Notes: generated by a model not told the origin, from the letters alone. A stretch of DNA of 64,000 nt from Candidatus Latescibacterota bacterium (GCA_965204725.1 OZ242005.1:3456001-3520000), one strand, 5' to 3'; positions 1 to 64,000 are shown, numbered from the stretch's first letter. A program made the numbers and translations.

Positions 1-700
1 TCTTTCGTCTGCCTCTTTTTTTATTGGTGGTCGGCAATAGAGGCCCTATATAGTGGAACCCATCAGCACCGAAATCTAGCGTGGGATATAGTTCGGGTAT
101 ATCGGCAATTAGATAGTACTTCTTCTTCTTCTTAATTTCGCAGGCTTTATTTTTTAAGTACTCTGCAAACGTGTCTCTTGATGATAAGACAGATAGAGTC
201 TGAGGAGGAATACTATGTCCTATTCGGTCGTATCCTTGAATTATTTCAACTTCGTCAATCCCTTCCAAGTGTGCTGCAATTGAAGCCGTTGGTTTCAAGG
301 AATGGATAATCAGATCAGGCTTATACATCTCAATCAAAGACCGTTCGGATTTTACGCAAGAGTCGATCCATTCAGTATCGCATGATCTATAGCCCGATAG
401 CTCAATCTGGTCTCTGTGGATCTCTAGAGGCAGCGTTTTAACACTGCATATTTCTTCGCCTTTTTGGGAACACTGATCCACACAAGGCCCATCTCCTGCT
501 AGCCGAACCTCATAGCCTCGACAGCGTAACTGTTGGGCGATCTCACAAGCTCGCCTAGTATGAACAGCACTACAGCCATGGAATAGGACCATAATAGATA
601 ACGCGCTACGGTCTAATATATTGGTTTCCGATGCTCTTCTAAGATTACTGCTCCACCACAATAACCTTGAGACTAATTTTTCTCTGATAGATGTAATCAA
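1..700 (-). CDS. GT-B fold glycosyltransferase (GT1/MGT/GT28-like), partial, runs off the left edge; low GC
   Basis: Not in the ORF track. Manual translation gives an open frame from TTG at 700 (or ATG at 592) to base 1: IMVLFHGCSAVHTRRACEIAQQLRCRGYEVRLAGDGP...MYKPDLIIHSLKPTASIAAHLEGI, the typical GT-B N-terminal pattern. Confidence 0.75.
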   Translation of the reverse strand, partial: MITSIREKLVSRLLWWSSNLRRASETNILDRSALSIMVLFHGCSAVHTRRACEIAQQLRCRGYEVRLAGDGPCVDQCSQKGEEICSVKTLPLEIHRDQIELSGYRSCDTEWIDSCVKSERSLIEMYKPDLIIHSLKPTASIAAHLEGIDEVEIIQGYDRIGHSIPPQTLSVLSSRDTFAEYLKNKACEIKKKKKYYLIADIPELYPTLDFGADGFHYIGPLLPTTNKKRGRRK

Positions 701-983
701 TTGAAATATACCTCTGGTTGGATGATCTGACTAGAATTGGTGAAGCACAGCTAAGCTTCAGCGGGAGTAAAAGCGAAAAGTGTGCCGAGAAGTGCGTCCA
801 GATAAACTGAGCCGTCGCTGGTATTCTGCTAAGTTCTTGGAATCAAGCAAGTTAGGTAATTCATATTTTTTATTGCCGCAGTTTCCGCCCACCTAGTCAA
901 TACGCCAAAGCGTATCACCTCTGAAACACTACCGTTCCCAAGCGTTACAAAAAGTCGCCGCCTTGGCCCCTGTCGATGATTGA

Positions 984-1012
984 TTGACAACTGCATTTAT
1001 GTTCACTATATT
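984..1012 (+). promoter_or_regulatory. sigma-70 promoter for parE-parC
   Basis: TTGACA (984-989), 17-nt spacer, TATATT (1007-1012). Confidence 0.7.
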
Positions 1013-1145
1013 AGACAGACGGAGAAATTAGCAGCCGCACCCAAGAGAGCGACTTCCCTGCTTCTGTTTTCTCCGCATTTTAACTCCCACTGTCCGCCGG
1101 TCGCGTCCCTCCCCCCTAAACGCGGCGCGTTCTACATTACCTCTT

Positions 1146-2978
1146 ATGGAAGCAATGGCTAAGACTGCAACCAATGGCCACGCCAACGGCAAGGCCACGT
1201 ACGACGAAAGCAAGATCAAGACCCTCTCTTCACTCGAGCACATCCGCCTGCGGACCGGCATGTACATCGGTCGGATCGGCTCGGGTGCTGACCCCGACGA
1301 CGGCATCTATATATTGCTCAAGGAGGTCATCGACAACGCAGTCGATGAGTTCATCATGGGATGTGGCAAGCAGGTCGACGTCGAGATCGACGAGGGGCGG
1401 GTCAAGGTCCGCGACTACGGCCGCGGCATTCCCCTCGGCAAAGTCGTCGAGTGCGTCTCGGTCATCAACACCGGCGCCAAGTACAACGACGATGTCTTCC
1501 AGTTCAGCGTAGGGCTCAACGGCGTCGGCACCAAGGCTGTCAACGCGCTTTCGGCCCATTTCGTCGTGCGCTCCTACCGCGACGGCCGGTGCGCCGAAGT
1601 GCTCTTTGAGCGCGGCGAGCTAAAGAAGCAAAAGAAGAGCCGAGCACCCAACGAGCCCGACGGCACGTACGTCGAGTTTTTGCCCGATCCCGTCATCTTT
1701 GGCGAATGCGCCTTCAACCACGAATTCGTCGAGCGCCGGATGTGGAACTACGCCTGCCTCAACCGAGGCTTGCGCCTGTACTTCAACCGCCAAAAATTCG
1801 AGTCCAAACAGGGCCTTTTCGACCTTCTCAAAAGCGAGGCCGGCGACTCGGTGCTCTACCCGCCCGCATACTACAAGGGCCAGTACCTCGAGTTTGCCTT
1901 CACGCACGTCGATAGCTACGGCGAGTCCTACCGCTCCTTTGTCAACGGCCAATACACGGCCGACGGCGGCACCCACCAGAGCGCGTTCCGCGAGGGGGTG
2001 CTCAAGGGGGTCAACGAATTTTACAAGAAAACCTTCAACGGCGTTGATGTCCGCGACGGGGCCTTTGGCGTCGTCGCCGTCAAGGTCAAGGAGCCGGTCT
2101 TTGAGTCGCAGACCAAAAACAAGCTGGGCAATACCGACGTCCGCAGTTGGATCGTCAACCAGACCCGCGAAGCCATCGTCGATTTCCTCCACAAAAATCG
2201 GGAGACCGCGCAAAAGCTCGAAGCGCGCATTATCCACAACGAGAAGTTGCGGAAGGAGCTGAACGCGGTTAAAAAGGAAGCCAAGGAGGCGGCGCGGCGC
2301 ATCGAGATCAAAATTCCCCAGCTCAAGGACTGCAAGTTTCACAAAGGCGACAAGAAGCGCGGCGAGGAGTCCATGATCTTCATCGCCGAGGGTCAATCGG
2401 CGGCTGGCTCCATCGTCTCCTCACGCGACCCGGAGACCCAAGCCATCTTCACGCTCAAGGGCAAGCCGCAAAACCTCTGCGGCAAGACCCGCGCCTCCAT
2501 CTACAAAAACGAAGAGCTATACAACATGATGATGGCACTGGGCATTGAAGAGGACGTGGAAAATCTGCGCTACGACCACGTCGTCTTGGCTACAGACGCC
2601 GATGAAGACGGCTTCCACATCCGCACCTTGCTCATGACTTTCTTCCTCACGTACTTCGAGGAGCTGGTCACCAGCGGCCACCTCTACATTTTGGAGACTC
2701 CGCTCTTCCGGGTCCGCAACAGGCGACAGACCCTCTATTGCTACGACCAGCGCGAGCGCGAGCGCGCCGAGGGCCGGCTCAAGGGCAACATCGAGGTCAC
2801 TCGCTTCAAGGGCTTGGGCGAAATCTCCCCCAAAGAATTCGGGCAATTTATCAACGGCGACATGCGCTTGGTCAAGGTCGCCGTGCGCTCGCTAGACACC
2901 GTGCCGCAGACCCTCTCCTTTTACATGGGCAGAAATACCCCGGAACGCCGCGACTACATCATGGAGCACTTAGTCTAA
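1146..2978 (+). CDS. parE: DNA topoisomerase IV subunit B
   Basis: GHKL motifs EVIDNAVDE, DYGRGIP, GLNGVGTKAVN; TOPRIM EGQSA, DADEDG; RFKGLGE; 610 aa short form. Confidence 0.9.
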   Translation: MEAMAKTATNGHANGKATYDESKIKTLSSLEHIRLRTGMYIGRIGSGADPDDGIYILLKEVIDNAVDEFIMGCGKQVDVEIDEGRVKVRDYGRGIPLGKVVECVSVINTGAKYNDDVFQFSVGLNGVGTKAVNALSAHFVVRSYRDGRCAEVLFERGELKKQKKSRAPNEPDGTYVEFLPDPVIFGECAFNHEFVERRMWNYACLNRGLRLYFNRQKFESKQGLFDLLKSEAGDSVLYPPAYYKGQYLEFAFTHVDSYGESYRSFVNGQYTADGGTHQSAFREGVLKGVNEFYKKTFNGVDVRDGAFGVVAVKVKEPVFESQTKNKLGNTDVRSWIVNQTREAIVDFLHKNRETAQKLEARIIHNEKLRKELNAVKKEAKEAARRIEIKIPQLKDCKFHKGDKKRGEESMIFIAEGQSAAGSIVSSRDPETQAIFTLKGKPQNLCGKTRASIYKNEELYNMMMALGIEEDVENLRYDHVVLATDADEDGFHIRTLLMTFFLTYFEELVTSGHLYILETPLFRVRNRRQTLYCYDQRERERAEGRLKGNIEVTRFKGLGEISPKEFGQFINGDMRLVKVAVRSLDTVPQTLSFYMGRNTPERRDYIMEHLV

Positions 2979-4867
2979 TGGCCTATATAGACCACTTATA
3001 TGAGAGCTACTTCCTCAAATACGCCTCGTACTACATCAAGGATCGCGCCATCCCGCACCTCGACGACGGGTTAAAGCCCGTCCAACGGCGCATCCTCTAC
3101 GCGCTACAGCAGATTGACGACGGCAAATTCCACAAGGTCGCCAATGTAGTCGGCCAAACCATGCAGTATCACCCGCACGGCGATCAGTCGATCTACGGCG
3201 CCTTAGTCGTCCTCGCCAACAAGGACCTTTTCATTGAGAAACAGGGCAATTTCGGCAACATCTACACGGGCGACGAAGCCGCTGCGGCGCGCTATATCGA
3301 GTGCCGCCTCACGCCCTTGGCTAAGGAAGCCCTCTTCAACAAATCGCTTACTCCATACGTCCCCTCTTACGACGGGCGCAACGAAGAGCCCGTGGTTTTT
3401 CCCGCCAAGCTCCCGGTGCTCCTCGCCCAAGGGGCCGAGGGCATTGCCGTCGGCATGGCCACCAAAATTCTGCCGCACAACCTCGTCGAGCTCCTACAAG
3501 CCCAAGTCGCGTACCTCCAAGACCAGCCCTTTGCCATTCGCCCGGATTTTCCCACCGGCGGGCTTGCCGACCTTTCGGAGTACAACGACGGCAACGGCAA
3601 GGTCTTAGTCCGCGCCCAGCTCGACGCTTCCGACCCCAAGCGCATCCTCATCCGCGAGATTCCCTTCGGCACCACCACCGAACAGCTCATCGCTTCCATC
3701 GAAGACGCAGCGCGCAAAAACAAAATCAAGATCGGTGCCATCAGCGACTACACGGCCGAAGAGGTTGAGATCGAGATCAAGCTGCCGCGCGGCACGTACA
3801 CCGAAGAGATCGTAGATGCGCTCTACGCCTTCACGGACTGCGAACTGTCGATTTCGACCCACCTGATGCTGATCAACCAGCAGGACAAGCCTCAAGCCAT
3901 GAGCGCGACCGAAGTCTTGCAGCACAACGTCGATCGCCTCGTCGATATCCTCAAGGCCGAGCTGCACCTCGAATCCGACCAACTCAACGACCGGCTCCAC
4001 GCCCGGACCTTGGAGCAAATTTTCATTGCCAACCGCGTGTACGAGGCCATTGAGGGCGAGGACTCCCCCAAGCAGGTTGCCACGGCCGTGCGGACGGGGC
4101 TTGCGCCGTTTGCCACCCAAATCAAACGCGCCGTCACGGCCGACGACATCGACGCCTTGCTCGCCATACCAATCCGCCGCATCTCGCTCTACGACACCAA
4201 CCGCGCCCAAAAGGAAATGGCCCAAATCCGCGGCCGGCTGCGCGAGATCAAGGGCCATTTAGACGGCATCATCCCCTACGCCATTTCCTTTCTCCAAGAC
4301 CTCATTAGCCGCTACCGCAGCCAGTTCCCGCGCCGCACCAAAATCGTCGAGCTCAAACGAGTCGATGCGCGCTCGGCTGCCAACCGCAACCTCAAACTCC
4401 GCTACGACAAAAAGACCGGCTATCTCGGCCATCAAATCAACGGCGCGGCCCTGTTCGACGTATCGCTCTACGACAAAGTACTCGCCATCCGCAAGGACGG
4501 CTCGTACTCGGTTGTCCACGCGCCGGACAAACTTTTCGTCGGTACAGGCTTGCTCCACTGCGGCTTGGTAGATAAGGACCTAATTTTCAGCATCATCTAT
4601 AAAGACAAGGCCGGTGCCTCCTACATCAAGCGCTGCACAATCGACAAATTCATCTTAGGTCGCAGCTATGAGCTCGTACCTGCCGAGTGCAAGGTGCTTA
4701 AGCTGACTACCGACTCCGACAAAAAGATCGCCCTCAACTACAAGCCCAAGCCGCGCCTCCGCAAGCTCGACGAGGTCTTCTCCATCGGCCAATATCCCGT
4801 GCGTGGACACCGTGCCGGCGGCATTCGCCTGACGACCAAGGAACTAGCCGGGTGTAAGCTGGTGTGA
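2978..4867 (+). CDS. parC: DNA topoisomerase IV subunit A
   Basis: RAIPHLDDGLKPVQRRILY, YHPHGD, AAARYIE. Start reassigned to ATG 2978 (TAATG overlap with the parE stop). Confidence 0.9.
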   Translation: MAYIDHLYESYFLKYASYYIKDRAIPHLDDGLKPVQRRILYALQQIDDGKFHKVANVVGQTMQYHPHGDQSIYGALVVLANKDLFIEKQGNFGNIYTGDEAAAARYIECRLTPLAKEALFNKSLTPYVPSYDGRNEEPVVFPAKLPVLLAQGAEGIAVGMATKILPHNLVELLQAQVAYLQDQPFAIRPDFPTGGLADLSEYNDGNGKVLVRAQLDASDPKRILIREIPFGTTTEQLIASIEDAARKNKIKIGAISDYTAEEVEIEIKLPRGTYTEEIVDALYAFTDCELSISTHLMLINQQDKPQAMSATEVLQHNVDRLVDILKAELHLESDQLNDRLHARTLEQIFIANRVYEAIEGEDSPKQVATAVRTGLAPFATQIKRAVTADDIDALLAIPIRRISLYDTNRAQKEMAQIRGRLREIKGHLDGIIPYAISFLQDLISRYRSQFPRRTKIVELKRVDARSAANRNLKLRYDKKTGYLGHQINGAALFDVSLYDKVLAIRKDGSYSVVHAPDKLFVGTGLLHCGLVDKDLIFSIIYKDKAGASYIKRCTIDKFILGRSYELVPAECKVLKLTTDSDKKIALNYKPKPRLRKLDEVFSIGQYPVRGHRAGGIRLTTKELAGCKLV

Positions 4868-4967
4868 GCGGCACTCAGCCGCTGCACTAGTTCATATTTT
4901 TACGCTGTTAGATATTTGGCTATATTACCAGTAGTCAGGCTGTTATCGACCCTACTTTTGCCTGAAA

Positions 4968-6014
4968 ATGGAGAACTTGACAGTGCCTAATCCTAAAACA
5001 GTAGAGGAACTGCAGGAGAAAGCTGCAATTTATTGGCCATCTGAAATCGCCAAGCAAGAGAAGAGTTCTAGTATTATTCCATTGCTCCTTAAAACACAAG
5101 ACAGTTTTATAAGCGTACTCCATCTTGCATCTAAAGACCCTTATGATTGGACTAAAATTTTAGATTTTGTTGAAGATCTCTATCCAAACCTTTTTCTAAA
5201 ACATCTTTGTATTTTATCCGACATCGGCGGAGAAAACTTAAAACGCTTTGCAGCAGACCTTCCGAATAAATTTAAGTGTGAGGATTTCAGATTTAACTTT
5301 CGTGGCAAAAATTACGATTCTAAGATGGAATCTCTTTTTTCTGGCAAGAAATGGAGTAATTCCAGCCTAGGACTTGATGGAGAAGGTCTCCAAAGACGTT
5401 TTGGCCTTACAGACGCCATTATTGATGTAAGTACCCTGATATTATTTGGCAGTTTGTCAACTAATGACTTCTTGCCAGAAGAAGTCGAAGATAAATGTAT
5501 TATCGGTTCAATGCTCGGCGACAGGTCGAGATTGGAAAAATACATTAAAGAACGATATATTTGGGTCAGTCGAATTACTGGAGGAGCAACGTCCAATAGA
5601 ATGGGACATCTCGCTCAGAATTATGTAAAAGAGCGATTGGCCCAATATCTCCCAAGTTGGAATTTTTCACAAACTACGATTCCAGGCGTCAGTCAAAATG
5701 AGGGTAGAACAGATATAAAATTTGACATCGTAGGAAAAAGCCCTAGTGGTAATTATTGGGGAATTGAAGTAAGTTTCCAATTTACGACAAACAGTGTAGT
5801 AGAAAGAAAAGCCAAACTTGCCCCTGATAGACAAAGGCTTCTTCGTGAAAAAGGGCATAAAATTGCGTATGTAGTTGATGGTGCCGGTAATTTTGAACGT
5901 CGATCTTTTGTGAAGGACCTAATCGACTACAGCGACTGTATTATCAACTTTAGCGACAACGATATTAGACGTCTTGCAGAAACTATGGAAGGAGACGATG
6001 AAAATGGCTCATAG
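4968..6014 (+). CDS. type II restriction endonuclease, BanI/HgiCI-like
   Basis: Motifs SIIPLL..QD.FIS, PNLFLKHL, KERYIWVSRITGG, FD..EVSFQFTTNSVVERKA and DGAGNF match R.BanI as I recall it; low GC. Confidence 0.8.
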   Translation: MENLTVPNPKTVEELQEKAAIYWPSEIAKQEKSSSIIPLLLKTQDSFISVLHLASKDPYDWTKILDFVEDLYPNLFLKHLCILSDIGGENLKRFAADLPNKFKCEDFRFNFRGKNYDSKMESLFSGKKWSNSSLGLDGEGLQRRFGLTDAIIDVSTLILFGSLSTNDFLPEEVEDKCIIGSMLGDRSRLEKYIKERYIWVSRITGGATSNRMGHLAQNYVKERLAQYLPSWNFSQTTIPGVSQNEGRTDIKFDIVGKSPSGNYWGIEVSFQFTTNSVVERKAKLAPDRQRLLREKGHKIAYVVDGAGNFERRSFVKDLIDYSDCIINFSDNDIRRLAETMEGDDENGS

Positions 6015-7758
6015 GAGTGAAAACTGCAAACCTCTAGATATATCAACAAGGGCATTTGCAGATTTTCAAAAATTATCGTCAAAGTCATCACGTCCAGATG
6101 TATGGCTTTTCCATTTGACTACAGAAGTCGATTTCGACGATAAAGTTTCTATGGAATTTTTTAATCAAGATTTTGACGGTTTTCTTGAAAAATTGCCTGA
6201 AGAAAGTACAATTTGTTTTTTAACAAACCCTCACACAGCTTGCTATGTAATAGAAAAACTTCAGAACCGCGTCAATTTCAAACTTTGGATTGCTGTCAAA
6301 CGGAAGAAAAAGATACTGAGATTGGACGCTTTACCAGATGACCATATTGCTCTTTTAGTTTTTACCCGTTACAAAGATTCTTTAAGACACAACAAGACTC
6401 AAATAGAATATACGTACTGTCCTGCCTGCAAGAAAACAACAAAGGACTACGGCGGCAAGAAACATATTTATAGCCCCTATGGGACGCTTATGTCTGATAT
6501 TTGGCGAGACATTTCTTATGATAATGACGCAGCACCAAGAGCTATTCTGAGTAGGCTAAAGGACCTCTTTGGACACGAACCTTATCGCGAACTGATTTAC
6601 TGCGATGTCAGGAACTTTCTTACATGTTCCAACAAGAGAAAATTCCACTCTTCAAATGGAATAATTAATAACCCCGGCGAGAGTCGTTTACTTAATGGAG
6701 ATTGTTTAGATGTCATTAAAACTATACCTGAAAATTCTGTAGATTTTATTTTTGCTGATCCTCCATATAATATAAAAAAGAAATATGATAACTGGAATGA
6801 CGCCCAAGATATTAGTAATTACTTTTCATGGTGTGACCAATGGATAGCTGAATCAGCTAGAGTCTTAAAGCCCGGTCGGACTTTTGCAATTATAAATATC
6901 CCCCTCTGGATCGTCAGGCATTTTTCGTTCGCGAAAAGCATTTTAGACTACCAAGATTGGATAGTTTGGGAGGGATTGAGCTTACCCGTCAGAAAAATTA
7001 TGCCGGCACACTACGGAATAATTTGCTTTAGTAAAGGTCGGCCAATCGAAATTGCCAATCACGAGAAGAAAGCCAGTTGGACAACTCCCCAAGACTTCAT
7101 GAGCCTCAAACCATGGTATTGTGTTAGAACCTCTTGTATCAAGAAGAGAAATATAAACAAAATTACCGACCGGCAGCCGATTGGAAATTTGTGGTGGGAC
7201 ATCCATAGACTAAAACACAATTCAAAAAGAGTTGATCACCCATGTCAACTACCTCCATCATTGATGAGACGACTTATCCATACCTTTACCAAAGTAGGAG
7301 ATCTCGTTTTAGATCCTTTTAATGGTGCCGGTACAACAACCTTAACATCGGAAATGCTTGGAAGAAAATTTATTGGAATTGAACTGTCAAATAAATATCA
7401 TGCAATTGCCGAACAGAGACATTTAGAGCTGCAAAAAGGGAGGGATCCGTTTGCAAAAAATGGCACTACTCCAAAAGCAAAGAATAGCAGAGTTGCAAGA
7501 CTACAAAAACAGAAGTATGAAGTACCCAAAAAAACACTACAGATCGAAGTCAAGAAGATCGCGATCAAACTGGAACGCAGGCCCACTAGAGAAGATATTA
7601 TTAGACTCAGCAAATACCCAATTCGTTATTTTGACGAATACTTCATCGACTGGGGAGAGGTGTGTAGTGCCGTTGGCGACAAAGGAATGACTGAAAACTT
7701 CTCTCAATCCATTAGCAATCAACCAGATGATCAACAGATGGAACTCTCTTTTAGATAG
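5998..7758 (+). CDS. beta-class N4/N6 DNA methyltransferase with N-terminal extension and C-terminal helical repeat
   Basis: DPPY precedes HPCQLP and LDPFNGAGTT; overlaps the endonuclease stop; low GC. Start is 5998 or 6004. Confidence 0.88.
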   Translation: MKMAHRSENCKPLDISTRAFADFQKLSSKSSRPDVWLFHLTTEVDFDDKVSMEFFNQDFDGFLEKLPEESTICFLTNPHTACYVIEKLQNRVNFKLWIAVKRKKKILRLDALPDDHIALLVFTRYKDSLRHNKTQIEYTYCPACKKTTKDYGGKKHIYSPYGTLMSDIWRDISYDNDAAPRAILSRLKDLFGHEPYRELIYCDVRNFLTCSNKRKFHSSNGIINNPGESRLLNGDCLDVIKTIPENSVDFIFADPPYNIKKKYDNWNDAQDISNYFSWCDQWIAESARVLKPGRTFAIINIPLWIVRHFSFAKSILDYQDWIVWEGLSLPVRKIMPAHYGIICFSKGRPIEIANHEKKASWTTPQDFMSLKPWYCVRTSCIKKRNINKITDRQPIGNLWWDIHRLKHNSKRVDHPCQLPPSLMRRLIHTFTKVGDLVLDPFNGAGTTTLTSEMLGRKFIGIELSNKYHAIAEQRHLELQKGRDPFAKNGTTPKAKNSRVARLQKQKYEVPKKTLQIEVKKIAIKLERRPTREDIIRLSKYPIRYFDEYFIDWGEVCSAVGDKGMTENFSQSISNQPDDQQMELSFR

Positions 7759-7821
7759 GGCTACACGGCCAGCCATTCTCCTTCTCGCCAGAAGGCAAGC
7801 GCATCAGAAAGGATCGACTCC

Positions 7822-8814
7822 ATGTACGTAGGGACTCAGTACTTCGGCACCTCAAAGACCGAGATGGAATTCCTCGTCCGGCACGGCGTGACCCACTTCG
7901 ACGCCAGAGTCGAGGACCTAAACGTCGATACCCTCGTCCGGCACCGCGAGGCCGCGGCCACCTACGGGGTGGAACTGGAAATGGTCCACGTCGCGCCGCT
8001 CGACAACATCGGCCTAGCCAAAAACCCCGAGCGCGAGCGCGACCTCGACACGCTGTGCCAATACATTGAAAACGCCGGTAAGGCCGGGCTGCGCGGCCTC
8101 AACTACAACTTCTGCATCCTGCGCGCCGATGGGGCCGGTGGGCTGGTGCAGCGCACGGCATCTCGCCCGGGGCGCGGCGGGACGACCTATAGCTCGTTCC
8201 GGCTCGCCGAATACGACAACGACACGCGCTACGCGGCCGGTGAGGTCAGCCGCGGAGAGGCCTTTGAGCGGGCGGCTTATATGTTGGAGCGCATCATGCC
8301 CGTTGCCGAGCAATGGAAGGTCCAGATGGCGTGTCACCTCAACGACCCGCCCGCGCCGGTCCTGAACGGAGTGGAAAAGTGGAATTGGCCCGTCTTTGAG
8401 GGGCTGAAACGCTTCAGCGAACTGGTTGACAGCCCGTACCACGGCTTCAACTTCTGCTGCGGGGTAGCGGCGGAGGGCCTAGAAAATCCGGCCACAGAAC
8501 TGCCGCCAATCGTCCGGTATTTTGCCGAGCGAAAAAAGATATTCAACGTGCATTTTAGGAACATCCGCGGCGGTCTGCACGACTTCTGCGAGACCTGGCC
8601 CGACGAGGGCGATGTCAATATGTACGAGGTCGCCAAGGTCCTACACGAAGCGGGCTATCCCTACATGCTGATGCCCGACCACGCGCCGAGCCATCCCGAG
8701 GACAAGGCTCCGGCCGGCGTTTCGGTCCGCGTCAACCAAGCTTGGGCCTACCAGTTCGGCTATATCAAAGCCTTTATCCAAGCACTCGAATACGAGCGAC
8801 CATCTTCGACCTGA
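7822..8814 (+). CDS. mannonate dehydratase (UxuA-like)
   Basis: HLNDPP, FNFCCG, VHFRNIRG, WPDEGDVNM, MPDHAP motifs. Confidence 0.8.
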   Translation: MYVGTQYFGTSKTEMEFLVRHGVTHFDARVEDLNVDTLVRHREAAATYGVELEMVHVAPLDNIGLAKNPERERDLDTLCQYIENAGKAGLRGLNYNFCILRADGAGGLVQRTASRPGRGGTTYSSFRLAEYDNDTRYAAGEVSRGEAFERAAYMLERIMPVAEQWKVQMACHLNDPPAPVLNGVEKWNWPVFEGLKRFSELVDSPYHGFNFCCGVAAEGLENPATELPPIVRYFAERKKIFNVHFRNIRGGLHDFCETWPDEGDVNMYEVAKVLHEAGYPYMLMPDHAPSHPEDKAPAGVSVRVNQAWAYQFGYIKAFIQALEYERPSST

Positions 8815-8894
8815 TGACTATCCAAGCCTAGCGGCCAATTTGCCTTTGTACCATTAGAACACTGTTATTTAGCCAGACAACAAGGAAAACGCCC

Positions 8895-10718
8895 ATGACC
8901 GCTACCTCGCCTGCTATGGACTGGGACCTGACGAGCTATTTCGATGAATTTGATGGCCCGGCCATGCGGCAATTCAAAGAAGCCCTGCAAAGGGATATTG
9001 CAGCGGCACGCCAGCAAGCTGCCGCCCTAGCGCCGCTTGCCGAGGACAATGCCGACGCTTGGGAAGCCGTATTCCTCCTGACGGAGGGCCTGACCGACCG
9101 CCTCTCTCATCTGGGTTCCTACCTCGGCTGTCTCACAGCAGCGGACGCTCGCAATGAGGACTACGCCCGCGAGGAGGCCGCCTTTGCCCTGCTGGCGGCC
9201 GAGAGCGAAAAGCTCTATGTCGAACTCTTGCGTACGCTCAAGGACGCTGCGGACGAAATTTTTGCCGAGTTCGCCCAACGGGCCGCCTTGGCGGACTGCC
9301 TCCACTTCCTCCGCCGCCAGCGCGAAGACGCGCAGCGCACCATGAGCCTGGAGCAGGAGATGCTCTCGGCCGACCTCGGCGTTGACGGTCTCCACGCTTG
9401 GGGCCGCCTCTACGACACGATCTCCGGCAAGCTCGAATTCGACATCGCGTTTCCCGATGGCCGCACCGAGCGGCGCCCTATGTCGCAACGCCGCGCCCTG
9501 ATGGAAGACCCCGACCGCCGGGTCCGCCAAGCGGCCTTTGACGGAGGCAATCGGGCTTGGGAGCGCATGGAAGACGTAGCCTGCGCCGCGCTCAACGCCA
9601 TCTCGGGGACGCGCCTGACCCTCAATCAGCACCGCGGCGTCAACCACTTTCTCGATGTCGCCCTCTTCGAGGCATCAATTTCGTCCAAGACCCTCGACGC
9701 GATGTTTGCGGCTATTGCCGACCAAATCGAACTGCCTCGACGCATCCTCGCCCTCAAGGCTCAACTGATGGGCACCGAAGGCGTGGCTTGGTACGATCTG
9801 GGCGCACCGCTGCCGCTGCCCGATCAAGGGCAACTCTCTTGGGAAGAGGGCACGGCCCTCGTCGCCCGCTCCTTTGCGGCAGCCTACCCGCGCTTAGGGG
9901 AGTTCCTCGGCCAAGTCTGCGAACGCCAATGGATTGAGCACGCGCCCCGCTCGGGCAAACGGCCCGGTGCCTTTTGCACTGGCTCGCTGTTGACCCGCGA
10001 GTCCCGCATCTATATGACCTACAACGACACCCTCGGCGATGTGCTCACGCTCGCCCACGAGGCCGGGCACGCCTTCCATAGCTACATCATGCGCGACGTG
10101 CGCACCTACGCCCACTCCTACCCGATGACGCTGGCCGAGTCGGCCTCGACCTTCGGCGAAATGATCCTCACCGAGGGCATCCTCGCCGACCCCTCCTTCA
10201 GCCCGGCCCAAAAGGCCAGCGCTCTCAATCAAGAAATTGGCCACGGCGCGATCTTCCTGCTGGATATTCCGGTGCGCTACCAGTTCGAGAAAAAGCTCTA
10301 CGAAGAGCGCGCCAACGGCGAACTCACGGTCAGCCGCCTCAAGGAACTAATGGTCGAAACCCAGCGCGGAGTCTTCGGCGACGCGCTCTCGCCGGGGGGC
10401 GAAGACCCCTACTTCTGGGCCTCGAAACTCCACTTCTATATCACCGGCGTGACCTTTTACAACTTCCCTTACACCTTTGGATTCCTACTCAGCCGCGGCC
10501 TGTATTCAATGTTTAAGCAAGAGGGGAGCGACTTTCTTCCGCGCTACGAGCAATTCCTCCGCCTCACCGGCAGCGACACCGCCGAGGGCGTGGCGCGCCG
10601 GGCCTTGGGCCGCGACCTCGAAGACCCCCAGTTCTGGACCGAGGCCATTCAGACTTTGGAAGCTCCACTGGCCGAGTTGGAAAAATTGCTACCCGAGGTG
10701 CTACCTGAGCATTCTTAG
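8895..10718 (+). CDS. pepF: M3B oligoendopeptidase F
   Basis: WDL N-terminus, GKRPGAFC, TLAHEAGHAFH, AESASTFGE, FYNFPYTFG. Confidence 0.88.
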   Translation: MTATSPAMDWDLTSYFDEFDGPAMRQFKEALQRDIAAARQQAAALAPLAEDNADAWEAVFLLTEGLTDRLSHLGSYLGCLTAADARNEDYAREEAAFALLAAESEKLYVELLRTLKDAADEIFAEFAQRAALADCLHFLRRQREDAQRTMSLEQEMLSADLGVDGLHAWGRLYDTISGKLEFDIAFPDGRTERRPMSQRRALMEDPDRRVRQAAFDGGNRAWERMEDVACAALNAISGTRLTLNQHRGVNHFLDVALFEASISSKTLDAMFAAIADQIELPRRILALKAQLMGTEGVAWYDLGAPLPLPDQGQLSWEEGTALVARSFAAAYPRLGEFLGQVCERQWIEHAPRSGKRPGAFCTGSLLTRESRIYMTYNDTLGDVLTLAHEAGHAFHSYIMRDVRTYAHSYPMTLAESASTFGEMILTEGILADPSFSPAQKASALNQEIGHGAIFLLDIPVRYQFEKKLYEERANGELTVSRLKELMVETQRGVFGDALSPGGEDPYFWASKLHFYITGVTFYNFPYTFGFLLSRGLYSMFKQEGSDFLPRYEQFLRLTGSDTAEGVARRALGRDLEDPQFWTEAIQTLEAPLAELEKLLPEVLPEHS

Positions 10719-10744
10719 CTGATAAGACAGCCGCAAGGACTCCC

Positions 10745-11503
10745 ATGTCGCGCTTACTCCTAGTCTTCTTCTTTTGCATCGGCCCGGCTCATGCCGCCGA
10801 CAACCCGCCAGCGTCCGGCTTCAATGCCGCTGATTCCGACCCCAAAGCCATCGCCCTAGCCGACGAAGTTATGACCGCGCTGGGGGGCCGCGCCAACTGG
10901 GACGCTACTCGCTACATCACTTGGCGCTTTTTCGGTTTCCGCTTACACGTGTGGGACAAGTGGACGGGGGATATTCGCTTTGAGGAAGGCGACTTGACGG
11001 TGCTGATGAACATCCACAGCAAAGAGGGCCGCGCCTTTGTCGCGGGTGAGGCAATCAGCGACCCCGACACCCTCGCGGCCAAACTCGACCACGGCTACCG
11101 CGCTTGGATCAACGACTCGTACTGGCTGGTCATGCCCTACAAGCTCAAGGACACCGGCGTCACTCTGCGCTATCGGGGCCTTGAAGCCACCCAAGATGGC
11201 CGCCCGGCCCAAGTGCTGGAGCTCACGTTCAAAGATGTCGGCGTCACCCCGCAGAACAAATACGCGGTCTGGATCAACCGAGAATCGCGGCTGGTTACTC
11301 AATGGGCGTTCTACCGCGACGCGGCCGACGCCGAACCGCGCTTTATCGGCCCGTGGACGAACTGGCAACGCCACGGCTCCATTTTGCTCTCCGACGGTCG
11401 CGGCGAGCGCGAGCACACGGATGTGGCGGTCTTCGACGAACTGTCGCGCTCGGTCTTTACGAGTCCGGATCCGCTAGATTGCTCTTGCCTTCTGGGCGAG
11501 TAG
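10745..11503 (+). CDS. secreted hypothetical protein
   Basis: Signal peptide; ALGG..W, WINDSYWLVMPYKL.D.GV, VGVTPQNKY conserved-looking blocks. Confidence 0.7.
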   Translation: MSRLLLVFFFCIGPAHAADNPPASGFNAADSDPKAIALADEVMTALGGRANWDATRYITWRFFGFRLHVWDKWTGDIRFEEGDLTVLMNIHSKEGRAFVAGEAISDPDTLAAKLDHGYRAWINDSYWLVMPYKLKDTGVTLRYRGLEATQDGRPAQVLELTFKDVGVTPQNKYAVWINRESRLVTQWAFYRDAADAEPRFIGPWTNWQRHGSILLSDGRGEREHTDVAVFDELSRSVFTSPDPLDCSCLLGE

Positions 11504-11559
11504 GCTACTACACTGCTAGGCCGGTACAGCAATACAACAAAAAAGCCGACCTCGCTCGC

Positions 11560-12405
11560 TCAGTTGCTCGAAAACTCGACCAACTGCCCGCCGCACTCGT
11601 CTTTCATTTTTTGCAAAGCCCTGTTCCGCAACTGCCGGACGCGCTCGCGGGTGACGCCCATGCCCGCGCCGATTTCCTCCAAGGTCTTGGGTGCGCTGTC
11701 GTTGAGGCCAAAATAAGCGCGGACGATGTGGGACTCGCGGGCGTCGAGCACCTTCAGACAATTGGCTACAGCCGCGCGCATTTCCCCATCGACAAAATGC
11801 TCGTGTGAGCTGGGCTCGGCCGCGACAAACGTCTGTGCAAACGTCATCTCGCCATCGGCAAAAGCAGGGGCGTCCAAGGGCAGGTCCGGCTGCCCCATCT
11901 CAAAGGCGTTGCGGATGCGCTCGGCTGAGAAATCGACCGATGCGGCGATCTCCTCGACAGTCGGGGCACGCCCTAGCTGCTGCGAGAGGACCGCGGCCTC
12001 CTTTTCGACCCTCTGCCGGTCGCTGACCCGACTCAGGGGCGGGCGGGCAATTTTGCCGTGTTCGGCCAAGGCCCGGAGGATGGCTTGGCGAATCCACCAC
12101 ACCGCATAGGTGATGAACTTAAAGCCGCGCGTCTCGTCGAAGCGCTGGACAGCTTCGAGCAGCCCGAGGTTGCCTTCGGAAATCAGCTCAATCAGCGAGA
12201 GACCGCAGTCGTGGTACTCGCGGGCGACGCGCACCACAAAGCGCAAATTGGCCTGTACCAGCGCCTGACGCGCCTCTTCGTCACCTGCTTTGGCGCGCTT
12301 GAAAAGGGCTATTTCTTCCTTGCGACTGAGCGGCTCGGAGCCTTTTATATCGCGCCAGTAGAGATCGGTCGCCGAGTACATTGTTTCTTTTTTTTGAGCG
12401 TCCAT
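11560..12405 (-). CDS. sigma-70 family RNA polymerase sigma factor (RpoD/RpoS-like, no region 1.1)
   Basis: ANLRFVV, EGNLGLLEAVQRFDETRGFKFITYAVWWIRQAI, TLEEIG...VTRERVRQ. Confidence 0.92.
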   Translation of the reverse strand: MDAQKKETMYSATDLYWRDIKGSEPLSRKEEIALFKRAKAGDEEARQALVQANLRFVVRVAREYHDCGLSLIELISEGNLGLLEAVQRFDETRGFKFITYAVWWIRQAILRALAEHGKIARPPLSRVSDRQRVEKEAAVLSQQLGRAPTVEEIAASVDFSAERIRNAFEMGQPDLPLDAPAFADGEMTFAQTFVAAEPSSHEHFVDGEMRAAVANCLKVLDARESHIVRAYFGLNDSAPKTLEEIGAGMGVTRERVRQLRNRALQKMKDECGGQLVEFSSN

Positions 12406-12415
12406 TTTAGTTCTC

Positions 12416-12446
12416 CACGTTAAACAATGTTTACGTTCACGTTAAA
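12416..12446. promoter_or_regulatory. putative operator upstream of the sigma factor gene
   Basis: Near-palindrome ACGTTAAACAATGTTTACGT plus CACGTTAAA direct repeats at 12416 and 12438. Confidence 0.35.
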
Positions 12447-12515
12447 GTTGAAGGTAGAATACCAAGTGAACATGTGCAAATCCTATCTTTTTGACGCACC
12501 AAGACAGCCAAATGT

Positions 12516-12938
12516 TCAATCTAAAGGCAGTCGGCGGCTCTTTTTTTTCTCGGAATGACGCCGCTTGCTGTTAAGGCGGCGCGTTTGGGCGGCGCGGCTG
12601 GGCTTGGTTTTTTCGCGCTTAGGCGGCTTCTGGAGGGCCGCGGCGAGCAGGGCGGCCAGCTTACTGAGGCAGTCGGCGCGATTGCGTCCCTGCGTGCGAA
12701 ATCGCTCCGACTGGATCGACAGAATCCCCGCGTTGTTCAGCCGAGCGGCGAGCTTCTCGGCAATCTGCTGGCGTTGCTCGGGGCTGAGCACCGCACTGTG
12801 GACAAAATCAAACTGTAGCTCAACGGAGGTATTGAGCTTGTTGACGTTTTGTCCCCCCGGCCCAGAGCTGCGGCGAAACTTGAAGCGCAGTTCGGAAAGC
12901 GGAATGGAAAGAGAAGGTAAGACGTATAGGGTTTCCAT
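12516..12938 (-). CDS. arfB: alternative ribosome rescue factor ArfB
   Basis: RSSGPGGQNVNK, R.Q..NR, basic C-terminal tail. Confidence 0.92.
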   Translation of the reverse strand: METLYVLPSLSIPLSELRFKFRRSSGPGGQNVNKLNTSVELQFDFVHSAVLSPEQRQQIAEKLAARLNNAGILSIQSERFRTQGRNRADCLSKLAALLAAALQKPPKREKTKPSRAAQTRRLNSKRRHSEKKKSRRLPLD

Positions 12939-13047
12939 AATGAGTGGTCGCTCCTCGGCCGGCAGACTTGAAGATAACCTAATATGTATCCTTTATTATG
13001 TCCCGTAATGCACCCGCCATCCCATTTTCGCTAAGGAGAGACTTTCT

Positions 13048-14214
13048 ATGAAACGCTATACCGCGGCAATCGTCGGCTGTGGCTCCATAGGCAATGCCCA
13101 TATAGAAGGCTACAATCTCGTGGACGAGGTCGAGGTGATCGCAGTCGCCGACCCGGTCGCCACGGCGCGCCAGACCTATGTAGAAGCATACGACATCCCT
13201 CGGGAATTTGAGACGGTCGCCGAGATGATGGAAAAGGCCCGGCCCGATATCGTCAGCGTCTGCACTTGGCATCTCTTGCATCCGGCGCCCACGATTGCCG
13301 CAGCCGAGGGCGGTGCCCGCGCCGTCATCTGCGAAAAGCCCATGGCCATCGGCATGGCGGCCGCCGACTCCATGGTCAATGCCTGCCAAGCGCACGGCAC
13401 CCAACTGGTCATCAGCCATCAGCGCCGCTTTACCCCGGGCTGGGAAAAGGCCAAGGCACTGGTCGAAGAGGGCGCGATTGGCGAGCCGATCTTCGTCACC
13501 AACAAGGTCGCCGACGGGCTGACCAACTGGGGTACGCACTCCATTGACGGTTCGCGCTTCGTGCTCGGCGACCCCCGCGCCCAATGGGTTATGGGCGCGG
13601 TCGAGCGTCGCACCGACCGCTACGAGCGCGACACCATGATCGAAGACGCCTGCATGGGTTTGGTCCACTTCGCCGGCGATCTCCAGCTTTTCATTCAGTC
13701 CGACCTCATGCGCGAGGGGGCTGCGGCCGGCCACTTTGAAATCCGCGGCCGCGAAGGAATTTTATCAGTGAGCGAGACTCGGGTCCAGCTTATGAACGCC
13801 TCCTCTGGCGGCTGGCGGGAAGTCGATCTCGCGCTCACCGCCGGCACCAAGGCCATTGGGGGCAATACCAACGCCGCCCAAGTCCGCGAACTCATCGCCT
13901 GTCTCGAAGGCCACAAGGCCGAGCACCGCAACGCCGGCACCACGGCCCGCGACACCGTAGAAATTATGATGGCCCTCTACGAATCGGCGCGCCGCAACCG
14001 CGTGGTCCACTTGCCGCTGCAAGAAAAGGGCTATCCCCTCCAGCTCATGGTCGAGGAGGGCAGCCTGCCCGTGGAAGTCGAGGGCCGCTATGACATCCGC
14101 GGCTTTCTCAAGCGCGAGGGCATCGACGAGGCCAAGTACAAAAAGCTCTGGGATGAGGGCATGGGGCACCACCAAATCATGCGCCAACTCCACGACGAAA
14201 TGAACCCGCGTTGA
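13048..14214 (+). CDS. Gfo/Idh/MocA oxidoreductase
   Basis: GCGSIG, CEKPMA, HQRRF, GTHSID; AAGGAG RBS. Confidence 0.88.
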   Translation: MKRYTAAIVGCGSIGNAHIEGYNLVDEVEVIAVADPVATARQTYVEAYDIPREFETVAEMMEKARPDIVSVCTWHLLHPAPTIAAAEGGARAVICEKPMAIGMAAADSMVNACQAHGTQLVISHQRRFTPGWEKAKALVEEGAIGEPIFVTNKVADGLTNWGTHSIDGSRFVLGDPRAQWVMGAVERRTDRYERDTMIEDACMGLVHFAGDLQLFIQSDLMREGAAAGHFEIRGREGILSVSETRVQLMNASSGGWREVDLALTAGTKAIGGNTNAAQVRELIACLEGHKAEHRNAGTTARDTVEIMMALYESARRNRVVHLPLQEKGYPLQLMVEEGSLPVEVEGRYDIRGFLKREGIDEAKYKKLWDEGMGHHQIMRQLHDEMNPR

Positions 14215-14242
14215 CCGCGAGAGGCCGGGGCGCGATACCATA

Positions 14243-14271
14243 TTGACATTCCCCGATCCCTCCTGTACCTT
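14243..14271 (+). promoter_or_regulatory. sigma-70 promoter for rpsR
   Basis: TTGACA, 17-nt spacer, TACCTT. Confidence 0.6.
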
Positions 14272-14329
14272 CTATTTTTTCTAAATTTACGTGCCCGCCC
14301 CAGCGGATGCCTTAACAAGGAGCGTCGTC

Positions 14330-14557
14330 ATCGCCAAGTTCCGCAGCTCGCGCCGAGAGGCCGTAGCCAAGCTCAAGTCCGAAGACATCGACTACAAGCG
14401 TCTCGATGTCCTAGTCAAGTTCATCACGCCGACCGGCAAGATCGAATCGGCCCGGCGCACCGGCGCCACGCGCAAGCAGCAGACGCGCGTAGTTCGCGCC
14501 ATCAAGCGCGCCCGCTTTTTAGCCCTCGTCCCCCACACCATCGACGATACTCGTTGA
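14330..14557 (+). CDS. rpsR: 30S ribosomal protein S18 (cysteine-free form)
   Basis: IDYK..DVL.KFITPTGKI..ARRTG...KQQ....AIKRARFLALVP. Start uncertain: ATC 14330 with a strong RBS, or GTG 14291. Confidence 0.9.
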   Translation: MAKFRSSRREAVAKLKSEDIDYKRLDVLVKFITPTGKIESARRTGATRKQQTRVVRAIKRARFLALVPHTIDDTR

Positions 14558-14645
14558 CCGAGCCCAGCGCACCCAGTGGCCGCCATGGCTGATTGAGACC
14601 CGCGCCTCGGCACCAGACACTTAAACCTTATGAGATGAGGTCTCA

Positions 14646-14966
14646 GTGGATAACCTGTGGAACAACCTCCTTAAAGGGCTACAAGAAGGCGCGGCTGCCG
14701 CGGCCGACAAGGCCGGCGACCTAACCCGCCTAGCGCGTGCCCGGCTCGACATCGCCGCTGCTAGGACCCAACTCCACCGCACCCAAGCGGATCTGGGGGC
14801 GCGGGTCCACCAGCGCCTCGAAGCCGGGGACGATCCCGTAGCCGACGATCAAGTACAAGCACTGAACCAACAGATCAAAGAGCAGAATGCTGCGCTCGCC
14901 GATTTCGAGGCGGCCTACGACGCGCTACAGAGCACGCTGCGCACGGAAGAGCGCAACGCCGATTAG
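14646..14966 (+). CDS. coiled-coil hypothetical protein
   Basis: GAGG RBS, GTG start, helical heptad pattern. Confidence 0.7.
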   Translation: MDNLWNNLLKGLQEGAAAAADKAGDLTRLARARLDIAAARTQLHRTQADLGARVHQRLEAGDDPVADDQVQALNQQIKEQNAALADFEAAYDALQSTLRTEERNAD

Positions 14967-15125
14967 CAGTACCTCCGTTAGTAACCAATGGTGCTAGTGT
15001 TTTATAATCCGAACTCCGCGATAGACGCCGTGGTCGCGGGGCCGCTCCGTAGCTGAAAACCCTCGTAGCCGCTCCGCGCTTTGGCAAGCTGGCGAGCACG
15101 AGCAGGCTCGCGGCTTATAGCCGTT

Positions 15126-15276
15126 GCCAGCGGCGTTGCGGCTGGCGCGGCGTCATTATTGATAAAACGGCATAATTATCGGCGGTTTTTCCATCGAGGA
15201 TCGTCGATCTACCGCGAATTGGCCCTTTTTCGGCATAATTATCAAGTTTTTGTGGTAAGCCAGCGGCGTTGCGGCT
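15126..15276. repeat. nested direct repeats (A-B-B-A) upstream of the LRR gene
   Basis: GCCAGCGGCGTTGCGGCT at 15126 and 15259; CGGCATAATTATC at 15168 and 15231. Confidence 0.75.
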
Positions 15277-15517
15277 TGTGAACCAACTCTGCGGCTCCCT
15301 ATATTGCCCGGCGCCGCGGCAACGCCCTGCTTGGAGCAAGGAAAGGCTAAGGATGGCTACCGCTTGGGGAGGGCGTTGGCGTGGCACACACTCCACTGAA
15401 GGGAGGTTTAGCTATGCTGCCGATTGACAGACTGCCAACCGCTCCCTACCTAACAGTCTCGTATCCTTCGGCGTACTCAAGACGGGTGCGCCGTTCACCC
15501 AACAAGGAGATACTCCT

Positions 15518-16345
15518 ATGTTTAAGTCTTTCAAAAACCTGCTTGGCCTTAGCCTGCTGGCTTTCTTCGGCGTTTGGATGGGGTGCTCGTCCGACTCCTC
15601 GCCCGTCAGTCCTTCAAACAAAGCCGTGACGGACGATGACGGATCAGCAACACAAGTATCGACGTTTTCGACCGATGTTTCCATTCCTGACGACAGTCTA
15701 AGGGTAGCGGTTACTCAAGGACTCTGGGCTTTGGTGGCAGAAGGGAAAATCGACATTCCTACAGGGACAAACCCGCTTACAACGGCAAACCTTGCAAAGC
15801 TAGAAACGCTTACCGCTAGCGGCAAAGGGATTGTGAATTTGAGCGGCCTTGAGCACGCTACCGACTTGAAAAGCCTGAACCTAAACGGGAACAACGTTGA
15901 GGACCTAGCGCCTTTGGCCAATCTGACCAAGTTGGAATATCTGAGCTTGGAAAATAATCTCATTCCCCAAACGGGTTATTCTCATTTGGCTAATCTGACC
16001 AAGTTGACAAATCTTAGGATAGGCGGCCACAGAAACGCCGACATTGGCAGCGACACCCTAGAGGTGGTGGTTGAGAACATGACCAAGTTGACCGCTCTAA
16101 AGGTGAACCACATGGGGCTTACGGATATTTCTTTTTTGGAAAAGGAAAATCTGAAAGAGTTGCGATACTTAAACCTAAATGGCAACCGGGAGATTACGAA
16201 TCTCAAACCGCTTGCTTGTCTGCCGAATCTGAACGATTTGCGCGTAGAGAGGGTTGGTGCTGCTTACAACACCGTTACCGGCGAGGTAAATAAACTTCTC
16301 CTATTCTTGATAGGGGAAGGGGTATATGTAGATTACATTACTTAG
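15518..16345 (+). CDS. internalin-like leucine-rich-repeat lipoprotein
   Basis: Lipobox-like WMGC; IPD.SLR cap; LxxLxxLxLxxN repeats (LANLTKLEYLSLENN); AAGGAG RBS. Confidence 0.88.
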   Translation: MFKSFKNLLGLSLLAFFGVWMGCSSDSSPVSPSNKAVTDDDGSATQVSTFSTDVSIPDDSLRVAVTQGLWALVAEGKIDIPTGTNPLTTANLAKLETLTASGKGIVNLSGLEHATDLKSLNLNGNNVEDLAPLANLTKLEYLSLENNLIPQTGYSHLANLTKLTNLRIGGHRNADIGSDTLEVVVENMTKLTALKVNHMGLTDISFLEKENLKELRYLNLNGNREITNLKPLACLPNLNDLRVERVGAAYNTVTGEVNKLLLFLIGEGVYVDYIT

Positions 16346-16382
16346 CCCCATGCAGTAGATCGTCCTCTACGCAGAGGACGCC

Positions 16383-16419
16383 CAACGCCCCGTTGCCGCT
16401 TGCCGGTGACGGGGCGTTG
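16383..16419 (+). terminator. stem-loop after the LRR gene
   Basis: CAACGCCCCG...CGGGGCGTTG inverted repeat; weak U tract. Confidence 0.55.
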
Positions 16420-16468
16420 CTATGCCGCTCCAATACGCCGCTCGCTGGCGTCCGCGCATCATAGACCA

Positions 16469-16707
16469 TTGACCGCCCCCGGCGCACGGGCGATATTGGC
16501 AATCCTGTCCTTGAGAGAGACAGGGTTAGGCTGGCGGTTAGTATCCGCGACCGCCGACTAAGCCTAGCTAGCGCATTGCGGCTTGATTTATTGGCGGTGG
16601 AAACCGGATGCGCGAAAATGAATAAGCGGCGTTGGTTGGGCCGATTGCGTAAGCGCGGCCACCGGGTCTAACATCCCCGGCTTCTTGGGCCAACGCCGCG
16701 CTTTTTT
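16469..16707 (+). ncRNA. putative promoter plus structured RNA/leader, long copy (C4/CI-like three-way junction ending in a T tract)
   Basis: TTGACC-N17-GATATT, three hairpins (16501-16614), then a junction closed by GCGGCGTTGGTT/GGCCAACGCCGC and TTTTTT. Duplicated at 17348-17479. Confidence 0.55.
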
Positions 16708-16753
16708 ATGGGGCTTGGCTTGGCACACACTTTCACAGACAGGAGCAAAGACG

Positions 16754-17335
16754 ATGCGGGTATTGAGTGGGTTGTTAATTGGCTTGGAGTTGGCAGCGAC
16801 GCCAGCGGATAGCACGGACGCCGCACCAGCGGATACGACGACGACGCCAGATTTGTCTTGTCTGTTTGGCCTCTTTGGAACTGAAGAAACCGATCATTGT
16901 CTGGAACAGCTGCAGGAACCAGAGGAACAGGAACCAGAGGAACAGGAACCAGAGGAACAGGAACCAGAGGAACAGGAACCAGAGGAACCAACAGCACCCA
17001 CAGACAACGCCGATGCGTTGGCACAGTTGCAGGCTGAGTTAGATGCGTTGCGGGGCGAGAATGACGCTTTACGGGGCGATCTAAGCGCGGCGCGTGACAG
17101 TCTTGCTTCTCGCACGGCTATCGGGGGAGGTCGGCAAGTAGTGCGCGATACGGTGCTAGTTTCGCACACGGATACGCTTTTGTTTTGCCCCCCAACGGAC
17201 CAAGAGCGGCGCGATCTATTTGACTTGTTCACGGGGGCGGCTGACGATACAACGAACAGCGAGGGATCGGCGGGTAAGGCTGGTTCGGTGCAGGTTGAAT
17301 CGTGGGGCGCGATTAAAGCCTTGATACAAGAGTAA
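16754..17335 (+). CDS. secreted acidic repeat/coiled-coil protein with C-terminal SWGAIK motif
   Basis: AGGAG RBS before ATG 16754; signal-like N-terminus; (QEPEE)5; coiled coil; ends VESWGAIKALIQE. Confidence 0.75.
   Translation: MRVLSGLLIGLELAATPADSTDAAPADTTTTPDLSCLFGLFGTEETDHCLEQLQEPEEQEPEEQEPEEQEPEEQEPEEPTAPTDNADALAQLQAELDALRGENDALRGDLSAARDSLASRTAIGGGRQVVRDTVLVSHTDTLLFCPPTDQERRDLFDLFTGAADDTTNSEGSAGKAGSVQVESWGAIKALIQE
16913..16987 (+). repeat. in-frame 15-bp tandem repeat x5
   Basis: Five perfect copies of CAGGAACCAGAGGAA. Confidence 0.95.
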
Positions 17336-17347
17336 CTCAATGAAATC

Positions 17348-17479
17348 TTGACCGCCCCCGCTCGCGGCGCGATATTGGCAATCCTGTAAATGAATAAGCG
17401 GCGTTGGTTGGGCCGATTGCGTAAGCGCGGCCGCCGGGTCGAACATCCCCGGCGCCTTGAACCAACGCCGCGCCTTTTT
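17348..17479 (+). ncRNA. putative promoter plus structured small RNA, short copy
   Basis: TTGACC-N17-GATATT; 12-bp P1 (17398-17409/17460-17471); P2 GGCCG/CGGCC with GTAA loop; P3 GCCGGG/CCCGGC; T tract. Confidence 0.55.
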
Positions 17480-17535
17480 GTGCTCGCTTGCCACCGCCAA
17501 ACGCCCCCAGCGAATAACGCGCCTTAGACTTTTAT

Positions 17536-17563
17536 ACTAACGATAATAGGCCTTATCGGGACT
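17536..17563. other. dif-like (Xer-type) 11-6-11 recombination site candidate
   Basis: ACTAACGATAA-TAGGCC-TTATCGGGACT: inverted arms with an ATAA-N6-TTAT core. Confidence 0.4.
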
Positions 17564-17803
17564 ACCCCTTGGCGGCACTCTTCGTCATCCACTCGTCCCG
17601 TCCGCCGTAAGCGGCAAACACGGCTTCGAGCAAGAGCCGCACGGCTTGGCCAAAGTAACGGCCCCGACGCCACGCCACGCCGATTTCGCGCTCAAAGGCT
17701 ACGCCGCGCACCTCTACGGTCTTGAGCGCACCGCTCGTTAGTATGAGATGTAGGGGTATTCTCTGAAGATGCCTTTAGACAGGCCCCGGGGCTAGCTGGC
17801 ATC

Positions 17804-18931
17804 CTAACAGCCTATCGGCAGCATCATTTGCGGGACTTCGCCGACCGTGCAGTCAGCGGATAAACTTTCACCGACCATGCCGTTTGGTTGCTCCCTGTAC
17901 TGAGCCACTAGCGTCGTGCCGTCGGCCTCGTCGTCAACTCCCGTAATTTCGTTTAAGAACAAGTCCTGTTCCTGAGCCGTCATTACCGGAAATCCGTAGT
18001 GGCGGCTCGCGTATTTTAACGGGCCGCTCTCTTCCGTCCGCGCAACGGCCCACTCCACGTGCCGGGCTAGCCGGGCGCGGTTGTACTCGTTGGCAACCGG
18101 AGGTGTGGAGCGCAGCAGGTTTTGCGCGACCGCCACCAACGTCTCGTCAATCTCCATGCCGACAGAATTTCTTCCTGCTGTTAGGGCGGCTGCGAGCGTC
18201 GTCCCGGTCCCGGCAAACGGGTCGAGCACCACATCCCCTTTGACAGAAAACATGCAGACGAGCCGGTAGGCCAACTCAAAAGGAAAGGCCGCGCTACGCT
18301 CGCGGGTCGGCCCATCCACAAGCCCTTGCGAAGTTCCCTTTACGTCGAACCACACATCCGAGAACCACACGTTGCGTTCCTCCCAGAAGAAGGCACTCTC
18401 GCGGCGGTTGGCTTTCTCAGCGACCGTTGTGAATGTTCGTCGCCGCCCTTTTCTAAGCACGAGAATGTACTCGTGCTCGTAGGTTATGTATGCTCCTACG
18501 GGCAACATCCCAGACCCCATAAATTTGTTGGGGGCGTTGGTCTGCTTGCGCCAGAGTATATCGGGCAAAGCGGCAAAACCGTTGTCGAGAAAATAGCTGA
18601 GTATGCGGGAGTGATTGGAGTATAGCTGGAAGTCGCCATCTATGGTTCGGGTGGCGTCGCCAATGTTGATACAGGCAATAGCCCCCGGCTTCATAACGCG
18701 GTCGCACTCCCGCCACACGGCATCGAGCAACTCGTGCATGAGCTTGAAAGCGTCCGGTCCATTGCCGCTCGACAGTTGCTCCCCAATGCGATAGTCTTGG
18801 AGCGCGAAAATATCATCCCACATTTCCACCATCGGATAGGGCGGCGAGGTGACGATCAAATCAACCGACTCATCCGCGATTCCGGCCATGGACTGGGCAG
18901 GGCCGCATATCAGCTTAGCGGTGGTCTGCAA
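17804..18931 (-). CDS. orphan beta-class DNA methyltransferase (probably N4-cytosine)
   Basis: VTSPPY, AAFP.ELAYRL, VLDPFAGTGTT; no adjacent nuclease. Confidence 0.88.
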   Translation of the reverse strand: MQTTAKLICGPAQSMAGIADESVDLIVTSPPYPMVEMWDDIFALQDYRIGEQLSSGNGPDAFKLMHELLDAVWRECDRVMKPGAIACINIGDATRTIDGDFQLYSNHSRILSYFLDNGFAALPDILWRKQTNAPNKFMGSGMLPVGAYITYEHEYILVLRKGRRRTFTTVAEKANRRESAFFWEERNVWFSDVWFDVKGTSQGLVDGPTRERSAAFPFELAYRLVCMFSVKGDVVLDPFAGTGTTLAAALTAGRNSVGMEIDETLVAVAQNLLRSTPPVANEYNRARLARHVEWAVARTEESGPLKYASRHYGFPVMTAQEQDLFLNEITGVDDEADGTTLVAQYREQPNGMVGESLSADCTVGEVPQMMLPIGC

Positions 18932-18953
18932 AGGAAAGTGGTACGTGGATCAT

Positions 18954-21488
18954 CTAGAGATCAAAGGTGTATTTCCCGTACCAGAACGCGCCGCCAAAGC
19001 CATAGGGACTGTGCTCGCCAAATGGTCTGCCGAGGCCGGTTGCGGGATCCTCGCCGGCGATCTCGTTTTCGTAATTCGTCGGCTCGGTGTTGAGGACATT
19101 TTGAACGCCGAGGGTGATTGTCGATCCAGTGCCGAGTGAAAAACTGGATTCGAGGTCGAGCAACAACGCACGGCCAAAAACTTGGTGGCCCCAATCCCAT
19201 TCGTCCCACGAACCGTAATAACTGACGCGGCCCAACACACGCCAATTATCAGTTGGGGCGTGCATCAGGGTCACATTTGCGCGGTGCCTAGGGAGCCCCT
19301 TTTCCAAGAGCGTGATGCGCTTTTGATTGACCAAGGTTTCGTCGTATTCGGTGACATCGGTCTGGGTGAAATTATACGCGAGGCTCAGTTCTCCTTTGGA
19401 CCCAAACGGCGCGGTGAGAACGACATCGATCCCTTGGGTGCGCGTTGCAAAATTATTGGTAAAGAAGCGGAACTCTTGCAGATTGGTGATGCCTGCAACG
19501 CGCAGTTGTTCTATTGGTGCGTCGTCGAGTTCACTGAGCTTAAAGTCCTGCGAGGTCGTCAGGCGATCCTCCACCACAATATTGAAATAGTCGAGCGTGA
19601 CATGGACGGGATAGCTGGGAACCGCCACGACGAGGCCAGCCGACATATTGATCGATTTTTCCGGCTCCAGCACATCGCCCCCCACCAATTTCGCGGCCGG
19701 ATGCGTTGAGGGAATCGTGGCTTTATTGACCAAAATGAGATTGCCTTCGTCATCTTCGCCGACCCCCGTCGTCTCGTTATAGGCATTTTGTTGCCCGGGC
19801 GTGGGCGCTCTAAAGCCCGTGCTGAACGAGCCGCGCACTCTCACATTCTCGTTGATCCCGTAGTTGGTCGCCAACTTGTAATTGGTCGTGGCACCAAATC
19901 CCTCGAAATTTTCAAAGCGCACCGCACCGCCGAGCAACCAGTTGTCCTGCGGGTTCCATTCCGCATCGCCATAAATCGCCCAGTTGGACCGACTCCACGC
20001 CCCGGCGGCAACATCGCTGAACCCCGGGAACCCATTGGAACTCGGCAGAAAACCATAGCGCGCCAGCGAGCCTACTTCATAAGACTTTGGCTCGCCGCTT
20101 ACGATTTCAAACCTTTCAATGCGATATTCAAGCCCGCTGGCAAAGAACAGCCGCTCGCTAAGTGGATAGATCACATCGAGATTGAAATTGGTATCGGTCT
20201 GGATGTACGCGCCCGGATCAAACGAGGTGGGGGTGTTGGGGCCTAGGGACGCATTGATGGTTCGGTTGATAAAAAAATCGGTTTCGTGACGCCCATAAGA
20301 CGCGCTGAGGTCCCATGCCAACAGCGATTTCGTGCCCTTAATCCCGGCCAACAAGGCGCGATCTTGCGTGGTCGCGCCAAACCGAGGCGTGAAACCATTG
20401 GGAAACATTTCTTGGAAGGTGAACAGCCCCGGATCGTCGAAAACCTTTTTCAGGGAATCTGGCTGCGGCACATCGTTGACGATGGGCACTACGGGCACCT
20501 CGCCGCCGCTTAAACTGCCAATGAGCAGGGTCTCGCCCTTGTCAATGCTGTACACGCCGTATCGCTCATTGGGATTGCGGAAGTAAAACCCGCCCTCCAC
20601 TTCCTTGCTGGCAAAATTGCCGTGTCCGTACCATTCGATATGGTCGTTGATGAACGCGCCGTAATTGGCAAAGAGTTTCACGTCATTGCGAACAATGGGC
20701 TGCCCCCACGGCTGGGCCGGATCAGCTATATCCTTGCCCAGATCGATTAGGCGCGCAGCATCGGCGCGTTGCACCGAGCGGTCCGTCTCATCCGCGTTGC
20801 CATACTCCGCGCTGAGGTTTGCCCACGCCTGATCGCTGCCCAAGCCAACATTGCCCGCGACGCTGTATGTAAATCCATCGCCCGCTTGGAAAATACCGGG
20901 TTTGATTTGAAAAGACGCGCCTTGGTACTTGTTCTTGAGCTGGAAGTTCATCACCCCGGCAATGGCGTCAGAGCCGTATTGCGCCGAGGCGCCGTCGCGC
21001 AGCACTTCCACGCGCTTCAATGCAATGGCCGGGATCGGAGATATGTCAGGGCCTTGCGCCGCATCGGATACGCCCGTGGGCCACCATGCGATCACAGACC
21101 CGCGGTGTCGGCGTTTGCCATTGACGAGTACTAAAGTGTGGTCGGGTGCCAGTCCGCGCAGGTTGGCTGGGCGGACAAAGGTCGCAGCATCGCTGATCGG
21201 CTGGATATTGACATTGTAGGATGGCACGACATTTCTCAGCAGATCGGGCAAATCCGAACCGCCCTGCTTGACGAAATCTTCGCCAGTGACCACGTCGATG
21301 GGGACGGCCGACTCGGCGACGGAACGCGGCTGGGCGCGCGATCCCGTCACCACCAATTCATCAAACTCAACCAATTGTTCGAGAATATCCGAAAACTCGG
21401 TCGCGGTGGTATCCGCGCTTTCCTGCGCGCTGGCAATGTTGCTCGCAGCAAGCGCGACGATGAGGGCGAAAGGGTACTTGTGCCGCAT
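18954..21488 (-). CDS. TonB-dependent receptor
   Basis: Signal peptide, ELVVTGSR TonB box, LVLVNGKRR, RVEVLRDGASAQYGSDAIAGVMN plug, aromatic C-terminus; AAGGAG RBS before 21488. Confidence 0.93.
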   Translation of the reverse strand: MRHKYPFALIVALAASNIASAQESADTTATEFSDILEQLVEFDELVVTGSRAQPRSVAESAVPIDVVTGEDFVKQGGSDLPDLLRNVVPSYNVNIQPISDAATFVRPANLRGLAPDHTLVLVNGKRRHRGSVIAWWPTGVSDAAQGPDISPIPAIALKRVEVLRDGASAQYGSDAIAGVMNFQLKNKYQGASFQIKPGIFQAGDGFTYSVAGNVGLGSDQAWANLSAEYGNADETDRSVQRADAARLIDLGKDIADPAQPWGQPIVRNDVKLFANYGAFINDHIEWYGHGNFASKEVEGGFYFRNPNERYGVYSIDKGETLLIGSLSGGEVPVVPIVNDVPQPDSLKKVFDDPGLFTFQEMFPNGFTPRFGATTQDRALLAGIKGTKSLLAWDLSASYGRHETDFFINRTINASLGPNTPTSFDPGAYIQTDTNFNLDVIYPLSERLFFASGLEYRIERFEIVSGEPKSYEVGSLARYGFLPSSNGFPGFSDVAAGAWSRSNWAIYGDAEWNPQDNWLLGGAVRFENFEGFGATTNYKLATNYGINENVRVRGSFSTGFRAPTPGQQNAYNETTGVGEDDEGNLILVNKATIPSTHPAAKLVGGDVLEPEKSINMSAGLVVAVPSYPVHVTLDYFNIVVEDRLTTSQDFKLSELDDAPIEQLRVAGITNLQEFRFFTNNFATRTQGIDVVLTAPFGSKGELSLAYNFTQTDVTEYDETLVNQKRITLLEKGLPRHRANVTLMHAPTDNWRVLGRVSYYGSWDEWDWGHQVFGRALLLDLESSFSLGTGSTITLGVQNVLNTEPTNYENEIAGEDPATGLGRPFGEHSPYGFGGAFWYGKYTFDL

Positions 21489-21648
21489 GGGAGGACTCCT
21501 TTGAGACGAGTAGAGTAGAGTCAAATATGGGCTTTCTACGCAAGCATCATAATATCACTTCAGACCGCTCTCCTGCAACTCGCTGCCGTTGATTGCGGCT
21601 GCTCAATGCCGTATCCTTTCGGCAACACCCCTGCAGAGGAGGATCACC

Positions 21649-22488
21649 ATGGCCACACCCCGCATTGACGACCGCGATTGGTCAGCCCTCACCACCGGCC
21701 AGCGCATCCGCCAACTCGAAGTCGAAGGCTATCTCGTCCTGCCCGACCTGCTCAACGCCGACCACATCGCCCGCCTCAAAGCCATCACCGCTACCTTCGA
21801 GACCAAGGCCGTCGATTACAGCGAACGCCAGCGCGGTCGCAGCAACATCCAATTCGACGGCGGCGAAATCACCGCCCTGCTCGGCCACCCGCCAACGCTC
21901 GCGTTCCTGCGCGAACTCTTGGGCGACGACGTGATCTTCATGCACTACGGCTATGCCCGCTCCGAACCCGGTCACCCCGGCATCAGCCTCCACGCCGATG
22001 GCCAACCCTACGGCTCCAAAATTTTCGGCTTTGAAGGCTCTTGCCCAGTGCTAATACGAGTGCTCTACTATCTCGACGACCTCATACCAGCCGTCTCGCC
22101 TTTCCGCGTGGTGCCGCGCTCCCACCTGTGCTTGCACGCCCACGCCAACCCCTATACGCGCTACAAATCCCACCCCGAAGAAGTCATGGTGCCCTGCAAG
22201 GCCGGTTCTGCCGTGCTCATCCACCACCGCGTATTCCACGGCAACTTCCCCAACGTCGGGGCTTACCCGCGCGAAATGCTGGCCATCGCCTATCGACCCG
22301 CTTGGGCCGGGCCGGTTGACGAAGTCAGCCCTTGGAGCGAGGAAGACCTCCGAGCCTTGCCCGACGAAATCCGGCCGCTCTTCGCCGACCGCAACACGCG
22401 CCACTGGGACTACCACGGCGGCAACAAGCCCCCGAACATGGCCGCCGCGGCCCCGGGCATGGACCCCAGCCGCTGGGAGCGCGTCTAA
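21649..22488 (+). CDS. phytanoyl-CoA dioxygenase (PhyH) family protein
   Basis: EGYLV, LHAD, YLDD, VVPRSH, AGS....H..FHG; GGAGG RBS. Confidence 0.85.
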   Translation: MATPRIDDRDWSALTTGQRIRQLEVEGYLVLPDLLNADHIARLKAITATFETKAVDYSERQRGRSNIQFDGGEITALLGHPPTLAFLRELLGDDVIFMHYGYARSEPGHPGISLHADGQPYGSKIFGFEGSCPVLIRVLYYLDDLIPAVSPFRVVPRSHLCLHAHANPYTRYKSHPEEVMVPCKAGSAVLIHHRVFHGNFPNVGAYPREMLAIAYRPAWAGPVDEVSPWSEEDLRALPDEIRPLFADRNTRHWDYHGGNKPPNMAAAAPGMDPSRWERV

Positions 22489-22490
22489 CG

Positions 22491-23231
22491 CTACCGAGTA
22501 AACACCGTCCCCCGCACGTAAGACCCTTCCTCGCAAGCCAAAAACGCCAGCACCCGCGCCACCCCCATCGGATCCCCCAACACGGCGTTTCGCTTTGCTT
22601 CCTCTGGATCGCGGCCTGCGGCCTCGGCCCCCTGCGCTATATTCTCCAGCTTTAGCGGCGTTGCAATCCCCCCGGGGCACACCACGTGCAAGCGCACCCC
22701 TTTAGGCCCTAACTCGCTTTCGAGCTTGTAGTGCAACCCGTGCTGCCCGGCCTTGCTCGCTGCATAGGCGTAGGACGAGGAACCGCCCCGCACGCCCGCG
22801 CCCGAGGCGATGATCAGCAGCACGGATTGACCGGCGGCCGCCAAGAGCGGCGTCGCGTATTTGGCCGAGAGGAAGGTGCCCTTCAAGTTGGTGTCGAGCG
22901 TTGCGTCCCAATCTTCCGCCGACAGCTCCTCAATGGTCTTGTACGCCCCCGTCAAGACCCCGGCCGCGAAAACCGCCACCTCAAGGCGGACGGTGTGCTC
23001 TCTGATCTGCGCGACCGACGCGACCACGCTCTCTTCCAACCGCACATCCGTTGCATAGAAACGCGCTTGGCCGCCTGCGGCCTCGATCTGATCTACGGCG
23101 GCTCGTCCCTCCGCTTCGTTGTAATCAACGATGTGGACATGCGCGCCCTCTTGGGCGAAAAGCTCGGCAGTGGCCCGGCCAATGCCAGTAGCCCCGCCGG
23201 TTACCAACGCCTCTTTGTTCGCTAGTCTCAC
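22491..23231 (-). CDS. SDR family oxidoreductase
   Basis: TGGATGIG, YAASK, VCPG. Confidence 0.9.
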   Translation of the reverse strand: MRLANKEALVTGGATGIGRATAELFAQEGAHVHIVDYNEAEGRAAVDQIEAAGGQARFYATDVRLEESVVASVAQIREHTVRLEVAVFAAGVLTGAYKTIEELSAEDWDATLDTNLKGTFLSAKYATPLLAAAGQSVLLIIASGAGVRGGSSSYAYAASKAGQHGLHYKLESELGPKGVRLHVVCPGGIATPLKLENIAQGAEAAGRDPEEAKRNAVLGDPMGVARVLAFLACEEGSYVRGTVFTR

Positions 23232-23327
23232 GCTTACCTCCCTCTATCGCTTGCGGCGAAGCGGCAAAAGTTGCCGATATATCGCCATGGGGTATTTTCT
23301 ACGAGTGATTTGTTCAAACTCCGCTAC

Positions 23328-24356
23328 ATGACCACCCATCGCCAACTCGCCATCTGGCTCCTCGCTGTGTCGGCCCTCATCGTCGTCCTCGTAGTGTACG
23401 GGGGCTGGGTGCGCCTGACTCGCTCGGGCCTATCCATCGTCGAGTGGAACGTCGTCACCGGCGTCGTTCCGCCGCTGAGTGCTGCGGCCTGGGAAGGCGA
23501 ATTCGCCAAGTACCGGCAGACGCCCGAATACCAACTCGTCAACTATGGTATGGGGCTGGACGAATTTAAGTTTATCTACTACATGGAGTTCGGCCACCGC
23601 TTGCTCGGCCGGGTGGCTGGGTTGCTCTTTGTCGCACCCCTGCTCTATTTCCTCGGCCGCCGGGCCATTCCCCGCGCCCACATACCCATCTATCTGGGCA
23701 TTGGCCTGCTCTTCGCCCTTCAGGGCTTGGTCGGCTGGCTGATGGTCAAAAGCGGCCTAGGCGACCGGCCCCAAGTAAGTCATCTGCGTTTGACCTTGCA
23801 CCTTGGTTGCGCCTTTGCTCTTTTGGCCGCTTGCCTCTGGCAGGTCTTTGGCTATCTGTCGCCTAAAGCAAAAGCCCGGCCAGTGCCCCGCACCGTGCGC
23901 TGCCTTTGTGCTGGGCTGTTTGCCGCTGTCTGCCTCCAGATCGCCGCGGGTGGCCTAGTCGCCGGACTTAAGGCCGGACACCTATCGGACACTTTTCCCA
24001 AGATGTTCGGAGCTTGGGTGCCAGACGGCTTGTGGGCCATGCAGCCACCGCTCGTAAACCTGCTCAACAACGCCACTACCGCCCACTTTCAACACCGCTT
24101 CTTCGCTTTTGTGGTCCTCGGGCTGGCACTAGCCTTGTGGGTAGCAGCACGCCGCACGGCCCTAAAAACTGGGGCTGGCCTAACCCTCTGCTTGGTAGCG
24201 GTGCAGATCGGCTTGGGGATCGGCACTGTCGTCGCCCAGATGCCCTTGGCCTTGGCCTCCCTGCATCAGGCCGTGGCCGTGGCCCTGTTTGCTGCCGCGC
24301 TTTTCCTCTGCCACCGCTCGTCTCGTACAGAGGCTATGCCGCCTCATAGCGGTTGA
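23328..24356 (+). CDS. ctaA: heme A synthase (COX15/CtaA)
   Basis: RLTRSGLSIVEW, EFGHRLLGR, GWLMVKSGL, LHL, QHR, LHQ. Confidence 0.9.
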   Translation: MTTHRQLAIWLLAVSALIVVLVVYGGWVRLTRSGLSIVEWNVVTGVVPPLSAAAWEGEFAKYRQTPEYQLVNYGMGLDEFKFIYYMEFGHRLLGRVAGLLFVAPLLYFLGRRAIPRAHIPIYLGIGLLFALQGLVGWLMVKSGLGDRPQVSHLRLTLHLGCAFALLAACLWQVFGYLSPKAKARPVPRTVRCLCAGLFAAVCLQIAAGGLVAGLKAGHLSDTFPKMFGAWVPDGLWAMQPPLVNLLNNATTAHFQHRFFAFVVLGLALALWVAARRTALKTGAGLTLCLVAVQIGLGIGTVVAQMPLALASLHQAVAVALFAAALFLCHRSSRTEAMPPHSG

Positions 24357-25053
24357 TAATCTCGGTTTCAATCGCGCCGTCGGCCGCGATCTGGCGCACT
24401 GCAAGTGCAATTCGATGCTCGGGGTTTAGGGCTTCCCAAAGGCGGGTGGGCGCGTCGGCGAGGGGCAACAGGTAGGGAACTCCAGAAAACGGAGGCAGTG
24501 GGTCGCCATCTGAGTCGTACGTGGTGATGGCGTAACCGTAGCCCGGCTCGACCCAGTCAAAGCGAAAGAAGTGCCGCTCGCTGCGCTTGGGATCAAAGGG
24601 GCTGGCCTTGAGTATGGCAAGCCAAGCCTCATCGGCCTCCAGATCTACATACCCCGCTATGCGCGGCGTGTAGTTGGGCGGGTCCGGCTCGTGTAGCCAG
24701 TCAGCCAAACTCTCGGCAAAACTGCGGCCGGCGACAAAACCCTCGTGTATGGCGTCGGTATGGACCCCATTGGAGACAATGCTGCGCCGCGCACAAACTC
24801 GCATGGCGTTGTAAATAATGAGCGTGGGGTCGCTCAACTTCGCGGGGTCGGCTGCTTCGGTCCGCAGCACGTCGCCCTCAGCGACGAAGATGCGGTTGCG
24901 GCTGTTGGCACTGCGCCCCGCGATCCAGTAAACCTGCGTCCAAGTCCCCTCCGCGGCCCGGCCAATGACAATACCGCGGCCTACGTAGGGATTTTCGGCC
25001 AGCCGTTGCCGCAAGTTGGCCATAGCCTGTTCTCTTACCGCTTTTGGTGCCAT
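24334..25053 (-). CDS. IMP cyclohydrolase-like protein (PurO-like Ntn hydrolase)
   Basis: YVGRGI, GRSANSRNR, LIIYN, VSNG.HT, EPD.PNYTPRI; alternative start at 25023. Confidence 0.82.
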   Translation of the reverse strand: MAPKAVREQAMANLRQRLAENPYVGRGIVIGRAAEGTWTQVYWIAGRSANSRNRIFVAEGDVLRTEAADPAKLSDPTLIIYNAMRVCARRSIVSNGVHTDAIHEGFVAGRSFAESLADWLHEPDPPNYTPRIAGYVDLEADEAWLAILKASPFDPKRSERHFFRFDWVEPGYGYAITTYDSDGDPLPPFSGVPYLLPLADAPTRLWEALNPEHRIALAVRQIAADGAIETEIINRYEAA

Positions 25054-25115
25054 GCCCCATAGTATAGGACAACGCTACACTCGGCAAAAGCGCGACCGCA
25101 CCGCCTTTTAGCACG

Positions 25116-25162
25116 AAAAAGCCGGTCCTTTTTTCGCAGGGAATATCGAAAAAAGAACCGGC
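25116..25162 (-). terminator. terminator of the 64-aa gene
   Basis: GCCGGTCCTTTTTTCG...CGAAAAAAGAACCGGC stem with an adjacent A5 (U tract on the minus strand). Confidence 0.55.
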
Positions 25163-25191
25163 CTGAACGCGGTACAGCCGAGGCGGCCTAC

Positions 25192-25386
25192 TTATTTGCG
25201 CTTTAGCACGGGCAGGCCGTTTTTGCTCTCAGACACCTCATAGCCATCCGGCACTGCATCGAGAGCACCTTCCTTCTCAGTCTTAGAAAAGAAATAAATC
25301 GTCTGTGAGTTCCCGTTTTTGAGGGTCGTGATTCGGTGATGCAGAATATACGCGACCCCCTTGGAATTCGCGTGCGAAAAAGCCAT
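25192..25386 (-). CDS. small basic conserved hypothetical protein (64 aa)
   Basis: TAAGGAG RBS, own terminator, NSKG..Y.LH / IYFF.K / P.GYEV.E.KNGLP.LK pattern. Confidence 0.8.
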   Translation of the reverse strand: MAFSHANSKGVAYILHHRITTLKNGNSQTIYFFSKTEKEGALDAVPDGYEVSESKNGLPVLKRK

Positions 25387-25554
25387 GGCATCTCCTTACG
25401 TGCGAAATAGAGGAAGGAAGTATGGAAGCCGAACCGCGAAGCACGACTTCCCTCTGAGTAGGGGAGTCTTTGCAAAAAAAAAGGCCATCGGTCCAAAATC
25501 GCAACTACTTTTGTAGCCCCTCGTCTTAGGCCGGCACTACCGTCAAGACGGGTC

Positions 25555-25583
25555 TTGACTAAGAGCAACCCATAGCGTAGAAT
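25555..25583 (+). promoter_or_regulatory. sigma-70 promoter for rpsU-csp
   Basis: TTGACT, 17-nt spacer, TAGAAT. Confidence 0.7.
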
Positions 25584-25631
25584 ATACATTTGTTTACGTA
25601 GTAACTTAAAACCGAGGGTTAGGAGCAGCAG

Positions 25632-25880
25632 ATGAGTAATTTCAGCGTTGAGGTCCGGTCGGACGAACCTTTTGAAAAGGCACTGCGGCGCTTTACGTCC
25701 AAAACCCGCAAAGCCGGCTTATTGCGCGACTTGAAGAAGCGGCGTTTCTACACTAAACCCTCGGTCCAGAAGAAGATCAATCGCCAAAAGAGCATCCGCC
25801 GGCAGCAGAAGGCCATTCGCATGGCCGGGGCTGGCTTCGTCCGCGGCGCACAAGGGGCCGGTGCGCGCAACTCGCGCTAG
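25632..25880 (+). CDS. rpsU: 30S ribosomal protein S21
   Basis: E.FEKALRRF...AGLL..LKKRRFYTKPS. Confidence 0.9.
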   Translation: MSNFSVEVRSDEPFEKALRRFTSKTRKAGLLRDLKKRRFYTKPSVQKKINRQKSIRRQQKAIRMAGAGFVRGAQGAGARNSR

Positions 25881-25946
25881 GGCTTTTTTGTCAGCCAGCC
25901 CTGTTGGCTCAACACAATTAGCAACTAAAGGAAGGTAGCCTTCATC

Positions 25947-26186
25947 ATGTCCGAACGTCAAAGTGGATCCGTCAAATGGTTCGACAGTTCCAAGGGGTTT
26001 GGTTTCATTCAGCGCGGAGGACAAGACGACGTCTTCGTCCACTACAGCGCAATTCGCGGCGATGGTTTCCGCTCCCTAGAAGAAGGTCAGCAGGTGGAAT
26101 TTGAAACGGTCGCCAGCCCCAAGGGCCTCCAAGCCCGCGACGTGGTCGTCATCGGCACGGCCCCCGAAACCCAAACTCAGGAATAA
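25947..26186 (+). CDS. cold-shock protein
   Basis: [19 protein letters not shown]. Confidence 0.95.
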
Positions 26187-26210
26187 TCCCTCAACCAGAC
26201 AGATACGAGC

Positions 26211-26244
26211 AGCGCGGGGCCTTTGGGCACCCGCGCTTTTTTTT
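26211..26244 (+). terminator. intrinsic terminator
   Basis: AGCGCGGG/CCCGCGCT stem plus T8. Confidence 0.8.
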
Positions 26245-26265
26245 GCCAACCATGCGGGGCCGGGG

Positions 26266-26628
26266 TTAAAGCAGATAGAAGAAGAGATAGGCCGCTAGCC
26301 CAGTGCCGACTAAGGCACCGCCGTAGCAAAAATAATGAATGGGAAGGATCAACTTCCGCACCCCCAACTCGTGGAGCATGAAGCGGATGCGGTGCGCCGC
26401 GTGGTAGAGTGGCAGAACGGCTACAACAAAAAAGAACACTTTGGCCAGCGGGTGGCTGAGCAACTCGCGCATGGCGTCGTATTGGCTCGCCCCCGAGCCG
26501 ACCAAGCCTAGCGGCTCGGCTAGCCCGACGAAGCAGATCATCACGGGGATCAGCATGGCGGCCACTACGCCGCCCGCGGAAAACAGGCCCCACCAGAAAG
26601 GTTCGGTTTTGTCTTGTTTGTAGCTCAT
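26266..26628 (-). CDS. frdD: fumarate reductase subunit D
   Basis: EPFWWGLFSAGG, HAAHRI; start at ATG 26628, overlapping the frdC stop. Confidence 0.88.
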   Translation of the reverse strand: MSYKQDKTEPFWWGLFSAGGVVAAMLIPVMICFVGLAEPLGLVGSGASQYDAMRELLSHPLAKVFFFVVAVLPLYHAAHRIRFMLHELGVRKLILPIHYFCYGGALVGTGLAAYLFFYLL

Positions 26629-27029
26629 AGCTCTAGCGCGGATAGGAAAATGTAGCCGACGGCTGCCGACACCAAGAAAAACCCGACGAAGGCACCAGCC
26701 GTTACCAATTTGGGCGGCACGGTAAACGCGCCCAGCCGCACGACTTGGACTCGGCCCATGACTCCCAGCCAAGTGATCGTGTGGTAGAGGGCAAAGACAA
26801 ACGCAACCGCGTAAAAGGCCACAAACGCCGGGCTCGTCAGTACGGAGCGGCAAGCCGTATATGCCTCCGGCCCCTTGGCCAGCGCAAAGAGTTGGTAGAG
26901 GAAGACGAGGACGAAGGCGGCGATGAAGACGCTGCTCAATTCGCGCATCATAAACAGGAAGTAGCGACGGCTCTTCAGCCACCAAGCCGGCGACAGCTTT
27001 GGCTTGTAGGTTTCGTACGATTGGCTCAT
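26625..27029 (-). CDS. frdC: fumarate reductase subunit C
   Basis: WW......FMMRE, LYHTITW; three TM helices; start at ATG 27029. Confidence 0.88.
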
Positions 27030-27772
27030 TTGTTCCCCCAAGGCATGAGAAAAGACTTGAACCAATTGGTGGTGGTCTCGACCTTGGTGCGCTGGATGGC
27101 GGCGGCCGGGTCCACGTCCTTGGGACAGACCACTGAGCATTCACCGATAAAGGTGCATTCCCAGATCCCCTCACTACTAGCGGCAACGACCGTGCGCTGG
27201 GCGTAGCCTTCGTCGCGCGAGTCGAGGTTGTAGCGGTAGGCAAGCGCGAGGGCCGCTGGGCCGACGAAGACATCTTCTAGCCCATAGACAGGGCAAGCCG
27301 CATAGCACAGCAGGCAGTTGATGCACTGGCTAAACTGCTTGAACTCCTTTAGCTCTGCGGGCGACTGCAAATACTCGCCTTCGGCAACCGGCTTGTCTTC
27401 CTCGCGAATGATCCACGGCTGGACCGCCTTGAGCTTATCCATGAAATCGTCTATATCGACGACCAAATCGCGGATGATCGGAAAGTGGGCGAGGGGCTGG
27501 ACCACCAACTCATTCGGGTAGTAATCCTTGAGAAAGGCCGCGCAGGTCAACTTAGGCTCGCCGTTGACCATCATACCGCAAGAGCCGCACACGCCCATGC
27601 GACACGACCAGCGGTACGAGAGGGTGCCGTCAATATGGTCTTTGATGTAGTTGAGCGCGTCGAGGACGACCCAGTCCTCCTGATAGGGAACCTCGTAAAC
27701 CTGCTCGGTGGGGGCGTCCTCCTGTTCGGGTCGGAAGCGGGTCACTCGGATGCCAATGGTCTTGTCGCTCAT
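27026..27772 (-). CDS. frdB: fumarate reductase iron-sulfur subunit
   Basis: [33 protein letters not shown]. Confidence 0.92.
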
Positions 27773-27784
27773 AGCTCCTCTCCG

Positions 27785-29494
27785 TCAGTAGGTACGCTCT
27801 TGGGGCTGCCAGCGGGTAATGACGACATCTTGGTATTCAATGCGCGGCTCGCCATCGGTGCGAGACGCCAAGGAGTGGCAGAGGAAGTTTTCGTCATCGC
27901 GCTCCTCGTAGTCCGTGCGCGAATGCGAGCCACGCGACTCCCGACGCAAAAGCGCCGAGTGGGCCACGGCCTCGGCCACGTCGAGGAGCGAGCCCAGTTC
28001 CAAAGCAGTGGTTAGCTCGGTGTTGAAGACCGCTGAGCTGTCGTCAACCTTGACTCGAGTATAGCGTTCCTTGAGCTTGAGCAACTCGGCGCAGGTCGCC
28101 TCTAGGCTCTCCTGTTCGCGATAAATGCCCGCTCCTTGCTCCATCGCCTTTTGCAGATCCGTGCGAATGTCGGCAATTTTCTCGCGGCCTTCGTTTTTGA
28201 AAAACGCATTTTCAATCTGCTGCCACTCGTCGGCCGCCATCTTATCCAAGCTGCCGTCCGGCGGCATCTTGGCCTCCGCAGCATACTCGGCGGCATACCG
28301 GCCGGCCCGAGCGCCAAAGACCAATAGCTCAGACAGCGAGTTGGAACCGAGGCGATTGGCTCCGTTGATCGTGGCACAGGCTGTTTCCCCGGCCGCGTAC
28401 AAGCCCGGAATGGGCGTCGCCGTAGTAATGTCGGTGTGAATGCCGCCCATCATGTAGTGGACCACCGGGCGCACGGGCACCGGCTCATGCACGGGATCGA
28501 TGCCCACGTAGTTTTTGGTCAACTCGCGCACAAAGGGGATGCGCTCGTCGATTTTTTTTTCCCCCAAGTGCCGCAAATCAAGATGGACATAGGTCCCATA
28601 CTGGCCGGAAAAGACCCGACCGGCGCGCTCCTCGTGGACGAATGCCCGCGAAACCATGTCGCGCGGGCCTAACTCCATTTTGTCGGGCAGGTACTCACTG
28701 AGATAGCGGTCGCCCTTGTTGTTGATCAGATAGCCGCCCTCGCCGCGCGATGCCTCGGTCATCAGGATGCCCGTGCCCGGCAGCCCGGTGGGATGGTACT
28801 GCACAAATTCCATGTCCTTGAGTGGACAGCCCGCGCGGTAGGCCATGGACATGCCGTCGCCGGTCTTGATGGCGGCGTTGGTCGTAAAGGGAAAGATGCG
28901 CCCTCCGCCCCCCGTGCAGATGATTACGGCCTTGGCGGGAATCGCCTGCATGGCCCCTGAGCGCACGTTGATCGCTGTCACCCCGCAGGCCGCGCCGTTG
29001 TCGTCGAGCAGCAGCCGCGTCCCATACCACTCGTCGTAGCGATGGATGCGGTCGTACTGGAGCGAAGTCTGGAAAAGGGCGTGGAGCATGTGGAAGCCGG
29101 TCTTGTCGGCCGCGTACAGGGTGCGCTTGACCGACATGCCGCCGAAAGCGCGCACGCTGATTCGCCCATCGTCGTCGCGGCTCCAAGGGCAGCCCCAATG
29201 CTCCAACTGAATCAACTCGTCGCGGGCTTCCTCCACGAAGACCTCGACTACATCTTGGTCGGCGAGGAAGTCGCTGCCCTTAATGGTGTCGAAGGCATGG
29301 GAGTCGAAGCTGTCGTCGTCGCGCAGCACCGCCGCGGACCCGCCCTCGGCAGACACCGTGTGGCTGCGCATAGGGTACACTTTGGACACCAAGCCGACAC
29401 TGAGGTTTGGGTCGAGCTCGACGGCGGCAATCGCGGCCCGTAGCCCCGCGCCACCGCCGCCGATGATCAGGATGTCGTGTTTAGGTACGTTCAC
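27785..29494 (-). CDS. frdA: fumarate reductase flavoprotein subunit
   Basis: [44 protein letters not shown]. Confidence 0.92.
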
Positions 29495-29640
29495 GAGAAA
29501 AGCTGCTTGATAAATGGTGCGTTGCTTGGGAAAAGCAAAGTTAAATCATATCTCCGCTGGGAGCAATTGCCTAGGCGCGGCGAGAGTACGCCGGGGCATG
29601 CAGCGCCCGCAGCCGAGCCGCTTCGCTTTGCAAAGCGGTG

Positions 29641-30009
29641 CTATTCATAGCCGTATTTTCTAACGGCGTCTTCATCAAAGCCCATAAAGTGCGCCAACTC
29701 GTGTACCAAGGTGGTTTCCACCTCCCGCGCCAACTCGCCCCGGTCGGGGAAGTCCTCCTCCAAAGGCCCCTGATAGAGCGCGATTACCGGCGGCAGGTCG
29801 CCGCTGTCTTCGAGGCGGCGCTCGGGTAAGGGCGTGCCCGTGAAAAGCCCGTAGAGCACTTCCTCGCGGTCGCCAGTGACCTCTTCAACCAGCTCGGGGT
29901 CGGGCCAGTCCTCAACGACGATGGCTAGGTTGTCCAGCGCTGTGCGGAACTCTGCCGGCAGGAGTTGGAGGGCCTTTTCCACCAGTTGCTCAAACGCACG
30001 GCGGCGCAC
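29641..30009 (-). CDS. zincin-like metallopeptidase family protein
   Basis: F..LV..AL..LP, LYGLF.G, TLVHELAHFMG; likely GTG start at 30009. Confidence 0.85.
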   Translation of the reverse strand: MRRRAFEQLVEKALQLLPAEFRTALDNLAIVVEDWPDPELVEEVTGDREEVLYGLFTGTPLPERRLEDSGDLPPVIALYQGPLEEDFPDRGELAREVETTLVHELAHFMGFDEDAVRKYGYE

Positions 30010-30016
30010 GGCAACG

Positions 30017-31156
30017 CTACCAATCGGCGACGCTGCCGTCGTTTTCGTAGCAGTATTCACCACCCAGTTCCTCTGTGTACTCTATCGTCTTTTCCGCCTC
30101 GGACTCGATCAGGTCAAACCCCAACCCGGGCTGGGTCGGCAGCGCAATGTGGCCGTCAACCACCTGCCAAGGCGCGACGAGTAGCCCTTCGCCCAACCCC
30201 TCGTCAACCTGTTCCTGCACGAGGAAATTGGGCACCACTGCATCGACCTGCATACAGGCGGCAAAGGCCACCGGGCCGATGGCGCAGTGCGGCATGATGT
30301 GGATGTAATAGACCTCGGCCATATTGGCGATCTTTTTTAGCTCGGTGATCCCGCCGGCGTGCGAGCCATCGGGTTGAATGTAAGAGACGGCCTGCTTTTC
30401 AAAGATCTCTCGGAACTCCCAGCGCGAGAGCAAGCGTTCCCCGGTGGCAATGGGAAAGGGGACGTGATCGGAGACCTCCTTTAGCGCATCGACATTCTCT
30501 TGCGGGATCGGCTCTTCGACGAACATCGGCCGCATCCCCGCGAGCTGGCCACACACCTCAATCGCCAGCCCAGGCGTCATCTTGCCGTGGAAGTCGAAGC
30601 ACAGCTCTACTTGGTCGCCGACCCATTCGCGCATGGTGTACGCGTCTTTGACAAAGGCGTCGATGCGTGCGGGGGGCTCGTGGGCGCGCCACGTACCGCC
30701 CGGCCCGGTCTTAAAGGCCGTGTAGCCTTTGGCCAACAGCATGTCGAGCCGCGCCCGAGCGGCTGCCAGTGCCGCGTCGGTCTGGCCGTGGATCCCCCAG
30801 TGCGCGTACACGCGAATCCGGTCGCGCACCGCCCCGCCCAAGAGCATATAGGCGGGGACATTGTAGTACTTACCGGCGATGTCCCACAGCGCCTGATCAA
30901 TGCCCGACAGCGCGCTCATCAGCACGTTGCCGCCGCGAAAAAAGGCCGAGCGATAGACGTGCTGCCAGTGGTGCTCAATGCGGAGCGGGTCCTTGCCGAC
31001 GAAGTACTCGGCCAACTCTTCCACCGCGGCCCAAGTGCTTTTGGGCTTGCCCTCCAGCGTGGTCTCGCCCCAGCCGACTAGACCGTTGTCCGTAGTAATT
31101 TTGACCAAGCGCATGCGCCGGCGCGGGAAAAACTGTTCGATCTGGGCAATTTTCAC
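30017..31156 (-). CDS. galactonate dehydratase-like enolase-superfamily enzyme
   Basis: GWGE, SGIDQALWDI, DFHG, EEP, ATGER, QPD.SHAGGITE. Confidence 0.85.
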   Translation of the reverse strand: MKIAQIEQFFPRRRMRLVKITTDNGLVGWGETTLEGKPKSTWAAVEELAEYFVGKDPLRIEHHWQHVYRSAFFRGGNVLMSALSGIDQALWDIAGKYYNVPAYMLLGGAVRDRIRVYAHWGIHGQTDAALAAARARLDMLLAKGYTAFKTGPGGTWRAHEPPARIDAFVKDAYTMREWVGDQVELCFDFHGKMTPGLAIEVCGQLAGMRPMFVEEPIPQENVDALKEVSDHVPFPIATGERLLSRWEFREIFEKQAVSYIQPDGSHAGGITELKKIANMAEVYYIHIMPHCAIGPVAFAACMQVDAVVPNFLVQEQVDEGLGEGLLVAPWQVVDGHIALPTQPGLGFDLIESEAEKTIEYTEELGGEYCYENDGSVADW

Positions 31157-31171
31157 CGTCTAGTCCTTTCG

Positions 31172-32893
31172 CTAATGGGCCTCGCGCGTCACAACCGCAC
31201 TGGACTTGCCAACCAAAAAGTCGAAGTCAACTCCGGTGTCGGCCTGCATCACGTGGTTGATGTAGAGGCTGACGTAGCCTCGGGTATCGTGGGGTGCGGG
31301 GGGCTGCCAAGCCGCTCGGCGGCGCGCCAACTCGTCGCCCGACACGTCGAGGTGTAGCCGCCGGCTCGCCACATCGAGTTCGATCAGGTCGCCATCGCGC
31401 ACCAGCGCCAGCGAGCCGCCAATGGCCGCTTCGGGAGCCACATGCAAGATCACGGTGCCGTAGGCCGTGCCGCTCATGCGGCCATCGGAAATCCGCACCA
31501 TGTCCCGGACGCCCTTTTCGAGCAGCTTCTTGGGCAATCCCACATTGCCTACCTCGGCCATGCCCGGATAGCCAACCGGCCCGACGTTTTGCAAGACCAA
31601 TACGCTCGACTCATCCACGTCCAAATCGCGGCTGTCGATCCGTTGGTGATAGTCCTCAATCGTTTTGAAGACCACCGCTCGGCCGCGGTGCTGCATCAGC
31701 TCGGGCGAGGCGGCCGACGGCTTGATGATCGCCCCGTCCTCGCAGAGGTTGCCCCGGAGCACGGCCAAGCCCGCGGCCTGGATCAGGGGGTCGCTTAGCG
31801 GCGCAATCACGTCGCGCGTGTAGCAGACCGCCCCGGCGACATTCTCCCCGAGCGACTGGCCCGTCGCCGTCAAAGCACCCAGATGCAAAAAATCCTTCAA
31901 CTCCTGAATCACCACCGGCAAGCCACCGGCGTAATAGAAATCCTCCATCAGATACTGGCCGGCGGGCATCAAATTGACCAACAGCGGCAACTCGCTACCG
32001 AGGCGGTCGAAGTCGTCCAAGGACAACTCGACGCCGACGCGCCCGGCGAGGGCCAGCAAGTGAACGACGCAGTTGGTCGAGCCACCGATGGCCGCGTTGA
32101 CCTTGATGGCGTTCTCAAAGGCTTCGCGCCCGAGGATGGCAGACATCTTGAGGTCTTCGCGGACCATCTCGACGATGCGCGATCCCGCTAAATGCGCCAG
32201 CACCTTGCGCCGCGAGTCTGGGGCCGGGATCGCCGCGCCGCCGGGCAGGGTCATGCCGAGGGCCTCGACCATACAGGCCATCGTCGATGCCGTGCCCATA
32301 GTCATGCAGTGACCATCCGAGCGCGTCATGCCGTCCTCGGCCAGCCCAAATTCTTCGCGCGTCATCTTGCCGGCGCGCAGGTCTTCGCTAAACTTCCACA
32401 CGTCCGTTCCCGAGCCAATATCGCGGCCGCGATACTTGCCGTTGAGCATGGGACCACCCGGCACGACAAGGGTCGGCAAATCTACGCTCGCCGCCCCCAT
32501 CAAGCACGCCGGCGTGGTCTTGTCGCACCCTGTTAAGAGCACCACGCCGTCAACCGGATTGGCGCGAATGCACTCCTCCACATCCATGCTCGCCAAGTTG
32601 CGGAAGAGCATGGTCGTCGGGCGCATGATGGGCTCGCCCAGCGAGGTGACCGGGAATTCTACGGGCACTCCCCCCGCTTCGTACACGCCTCGTTTGACGG
32701 CTTCGGCCAAGTCGCGGAAGTGAATGTTGCACGGCGTCAGTTCGGACCACGTGTTGCAGATGCCGATGACCGGCCGACCGTCGAATTCGTGCTCGGGCAG
32801 GCCGCGCTTCATCCAACTGCGGTGAATGAACCCACCTTTGTCCTCGCGTCCAAACCAGTCGGCACTCCTCAATTTTCCCTGATCTGCTGCCAT
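31172..32893 (-). CDS. IlvD/Edd family sugar-acid dehydratase (arabinonate/xylonate type)
   Basis: TWSELTPCN, GCDKT, GHCMTMGTAS, ISDGRMSGT, HVAPEA; ATG at 32893. Confidence 0.88.
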   Translation of the reverse strand: MAADQGKLRSADWFGREDKGGFIHRSWMKRGLPEHEFDGRPVIGICNTWSELTPCNIHFRDLAEAVKRGVYEAGGVPVEFPVTSLGEPIMRPTTMLFRNLASMDVEECIRANPVDGVVLLTGCDKTTPACLMGAASVDLPTLVVPGGPMLNGKYRGRDIGSGTDVWKFSEDLRAGKMTREEFGLAEDGMTRSDGHCMTMGTASTMACMVEALGMTLPGGAAIPAPDSRRKVLAHLAGSRIVEMVREDLKMSAILGREAFENAIKVNAAIGGSTNCVVHLLALAGRVGVELSLDDFDRLGSELPLLVNLMPAGQYLMEDFYYAGGLPVVIQELKDFLHLGALTATGQSLGENVAGAVCYTRDVIAPLSDPLIQAAGLAVLRGNLCEDGAIIKPSAASPELMQHRGRAVVFKTIEDYHQRIDSRDLDVDESSVLVLQNVGPVGYPGMAEVGNVGLPKKLLEKGVRDMVRISDGRMSGTAYGTVILHVAPEAAIGGSLALVRDGDLIELDVASRRLHLDVSGDELARRRAAWQPPAPHDTRGYVSLYINHVMQADTGVDFDFLVGKSSAVVTREAH

Positions 32894-33022
32894 TAAATTC
32901 TCCCCTGATTTATTTTTGTACCAGCAACGAGGCAATCAATCTAGGCGATCTCCTCGCTCCCGCAATACTATATATTAGTTACTGATGGTACGCATGTTGC
33001 ACACTCCGCCTTGAAAGACGAT

Positions 33023-33877
33023 ATGGATCTCAAACGCATTGCCGTCATTGGGGCTGGCACGATGGGGCGCGGCATTGCCCAAGTTTTGGCCCAAGCTAAC
33101 CGGGAGGTTCTGCTCTATGACGCAGACCCCCGCACCTGCAAACAGGGGGTGGCCGGCATCGCCGCCCGCCTGCGCCAACAAACCGCCAAAGGTCGGCTGT
33201 CGTCGGCCGCTAGCGAAGCAGCCATCGCGGCACTGCGGGGCATCAACCACCTCGCGGCCATCGGCGACGCCGACATGGTCGTCGAAGCGGTGCCCGAGCA
33301 CCTAGCACTCAAGCGCGCTGTTTTTGCCCAGCTCGGGCAGTTGGCCGGGCCGGAGGCCATTCTCGCCAGCAATACCTCCGGCCTCGACATCAACGCGCTG
33401 GCCGCGGCGGCCGGGCGGCCAAGCAAGGTAATTGGCATGCACTTCTTTAACCCCCCTCCGACCATGCCCCTAGTCGAAATAGTCCGGGCCACCGCGACCT
33501 CCGACGCGACCGTTGCCGCGGTCACGGCCTTGGCCCAAGACCTAGGCAAAACTCCGGTCGCGGTCGCCAACAGCCCGGGTTTTGCGGTCAACCGCATCCT
33601 CTTTCCCATGATCAATGAGGCCATCTACGCCCTAGCCGAAGGCGTGGCCAGTCCCGAAGACATTGACCGGGTGATGGTGCTGGGGGCGAGCCATCCCCTA
33701 GGGCCGCTAGCCTTAGCCGACTACGTCGGCCTCGACGTGACGTTGGACATCCTCGAGTCGCTTGCCCAGCGTCTAGACCCCTCCAAATACCGCCCCTGCC
33801 CCTTGCTGCGCGAGATGGTCGCGCAAGGCGCGTTGGGTCGCAAGACGGGTCGGGGATTTTTCTCCTACCCGAGATAA
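33023..33877 (+). CDS. 3-hydroxybutyryl/3-hydroxyacyl-CoA dehydrogenase
   Basis: GAGTMG.GI, EAVPE, SNTS, GMHFFNP, HPLGPL.L.D..GLD, GRKTGRGF. Confidence 0.9.
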   Translation: MDLKRIAVIGAGTMGRGIAQVLAQANREVLLYDADPRTCKQGVAGIAARLRQQTAKGRLSSAASEAAIAALRGINHLAAIGDADMVVEAVPEHLALKRAVFAQLGQLAGPEAILASNTSGLDINALAAAAGRPSKVIGMHFFNPPPTMPLVEIVRATATSDATVAAVTALAQDLGKTPVAVANSPGFAVNRILFPMINEAIYALAEGVASPEDIDRVMVLGASHPLGPLALADYVGLDVTLDILESLAQRLDPSKYRPCPLLREMVAQGALGRKTGRGFFSYPR

Positions 33878-33887
33878 CGAAGCACCG

Positions 33888-34397
33888 ATGTTGCACCTCC
33901 TCATCTTCTTGTGCGTCCTCGCCACCTGTAGCTGCTCAATCCGCTCGGCGCCGCGTTATACGGCCGACGCCACGGATTCGGACAGCGTGGTGCGCGAACT
34001 CAAACAACGCCGCCGCGCCAGCCCCAGCCGCCTCACTCGCGTCGTCGAAGGGTATCTCGGCGTACCCTACAAGTGGGGCGGCACCACCCGCGCTGGCATG
34101 GACTGCTCGGCCTTTACCCGCACCATTTTCCGCCAAACTTATGGCATTGAATTGCCGCGTACCGCTAGGCAGATATACCGCGTCGGCCGCACGGTCAGCC
34201 GACGGCAGGATCTCAAACCGGGGGATCTGGTTTTCTTTCAGAATACCTTTTCAGGGCGGGGCGTTTCGCACGTTGGGATTTACCTCGGCAAGGGGCGTTT
34301 CGCCCATGCGGGCGTGAGCACCGGCGTGACCATTACCTCGCTCAACCACCCTTACTTCCACGCTCGCTATGTCGGCGCCCGGCGCGTCGGGCGATAA
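33888..34397 (+). CDS. NlpC/P60 (C40) peptidase lipoprotein
   Basis: LGVPYKWGG, DCS, PGDLVFF, SHVGIY, F.HA. Confidence 0.92.
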   Translation: MLHLLIFLCVLATCSCSIRSAPRYTADATDSDSVVRELKQRRRASPSRLTRVVEGYLGVPYKWGGTTRAGMDCSAFTRTIFRQTYGIELPRTARQIYRVGRTVSRRQDLKPGDLVFFQNTFSGRGVSHVGIYLGKGRFAHAGVSTGVTITSLNHPYFHARYVGARRVGR

Positions 34398-34398
34398 G

Positions 34399-35730
34399 GT
34401 GCAGCGCGGCTTACTTTTCTCGGCCTGTGCCATAGAGGCTTGTTGCTGCTACTTGGTCTCCCGCGGCGATCTCCAGCACCAGATCGGCGCTCTGTGGGCC
34501 GGGGTCTTTCCCGCTTTTCTCTGCTGGGCGGGCGCGGCGTATCTCGTGCTGCGGCGAGGCGCGTCCCCCGGGCGACCGCACCTGATTCTCGGAGCCGCCC
34601 TCGTCTTCCGCCTGACGCTGTGGTGGAGCCCAGCGACGCTCTCGGACGACGTTTTCCGCTACATCTGGGATGGCCGCGTCCAGCTAGCCGGCATCAACCC
34701 ATACCTCTACGCGCCCTCGGCCCCGCAGGTGGCGCACCTGCGCGACGCCCTCTACCCCAGCGTCAACCACGCCGCCATTCCCACGATTTATCCGCCGCTC
34801 GCCCAGCTTTTCTTTCGAGCGATTTGCCTGCTCAGCGCGACGCCGGCCGCGTTCAAATTGGCCCTGCTCCTGTGCGATTGGGGCCTTTGCCTGCTCTTGG
34901 CACACATCCTCGTCCGGCGCGGCCAAGACCCGCGTCGCGTCGTGCTCTACGCTTGGAACCCCCTGCCCCTCGTCGAGGTCGCCGGCAGCGGCCATATTGA
35001 CGCGCTCGGCGTTCTGATCCTCTTCGCGGCCCTGTACGCCCTCCACAGTCAGCGCTGGGCCGCGGCCGTCTGTGCCCTCGCCGGGGCCTTTCTCGTCAAA
35101 CTAGTGCCCCTCGTGCTGTTGCCCACTTTTTGGCGTCGGCCGCGCGCTGCTTGGTTCAACTTCCGCAAGCGGAGTGCCCTACTGCTGTTTCCAGCGCTGG
35201 GGCTATTGGCCTTTTGGCCCTTTGCCAGCGCCGGGGAAAAACTCGCGACCGGGCTGCTGACCTACGTGCAACACTGGCACTTCAACGCGGCGGCCTACTC
35301 GCTCTTTCGCTTTGCCCTCCAGCCGTGGGACGGCCACGCCTACGCACACGCTCGCTGGCTCTGCACCGCCCTTTTCGCCCTCGTGGCTCTCGGCGTCCAA
35401 ATCCGCTACCGAGACCCCTACCGAGCCGCCTTTGCAACCCTCGGGGCATACATCTTGCTCTCGCCGACCGTGCATCCTTGGTACTTGCTCTGGGTCCTGC
35501 CGTTCCTCGCCTTTTTCCCCAGCCCCGCTTGGATGCTCCTCAGCGGCTTGATCTTCCTCGCTTACGAGGTGCAAATCGGCTATGGCAGCAGCGGCGTGTG
35601 GCGAGAAAAGCCGTGGGTACTGTGGGCGCAATACGCGCCTTTTTACTTGCTCCTGTGCGGTGCCGAACTGGCCCGTCGCTGGGGATCTCGGCCTCGGCAT
35701 GGGCTTTACGGCCCAAAGGCGAAAAGGTAA
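34399..35730 (+). CDS. GT-C membrane glycosyltransferase (GT87-like)
   Basis: LSDDVFRYIWDG, GINPY, TIYPP, WNPL..E, GH.D, VHPWY; multiple TM segments. Confidence 0.82.
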   Translation: MQRGLLFSACAIEACCCYLVSRGDLQHQIGALWAGVFPAFLCWAGAAYLVLRRGASPGRPHLILGAALVFRLTLWWSPATLSDDVFRYIWDGRVQLAGINPYLYAPSAPQVAHLRDALYPSVNHAAIPTIYPPLAQLFFRAICLLSATPAAFKLALLLCDWGLCLLLAHILVRRGQDPRRVVLYAWNPLPLVEVAGSGHIDALGVLILFAALYALHSQRWAAAVCALAGAFLVKLVPLVLLPTFWRRPRAAWFNFRKRSALLLFPALGLLAFWPFASAGEKLATGLLTYVQHWHFNAAAYSLFRFALQPWDGHAYAHARWLCTALFALVALGVQIRYRDPYRAAFATLGAYILLSPTVHPWYLLWVLPFLAFFPSPAWMLLSGLIFLAYEVQIGYGSSGVWREKPWVLWAQYAPFYLLLCGAELARRWGSRPRHGLYGPKAKR

Positions 35731-35860
35731 GTTTAACGTGGGCAGCTAGCCCGAGAGAATCGCCGGAAACAGAACGGCGATTGCTTAGTCTGTAAGGATA
35801 CGCTATGTACCACCCGATATGGCGCGAGGCGACCACCCCCTCGCGCTAGGAAAGTTGCGC

Positions 35861-36430
35861 GTGAACTGCTCCACAAAAAATACACTCGGCCTCGTGGCCT
35901 TGGGCTTGGCTGCGCTGGGGCTACACGGCTGTCTCGAACTGGTGCGTCGGCCGCCAGCCGGCTACGAGCACTCCCGAGCGGCCGACACCACGGCCACGAG
36001 CGCGGCCATCGTCCAACCCGTGCCGCCGCTAGTCGTCGTAGATCGCCCCGAGCGCTCGCGCCAGCAGTTGCAAGACATTGAGCAGGTCAACAAATACGCG
36101 CTCTGGTGCATTGAAAACGCCATGTGGAACGAGGCCCAATCGCACCTCGAACGCGCCCTAGCGCAAGACAGCTTGGCGGCCAGCCTGCACAACAACCTCG
36201 GGGTCGTCTATGAGCGACTCGGCCTGACCGACAAAGCCGCTCAATTCTACGGCCGGGCAGCAGCCCTCAATCCCGCCCAAGCAGCGTATGCCGCCAATTT
36301 GCGCCACTTGCAACAATACCAGCAGGCCAGCCACGACTCCACAGGCTCACTTGATATATTCAAGCTGGGCGATGGCCTGCCACCGCGGACCAGACGCCCG
36401 GACAATTCACCTCCATCCACGGGAGAGTAA
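35861..36430 (+). CDS. TPR lipoprotein
   Basis: LHGC lipobox; A..HLERAL..., LHNNLGVVYE..G...A...Y..A..LNP. Confidence 0.8.
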   Translation: MNCSTKNTLGLVALGLAALGLHGCLELVRRPPAGYEHSRAADTTATSAAIVQPVPPLVVVDRPERSRQQLQDIEQVNKYALWCIENAMWNEAQSHLERALAQDSLAASLHNNLGVVYERLGLTDKAAQFYGRAAALNPAQAAYAANLRHLQQYQQASHDSTGSLDIFKLGDGLPPRTRRPDNSPPSTGE

Positions 36431-36432
36431 CC

Positions 36433-39400
36433 GTGCAGGCTATAACGACATTCCGCCTCCTCGCCTGCGCCGCCCTGCTCGCTTGGGGCGCCGCAGACCT
36501 CGGCGCCCAAGACATCCTCACCTCGCAGTTGCAGCAGGGGTTCGGGAAAAACAAGGTCCGCTACCGCGACTTCCAGTGGGAGATACTCGAAAGCGAGCAC
36601 ATCGAGCTTCACTTTGAGTCCGAATTTCAGAATCTGGCCGTGCGGGCAATCGAGTACCTCGAAGAGGGCTACGATCACATCAGCCAAATCCTGCACCACG
36701 AGCTTTCGCACCGGCCGCCGGTCGTCATCTATCAGTCTCACTACCAGTTCCAGCAGACCAATATCTTTCCCGACTTTCTGCCCCCCGGCGTCGCCGGCTT
36801 TGCCGAGCCGCTGCGCTTCCGCATGGTCGTCCCCTTTGCCGGCGATCTCGACGAGTTCCGCAACGTCCTCGTCCACGAGTTGACCCACATTTTCCAGTAC
36901 GACATCGTTCACAAAGGCCCCATTCGCCGCATCACCAGCCCGATTGTCCAGCCGCCTACTTGGCTGATGGAGGGCATGGCCGAATACACCACCCCGGGCC
37001 GCAATACTATCGACGAAATGGTCCTCCGCGACGCCGTGCTCACTGACGGCCTCATCCCCCTCGAAACCATGAATCAGGCTTGGGGCCAAGGCAACGTATT
37101 CCTCGCATACAAGCAGAGCCACTCGCTCATGGAATACATTGCCCAGCAGTACGGTCCCGAAAAAATCAGCCGCATCCTCCGCTTGTGGGACAGCCAGCAC
37201 GACACCGACAAGCTCATGGATCGCCTGATTGGCATGGATTTAAAGACCCTCGACGAGCGTTGGTCGGCCCAGATGCGCAAAACCTACTGGCCCCTCTTGC
37301 AGACGCGCGACTACACCTCCGAATTTGCCGAGAAAATAGGCGACGACGAGGATACCCATAGCTTCTCCAGCGCCTGCTGGTCGCTCAGCGGCGACATGCT
37401 CGCCGTCCATTCCTCAGACGGGATCGAGCAGCACATCGATATCATCCGCCTGCGCGACGCCTCGCTCGTCGAGCGCGTCACCGGGAGCATGCGGGCCGCC
37501 AACTACGATCACCTCAGCATCGGCAGCGGCACTGTGGCGTGGGCACCGGACGGCCAGACCATCGCCTTTGTCGCCAAAGAAGGCCCCCGCGACCGCATCA
37601 TGCTGTGGGATCTCTACGACAAGAAGCTCGTGCAGACCCTGACCCTGCCCGATATGGATCTCGTCGAGAGCCTAGCGTGGGCACCCGACAGCCGCCAACT
37701 CGCCTTTATCGGCACCGGACAGGGCCAGAGCGATCTCTACCTCATAGACGTGCAGACCAGCGAGCGGCGTCAGCTCACCGGCACGCCCGAGCGCGAAGAT
37801 TATCCGAATTGGTCGCCCGACGGGCAGCGCATCGCCTTTAGCACCAAGTACCGCAACCAGTTCGACATCAAAATTTACGATCTAACCGAGGACGCGGCGC
37901 ACACAGCCGTATCCAGCCCCACCGACGATCTGTGGCCGCAGTGGCTGCCCGAAGGCAACAAGCTGCTCTTCGTCTCCACCCGCGACAAGATCAACGATCT
38001 CTTCGTCTATCACCTCGACGAGGGCCGCGAATTCCGCCTGACCCGCAGCCTCAGCGGCATTATGAATCCCGCCCTTTCGCCCGACGGGCGGCAGATTGTG
38101 TTCAACACCTACTTCAAGGGCCGCAGCCATCTCTACCGCATGGCCATGCCCGAATGGCCCGAGGTCAAGCGCAAAGACGCCCTCCTGCTGGCGCGCGTAG
38201 CCGAGGCCGAAGTCGAACCGCCAGCCGCCGAGCCCCCAACCCCAGAGCCGCCCCCGACGCCGACGCGGCCCGTGGTACAGGGCGACGCCGCGCTCTCCGA
38301 TCAAGGCGGCATCCCCGGCCTAGGGCAAGTCGCGGCCCTGAAGGATCGGGCACTCTCGGACGATGCCGTGCTCCTAGCCGGGGCCAGCGGCCCGCTGCCG
38401 CCCGCCGAATCCCCAGCACCACAAGCCGCCGTCCCACTCGACGCCGACGGCGAATTGGAGCTGCGCCGACGCCGCTACACCCCCAAGCTCGAATTTGACG
38501 GCATCTCCTTGCAGATGGGCTATTTTGATGGGTTCCTGTCGTCAATTGCCCAACTGGGCATGAGCGACCTTTTGGGCAATCACTCGCTGGTAGTAGCCAC
38601 GGATTACGTCGCCGCCCAAGACATCAGCAACGACTTCAACTTTGCTGCCAGCTACAAATACTACGGCAAGCGGCCCACCTACCGCGCATCCATTTTCAAT
38701 TGGAACCAGTACTTTATCAACGAGCGCAACTTCATCGTTCAAGGCCGTCCCCCCACTCGGGGCATTAGCCGTCTCCAGCAGCGCGGTGCCCTAGCCAACG
38801 CCAGCTATCCGCTCGACCTCTACCGCCGCCTCGACCTGAGCTATACCTATGTCGGCGAGCAAAGAGAACAGGTCAGTCCCTTCTACGAAGCCGATTCCAC
38901 TTCTGTTACCAGCACGCACCTGTTCAAGACCGCATACGTCCACGACTCCATTACCTACGGTCTTTTGGGGGCCACGGCTGGCAAGCGCTACTTCCTCTCG
39001 GTGGGGCGGACGCTCGACCTCGGGTCGGCCACGCGCTCTTTCTCGCACCTCGAATTGGACTATCGCCACTACGTGCGGCTGGGGCGTTGGTCCGTGCTGG
39101 GGCTGCGGGCCTATGGCGTGGGGTCTTTGGGCCGCAACGCCCTCCAATACAACTTAGGGGGGCCGATTTGGTACTTGCCCTTCTACACGGGCTTCAATCT
39201 CAACACCGGCCCCCTGCGCGGCTATCCGTTCTCGGCCTTCGCCGGCAGCCGGGTCTTGCTGACCAATGTCGAACTGCGCGTTCCCTTTGTGCGCGGCATC
39301 CTCTTTGGCTGGCCCGGCACCTTCCTGATTCCAGCGGTTGACGGCAGCCTGTTTATGGATATGGGCATGGTTTGGGACCAAGACGACGAAATCGACCTAT

Positions 39401-39582
39401 GGCCCTTCCACAATCCACACGCCGCCCCCACATCCTCCCCGCAACAAGTACACGCCAGCGTCGGCTTCGGCCTCTTGGTGTACTTCCTGCTGCCGATGAA
39501 CTTTGAATTCGCCAGACAGATGGACATGCAGGGCAACTTCTCGGACTTCAAGTTCCACTTCAGCTTTGGACGGAGCTTTTGA
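36433..39582 (+). CDS. Omp85/BamA-family protein with N-terminal zincin-like domain and PD40 beta-propeller
   Basis: FGKNKVRY, HELTH...WLMEGMAEY, repeated W(S/A)PDG, LRGY loop, C-terminal FSFGRSF. Confidence 0.85.
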   Translation: MQAITTFRLLACAALLAWGAADLGAQDILTSQLQQGFGKNKVRYRDFQWEILESEHIELHFESEFQNLAVRAIEYLEEGYDHISQILHHELSHRPPVVIYQSHYQFQQTNIFPDFLPPGVAGFAEPLRFRMVVPFAGDLDEFRNVLVHELTHIFQYDIVHKGPIRRITSPIVQPPTWLMEGMAEYTTPGRNTIDEMVLRDAVLTDGLIPLETMNQAWGQGNVFLAYKQSHSLMEYIAQQYGPEKISRILRLWDSQHDTDKLMDRLIGMDLKTLDERWSAQMRKTYWPLLQTRDYTSEFAEKIGDDEDTHSFSSACWSLSGDMLAVHSSDGIEQHIDIIRLRDASLVERVTGSMRAANYDHLSIGSGTVAWAPDGQTIAFVAKEGPRDRIMLWDLYDKKLVQTLTLPDMDLVESLAWAPDSRQLAFIGTGQGQSDLYLIDVQTSERRQLTGTPEREDYPNWSPDGQRIAFSTKYRNQFDIKIYDLTEDAAHTAVSSPTDDLWPQWLPEGNKLLFVSTRDKINDLFVYHLDEGREFRLTRSLSGIMNPALSPDGRQIVFNTYFKGRSHLYRMAMPEWPEVKRKDALLLARVAEAEVEPPAAEPPTPEPPPTPTRPVVQGDAALSDQGGIPGLGQVAALKDRALSDDAVLLAGASGPLPPAESPAPQAAVPLDADGELELRRRRYTPKLEFDGISLQMGYFDGFLSSIAQLGMSDLLGNHSLVVATDYVAAQDISNDFNFAASYKYYGKRPTYRASIFNWNQYFINERNFIVQGRPPTRGISRLQQRGALANASYPLDLYRRLDLSYTYVGEQREQVSPFYEADSTSVTSTHLFKTAYVHDSITYGLLGATAGKRYFLSVGRTLDLGSATRSFSHLELDYRHYVRLGRWSVLGLRAYGVGSLGRNALQYNLGGPIWYLPFYTGFNLNTGPLRGYPFSAFAGSRVLLTNVELRVPFVRGILFGWPGTFLIPAVDGSLFMDMGMVWDQDDEIDLWPFHNPHAAPTSSPQQVHASVGFGLLVYFLLPMNFEFARQMDMQGNFSDFKFHFSFGRSF

Positions 39583-40262
39583 TCCGCGTCGCCATCCTCG
39601 CACTGCTCATTGCGGGCTGCGGCGGTCGCAGTGCCTTCACCCGCGTCGAATTTCGCGCCCCAGCGCAACCCGACCCGGTTTTGCGCCCCTTCCTCTCAGA
39701 CGTTGATCACATCGGCGTCGTTTGCGCGACCAACATCGAACCTTTCCGGGAGCTGGACATCGAAAAGGTCATGGCGCGGCTGTCCAACGCCGTGGCCCGC
39801 AGTCTCAGCCACATGCCCAAGACCGAAGTGATGAACCAAGACGAAATCACCTACAAAATTAAGGGCGTCCGCCTCGACTCAACGAGCGTCCATCAAGACT
39901 CAATACGGGCCGTTATTAGGGAGGAGCTCGAGCTCGACGCCTTGGTCTTTGTCGAGCTGAGGCACTTACAAGCGCGGATGATGCCCATGTCGCCCACGCC
40001 TTACGGCATGTCGCCCAACCCCGGCATCGACCTGACGGTCGATCTCAAGGTCAGCCTGATCAACTTCAACACCAACCAAGTCTGGCAGCAGGGGGGCACG
40101 CAGCGCAATTACCAGCCGGTGCAACTCCAGCTCTTCGGTGGCAACAAACAAGGCGAGCGCCAACTGCTCATGGCCCTGTCTCGCCCCCTCCAACGCTTCC
40201 TCTTCCGCATCGCCCCACCACCCAAGCCGCAAGCCCGCCACTTCGATCTAAGCGGCGACTAG
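39579..40262 (+). CDS. lipoprotein, unknown function
   Basis: IAGC lipobox; TTGA overlap with the Omp85 stop. Confidence 0.7.
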   Translation: MIRVAILALLIAGCGGRSAFTRVEFRAPAQPDPVLRPFLSDVDHIGVVCATNIEPFRELDIEKVMARLSNAVARSLSHMPKTEVMNQDEITYKIKGVRLDSTSVHQDSIRAVIREELELDALVFVELRHLQARMMPMSPTPYGMSPNPGIDLTVDLKVSLINFNTNQVWQQGGTQRNYQPVQLQLFGGNKQGERQLLMALSRPLQRFLFRIAPPPKPQARHFDLSGD

Positions 40263-40263
40263 A

Positions 40264-40306
40264 CACAAAAAAGCGGCGGCCCCCGAAAGGACCTCCGCTT
40301 TTTGTG
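40264..40306. terminator. bidirectional terminator
   Basis: CACAAAAAAGCGG...CCGCTTTTTGTG between convergent genes. Confidence 0.8.
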
Positions 40307-40321
40307 CCTATCGAATAAAGA

Positions 40322-41020
40322 CTAGCGCCGTCGCTTCTTGGGCTTGGCTGATTTCTTTGTCGCGGACGATTTGGAGGCTGGGGCCGACGGCGCAGAGGAC
40401 GCCTTCGGAGCCGATCTTTGCGTCGTACTCGTAGAGGATGTCGCCCGCGGCGTCGGCGTCGGCGCGTTGCGCACCCGCGGCTCTACCCGCCGCTGCCACA
40501 CGGACTCTTCGCGGCGCTGTACTTTGGCTGCGGCTGCGGGATCGACAATCGTCGGCGTCGCATTGCGCCGGCTCGCCGCACGCAAATCGTCGAGCGCGCG
40601 CGTGTTGATTAGTTCGTAACCGGGCGGCACGTAGTAACCGCCCCCACTCCGATAGTACGGATCGTAGCCATAACTATAGGGGCCATAACCGCCGTAGTAG
40701 TAGGGGTCGTAGCCGCCGTAGTAGTAGGGATTGTAGCGAGAAGCGGGATAGTAATAACCGCCGCCACCATAACCGCCATAGCTGCCGTAGCCGCCGTAGC
40801 CGCCGCGCACACCCGGATAGCGGTAGAGATCGTCCATGTAGTCGCGGTCGTCGAACTGGCCAATCGTGGGGGCCTCAGCATCGCGGCTCTTGGCGCGGTC
40901 CAGCTCCTCGTCGTGCAGGCTGGCCGCCTCGTAAGGGCTGTTGAGCACGGTGTAGCAGCCGCTGGCCATCAGCGCAATGAGCGGCAGGGCCGAGCACAAA
41001 ATCAAAGCCTTCGTTTTCAT
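40322..41020 (-). CDS. Gly/Tyr-rich low-complexity lipoprotein
   Basis: ASGC lipobox, YGGY/YDPYY repeats, Ser/Lys/Arg tail; GGAGG RBS. Confidence 0.8.
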   Translation of the reverse strand: MKTKALILCSALPLIALMASGCYTVLNSPYEAASLHDEELDRAKSRDAEAPTIGQFDDRDYMDDLYRYPGVRGGYGGYGSYGGYGGGGYYYPASRYNPYYYGGYDPYYYGGYGPYSYGYDPYYRSGGGYYVPPGYELINTRALDDLRAASRRNATPTIVDPAAAAKVQRREESVWQRRVEPRVRNAPTPTPRATSSTSTTQRSAPKASSAPSAPASKSSATKKSAKPKKRRR

Positions 41021-41098
41021 GTTACCTCCTTGAGGAGCGCGTTGAACTCATCTTTCGGTTTGAATATACACAAACCAGTAATTGGAGCAAAAGGAATC

Positions 41099-42448
41099 CT
41101 AAAAGTTGTAGCCCACGCCGACGACGAGGCGATTGATCGCGTAGTCCTCAGTGAGGACGTTGCCGGAGTATTCTTCCACTTGCTTAAACGCGCCCCGCAC
41201 CCAAGCCAGATCGACTTGGACAGCTTCGTCGAGCAATATCCCGGCCCCGAGGGTGATAAAGCGCCGGTCCTTCTCAATGCGGATGGGCGGATCGTCGGTG
41301 CTGGGATCGCGCGGGCCGACAAAGGGAACCGGGTCCACGAAGTAGCCAGCCCGCAGATCGAGCGCGACGACCGGCACTTGGTACTCGACGCCTAAATGGT
41401 AGCGCAAGACGTCTCGGTACTGGGTCTCAAACGAGGTATCAGCGCGCAAGTCATGGTCATCGTCCCCCTTGTACTCGCTCTGCGACCACTCGGCCAAATG
41501 CAGGCTACCGGCCAGCGTCAGGCCCGGCAGGGCCGCAGCCGAAACGCCCACGCCGAACTCAAAAGGCAGCGCGAGTTGGTACGTGTTGCTGACCTCTTGG
41601 TCCGAGAATTGTCCTACGGTCCCATCGTCGCACTCAATGGAGTCATAGTCCTCTTCGAGTACGGCGTCTAGGTTACAAGGATTTTTTTCATTGTATGATG
41701 CAGGGCCCTTAAACTTGTAGCGAATTTTGTGCGCCCTCCCAGCGGCAAACGTCGCGCCCAACCTGTAGCGGGGGTCGTCCCGAGGGGTGCGCAGCATCGC
41801 GCCCAAGACAGTATATGGAGTCCACTGGTATTCGTCCGTAAAAGTATCGCGGGCGAGAAAGCGCGTCTCGAGGAATTCGTCTGGCGAATCGTCGGCCCAG
41901 TCGTATCCATTGACCGCCTCGTCTTCGCCGCTGACCAAACCCAAGGTCACTCCCAGCGAAACAGCCGGCGACACGTCGAGGGCGGCGGACACCCCGGCCA
42001 AAGCCAACTCGCCCTCGTGTTGGAAGGCGTGGTCCGCAGTAAGCCCGTTGTCATTGCCTTTTTGATTGAGACTCCAGTCAAAGTCCTTGATGCGAGTCAG
42101 GCCAGCCGCCAAGACCAAACTGCCGCGATAGACCGGATAGGGATAGACAAAACCCAGCGAGCCAAAGCGCGTATTGGTCAGCTCGCTCCTCCCCGCAGTG
42201 CCGTTAAAAACCGAGTCGTTGGCGCGGCTATTGCGCAGAAAAGACACCTGCACCTCGCACCGCTGCATCTGGGCCAAGCCCGCCGGGTTCCAGTACATAG
42301 CCGTGAAATCGTCGGCCACCCCAACAAAAGCACCGCCCATGCCCATGGCTCGCACCCCGACCCCGGCGAAATTGTCAATGGCCCGCTCCTCTTGGGCCAC
42401 CGCGCCGCCGCCCCAAACGCACAGCAAAGCAACAGCCAGTATCTTCAT
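41099..42448 (-). CDS. FadL/PorV-like outer-membrane beta-barrel
   Basis: G.RAMGMGGAFVGVADDFTAMYWNPAGL; ends VGYNF; ATG at 42448. Confidence 0.85.
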   Translation of the reverse strand: MKILAVALLCVWGGGAVAQEERAIDNFAGVGVRAMGMGGAFVGVADDFTAMYWNPAGLAQMQRCEVQVSFLRNSRANDSVFNGTAGRSELTNTRFGSLGFVYPYPVYRGSLVLAAGLTRIKDFDWSLNQKGNDNGLTADHAFQHEGELALAGVSAALDVSPAVSLGVTLGLVSGEDEAVNGYDWADDSPDEFLETRFLARDTFTDEYQWTPYTVLGAMLRTPRDDPRYRLGATFAAGRAHKIRYKFKGPASYNEKNPCNLDAVLEEDYDSIECDDGTVGQFSDQEVSNTYQLALPFEFGVGVSAAALPGLTLAGSLHLAEWSQSEYKGDDDHDLRADTSFETQYRDVLRYHLGVEYQVPVVALDLRAGYFVDPVPFVGPRDPSTDDPPIRIEKDRRFITLGAGILLDEAVQVDLAWVRGAFKQVEEYSGNVLTEDYAINRLVVGVGYNF

Positions 42449-43173
42449 CGAAATTTCCCCCTGTACGTGACCGACAACTCCCGGATGGATTGGGCGTCGA
42501 AGTGGTCGCTTTCCAGCGCATTTTTGAAATAGTACGCGACTCTGAACTGCGGCGTTACGGTCCAAGCCCCCCCGACGTTCAAATAGCCGTCTTCCACGCC
42601 CTGATTCGGTAAGCCGTTGTTGCGGCCCAAGTCGTACTCGGCGAACAGAGCCATAAACCTCAAGCTCTTGTCGATACCCAACCACGCCGACCAGTCGCCA
42701 TCGTCGGTATCTTCACGCGACCAATTGAAGCCCGCGTGGACGCCGAGTTCTCCTAGCATTGAGGTGTAATTCTTGCTCAGTACCAAGTAGATTCCCTTGG
42801 ATTTGACTTGATAGCGCGCGCCTCGATACGGCCCGATGCCTTGGGTATTGAGGCCCAAGACCAGCGCGGGCCACGTGTAGCCCTCTTCGAGGAGCCGACA
42901 GCGGGCAGCCAATCCCACGCGCGGGTACCAATCGACCGAACTCGCGCCAATAAGCCGCTCGCCGCCAAAAGACACGCCCGCGCTCAGGCGCTTGAGCACC
43001 CCGACCTGCAAGCGCCCGACAGCCCCGCCGTTGGCAAATAGGCGAGCATCCATCGCATAATGCCCCTTGGCAACCAACCCAGCCGTTGGGCTATCGATCA
43101 AGCTCGTCAACTCAACCCCGGCGGCCGCGGCCGGACCCGCGACCATGCAAAGGCTGACTATTAGCCGCTGCAA
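42445..43173 (-). CDS. YjbH-like outer-membrane protein
   Basis: LIDSPTAG, PALVLG...QG, Y.VLSK, GIDK, AEYD, GYLN.G; TTG start with GGAG RBS. Confidence 0.7.
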   Translation of the reverse strand: MQRLIVSLCMVAGPAAAAGVELTSLIDSPTAGLVAKGHYAMDARLFANGGAVGRLQVGVLKRLSAGVSFGGERLIGASSVDWYPRVGLAARCRLLEEGYTWPALVLGLNTQGIGPYRGARYQVKSKGIYLVLSKNYTSMLGELGVHAGFNWSREDTDDGDWSAWLGIDKSLRFMALFAEYDLGRNNGLPNQGVEDGYLNVGGAWTVTPQFRVAYYFKNALESDHFDAQSIRELSVTYRGKFR

Positions 43174-43196
43174 ACTCCCCTCCCTTTGGCCAATTC

Positions 43197-43655
43197 TCAG
43201 AACGCTATCTCGCCCACCCCGTCCCCTTGCAAGGTAATCCGCCGCTCGCAAGCCTCCCCGCCGTACGCTAGCCATACATGGCAGCACCTATCGGGCAACG
43301 AGCCATGGGCGCGCTCGGCCCACTCAACCAGACAGACGCCACGGCCGTAAAAATACTCTTCGGCACCCAATTCCTCAAGCTGGTCAACGCCCCCCAGCCG
43401 ATAGAGATCAAAGTGATAGACGGGCAGGTCGCGCCCCCGGCATTGGCCGACGTATTCGTTGATCAGGATAAAGGTTGGACTCGTGACGTAATCGGCCACG
43501 TGCAGGGCCTCGCACACGCCTTGGATCATGCAGGTCTTACCGCTGCCCAAGTCGCCGCGCCAGGCGACCACATCGCCCGGGACCAAGTGTCGACCCAACG
43601 CAACACCTAGCGCGTGGGTCTGCGCCGCCGAATGCGTGGTGAAAACCTTTTTCAC
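43197..43655 (-). CDS. tsaE: tRNA t6A biosynthesis ATPase TsaE
   Basis: GDLGSGKT, VTSPTF, HFDLYRL, VEWAE; GTGA overlap with the upstream gene. Confidence 0.93.
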   Translation of the reverse strand: MKKVFTTHSAAQTHALGVALGRHLVPGDVVAWRGDLGSGKTCMIQGVCEALHVADYVTSPTFILINEYVGQCRGRDLPVYHFDLYRLGGVDQLEELGAEEYFYGRGVCLVEWAERAHGSLPDRCCHVWLAYGGEACERRITLQGDGVGEIAF

Positions 43656-45220
43656 TTTCCCCACTTGGGTTCCATAATCGCCACGGGCAAAATCATTTCC
43701 TCCAGCGATAGGCCGCCGTGCTGGAAGCTGCCTTTGTAACGGCGTTGGTACTTGTTGAACTGGGTCGGATAGACAAAGTAGAAGTCCTCGCGGGCAATGA
43801 CGAAGCTATGACCGAGGCCGGTCGAAGGCAGCCCGTAGGCCTCTGGGTCGGCGATCAGCAGCGCGTCCTTTTCCTCGCAGCGGAGATTCTGGCCGTACTT
43901 GTAGCGCAGGCTCGAAGACGTGCTGCGGTCTCCATGGACCACAGAAGCGCGCATCCCGCGCATTGAGCCGTGGTCGGTCGTCAGCACCACCACCGCGTCG
44001 GTGCGGGCAATGCCCTTGAGGGTCTCAAAAAGCGACGCATTGCCAAACCACGTCTGCACCAATGCGCGAAAGGCCGCCTCGTTAGGGGCCATTTCCCTGA
44101 GTAGGTCGGACTGCGCCTGACTGTGAACCAGCATGTCGAGAAAATTGTACACCACCGACACGAGCGGCCACTTGCCCAGCGCTGGTACTTTGCGGGTCAA
44201 TTTCCGAGCTTCGCTGGTGTCGAGCACCTTGACGTAGTGCGAACCCGGTTTGAGCGCGACGCCCATGTCGCCGATCAAGTCGTCAATGAATTGGTGCTCG
44301 TGCCGGTTGAGGCTGTATTCGTTGTCTTGGGCCTCGTGCCACCTAGTGCGGTATTTGTCGGCGATCTCTTTGGGGAAAAGCCCGCTGAAAATTGCGTTAC
44401 GAGCAAAGGGCGTGGCCGTAGGCAAAATCGAGTAGTGATAGGAGCGCTTGATGTTGAAGTACTCGGCCAGTTGCGGCTCCATGACCATCCAGTGATCTAG
44501 GCGCAGGCAATCAACCACGATAAAGAACACCTGCCGGCCCTGTTCGAGATAGGGCACCACAAACTCGGGCACCACATCCACCGACAGCGGCGGCGAATCC
44601 CCCTCGTCCGCTATCCAGCGGGCGTAATGCTGCTCGACAAAGCGGCCGAACTCGCGGTTGCATTCGCGCCGCTGATCCCCAATCATCTGGCCGAGACCCG
44701 CATCGCCCAAGCGCGCCACTTCAATGTCCCACTCGCAGAGCTGCCGGTATATGTCAACCCAAGTCTGCCAAGTCGCACCCGCAATCTGGTCGCGGATCTG
44801 GCCGGCCCGAAAGACGTAGTGCTGCCCGGCTTGGCTCTGGCGAATCTGCCGCACGTCGAGGAGCTGTTTACACGCCATGAAGATCTGGCTGGGGTTGACC
44901 GGCTTCGTCAGGTAGTCGTCGATGCGGCGGCCAATGGCCTCGTCCATCAGGTGCTCTTCTTCGTTCTTAGTAATCATAATCACCGGCACGTTGGGATCGG
45001 CCATCTTGATCTGCTCCAAGGTCGAAAGGCCGTCCAGCCCCGGCATCATCTCGTCGAGCAGCACGATGTCAAAGGGTGCTTGGGCAATCAGGGCGATGGC
45101 GTCCTTGCCGTTGCTCACCGGCGTCACCGCGTACCCCCTCTCATCGAGAAAGCGTCGGTGCGCACGCAATAGGTCAATCTCGTCGTCGGCCCAAAGTATC
45201 TTTCGCTTGTCGCCTTCCAT
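43652..45220 (-). CDS. porX: PorX-like response regulator (REC plus PglZ/alkaline phosphatase domain)
   Basis: ILWADDEID, LLDEMMPG, YLTKP; DCLRLD.W, ILPTAT..ARNAIFSG, TTDHG, FQHGG.SLEEM. Confidence 0.85.
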   Translation of the reverse strand: MEGDKRKILWADDEIDLLRAHRRFLDERGYAVTPVSNGKDAIALIAQAPFDIVLLDEMMPGLDGLSTLEQIKMADPNVPVIMITKNEEEHLMDEAIGRRIDDYLTKPVNPSQIFMACKQLLDVRQIRQSQAGQHYVFRAGQIRDQIAGATWQTWVDIYRQLCEWDIEVARLGDAGLGQMIGDQRRECNREFGRFVEQHYARWIADEGDSPPLSVDVVPEFVVPYLEQGRQVFFIVVDCLRLDHWMVMEPQLAEYFNIKRSYHYSILPTATPFARNAIFSGLFPKEIADKYRTRWHEAQDNEYSLNRHEHQFIDDLIGDMGVALKPGSHYVKVLDTSEARKLTRKVPALGKWPLVSVVYNFLDMLVHSQAQSDLLREMAPNEAAFRALVQTWFGNASLFETLKGIARTDAVVVLTTDHGSMRGMRASVVHGDRSTSSSLRYKYGQNLRCEEKDALLIADPEAYGLPSTGLGHSFVIAREDFYFVYPTQFNKYQRRYKGSFQHGGLSLEEMILPVAIMEPKWGK

Positions 45221-45271
45221 ACGCCCCCTTTGTCTATCTATAGACGATATAAACGCGCACCCGTTCCACTT

Positions 45272-47080
45272 CTAAGCACCCTTCTCACCCAAGGGCAAAA
45301 CCACCTCAAACCTCGTCCCCTTGCCCGGTGCGCTCTGCACCAAGCTGATCTTGCCCTTGTGGTATTCCTCGACGATGCGCTTGACAAACACCAACCCCAG
45401 CCCCCAACCGCGCTTCTTGGTGCTGAAGCCCGGCTCAAAGACGCGCTCGATGTGCTCCGGCTCAATGCCGCGCCCGTCGTCCTGAAACGCGACCTGCACG
45501 GCGCGGCCTTCGGGCAAAAGCTCTAGGTGGATGCGCAAGCGGCCCGTCTGGCCATCCATGGCGTCAATGGCGTTTTTGCACAGATTCTCAAACGCCCAGC
45601 TCATCAATTCGGCGTTGATCGGCACCAGCGGCAGGTCGCTTGGGCATTCCAGTTCGATTTCCTGCCGCCCGAACTGGGGGACGCGCCGCCGGAAGTACTC
45701 AATCGTCTCCTCCAGCACGGCTGCTACGTCCTTTTTCGCTAGTTCGGGCACCGAGCCAATCTGGCTGAAGCGCGAGGCAATTTGGTCGAGGCGACGCATG
45801 TCCTGCTGAATCTCCCCGACCATCTGATCAACGCGCTCCCAACGCTCGTCGCGGTCCGGCCTCGGGACGGTAGCGACCTCGCCGCGCAGCAGTTCTAGCC
45901 ACCCGGACAGCGAGGAGAGCGGGGTCCCGAGCTGGTGGGCCGTCTCCTTGGCCATGCCCACCCAAAGCGAGCGCTGTTGGCTGCGCCTAATGTTGCGGTA
46001 GCCGATATAGCCGACGAGCAAAAAGAGCAACAACACGCCGGTCTGCACGAAAGGGGCCAGGGAAATGCGGCCGACTAAGCTCGTATCGCCGTAGTGGATA
46101 TAGTGCTCGGCCGGGATCCTGAACGCTAGCGGGGCGCGTTGGCTGGCCAAGCTATCGACAAAGGCCCGGAGCTGATTTTGGAATGCTTCGCTGGGGTCGT
46201 CGCTAGCCAGCGGCAGCCCAGCCCCGACCCAAGCCCTAAACTGGCCCTCGGCGTCTGTGATGACCGCGTTGGTCCCGTCCGAATGCAGGTAACTGAAGCT
46301 AGCGGCCGGTACGCTAAAGGCCAGCGCTGCCCCGGCCTCCATCGCCTGCAACGCTCGTTGCACCTCAACGCGGGCCGCGGCCGAAGTGTCGCTGCTCGCT
46401 GGCAGGCCCGTCCCCTGCCAAACCGCGATGGCCCCTTGCGTATCCGCGACGATAACGCGGCCTTCCTTGCGGTAGAGCCGCCCCAAGGTCTCCGGCGACC
46501 AATAAAAGGGAATGGGCGGATTCTGGACGTCCATTTCTTCGACCAGCTTGTGCAACTGAGCGGTTGAAGCGGCGTCCGCATCCGCCGCCTCGCTACGCCA
46601 AAACGCCCAGTCGTCCAAGAAACTCGACGTATCAATGCCCTCGGCCTGAATGATCTCGCCGCGGTGATTGGTGATGATGCGCGGGAAATTGACCTTGGTG
46701 ATCACCTCGGTGAAGAGGGTGGGAAGCTGGCCTTCCGATGCCTGAGGAGTGAACGAGATCAGGTGTGCATAGAGATCGACCCGGTTCTTTTCGTGTTCGC
46801 GCAATTCGGCGATGATCAATTCGTTGTAGAGTAGGAAGGCCAAAATCGCGGCAACGCTGCCGAGAAAGATGTACGCGCGGAAAACCGGCGACGCGCCCAA
46901 GCTGGCTAGGGCACCGCGCCGCCAGTGCCGCCAGCCACTTAGAGGCGACGCGCCTTTTGCCGCTCGGTGCCGAGTACTCGGCGGGACCGCGATCTCCTCT
47001 AGGGGAGCCGAGCGGCGGTGGCGGCGGCGCTTGGACGCAGGGTAGTCGCGTTGGCTCATGGACAATGAGAAAAAATCCAT
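45272..47080 (-). CDS. membrane sensor histidine kinase
   Basis: Two TM segments; WVGMAKETAHQLGTP H-box; ENLCKNAIDA, DDGRG, FEPGFSTK.RGWGLGL. Start uncertain (47080 or 47059). Confidence 0.9.
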   Translation of the reverse strand: MDFFSLSMSQRDYPASKRRRHRRSAPLEEIAVPPSTRHRAAKGASPLSGWRHWRRGALASLGASPVFRAYIFLGSVAAILAFLLYNELIIAELREHEKNRVDLYAHLISFTPQASEGQLPTLFTEVITKVNFPRIITNHRGEIIQAEGIDTSSFLDDWAFWRSEAADADAASTAQLHKLVEEMDVQNPPIPFYWSPETLGRLYRKEGRVIVADTQGAIAVWQGTGLPASSDTSAAARVEVQRALQAMEAGAALAFSVPAASFSYLHSDGTNAVITDAEGQFRAWVGAGLPLASDDPSEAFQNQLRAFVDSLASQRAPLAFRIPAEHYIHYGDTSLVGRISLAPFVQTGVLLLFLLVGYIGYRNIRRSQQRSLWVGMAKETAHQLGTPLSSLSGWLELLRGEVATVPRPDRDERWERVDQMVGEIQQDMRRLDQIASRFSQIGSVPELAKKDVAAVLEETIEYFRRRVPQFGRQEIELECPSDLPLVPINAELMSWAFENLCKNAIDAMDGQTGRLRIHLELLPEGRAVQVAFQDDGRGIEPEHIERVFEPGFSTKKRGWGLGLVFVKRIVEEYHKGKISLVQSAPGKGTRFEVVLPLGEKGA

Positions 47081-47130
47081 CGGCCATGCGCGGCGCCGAT
47101 GGATTTTCACGCAAACGAGGGGGGAAAACG

Positions 47131-47595
47131 CTATTTCTTTTGGACTTGGGGGCCAGATCGCGGCGGGTGGGGCTGGGGCTTGGCCGCTTCGCCCTCTTGG
47201 GCTCCGGGTGCCGGCACCTCGCTCTTCTTCCGCTTCTTGTTTTCCATCGAACAAGAGCCGTGGAAAATCGCGCCCTCGGAAATCGTGAACGAGTCGGTGA
47301 ACACCTCGCCGGTAAAGTGCGTCTGCGTATCCAACCGCACCTTAGCGGCCCGCACGGTACCATTCACGACGCCGTCGATGTACGCGTTTTTGCACTGTAA
47401 GGTGGCGTCGGCCTCGCCCGACTGGCTGACTGTCAGCTCGCCGGTGCAGATCAGTTCGCCCTTGAATACGCCGTCTATTCGGACGCTGTTTTCCACCGTC
47501 AGCTTGCCTTCAAAGCAGCTACCGCGGCCGATAATCGTATTGAGCGCTTGGCCGTTGCTGGCAGTGGAAGCACCCTTCTTTTTTTTGTTTAGCAT
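47131..47595 (-). CDS. bactofilin (polymer-forming cytoskeletal protein)
   Basis: TIIG.G..FEG.L......RIDG.FKG, I.EGA.F.G.C.M; ATG at 47595. Confidence 0.88.
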   Translation of the reverse strand: MLNKKKKGASTASNGQALNTIIGRGSCFEGKLTVENSVRIDGVFKGELICTGELTVSQSGEADATLQCKNAYIDGVVNGTVRAAKVRLDTQTHFTGEVFTDSFTISEGAIFHGSCSMENKKRKKSEVPAPGAQEGEAAKPQPHPPRSGPQVQKK

Positions 47596-47672
47596 TTCTA
47601 TCCTAACTTGGTTGCGCGTTTTCGCAGCTTGTGGAATATACAATACAACCGAGCATCGGGCGAACCACCGAG

Positions 47673-48848
47673 TCAATGGGTCGCGTGCTTTTTGCGGACC
47701 GCGCTCAGGGCCTTGCGGATTTCCTCCTGCTCCTGTAGCTGCTCGCTGACCACTATGGCGGCCTCGCTCGTCAGGCTCTCTACCGAGGTCGTGGTAATCA
47801 CTGGAATGCCGTGGGCGGCGCTCGTTTCAACGAGATAGTCCTGAATTTTGAGAATATCCTCCAAGTGCTCCATATAGCGGTGGGCCGAGCGCGACGGCGC
47901 CTCGCTGGCGCGCTGGGCAAAGCGGTTCTCAAGGGCCTCGCGCCCAGGAAGTTCCAAACAGACCGGCGTGATAAAGGCATGGCCGGCGTATCCCTCTAAG
48001 CCCAGCATATCGCTGATTAAGTGTACGCCGTCGATGATGACGCTGGTGTTTTCCTCAATGCAGCGGCTGATGATGGCCTTGACCCCAATGCAGACGCTGC
48101 GCGCCTGCTCCAGAAACCCGGCGACCACCGAGTCGAGATGGCCGACCGCCGGAGCAACCTTCCAAGCGGTGTACGAGGAGGTATGCAGGGCCGGCATCAG
48201 CTCCTGTGCCAGCGTCAAGCGCATGACTTGGCGCAAATCGTCGGTCGCTACCACCCGGGGGATATTGAGCAAATTGGCCAGTGAAATCGCCAACGTGGTC
48301 TTGCCCACCCCACTGGCCCCCCCGATGAGGATGATCAGGGGTTTATCTACATCGCCCCAAGCATGCCACAAGCAGTAGCGTTCGGCAAAGGACTCGTCAA
48401 AGGACTTTTCGATCAGTTCGGCCGCCAGTGCCGCCAACTCCGAGGGCGCGATGTGCTCGCGACGCTGGTCTATCAAGCGGGCTTCAATCGTCTGCGCAAT
48501 CTCGTAGCTCTGGTCTGGGGACAATCCAGACGCCTGAATGGAATTCGACAGCAACTCCTTGGAGAAAGGCCGCGACCCGCTCTTGCCCTCGACGATGATG
48601 GTGGTGGGCTGGCGCTCCCAAAAAATTAGGTCGCCAGCCTCGTATGGGCCGAACCCCTTGCGAATGGCCTTACCTACGAGTTGGACCATGTCCTTTTTGC
48701 GCACGAGCTCTGCCTTCCCCAAAGACACGCGCACCGCATTGGCCACAGCGCGGGCGTCTTCGTAGCTGAAGCCGCGCTCAATTAGGTAGTGTACCAGCAT
48801 CCCCCGCATAAATGGGATGCGCTTTTTGCCATCGACTATGGTTGCCAC
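47673..48848 (-). CDS. 2-phosphoglycerate kinase-like P-loop kinase with two ATP-cone-like domains
   Basis: PFMRGML and PFSKELL..S cones; GGASGVGKTT, TDDLRQVMR, LHTSSY, IIDGVHL; GTG at 48848. Confidence 0.8.
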   Translation of the reverse strand: MATIVDGKKRIPFMRGMLVHYLIERGFSYEDARAVANAVRVSLGKAELVRKKDMVQLVGKAIRKGFGPYEAGDLIFWERQPTTIIVEGKSGSRPFSKELLSNSIQASGLSPDQSYEIAQTIEARLIDQRREHIAPSELAALAAELIEKSFDESFAERYCLWHAWGDVDKPLIILIGGASGVGKTTLAISLANLLNIPRVVATDDLRQVMRLTLAQELMPALHTSSYTAWKVAPAVGHLDSVVAGFLEQARSVCIGVKAIISRCIEENTSVIIDGVHLISDMLGLEGYAGHAFITPVCLELPGREALENRFAQRASEAPSRSAHRYMEHLEDILKIQDYLVETSAAHGIPVITTTSVESLTSEAAIVVSEQLQEQEEIRKALSAVRKKHATH

Positions 48849-48861
48849 AATAGCGATCCCT

Positions 48862-49818
48862 TTATGGCCACGCGGCGTTGGCGTCTTCCCACGCGGCAAT
48901 CGTCCGTTCCAAGCCCTCGGCAAACCCCACCCTCGGCTCGTAGCCCAACTCGGCCTGGGCCCGCGATATATCGGCTGACGAGAAGCGGATATCGCCCGCT
49001 CGCGGCGCGGCGAACATCGGCGTCAACTCGGTCCCCAAAATTTGGTTGAGTGCGGCGATCAATTCGAGCAGCGACGCGCTGCGGCCGCAGCCGATATTGT
49101 ATATCCGCCCGGCGACTCCCGGAGTCGTACTGGCCCTCATATTGGCCTCGACCACATCCCCGACATAGACGTAATCGCGCGATTGGTGACCATCGCCAAA
49201 AATGGTTGGCGCCTCGCCGGCTCGCATCCGAGCGACAAAAATCGAGATGACGCCCGAGTACGGAGAAGACGGCACCTGCCGCGGACCAAAGACATTGAAA
49301 TAGCGCAGGCCGACCACCTCCAGACCGTACGTCTGGCTGTACACTCGAGCGTAGTGTTCGCCCATGGCTTTGGAGACCGCGTAGGGAGCCGCGGGTTCGG
49401 GCGGCATGTCCTCGCGCTTGGGCATTTGCGAGTTGTTGCCATACACGGCCGCCGAACTAGCAAAAACCACGCGGCGGACCCCAACTTGCCGCGCCGCTTC
49501 CAAAAGCCGCAGCGTCCCCACGGCGTTGACCTCCTGATCGACGAGGGGCTGCTCAACCGAAGCGGGCACTGAGCCGATGGCTGCTTGGTGCAGGATGCAA
49601 TCGACCTGCTGCACCACCTCGGCTAGCAAGGCCGCGTCGCAAATATCGCCCTCTACGAACTCTATCTCGTCGCGGATCTCGGCCAAGTTTTCGCGCCGGC
49701 CCGTGCTCAAATTGTCCAGAACTCGCACTGCGTTCCCTGCTGCACACAAACGCTGACAGAGGTGAGAACCAATAAAGCCCGCCCCACCCGTGACCAAATA
49801 CCGATCCATATTTCCCAT
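48862..49818 (-). CDS. NAD-dependent epimerase/dehydratase (GalE-like)
   Basis: TGGAGFIGSH, SSAAVYG, YAVSK, LRYFNVFGPRQ. Confidence 0.92.
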   Translation of the reverse strand: MGNMDRYLVTGGAGFIGSHLCQRLCAAGNAVRVLDNLSTGRRENLAEIRDEIEFVEGDICDAALLAEVVQQVDCILHQAAIGSVPASVEQPLVDQEVNAVGTLRLLEAARQVGVRRVVFASSAAVYGNNSQMPKREDMPPEPAAPYAVSKAMGEHYARVYSQTYGLEVVGLRYFNVFGPRQVPSSPYSGVISIFVARMRAGEAPTIFGDGHQSRDYVYVGDVVEANMRASTTPGVAGRIYNIGCGRSASLLELIAALNQILGTELTPMFAAPRAGDIRFSSADISRAQAELGYEPRVGFAEGLERTIAAWEDANAAWP

Positions 49819-50061
49819 TTCCTCGTCTCGCCTCGTATCGCATCAAAGGTTGGCTGCGTAATATAAAAACGGCAGGGCGTCCGCGCACAACGCTTTGAGC
49901 GGCGCAATCGGCTTGTTGATTTGCGCCCACGCTTGTATATTTGTAAAACTCACACGAGGCGGTGTGGGAGGCCATGGCAAACGCTGTGGCCTTTTTTTTA
50001 TACTACAACAATATGGAAGCCAACGACCAGCTCGGGAGGCTCGGAGAAAGTGGGGGGCCTT

Positions 50062-51036
50062 GTGATTATCGCCGGTGATGTCGGTGGCACCAAAACGTAC
50101 CTCGCCGCCTTCGACCCCGCCGCCCAAGGCTTTGACCCCCTCGTCGAGCGGCGCTACCAAACGGTGGCCTATCCCAGCGCCGGTGCGCTGCTCAAAGCCT
50201 TTACCGCCGAGACGCAAATCGTTCCCAGCCGCACGGTCTTGGGCGTCCCCGGCCCCGTCCACCAGCTTCCCGTCCGCGCCGTCAACCTGCCTTGGCTCAT
50301 CGATCCCAGCGAAATTTCGGCCGTGCTCCACGGGACGGACGTTCATCTGCTCAACGACCTGCAAGCGACTTCCTACGGCACCTTGGTCTTGGGGCCGGAC
50401 GACCTGTGTCCGCTCAACCGAGGTCAGTGCGACCCCAAGGGCAACATCGCCGTCATTGCCGCCGGCACCGGGCTGGGCGAGGGGGGCTTGTGCTGGGCCG
50501 AGGGCCGCTACGCAGCAATCGCCTCCGAGGGCGGCCACTCGACCTTCGGGCCAAATTCCGCGCTCGAAGTCGCGCTCTGGCGTTTTCTCAACGAGCACTA
50601 CGGCCACGTTAGCTGGGAACGGGTTCTCTCGGGCCAAGGCTTGGCCGCGATCTACGACTTTCTGTGCGCCCGGCAGCCCGACCGCGCCGACGCCTCTTTG
50701 GCCCCAGAGGCCGCACAGCCCGACCGCGCCGACGCCATCGCTCACGCCGGCCTCAAAGGCCATTCTGCGCTGGCCGCAACGGCCCTCGATCTCTTCGCGC
50801 TCCTCTATGGTCGCGAAGCGGGGAACTTGGCACTAAAGCTGATGTCTTCGGGGGGGGTTTTCGTCGGCGGTGGCATCGCGCCCAAAATTCTCGCCAAGCT
50901 GCGCGACGGCCGCTTTATGGAGGGCTTTATGGACAAAGGGCGCATGGGCGCACCCCTCGCGTCCATGCCCGTCCACGTCGTACTCAACGACAAGACCGCG
51001 CTGCTGGGCGCCGCCTATTGGGGAACGCAGTTTTAG
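50062..51036 (+). CDS. glk: glucokinase
   Basis: GDVGGT, NLPW, LLND, GTGLG, SEGGH, ERVLSG.GL, GGIAP, F..KGR. Confidence 0.92.
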   Translation: MIIAGDVGGTKTYLAAFDPAAQGFDPLVERRYQTVAYPSAGALLKAFTAETQIVPSRTVLGVPGPVHQLPVRAVNLPWLIDPSEISAVLHGTDVHLLNDLQATSYGTLVLGPDDLCPLNRGQCDPKGNIAVIAAGTGLGEGGLCWAEGRYAAIASEGGHSTFGPNSALEVALWRFLNEHYGHVSWERVLSGQGLAAIYDFLCARQPDRADASLAPEAAQPDRADAIAHAGLKGHSALAATALDLFALLYGREAGNLALKLMSSGGVFVGGGIAPKILAKLRDGRFMEGFMDKGRMGAPLASMPVHVVLNDKTALLGAAYWGTQF

Positions 51037-51132
51037 AAATCCAATAGTGAAATTTACGTGTATGATATGGCAGTCCTAAATGACTCGAAAGCATGGAATG
51101 TTGATCTGCCCGGTTTTTTTTGCCTATCAGGC

Positions 51133-51159
51133 GTCATTCCCGCGAAAGCGGGAATCCAG
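51133..51159. repeat. dRS3/REP-like palindrome
   Basis: GTCATTCCCGCGAAAGCGGGAATCCAG, i.e. ATTCCC-N8-GGGAAT. Confidence 0.75.
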
Positions 51160-51289
51160 TCTTGAAGGATGTAGGATTGCTGTATGAATAAGAAGGCAGC
51201 GCGGACTGGGCTGTCGTAGGAGTAGCGTTTTGTCGAGGAGATCGTCGTCAGCGACGTAGCGGAATTACCCTTTTAGCTTAGGCGCGGGC

Positions 51290-51520
51290 TTACGAGGGCC
51301 AGAACCGCAAAACGATATTGAGTAACGCTAAACCCGAAGTCATCACTACAACCAGAATTTTGACGCTACCTTTGAGTTCGGCCATCTCGGCCTGCAATCG
51401 CGCCATATCATCCTTTAAGACCGCTCTCAACTCAGCAAGATCAGCTTTGGAAGCGAGATGATCGTACACGCCTTCCAGCCGGGCTAAACGCTCTTCAATC
51501 GTCGGGGGTACGGTAGCCAT
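51290..51520 (-). CDS. small coiled-coil protein with C-terminal TM helix, copy 1 (76 aa)
   Basis: MATVPPTIEERLARLEG...LASKADL...; near-identical to copies 2 and 3. Confidence 0.85.
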   Translation of the reverse strand: MATVPPTIEERLARLEGVYDHLASKADLAELRAVLKDDMARLQAEMAELKGSVKILVVVMTSGLALLNIVLRFWPS

Positions 51521-51544
51521 AGCGGTGCGCTCTTTTCGTTTGGA

Positions 51545-51760
51545 GTTTGGGGTGTACTTATGAACATATAGGACGAGGTTGAGCCGCGTCAACGAAAAAT
51601 CGACTTCTTGCTCGCGGTCTAAAAGTGCCTTAACCTAACGCGGTCAACCGTTCAACTTATTTTGAGCCCATCGCCCCGACCCTGACGCTAAACCCGCGTC
51701 CGTCCTCTACACCAACAAGCCCCGCCGAGACCATATCCCGGCGGGGCTTGTTGTCTTTTA
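51545..51760. repeat. duplicated non-coding cassette A (divergent promoters plus hairpin)
   Basis: High identity to 52441-52721. Minus strand TTGACG-N18-TATGTT; plus strand TTGCTC-N17-TAACCT; 15-bp stem at 51713-51753. Confidence 0.8.
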
Positions 51761-51801
51761 GCTCGCCCTCCTTGAATTACCTTTTTAGCTGAAACATGGG
51801 C

Positions 51802-52044
51802 TTACGAGGGCCAGAACCGCAAAACGATATTGAGTAACGCTAAACCCGAAGTCATCACTACCAGCAGAACTTTGACGCTACCCTTGAGTTCGGCAAGATC
51901 GGCTTTAAGGTCGCTCTCAACCCGCGCAATATCATCCTTTAAGACTGCTCTCAACTCAGCAAGGTCGGCTTTGGAAGCAAGATGATCATACACGCCTTCC
52001 AGCCGGGCTAAACGCTCTTCAATCGTCGGGGGCACGGTAGCCAT
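51802..52044 (-). CDS. small coiled-coil/TM protein, copy 2 (80 aa)
   Basis: AAGGAG RBS; same N- and C-terminal regions as the other copies. Confidence 0.85.
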   Translation of the reverse strand: MATVPPTIEERLARLEGVYDHLASKADLAELRAVLKDDIARVESDLKADLAELKGSVKVLLVVMTSGLALLNIVLRFWPS

Positions 52045-52099
52045 AATCGGTGCGCTCCTTTCATTGGGGTTTGATTGCCTTTTTAGCTTAGGCACGGGC

Positions 52100-52417
52100 T
52101 TACGAGGGCCAAAACCGCAAAACGATATTGAGTAACGCTAAACCGGAAATCATCACTACAACCAGAATTTTGACGCTCCCCTTGAGTTCGGCCATCTCGG
52201 CCTGCAATCGCGCAATATCCTCCTTGAGACTGCTCTCAACCCGCGCAATCTCGGCCTGTAATCGCGCCATATCCTCCTTGAGATCGCTCTCAACCCGCGC
52301 AATATCATCCTTTAAGACCGCTCTCAACTCAGCAAGATCGGCTTTGGAAGCAAGATGATCATACACGCCTTCCAGCCGGGCTAAACGCTCTTCAATCGTC
52401 GGGGGTACGGTAGCCAT
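52100..52417 (-). CDS. small coiled-coil/TM protein, copy 3 (105 aa)
   Basis: AAGGAG RBS; expanded internal repeats. Confidence 0.85.
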   Translation of the reverse strand: MATVPPTIEERLARLEGVYDHLASKADLAELRAVLKDDIARVESDLKEDMARLQAEIARVESSLKEDIARLQAEMAELKGSVKILVVVMISGLALLNIVLRFWPS

Positions 52418-52440
52418 AGCGTTGCGCTCCTTTCGTGGGG

Positions 52441-52721
52441 GTTTGGGGTGTATAGGGTGGGGTTACTATGAACATACAGGACGAGGTTGAGCAACGTCAA
52501 TGAAAAATCGACTTTTTGCTCGCGGTCTAAAATCGCCTTAACCCAACGCGGTCAACCGTTCAACTCGTGAGTACGGCGACCGCACAGATGAAGTTGGCGG
52601 TCGGCTGCGTCGCCCGTAACATTTCGCGCCCATCGCCCCGGCCCTGACGCTAGCCCGCGTCCATCCCCTACACCCACAAGCCCCGCCGAGACCATATCCC
52701 GGCGGGGCTTGTTGCCTTTTA
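52441..52721. repeat. duplicated non-coding cassette B
   Basis: Copy of 51545-51760 with an extra ~50-nt hairpin-forming insert (52566-52620). Confidence 0.8.
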
Positions 52722-52742
52722 ACGCACACTCACCGCACCGTT

Positions 52743-53942
52743 TCAGCCGAGCAACTCCCTCAGCCGACGCCCAATCTGCGCCGGCTCGCCCTCCTTGAGG
52801 CACATCGGCCCAAAAATCACAACCCCCTCGTACACATCTGTGGGGTTGGCGGCAATCTGCGGCTGGCCTTCCTGTAACGCCTTGACCAGTTCCAGCGCCG
52901 TCATGCCCGCGGCCTCCTCGTCGAGCACCAACCGTGCAGTCGGAATCTCGGTGCGCTTGCGGTCCGCTACCACCGCAATCTCAGCGTGTCGCAGCGCACC
53001 ACACGCAGCGACCAACTCCGCCATCAGCGCATACCAGCGCTGCCGCCGCGCCGCCGGGTCTTCGGCCACAAAAAGACGCAGCGCCTTCACCAACCCGGCG
53101 ATCTCCTCCTTGCCGACCTTGCAGGGCCGCCCAATGCCATGCTGCGGAGCACCGGGTAACTGCGACTTGTCGATCAAGCTCGCCGGCGGGTCCCACAGCT
53201 CGGGCATCACGTCGAGGTCTTGGTGTTGCAGCGCGGCCGCAGCGATCAAATCGCGCCGGCCGCACAAAATCCCCGAAGCCTGCGGCCCGCCGATGGCCTT
53301 GCCACCGCTAAAGGCAACCAGATCGGCCCCAGCGGCAATAAAGCACTGCAAGTTGCTCGCCGGCGGCAACTGCCCGGCCGCATCCACAATCACCGGCACC
53401 CCTCCCTTGCGCGCCGCGGCCACCACTACCTCCAGCGACGGCTGCGTGTGCGCGTACGCCACGTACACTATGGCCGCCGTCCGCTCGCTAATCGCCGCCT
53501 CAATCTCCCAGCCTTCCGCATCGCGCACACCCGCCCCGGAAAAGCGGTCGGCGATCCCCACCTCCACCAACTCAATCCCCACCGAGCGCACCGCGTGGTC
53601 GTAGAAGTTCCGATGGCTGCGCGCCATGATCACTTCGCTCTTCATCCCAGCCGTATCCGGCAAGCGGTTCATCTTCCCCGGGTCCAATCCGGTCACACAA
53701 GCGGCCGTTCCCAGCAACAAGCCCGCCGCGGCCCCACTCGTCACATACCCGGCCTCCGCGCCCGTGATCTCGGCGATCACTTCCCCGGCCCGCGCCTGCA
53801 TTTGCGCTATATCCACGCAGCACTCCGAAGCCTGCCGCATGGCCTCGGCCACCTCCGGGTGCATAACGGACCCACTCAACCGCGTGGCCGGCCCTACGGC
53901 GTTGATAATCGGCTCGACGCCTAGCTCTTGATATATATTCAT
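52743..53942 (-). CDS. SelA-like PLP-dependent enzyme (DgaE-like)
   Basis: IY..LGV.PIINA.G..T.L.GS, VTSGAAAG, VDAA, FSGGKAIGGPQ, IGR..KVGKEEI. Confidence 0.85.
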   Translation of the reverse strand: MNIYQELGVEPIINAVGPATRLSGSVMHPEVAEAMRQASECCVDIAQMQARAGEVIAEITGAEAGYVTSGAAAGLLLGTAACVTGLDPGKMNRLPDTAGMKSEVIMARSHRNFYDHAVRSVGIELVEVGIADRFSGAGVRDAEGWEIEAAISERTAAIVYVAYAHTQPSLEVVVAAARKGGVPVIVDAAGQLPPASNLQCFIAAGADLVAFSGGKAIGGPQASGILCGRRDLIAAAALQHQDLDVMPELWDPPASLIDKSQLPGAPQHGIGRPCKVGKEEIAGLVKALRLFVAEDPAARRQRWYALMAELVAACGALRHAEIAVVADRKRTEIPTARLVLDEEAAGMTALELVKALQEGQPQIAANPTDVYEGVVIFGPMCLKEGEPAQIGRRLRELLG

Positions 53943-53956
53943 TATTACTTTTAGAC

Positions 53957-55276
53957 CTAAAGCGGCCTTCCCCCGCCGTCGTAGAGTAAGCCGGGGGCCG
54001 GGAAGCGAGCGCAGAGTGCCCGCACCTCAGCCGCCACCTCGGCGTACTCCGCTTTGCGGTCGTCGAGTTCGAGTGCTCTATTGGCTCGGACCTCGGCGAC
54101 CCGCTCCATCCACTCTGCTAACTGCTCCATCTCCGCCGTGCCAAAGCCCCGGCTGGTAATCGCCGGCGTGCCGATGCGGATGCCGCTGGGCTTGCGCGCC
54201 GGCCGCGGATCAAAGGGTACGCGATTGAAATTGCAGACGATGCCCGATGCGTCTAGGGCCTTGGCCATGGCATAACCAGTAACGCCCTTATCAGTCATGT
54301 CCATGAGGATCAGGTGATTGTCAGTGCCGCCCGAGCTGAGGGCAAAACCCCGCGCCGACAACGCGGCGGCCAAGGTCTGGGCATTGGCGACGATCTGTTG
54401 GGCATACCGCTTAAACTCCGCGCTCATCGCCTCCTTGAGCGCCACGGCAATCGCCGCCGTGGTGTTGTTGTGCGGCCCGCCCTGCAAGCCCGGAAACACC
54501 GCTTTATCGAGGGCTTCAGCGTACTGCGCCCGGCATAAGATCATGCCGCCGCGCGGCCCCCGCAGCGACTTGTGAGTCGTCGTAGTTACCACATCCACGT
54601 GCGGCACGGGGCTGGGATGCACTCCGGCGGCCACCAATCCAGCAATATGCGCGATGTCGGCGACCACGATGGCCCCCACCGAATGCCCGATCTCGGCAAA
54701 ACGCGCAAAGTCGATGATGCGCGGATAGGCCGTGCCCCCGCAGAAGATCAGCTTGGGCCGATGCGCTTTGGCCAGTGCTTCGACTTGGTCGAAGTCAATT
54801 TGGCCGGTGTCCCGGCACACTCCGTATTGCACGGACTTGTAGTGCATCCCCGAGATACTAACGCGGTCGCCGTGCGTCAGATGACCTCCGTGCGCCAGCG
54901 CCAAGCCCATGACCGCATCGCCCGGCTGGCAGAGGCCGACGTACACGGCCTGATTGGCCGGCGAGCCCGAATAGGGCTGCACATTGACGTGCTCAGCACC
55001 AAAAACCTCCTTGGCGCGCTCGATGCAAAGCCGCTCGATCTTGTCAATTTCTCGCTGGCCCTCGTAGTAGCGCGCACCGGCGTACCCTTCGGAATACTTA
55101 TTCGTCAGGATTGAACCGCTGGCTTCGAGTACCGCTTGACTGGCGTAATTTTCAGATGGGATTAGGCGAATTTTGTTGTGCTGACGCCTGTTTTCAGCGC
55201 GAATGATGGCCTCGACTTCCGGGTCTGCCGTCGCCAGCGTCCCTGCGATTTCGGGCTGCACCGCCAATGCCTCCAT
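53957..55276 (-). CDS. glyA: serine hydroxymethyltransferase
   Basis: LIPSENY, NKYSEGY, GGHLTHG, TTTTHKSLRGPRGG, FPGLQGGP; ATG at 55276. Confidence 0.95.
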   Translation of the reverse strand: MEALAVQPEIAGTLATADPEVEAIIRAENRRQHNKIRLIPSENYASQAVLEASGSILTNKYSEGYAGARYYEGQREIDKIERLCIERAKEVFGAEHVNVQPYSGSPANQAVYVGLCQPGDAVMGLALAHGGHLTHGDRVSISGMHYKSVQYGVCRDTGQIDFDQVEALAKAHRPKLIFCGGTAYPRIIDFARFAEIGHSVGAIVVADIAHIAGLVAAGVHPSPVPHVDVVTTTTHKSLRGPRGGMILCRAQYAEALDKAVFPGLQGGPHNNTTAAIAVALKEAMSAEFKRYAQQIVANAQTLAAALSARGFALSSGGTDNHLILMDMTDKGVTGYAMAKALDASGIVCNFNRVPFDPRPARKPSGIRIGTPAITSRGFGTAEMEQLAEWMERVAEVRANRALELDDRKAEYAEVAAEVRALCARFPAPGLLYDGGGRPL

Positions 55277-55349
55277 TGGTTTTGTTCTCCCCAGCGCGTT
55301 TGTTAATTTGGGTGTGATTAGCGCACAAAAACTACGTTGGGGGATTTCT

Positions 55350-56918
55350 ATGAGCAAGTATTTGGGCATCGACGCGAGCACCCAGTCCATCACCGGCCTG
55401 CTCATCAATCCAGAGCAGCGCACCATCGTCGCCGAAGCGTCCATCAACTTCGACGAGCACTTCAAAGCCACCTATGGGGTCGTCAACGGCGTCCTCGACT
55501 TTGGCGCGGGCGTGGTCCACAGCGCACCCCTGATGTGGGCCGAAGCACTGGACCTGCTCCTGCAAACGCTTGCCGACCAAGGCCACGATCTCAGCACCGT
55601 GCGGGCTATTGCCGGCAGCGGCCAACAGCACGGCACCGTCTATCTCAACGCCCACGCCGGCCCAGCCTTAGCGCGTCTGTCGCCCATCCAGCCGCTCAAA
55701 AACCAACTCGCCGCCATCTTCGCCCGCCCGACAGCCCCTATATGGATGGACACTTCCACGGCCTCGCAATGCGCTGAGATCGAAGCGGGCGTCGGCGGGC
55801 GCGACGCACTCCTCGCGCTCACGGGCAACGCGGCCTTTGAGCGCTTCAGCGGCCCGCAGATTCGCAAGTTTTACCAGACCGAACCCGCTGCGTACGCCGC
55901 CACCACTTACATCGGCTTGGTCAGCTCCTACGTCGCCAGCCTGCTCGCCGGTCGGCTCGTCGGCGTTGACCCGGGCGACGGCAGCGGCACCAACCTGATG
56001 GACATTGCCGCCCGCCAGTGGAGCGCGCCCGCGCTCAACGCAACCGCTCCCGGCCTAGCCGCTAAACTCCGGCCGATCGCGCCCTCTGGCCAGCCCGTCG
56101 GCGTCATCAGTCCTTATTACGTGGGTCGCTACGGCTTTGCGGACGATTGCCTCGTGTTGCCCTTTTCCGGCGACAATCCGTGCAGCCTCATCGGCCTCGG
56201 CCTCGTCGCTCCCGGGCAAGTCGCCCTGAGTTTGGGCACTTCGGACACCCTATTCGCCTGCATGGACCAGCCGCGCACTTCCGCAGCCGGCGAGGGCGCG
56301 GTCTTTGCCTCGCCCGACGGCGTCCACTACATGGCCCTGACTTGCTATCTCAACGGCAGCTTGGCCCGCGAGGCCGTGCGCGACCAATACGGCCTGAACT
56401 GGGATCAGTTCACCAGCGCCCTCCGCGCCACGCCGCCGGGCAACAACGGCGCGCTCATGCTTCCGTACTTCGCGCCGGAAATCGTCCCCAAAGTCCCCCA
56501 AGCCAACGTCGTCCGCCACAACCTCAACCCCGCCGACGCACCGGCCAATGTCCGCGCCGTCATCGAAGCCCAAGCCCTTTCCTCGCGCATCCACGCCCGT
56601 TGGATGGGGGTAGAAATCTCCTCGCTCTACGTCACCGGCGGCGCGTCGGCCAACGCCGAAATTCTGCGCGTCTTCGCCAACGTCCACAACTGCCCGGTCC
56701 ACCGCTTCGAGACGACCAATTCGGCGGCACTAGGCGCGGCCTTGCGCGCCGCTCACGCCCACCAATCCGCCGCCGACCACGCGCCTTCGTGGGCGGAAGT
56801 CGTCGAGCCATTCGCTCAACCGGTCGCCGGATCAACCATCGCGCCGGAGCCGAGGGCCGTAGCCGCGTACGACGAACTCATCGACGAGTACGCCTCCCTA
56901 GAGCAAGCGCACACGTAG
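55350..56918 (+). CDS. FGGY-family xylulokinase, eukaryote-like subtype
   Basis: LGIDASTQS, GSGQQHGTVY, PIWMDTST, ERFSGPQI, GDNP, SLGTSDT, TGGAS.N; ATG at 55350. Confidence 0.85.
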   Translation: MSKYLGIDASTQSITGLLINPEQRTIVAEASINFDEHFKATYGVVNGVLDFGAGVVHSAPLMWAEALDLLLQTLADQGHDLSTVRAIAGSGQQHGTVYLNAHAGPALARLSPIQPLKNQLAAIFARPTAPIWMDTSTASQCAEIEAGVGGRDALLALTGNAAFERFSGPQIRKFYQTEPAAYAATTYIGLVSSYVASLLAGRLVGVDPGDGSGTNLMDIAARQWSAPALNATAPGLAAKLRPIAPSGQPVGVISPYYVGRYGFADDCLVLPFSGDNPCSLIGLGLVAPGQVALSLGTSDTLFACMDQPRTSAAGEGAVFASPDGVHYMALTCYLNGSLAREAVRDQYGLNWDQFTSALRATPPGNNGALMLPYFAPEIVPKVPQANVVRHNLNPADAPANVRAVIEAQALSSRIHARWMGVEISSLYVTGGASANAEILRVFANVHNCPVHRFETTNSAALGAALRAAHAHQSAADHAPSWAEVVEPFAQPVAGSTIAPEPRAVAAYDELIDEYASLEQAHT

Positions 56919-57108
56919 GGCGTATCGAGTTCTGTGCGTAGGTCCGTCGGCGTCTGAAAACCGAACGAGTTTGCATCAACACATGCTATATGTTTGGTAG
57001 CTCGACGTAGAAGAGGGCCGCTTGACACAGGGCCTCTTTTTAATTTTTATGCCTTTTTTTCGCAAACCCTACATGAGACGGATCTTCACAAGGTTGTAAT
57101 GCTGCTTT

Positions 57109-58818
57109 ATGAGCATTGGATTGGCTGCGACAAAAGAAGGGCTGGTTTGCTGCTGGGCTGCGACGGCACTTGTCGGGCTAATAGCTGTCGATTCGTGGGC
57201 GGTGAATTCAGCCGTGCTGGCCAGAGTCGGGAGCGAGGTCATTCTGGTAGATGACTTGCTTCGCGCCGAGCGCAATATGCGTCGTTTTGCAGCGGGTAAT
57301 GCGCGGGAAATGCTACAGCCTTTTATCGATCGCAAGCTGCTGGTCTTAGAGGCTAGGGCGAAGGGTTTGGATCAGCACCCCGACGTAGTCGCAAGCGTAC
57401 AACAGGTGCGTGACCGGAGACTAGTCGAGCGTTTGTACGGGGAAGTCACGGGGGATGTCTCTATATCGGAAGAGGAGCTTTGGTCGTATTTCCACCAGAG
57501 CGGCTCGCACAAAAAGCGGGAGATGCGGGCGAGTCACATTCAGGTAGGCAGCCTCGAAGAAGCCCGGGCCGTGCAAGAGCAACTGCGGCAAGGGGCCGAT
57601 TTTGCAGTACTGGCGCGTCAGCAGTCCCTCGATCGCTCATCGGCGGCCGAAGGGGGAGATATGGGTTTCTGGCAGGAGGAAGAAGCACAGCACAGCGGGT
57701 TTGTCGCCGAGCTTTTTCGCTTACAGGTCGGCCAAGTGTCCGAACCGTACCTTAATCCGCAGGGAACCTACCACCTGATCAGGGCCGATGAAGAGCGCTC
57801 CGTCGGTTTTGAGCGTCAAAAGAGGACGTTGCGCCAAACGCTGGAAAAGCAGCAAAAAAAAGACCGCTGGGCCAACTACTTAGCCGACCAGAAAACGCAC
57901 TTTGGTTTTTCAGTCGATGCACCGGTATTGGGCGTATTGCTGCAGCGGGGGCGATTGGCTGAAGGCGGTGTGCCTGTGCTAGAAGCAGGCGACCACGCAC
58001 GCATCCTGCTGCGCTATCGCGGAGGGCACCTCGACCTGAACGCGTACATGGCTTTGGTAGAGGAAGCCGAACCCAAGCGTCGTCCCCACGCCATAGACAG
58101 CACCGCCGTGGTCGAATTTGCCCAAGACGAAGTGCTGCGCAAAATCCTGCTGCCTCTGTTGGCCCAGCAACGGGGATTGGACCGCGAGCGGGCTATGGTT
58201 CAGTACGTGCGGGATAAGCGCGAAGAAGCCATGGCCGAGATGCTGCGGCGCACGGAAGTAGAATCGCGCTTCGTCACCGAGGACCAGCGGCGCACTCTAT
58301 ACGAGGATCTAGCAGAAGAATTCACGCTGCCGATGCACACATTTTTTGCTGGAGCACTAGTCGATTCGGAAGCGGCTTCGCGCACCATTGCCCGGCGCGT
58401 ACGCGCCAGTGAGGATATGGCCGAGGTCATGCGCGAGTATCCGGCATTCAACGGGCGCGTACGTCAGTTCGACATATTCAACTTCGCGCTTGCTGACACA
58501 GCAACCGCCCAAGGTGCTATGGCTACCATGATCCAAGCCGTGCGGGGCATGCCGGTTGGCGGCATCAAGGGGCCGCTCCCTATTCAGTTGAGCGGCGATA
58601 CGACGGGCTACCTCGTCCTCGAAGTGCTGGCGATGCGCCCGGAAAAGGTCCTCTCTTTTTCGGCCCCCAAGGTGCAGTCTAGAATATGGCGTCAATTGCG
58701 CTACGCCCACCGGCATGCGATTGAAGAAAACTTTGATCGCTATCTAGATGAGTTGAGGCATAAGTACAGGGCTGAGGTCGTTATCGACGAACAGGCCCTG
58801 TCTAACTTGGAGAAGTAG
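57109..58818 (+). CDS. PpiC/SurA-like peptidyl-prolyl isomerase chaperone
   Basis: ASHI.V, GADFA.LA...S.D.....GGDMG, G.VSEP, G.YHLI; second degenerate domain. Confidence 0.82.
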   Translation: MSIGLAATKEGLVCCWAATALVGLIAVDSWAVNSAVLARVGSEVILVDDLLRAERNMRRFAAGNAREMLQPFIDRKLLVLEARAKGLDQHPDVVASVQQVRDRRLVERLYGEVTGDVSISEEELWSYFHQSGSHKKREMRASHIQVGSLEEARAVQEQLRQGADFAVLARQQSLDRSSAAEGGDMGFWQEEEAQHSGFVAELFRLQVGQVSEPYLNPQGTYHLIRADEERSVGFERQKRTLRQTLEKQQKKDRWANYLADQKTHFGFSVDAPVLGVLLQRGRLAEGGVPVLEAGDHARILLRYRGGHLDLNAYMALVEEAEPKRRPHAIDSTAVVEFAQDEVLRKILLPLLAQQRGLDRERAMVQYVRDKREEAMAEMLRRTEVESRFVTEDQRRTLYEDLAEEFTLPMHTFFAGALVDSEAASRTIARRVRASEDMAEVMREYPAFNGRVRQFDIFNFALADTATAQGAMATMIQAVRGMPVGGIKGPLPIQLSGDTTGYLVLEVLAMRPEKVLSFSAPKVQSRIWRQLRYAHRHAIEENFDRYLDELRHKYRAEVVIDEQALSNLEK

Positions 58819-58972
58819 CGGCTCTGCGTTTCCACGCACGGACGAGCCATATTTCCCTACTCTAAAATGCGGAAGGAGGTGAATGAGTACAGCATTTGCA
58901 ACGGCAAGAAGTAGAGAAGAGCAACATCTCTATTCTCTCACAATCTCTACCCTATCAGCTAAGGAGCAAAAG

Positions 58973-59899
58973 ATGCACAAGAACACACTCGTAGCAGCCA
59001 TGTTATCCGTGGCACTAGCGAGCTTCGCTTGGGGGCAGTCCAATGCCAACCTCATTGGCTACTTCGCCTTAGAGGTGCCTGCTGATGTCACCATCGCCAT
59101 TGATGGCGACGACAGCGACTGGGCGTGGTTCGACGACAATTTCACCGTTGGTCCCGACGAGATGTACGAAATCCAGAAGGCCGAAGTACTGGACAAGAGC
59201 GACCTCGACGTGGCCATCATGACGGCGTGGACGGGCACGGACCGCGACAACAAGCTCTACGGATTTGTCCGCGCCACCGACGACACCCTAGTCGTCACCT
59301 CGGATGTCTTTGACGATGGCTGGCGCGACGACGATCTCGAGATCATCACCGATGCCAATGCCAGCGGCGGTCCGCACGACGGCGATGGCGAGGCGGGGAC
59401 GCGCGCCGAAGGGCAGCAGTTTACCATGCACTTGCCGGTCCCTGGGATCTATGAAACGCCCTATGGCGGCGACGGCTCGTGGTGGTTGCGCTGGCAGGTA
59501 GTCGAGGAAATCCACTGGATGGACGAATTCGCCGAATCCAGAGTGACGACCAATCCTCCGGGAGCGACCACGGGTTCGACCAACGTCACGGTCAACTACG
59601 AGTACAGCATTCCCCTCTGGGATTACGCGTCGTTGGACGGTCCAGATAACAGCATCCGCCACGAAAACGAGGCTGGGCAGATCATTCGCCTGACCTATCA
59701 GTTGAACGAAGCGGATAATCCCGAAGACCGCCGCACGCATCAGTTGGCAACCGCCGGCGAGGATGGCGCTTCGGGTAACTGCGATGTTTGCTCGGAATAC
59801 ACGCTGCTTGGCGCAGACGAGTACGATCGCGCCGACGGCGGGGGCACCTCAGTAGAATCCGAGAGCTGGGCAAAAATCAAAGCGACCTTCAGCGACTAA
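58973..59899 (+). CDS. secreted acidic protein (CBM9/DOMON-like) with C-terminal SWAKIK motif
   Basis: AAGGAG RBS, signal peptide, I.IDG..SDW, DD......W.DD.LEI..D, YEYSIP; ends SVESESWAKIKATFSD. Confidence 0.75.
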   Translation: MHKNTLVAAMLSVALASFAWGQSNANLIGYFALEVPADVTIAIDGDDSDWAWFDDNFTVGPDEMYEIQKAEVLDKSDLDVAIMTAWTGTDRDNKLYGFVRATDDTLVVTSDVFDDGWRDDDLEIITDANASGGPHDGDGEAGTRAEGQQFTMHLPVPGIYETPYGGDGSWWLRWQVVEEIHWMDEFAESRVTTNPPGATTGSTNVTVNYEYSIPLWDYASLDGPDNSIRHENEAGQIIRLTYQLNEADNPEDRRTHQLATAGEDGASGNCDVCSEYTLLGADEYDRADGGGTSVESESWAKIKATFSD

Positions 59900-59923
59900 C
59901 CGAACGGTCCTTTGACCACAGAC

Positions 59924-59955
59924 TGGGCGGCGGCAGATACCGCTGCCGCCGCCCA
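59924..59955 (+). terminator. 13-bp intergenic stem-loop without a U tract
   Basis: TGGGCGGCGGCAG/CTGCCGCCGCCCA. Confidence 0.5.
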
Positions 59956-60005
59956 ATAACCACCAGTGCAATATGCACTTTGTCACCCTTCCCGAGAGTA
60001 ACGCG

Positions 60006-60737
60006 ATGATGCGGTTCGGTTCGTGGCTTTGTTCCCTAGCGATGTTGGCAGGATGTGGACGTTATTTCGACGGGCCAATTCAGCCCGCTCCACAGGGACA
60101 GCAGGAGGCCGACATGGTCGTTAAAGACGACGGCTTGATCACCTATTCTTTCGAGCGTCTGGAGATCGGTCTGCGCCCCATGACCGACGCCGAATTGAAC
60201 CGCAAATTCCCCCAGCAATCCACGCAGGGGCCTGTATCGACCAATCCCTATACTTTCGGCAACTGGCAGCGCATGGGCGACGAGTGGACCCCGCCCAAGC
60301 ACAGCGTATGGCTGCTAAAAGTTAAAAACTATGCTTACCCCAAAGTCGGCGTCGATCCCCTCAAAATTGAGCTGATTTCAAAGGATGGGTATCGCAAGTA
60401 CGCGCCTTTAGAACCGCTACAGATTCTGGAATACTACTATTCGTTTATTCAGGGATATGCCGGCAACGAATACCGGCGCTTTAACGAGCGCGAAGACGTG
60501 CTCGGGCGCACCATGTTTCAGGAGCAGATCGTCTTCAGCGGCCAAGAGGCCGAGGGTTTTGTCGTTTTTCCGAGCTTGGCTCCCGACGTGACGGAGTTTT
60601 CCATCCGCGTCAGTGACATTGCATTGCGATACAATTATCGCAACGAGCCGGTCGAGACCAAGGAGCTAACCTTTCACTTTCAGCGCGAGGTGTTTAAGGG
60701 GTTTCAGCCACCGCCCGAACTAGTGAATAGGCCATGA
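60006..60737 (+). CDS. lipoprotein, unknown function
   Basis: LAGC lipobox; ATGA overlap with the next gene. Confidence 0.75.
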   Translation: MMRFGSWLCSLAMLAGCGRYFDGPIQPAPQGQQEADMVVKDDGLITYSFERLEIGLRPMTDAELNRKFPQQSTQGPVSTNPYTFGNWQRMGDEWTPPKHSVWLLKVKNYAYPKVGVDPLKIELISKDGYRKYAPLEPLQILEYYYSFIQGYAGNEYRRFNEREDVLGRTMFQEQIVFSGQEAEGFVVFPSLAPDVTEFSIRVSDIALRYNYRNEPVETKELTFHFQREVFKGFQPPPELVNRP

Positions 60738-62641
60738 TGGCTTCCTTTCGACAAACCGCTTTGGTCGGGCTGATCTTGTCGTTCTGCATTAGACCAGCGG
60801 AACTGCGAGCCGATGTCTGGGGAGTCGGCTTGGGTGGACAAGCCTGGGAGGAGCCGGCGCAGACTATGGCGGGGGTAGTCGTAGGTTCAGGACAGGTACT
60901 AGGGCCGGCCAGCTTTTCGCTCGATCAAAACATAACTCAGTTCATCGTCTGGGGGGTCGGCGCGCCCAGCAGCTTTATCGCCGAAGGCAACGGACGGGTG
61001 TGGAACAATTCGGCGCTGGGCATTGAGGGGTCTGAGGTTCTGGTCGATGGGGATGGCACGACCAGCACGGAAAACCGCTTTAAGGAAGTGGGGGTCAATC
61101 AGCGCGGACGCATTTTTTTTCTCGATCTCGGGGCTTCGTTTCCAGTTAGTCAAGTTGTTTTTTACCCCCGTGAAGGAGAGGATGAGTTCGTCGCCGGCTA
61201 CGAAATATCGCTCAATAACGGGCGCACTTTCGACGCCAATGACTCGCCCGTTTACGAGGCCGTGCGCCAAGTGACAATTAACCGCGATCCAAGAGTGGAT
61301 GCGCGCTTCCCGACGCAACTGGTGCGCTTTATTCAGCTCAGAGTGCTTTCACCCAACCCCTTTGAACTGGCGGAAATCGAGGTCCACGGCGAAGGCTTCG
61401 TGCCGCGTGGGCTCTACGAAACCCAGCTCATCGAGTTTGCCCAGTCTGTCAACTATGGCGCATTGACTTTTCGGGCGCGCAAGGTTTCGCTGTCTGAGGA
61501 AAGAGAAAGCAGCGCGGGGGCCGATGAGCCAGTACGGGCGATCGTGCAGATGCGCAACGGCATCGACGAAACGCCTCTCGACTACTACCAAATCGCCGAC
61601 GTAGAGACTCAGTCGGAAGTGCTGGTCAGCAAAGAAGAGTACGACGATCTACCGTCGATCATCAAGGGCAGCATTCGCCCAGACGCCACCCACTGGTCCG
61701 CTTGGACGGAGCCTCTCATCGCCGACTCCAGCGGCACGTACTCCATGCCGCTGGATCTACCGGGGCCGCGCGATTTTTTTCAAGTGCGCCTGCGCTTTGA
61801 GGGCAATACCTCCGCGAGCATGCAGGTCGATAGTTTGGCCATCGTACATACGCCGCCGCTGGCCGCGCTGGCATTGAGCGAAGTAGCCCTATTGGATGAT
61901 CCCTTTCCGGTCGGTGGGCGCGCGTCCGTTCCGGCCGGTCGGGATACGGTTTTTACCTACGACATAAAGGCCGACTTAGGCGACGGAACGGGCTTTGACG
62001 GCGTGCGCATCTCAACGCTGAGACAGCCCGAGTTTCTCAAACTGGAAATGGGGGACGAACTGGCGGAAACACCGCCGGATAGCGTGCGCTTAGACGATAC
62101 AGGTTTGCGCGTCTATTTCCCGTCCCGGCGCATTAGCACCGGAGAAGATGTGCGTCTGCGGATTACGTTTCGCTCGCAGGCCCTGCTGTTTGCCACCCAG
62201 TTTACGGGACAGCTTCTCGATACGACCGGCAGCCTTCCCCAGCGCATTGCCGAGGGCGACGCAACGCGGGAAGTGGGCACGGATTCGCAAGAGGTGATTT
62301 TTCGCGCCAGCGGCGAAAGCGTGTTGCAGTCCTTTTCCGTTTCCCCGCCGGTCATAACGCCCAACGGCGATGGCATAAACGATTCGTCCGTATTCTCCTT
62401 TGTGCTCATCCACTTGGTGCAGCCCGCCGCGGCCGAACTGCTCGTGTACGATCTTTCGGGTCGATTGATAAAAAACGTGCTCTCCGATGCGCTGACCGCC
62501 GGGCGTTATACCGAATGGCACTGGGACGGAACGAACAATGCCGGCGATCCGGTGCCACCGGGGACCTATATCGCCAGAGCGGCGGTCGAGGCGGCAGCCG
62601 ACGCAGTCAATCGCACGCGCCTGATTCACGTGGCCTACTAG
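60734..62641 (+). CDS. secreted protein with discoidin-like domain and FlgD-Ig/T9SS-like C-terminal domain
   Basis: Signal peptide; LVDGD, LDLG, ELAEIEVHG; ITPNGDGIND, VYDLSGR, WDG....G..VPPGTY, ends IHVAY. Confidence 0.8.
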   Translation: MMASFRQTALVGLILSFCIRPAELRADVWGVGLGGQAWEEPAQTMAGVVVGSGQVLGPASFSLDQNITQFIVWGVGAPSSFIAEGNGRVWNNSALGIEGSEVLVDGDGTTSTENRFKEVGVNQRGRIFFLDLGASFPVSQVVFYPREGEDEFVAGYEISLNNGRTFDANDSPVYEAVRQVTINRDPRVDARFPTQLVRFIQLRVLSPNPFELAEIEVHGEGFVPRGLYETQLIEFAQSVNYGALTFRARKVSLSEERESSAGADEPVRAIVQMRNGIDETPLDYYQIADVETQSEVLVSKEEYDDLPSIIKGSIRPDATHWSAWTEPLIADSSGTYSMPLDLPGPRDFFQVRLRFEGNTSASMQVDSLAIVHTPPLAALALSEVALLDDPFPVGGRASVPAGRDTVFTYDIKADLGDGTGFDGVRISTLRQPEFLKLEMGDELAETPPDSVRLDDTGLRVYFPSRRISTGEDVRLRITFRSQALLFATQFTGQLLDTTGSLPQRIAEGDATREVGTDSQEVIFRASGESVLQSFSVSPPVITPNGDGINDSSVFSFVLIHLVQPAAAELLVYDLSGRLIKNVLSDALTAGRYTEWHWDGTNNAGDPVPPGTYIARAAVEAAADAVNRTRLIHVAY

Positions 62642-62665
62642 CCCATCAAACGCGGGAAACTGAGC

Positions 62666-64000
62666 ATGAAGCACATCGCGGCACTCGCTCTTTTGCTCTC
62701 GGCCCCTTGGTTTGCAGAAGCACAGATAGAGCGCTTGGTGCTGGGCACAGGAGACAACGGCTGGGAAGACCTAGCGGCGTTGATGGGCGGTATGTGGGTC
62801 GTGGACGGCAGCTTGCAGCCCTACGAATTGGATCCAGCGGTCAATATCGCGCTGGGCGAGAAGAAGGGCAGCTCGCGCACCGATGTCTTCGGCAACGTCT
62901 GGGGAGGAGAGCGGGCCGGGCCGCAGGCCGCACGCCTGATTCCCGGCCAGCCCGAGGTCTTGGGTGACAACGGCTTTCAACAGACCGTGGACGGCGACAC
63001 AACCCGGTCCGTGGCCATTGTCTCCGGCTATTATTACTACAACCTAGGTTGGGAATTGCCCATCAAACGCATCCGCTTTTTTCCCCCAGCCGAAGGGCGC
63101 ACTCAGACCGATGATCGCAAGCGGATCACGCCGGGCCTACCGCTCAAAAACGCCTATCCCAAAATTTATGAGGTTTGGGCTGCAATGGATGGAGAGCGCT
63201 TTAAGCAAGGGCAGTTCGACCTTTTACTAGAGCAGAATCTCAACCAAACCACGCGCATTGCCAATGCTCGTTTTCCCACCCAGCCCTTGCAGTTCATTTT
63301 CCTAAACTTCCCGGAACTAGGCGTCATTGCCGAGGTGGAGTTTTATGGCGAGGGCTTTGTGCAAAAATCGCAATACATCTCCAAGGTGATCGACATCGGC
63401 GAGCCGGTCAACTTCGGGCGGGTCATACCTTATTTCAACGGGTTCGCCAAAAAAGGCATCGACAGCGACCCCGAACTTTTGGCAGAAAATCCCATCTCCT
63501 TTGCGCTGGAAACCCAGACCGGCCGGGACGATACGCCACATATCTATACCATATACACCGAGCTGAGGACCGAACGCGAAGTAAGTTTTGCCAAATGGGA
63601 TAGAGCACCGCGCGACGATTATGTGCGCCCAGGGGCCCGGGGACCGGAGCGGCCCGACGTGGACAACTGGAGCTTCTGGTCGGTGCCGCAAAAAACGTCT
63701 GACGGCGAGGCCATAGCGACCCTTTCGCCGGATAATCGGCAGTACCTCAAAATCAACTTCACGATGGAGAGCGAGGATTTGTTCACCTATGGCCGGATGG
63801 ATTCGCTGGTCGTAGAATACTCGCCTTTGCTGGTCGATGCGGTCGTCGGGGAGGTCGCATTACAGGACGAACCACAGCCGCTTGGGCGCAAGACGGAAGT
63901 GCCCTTGGGCGAGGAGCGCGTTTTCACGTTTGACGTGCGGGCCAATTTTGAGGCGGCGACCAAGTCGGGCTTTGACGCTTTAAGGCTGCAAACCCCGGCC
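62666..64000 (+). CDS. secreted paralog of the preceding gene, partial (runs off the right edge)
   Basis: Not in the ORF track. MKHIAALALLLSAPWFAEA...; IAEVEFYGEGFVQKSQYISKVIDIGEPVNFG aligns with LAEIEVHGEGFVPRGLYETQLIEFAQSVNYG. Confidence 0.8.
   Translation, partial: MKHIAALALLLSAPWFAEAQIERLVLGTGDNGWEDLAALMGGMWVVDGSLQPYELDPAVNIALGEKKGSSRTDVFGNVWGGERAGPQAARLIPGQPEVLGDNGFQQTVDGDTTRSVAIVSGYYYYNLGWELPIKRIRFFPPAEGRTQTDDRKRITPGLPLKNAYPKIYEVWAAMDGERFKQGQFDLLLEQNLNQTTRIANARFPTQPLQFIFLNFPELGVIAEVEFYGEGFVQKSQYISKVIDIGEPVNFGRVIPYFNGFAKKGIDSDPELLAENPISFALETQTGRDDTPHIYTIYTELRTEREVSFAKWDRAPRDDYVRPGARGPERPDVDNWSFWSVPQKTSDGEAIATLSPDNRQYLKINFTMESEDLFTYGRMDSLVVEYSPLLVDAVVGEVALQDEPQPLGRKTEVPLGEERVFTFDVRANFEAATKSGFDALRLQTPA

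Follow-up and report, generated by a model that had tools for sequence, protein, structure and literature searches.

A duplicated, branched RNA element at both ends of one gene looks like a new pair of small regulatory RNA genes and not like a relative of the phage C4/CI RNAs

What kind of element joins a promoter-like sequence to a branched RNA fold, and stands on the same strand both before and after a single gene? The case examined here spans positions 16469-17482 of the window, by which we mean the whole 64 kb stretch of DNA that was analysed. The original prediction took the element for an RNA-only switch, possibly derived from a phage and akin to the C4 RNA of phage P1 and the CI RNA of phage P4, that would control a secreted protein by premature termination. 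The duplication on which it was built is confirmed, each copy carrying a promoter-like piece, a junction and a T tract. The answer that we reach as to its nature is a different one: the element looks like a new pair of small regulatory RNA (sRNA) genes and not like a relative of the phage C4/CI RNAs. The parts are listed below in window coordinates; P1, P2 and P3 are the stems of the three-way junction, and R1 is a covariance model built from both copies of the 95-nt module.

15518-16345, gene for an LRR lipoprotein, upstream of copy 1
16469-16508 and 17348-17387, + strand, part 1 of the repeat in its two copies, 40 nt, 33/40 identical
16616-16710 and 17388-17482, + strand, part 2 of the repeat in its two copies (three-way junction and T tract), 95 nt, 87/95 identical
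16469-16497, + strand, promoter-like site of copy 1 (-35-like hexamer 16469-16474, 17-nt spacer, -10-like hexamer 16492-16497)
16498-16508, + strand, copy 1 of the shared 11-nt tail at the putative start of the transcript, 11/11 identical between the copies
16509-16615, + strand, 107-nt segment found in copy 1 only (alignment, fold)
16504-16524, 16525-16568 and 16571-16613, + strand, hairpins H1 (which uses the shared tail), H2 and H3 of the predicted fold
16616-16710, + strand, copy 1 of the 95-nt module (alignment, fold, R1 at 121.8 bits)
16616-16625, + strand, A-rich single strand of copy 1 (predicted fold)
16626-16637 with 16688-16699, + strand, stem P1 of copy 1, 12 bp (predicted fold)
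16639-16660, 16662-16680 and 16702-16707, + strand, stem P2 with its GUAA loop, stem P3 and T tract of copy 1
16711-16745, + strand, 35-nt motif shared with 15371-15405, ending in the Shine-Dalgarno sequence of the gene
16754-17335, + strand, gene for a 193-aa protein (21 homologues, alignment)
17348-17376, + strand, promoter-like site of copy 2, starting 13 nt after the stop codon of the gene
17377-17482, + strand, putative RNA of copy 2, 11-nt tail plus 95-nt module (alignment, fold, R1 at 121.7 bits)
17398-17409 with 17460-17471, + strand, stem P1 of copy 2 (predicted fold)
17411-17432, 17434-17452 and 17475-17479, + strand, stem P2, stem P3 and T tract of copy 2

The repeat is direct, lies on the + strand and has two parts. 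In part 1, a 17-nt spacer separates a -35-like from a -10-like hexamer, and a tail of 11 nt comes last. Part 2 follows at once in the downstream copy, whereas the upstream copy has the 107 nt of 16509-16615 in between. The similarity between the copies begins exactly at the -35-like hexamer. Strong similarity stops at the T tract, and by our own reading of the alignment, about 20 nt of weak similarity follow. Searched for in the 64 kb with up to 3 mismatches allowed, a 17-mer from part 1 and a 23-mer of P2 are each found two times and no more, with 0.13 and 0.00 occurrences expected, and 0/100 shuffles reach a count of two. R1, run over the whole window with filters off, recovers the two copies at 121.8 and 121.7 bits. 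The next-best match has 22.3 bits and is copy 2 read on its reverse strand, and the remaining 19 window matches score at most 17.7 bits, those that were inspected or that coincide with a hairpin being simple hairpins. Further, decayed copies were considered at 15090-15330, where the scores are reached by 1/300 and 9/300 shuffles at a permissive gap cost; these are missed by both R1 and nhmmer and are suggestive only.

The minimum-free-energy and centroid folds of both 95-mers are the three-way junction that had been described, with a 12-bp P1, a GUAA-capped P2 and a P3. P1 has 8 G-C pairs in both copies, supplemented by 4 A-U pairs in copy 2 or by 2 A-U and 2 G-U pairs in copy 1. P2 is identical in the two copies and consists of 5+3 bp with a two-base bulge and the GUAA loop. 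The 9-nt loop of P3 is closed by a stem of 5 bp in copy 1 and of 6 bp in copy 2. On the 3' side of P1 come GC and six T's in copy 1, and GCC and five T's in copy 2. The two folds come to -42.4 and -46.0 kcal/mol (z about -2.9), values equalled in 0-1 of 200 shuffles. The reverse strands fold as well (z -3.5 vs -2.9 on the + strand), and therefore folding energies do not pick the strand.

The differences between the copies are more informative about the strand. Read on the + strand, each of the 25 predicted pairs can form in either copy (50/50 cells, three G-U pairs among them), against 46/50 cells on the - strand. Of the 8 differences in the module, 6 are unpaired and 2 fall at adjacent P1 positions, and no pair is broken. 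The latter two are the AA/GG difference in the 3' strand of P1, which gives U-A pairs in copy 2, U-G pairs in copy 1 and mismatches on the - strand; it thus pairs only on the + strand, as was originally noticed. In simulations with 8 random substitutions, all pairs are spared in 1-4% of trials, and with 6 random substitutions in 3-9%, the ranges reflecting the transition bias. This sparing gives modest support to a constraint on an RNA read from the + strand, and it is distinct from covariation. Two-sided compensatory changes between the copies number 0/25 pairs, since the comparison is confined to two copies and one near-identical strain. The 8% divergence of the module equals that of other duplicated noncoding pieces in the window, which are 90-92% identical. 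The copies may therefore be young, and the pair sparing may be partly luck.

Each copy has the anatomy of an sRNA gene, with a promoter-like site and a terminator-like end on the same strand and no translatable reading frame between them. Two frames, of 17 and 45 aa, begin in the tail, but neither is preceded by a Shine-Dalgarno sequence and their stops differ; a leader peptide, for which the Arg-rich 17-aa frame was the candidate, was rejected on that ground and on the loss of its stop in copy 2. Both promoter-like sites score 9/12 in a consensus scan. That scan reports three such sites in all within 15400-18000, two being those of the copies, and none between 16510 and the ATG of the gene, but sites of 9/12 are common by chance, with 1.1 expected per 2.6 kb. 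Judged from the position of the -10-like hexamer, transcription of copy 1 would start near 16501-16505. All 7 of the differences in part 1 lie in the spacer, and the hexamers, the 17-nt spacing and the 11-nt tail are unchanged. Such clustering has P = 0.001 if the differences are independent, and a single event could also have produced it.

At the other end, the element resembles an intrinsic terminator in having a GC-rich 12-bp helix followed within 2-3 nt by five or six T's (GC or GCC and then U6 or U5 in the RNA). It differs from a simple short-loop terminator in that the P1 loop is a 50-nt insert folding into two conserved hairpins, so that the putative terminator stem forms the base of a three-way junction. 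Terminator-like hairpins seen elsewhere in the window lack such branching. Our terminator scan requires a loop of 3-8 nt and cannot recognise branched stems, which is why the junctions are absent from its output. Counting against a terminator are the two nucleotides, GC, between P1 and the T tract. In another part of the window, small genes have a duplicated promoter-like site 40-54 nt ahead of them, and the gene ending at 52743 is followed at once by a conserved simple hairpin. The use of sigma-70-type promoters and of hairpin terminators by this organism is therefore plausible.

The gene between the copies has its ATG at 16754, an AGGAG 8 nt upstream (Shine-Dalgarno sequence at 16741-16745) and its stop at 17335. 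The T tract of the upstream copy ends at 16707, about 45 nt before the gene, in agreement with the original prediction. The gene is real and has 21 homologues, all of them derived from metagenomes and 51-97% identical. The protein has a short hydrophobic N-terminus, to judge from which it is probably secreted, then an acidic (QEPEE)5 repeat, a predicted long helix or coiled coil, and a conserved C-terminal domain of about 60 aa. In an alignment of the window protein with 20 homologues (P0010, whose N-terminal half is different, was left out), all 19 invariant columns fall within the last 62 residues; the number of QEPEE repeats and the N-terminus vary among the homologues. The 193-aa protein has no Pfam match and a poor AlphaFold2 model (pLDDT 56), and the protein atlas search with it gave no lead, the best score being 0.77.

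The reading that we prefer, which we hold tentatively and at a little under an even chance, is that the element consists of two paralogous sRNA transcription units whose terminator stem closes the junction, copy 1 serving as the 5' leader of the gene and copy 2 sharing the terminator of the gene. The repeat, the fold, the promoter-like and terminator-like anatomy, the strand asymmetry and the absence of a known family are observed; firing of both promoters, termination at the T tracts and any regulation by the RNA are inferred. Each unit would start at a sigma-70-type promoter and end at an intrinsic terminator with P1 as its stem and P2 and P3 inside the terminator loop. The RNA from copy 2 would be some 95-100 nt long, the first 17 nt or so being a free 5' tail. 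Copy 1 would yield one of about 200 nt, comprising the tail, three extra hairpins and the junction, and would be at once a small RNA and the 5' leader of the gene. No other promoter is recognisable before the ATG, so transcripts reading through copy 1 would be the mRNA of the gene, and copy 1 may act as a leaky terminator in that leader. Copy 2 lies in the 3' flank of the gene, so its terminator would also end the gene's mRNA.

The main rival, itself rather unlikely, is that the copies are duplication debris: an ordinary terminator of an upstream gene was locally duplicated, the promoter-like site is incidental and no discrete sRNA functions here. Several features of the locus agree with this. 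Copy 2 stands where the terminator of the gene would be expected, 63-144 nt after the stop codon. The intergenic DNA of 14967-17500 is a patchwork of short repeats, and another locus in the window has duplicated promoter and terminator pieces at 90-92% identity. A fragment of a LysR-like gene (E 0.07) follows copy 2, and promoter-like sites of 9/12, as noted, arise by chance. Were the copies debris, they would be an ordinary by-product of the local duplications seen elsewhere in the window. Several features sit badly with it, however. The ordinary terminators of the window are simple hairpins, whereas this one has two extra hairpins, of which P2 has stayed identical. The similarity starts exactly at the -35-like hexamer, and the hexamers and their spacing have been kept though the spacer differs at 7/17 positions. 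A promoter 10-20 nt before a terminator on the same strand suits an sRNA gene better than it does chance placement. For the record, the upstream gene to which such a terminator would have belonged is the QEPEE-repeat gene in the case of copy 2 and the LRR unit in the case of copy 1.

Rather less probable is that copy 1 is a cis-acting leader of the attenuator or riboswitch type, in which a signal sensed by the 107-nt segment and the junction would determine whether transcription stops at 16707 or reads through, copy 2 being the relic of a lost gene unit. The position of copy 1 directly upstream of the gene, with no promoter-like site between them, is what such a leader would require, and the 20 nt or so of weak similarity past the T tract are expected from duplication of a whole gene unit. 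The 107-nt segment itself folds with the shared tail into three hairpins (z -2.4). The original prediction had about 107 extra nucleotides with three hairpins, one of them GGAA-capped. The segment and the hairpins H1-H3 are there, but the GGAA-capped hairpin (16595-16606) is absent from the minimum-free-energy fold of the full-length RNA and comes up solely when a truncated transcript is folded. If the RNA ends ahead of the 3' strand of P1, the 5' strand of that stem is taken up in a helix between 16570-16592 and 16617-16637, the only alternative helix to sequester it, with the GGAA-capped hairpin at its tip. The segment also has a weak similarity of its own, of 16509-16559 to the 5' half of the junction.

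The mutually exclusive terminator and antiterminator folds that such a leader needs are not found in copy 1, where the alternative helix is no better than its controls. Its pairing is equalled by 47/500 shuffled inserts and by 143/500 random genomic 107-mers, and its gain in free energy by 91/300 shuffles. The best fold that lacks P1 is 12.9 kcal/mol less stable than the full fold, which favours the terminator, and the predicted probability of the P1 pairs is 0.6-1.0 per pair. Nor does copy 2 behave as a leader. It has no room for an antiterminator and is free-standing, as had been stated, with no + strand reading frame of at least 60 aa on its 3' side; those present are of 45, 27 and 31 aa and either overlap the element or lie in a junk region, and the DNA that comes after copy 2 is convergent, on the - strand. 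The element is thus not always upstream of a gene, yet copy 2 keeps its promoter hexamers. No riboswitch family of Rfam matches. With an alternative helix at chance level, a stable P1 and copy 2 so placed, an attenuation switch is unsupported, and so is the RNA-only termination switch of the original prediction.

Among the regulatory options open to a pair of sRNA genes, the likeliest involves the shared tail, and we offer it as a lead only. The tail can pair, through 16503-16509 in copy 1 (7 bp) and 17382-17387 in copy 2 (6 bp), with the stretch 16738-16745, in which the Shine-Dalgarno sequence of the gene lies. Set beside 3000 random 40-mers of the window, the duplex energies are among the best 0.5-2.6%, a ranking to be read with the fact that this complementarity was picked out after several candidate pairings had been examined. 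Among 46 crudely called genes, the hexamer occurs within 25 nt upstream of the candidate start in one, namely this gene. The minimum-free-energy fold of 16501-16760 closes the long-range helix between the tail and the ribosome-binding site; otherwise, the tail of copy 1 is held in hairpin H1. In our own reading of the sequence, the 3' arm of H1 resembles the ribosome-binding region. If the two sRNA units work in this way, the tail would pair with the ribosome-binding site in cis in read-through transcripts and in trans when it comes from copy 2.

A stronger version would make the whole locus a self-contained, RNA-only cassette, in which sibling RNAs share a 5' anti-Shine-Dalgarno tail directed at the gene that they bracket, and a new RNA family is tied to a new family of secreted proteins. 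We regard this as improbable. In such a cassette, the tail of read-through copy 1 transcripts would close the helix onto the ribosome-binding site in competition with H1, the short copy 2 RNA, its tail free, would make the same pairing in trans, and the branched junction would serve as the terminator and as a module for stability or protein binding.

Very unlikely is an element acting at the DNA level, a recombination site or mobile repeat whose 135-bp direct repeats loop out the gene or form the ends of a small cassette. Repeats in the same orientation do flank a single gene, its family is variable in the N-terminus and in repeat number, and a DNA methylase gene and a gene fragment adjoin. 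But there are only two copies in 64 kb, the unit alignment finds no terminal inverted repeats at the unit ends, and the Pfam scan finds no integrase or transposase family among 50 window reading frames. The ordinary high-copy REP or MITE that the original prediction had named as telling against it is likewise not seen, R1 with filters off giving just these two copies in the 64 kb and the ends carrying no terminal inverted repeats. Three wobble pairs have been kept that are mismatched on the other strand, which argues for RNA rather than DNA. An integron attC-like site was also considered and rejected, the core-like words being in the wrong order and no integrase family being found.

In a collection of genome contigs, a 22-nt stretch of P2 used as the search pattern hit 13 loci, each in a different and unrelated taxon, and the match never extends beyond the 22-mer (best 17.7 bits, against 121.8 for the element); the source species itself was not matched by this pattern in the collection. 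For copies in metagenomes, spurious antisense reading frames over copy 1 and copy 2 were used as protein queries. These found one near-identical strain, P0022, which comes from a 718-nt contig and is 97% identical in the antisense reading, with no amino-acid change across copy 2, which implies that copy 2 is placed after the gene in this second strain as it is here. The exhaustive search returned P0022 and 7 weak multi-stretch matches in long proteins, which we took for low complexity. That one near-identical strain is all that these searches found suggests, as weak evidence, that the element is no high-copy repeat.

The element belongs to no known RNA family. Rfam 15 has 0 matches in the whole window at gathering score. 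With E values up to 10, the region 16300-17600 yields two chance-level matches only, both to other families, with E above 8 and off the junction: Bp1_684 at 12.7 bits (gathering score 44) and P6 at 9.7 bits (gathering score 50). The neighbouring intergenic region gives nothing in Rfam. ARAGORN finds 0 tRNA or tmRNA genes, and the idea that P3 is T-arm-like was dropped on the same result. The covariance search proposed with the original prediction, which was to include the C4 families, is covered by these Rfam runs and has no match on the element. The c4 antisense RNA (RF01695) is listed for Proteobacteria and phages (PMC2864571).

The phage connection fails equally on context. Neither 50,697 phage records nor 72,556 plasmids contain a blastn match to the element, and tblastn with the 193-aa protein finds nothing in these two collections. 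A Pfam scan of 50 distinct window reading frames (53 queries, three repeated) matched chromosomal housekeeping, transport and restriction-modification genes. No phage, integrase or transposase family was matched significantly, the viral-family matches being noise with E above 0.05. This agrees with the remark in the original prediction that the window has no phage genes, and it leaves the suggested phage origin with neither a DNA nor a protein-family match. For the loops, the + strand of 16469-17482 has no site complementary to the P3 loop; the best + strand duplexes are thousands of bases away, at 20211, 10371, 63621, 35661 and 31111. The element shares with P1 C4 and P4 CI its several stems, a comparable size (about 75 nt) and a place in a leader, and is unlike them in having no covariance-model match, no phage context and no complementarity to a loop target nearby. 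A phage-derived immunity RNA of the C4/CI kind, processed by RNase P from the leader and pairing through its loops within the same operon to bring about premature termination, has that general likeness only, fails on every feature that could be tested, and is hardly credible; the proposed kinship is unsupported.

The nearest known cases in the working that we propose, by analogy, are 5'-UTR sRNAs released by premature termination. Listeria Rli51 is a 5'-UTR sRNA upstream of the secreted protease gene mpl that is also trans-acting, with competing terminator and antiterminator folds reported (PMC11394854), and E. coli ChiZ and IspZ are sRNAs that arise from 5' UTRs by premature termination and are also trans-acting (PMC7815308). 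Like them, the present locus would place an intrinsic terminator and, before it, a structured RNA of some 100-200 nt with its promoter immediately ahead of a gene whose product is exported, and read-through would give an mRNA where termination gives a small RNA. It is unlike these cases in showing no kinship of sequence or structure and in having a second copy after the gene; the competing antiterminator fold reported for Rli51 was tested here and not found.

The duplicated state has parallels of another sort. Sibling, or paralogous, sRNAs are known, as are sRNAs at the 3' ends of mRNAs that have their own promoter and share the terminator of the mRNA. They come from model proteobacteria and firmicutes and depend on defined chaperones. 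The present units are like these in being two near-identical units with conserved promoter elements, copy 2 ending at what would be the terminator of the gene, and are unusual in that the siblings bracket one gene. If the pair is transcribed as we propose, it is an undescribed structured sRNA without an Rfam family, in a lineage known only from metagenomes. Two of its features would be uncommon: an intrinsic terminator whose stem closes a three-way junction, and siblings at both ends of a gene, so that the same RNA would be leader, terminator and possibly trans-regulator. The target would then be a conserved exported protein of unknown function.

The surroundings add some detail. Downstream of copy 2 and convergent with it are the possible LysR fragment and a gene for an N6/N4 DNA methylase. 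Upstream, the second occurrence of the 35-nt motif, at 15371-15405, precedes the LRR lipoprotein gene. Judged by eye, this motif fits a sigma-54-type promoter in its -24-like part and fails to do so in the -12 part. The local alignment score of the two occurrences is 33, against a maximum of 27 in 200 shuffles.

Several other features of the window bear on the duplicated RNA element and its surroundings or stand apart from them:
4968-7758, genes for a BanI-type restriction enzyme and for an N6/N4 DNA methylase
14967-15517, a long intergenic region preceding the LRR lipoprotein gene
16913-16988, a 15-nt tandem repeat encoding QEPEE five times
17524-17803 (- strand), short broken ORFs between copy 2 of the element and the methylase gene at 17804-18931
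51290-52731 (- strand), three paralogous small genes in tandem, with products of 100, 97 and 105 aa
60734-62641, the gene for a 635-aa protein with a FlgD Ig-like domain at its C-terminus

The tandem small genes are accompanied by three duplicated non-coding pieces: one of 99 nt with a promoter-like site (92% identical between copies), one of 78 nt with a terminator hairpin (90%) that, judged by eye, is kept in both copies, and one of 32 nt (91%). These duplications show that regulatory DNA is often duplicated locally in this genome. By inspection, the encoded proteins show heptad-like repeats, and their C-termini include a hydrophobic stretch; the one of the three scanned against Pfam had no match.

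Repeats also occur in the intergenic DNA upstream of the LRR lipoprotein gene. This region contains an exact 18-nt direct repeat, at 15126 and 15259 (133 nt apart), a 13-nt repeat, and at 15371-15405 a 35-nt motif that recurs at 16711-16745, just upstream of the QEPEE-repeat gene. Rfam matched nothing in this region, and decayed pieces of the duplicated RNA element may lie within it. Among homologues of the 193-aa QEPEE-repeat protein, the repeat varies in number and in sequence (QEPEE or VEEPE).

Between copy 2 and the methylase gene, the minus strand holds no ORFs other than the short broken ones, one of which looks like the terminal part of a LysR substrate-binding domain (E 0.07). P0022, a protein match to the antisense ORF over copy 2, suggests that a short AT-rich piece near 17525-17555 is absent from another strain.

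The restriction enzyme and methylase genes at 4968-7758 sit in DNA of low GC content, 41-48% versus about 60% elsewhere, and are probably an acquired restriction-modification island. Several large ORFs neighbouring the gene for the FlgD Ig-like protein had no Pfam family; their products and the 635-aa protein may be surface or secreted proteins.
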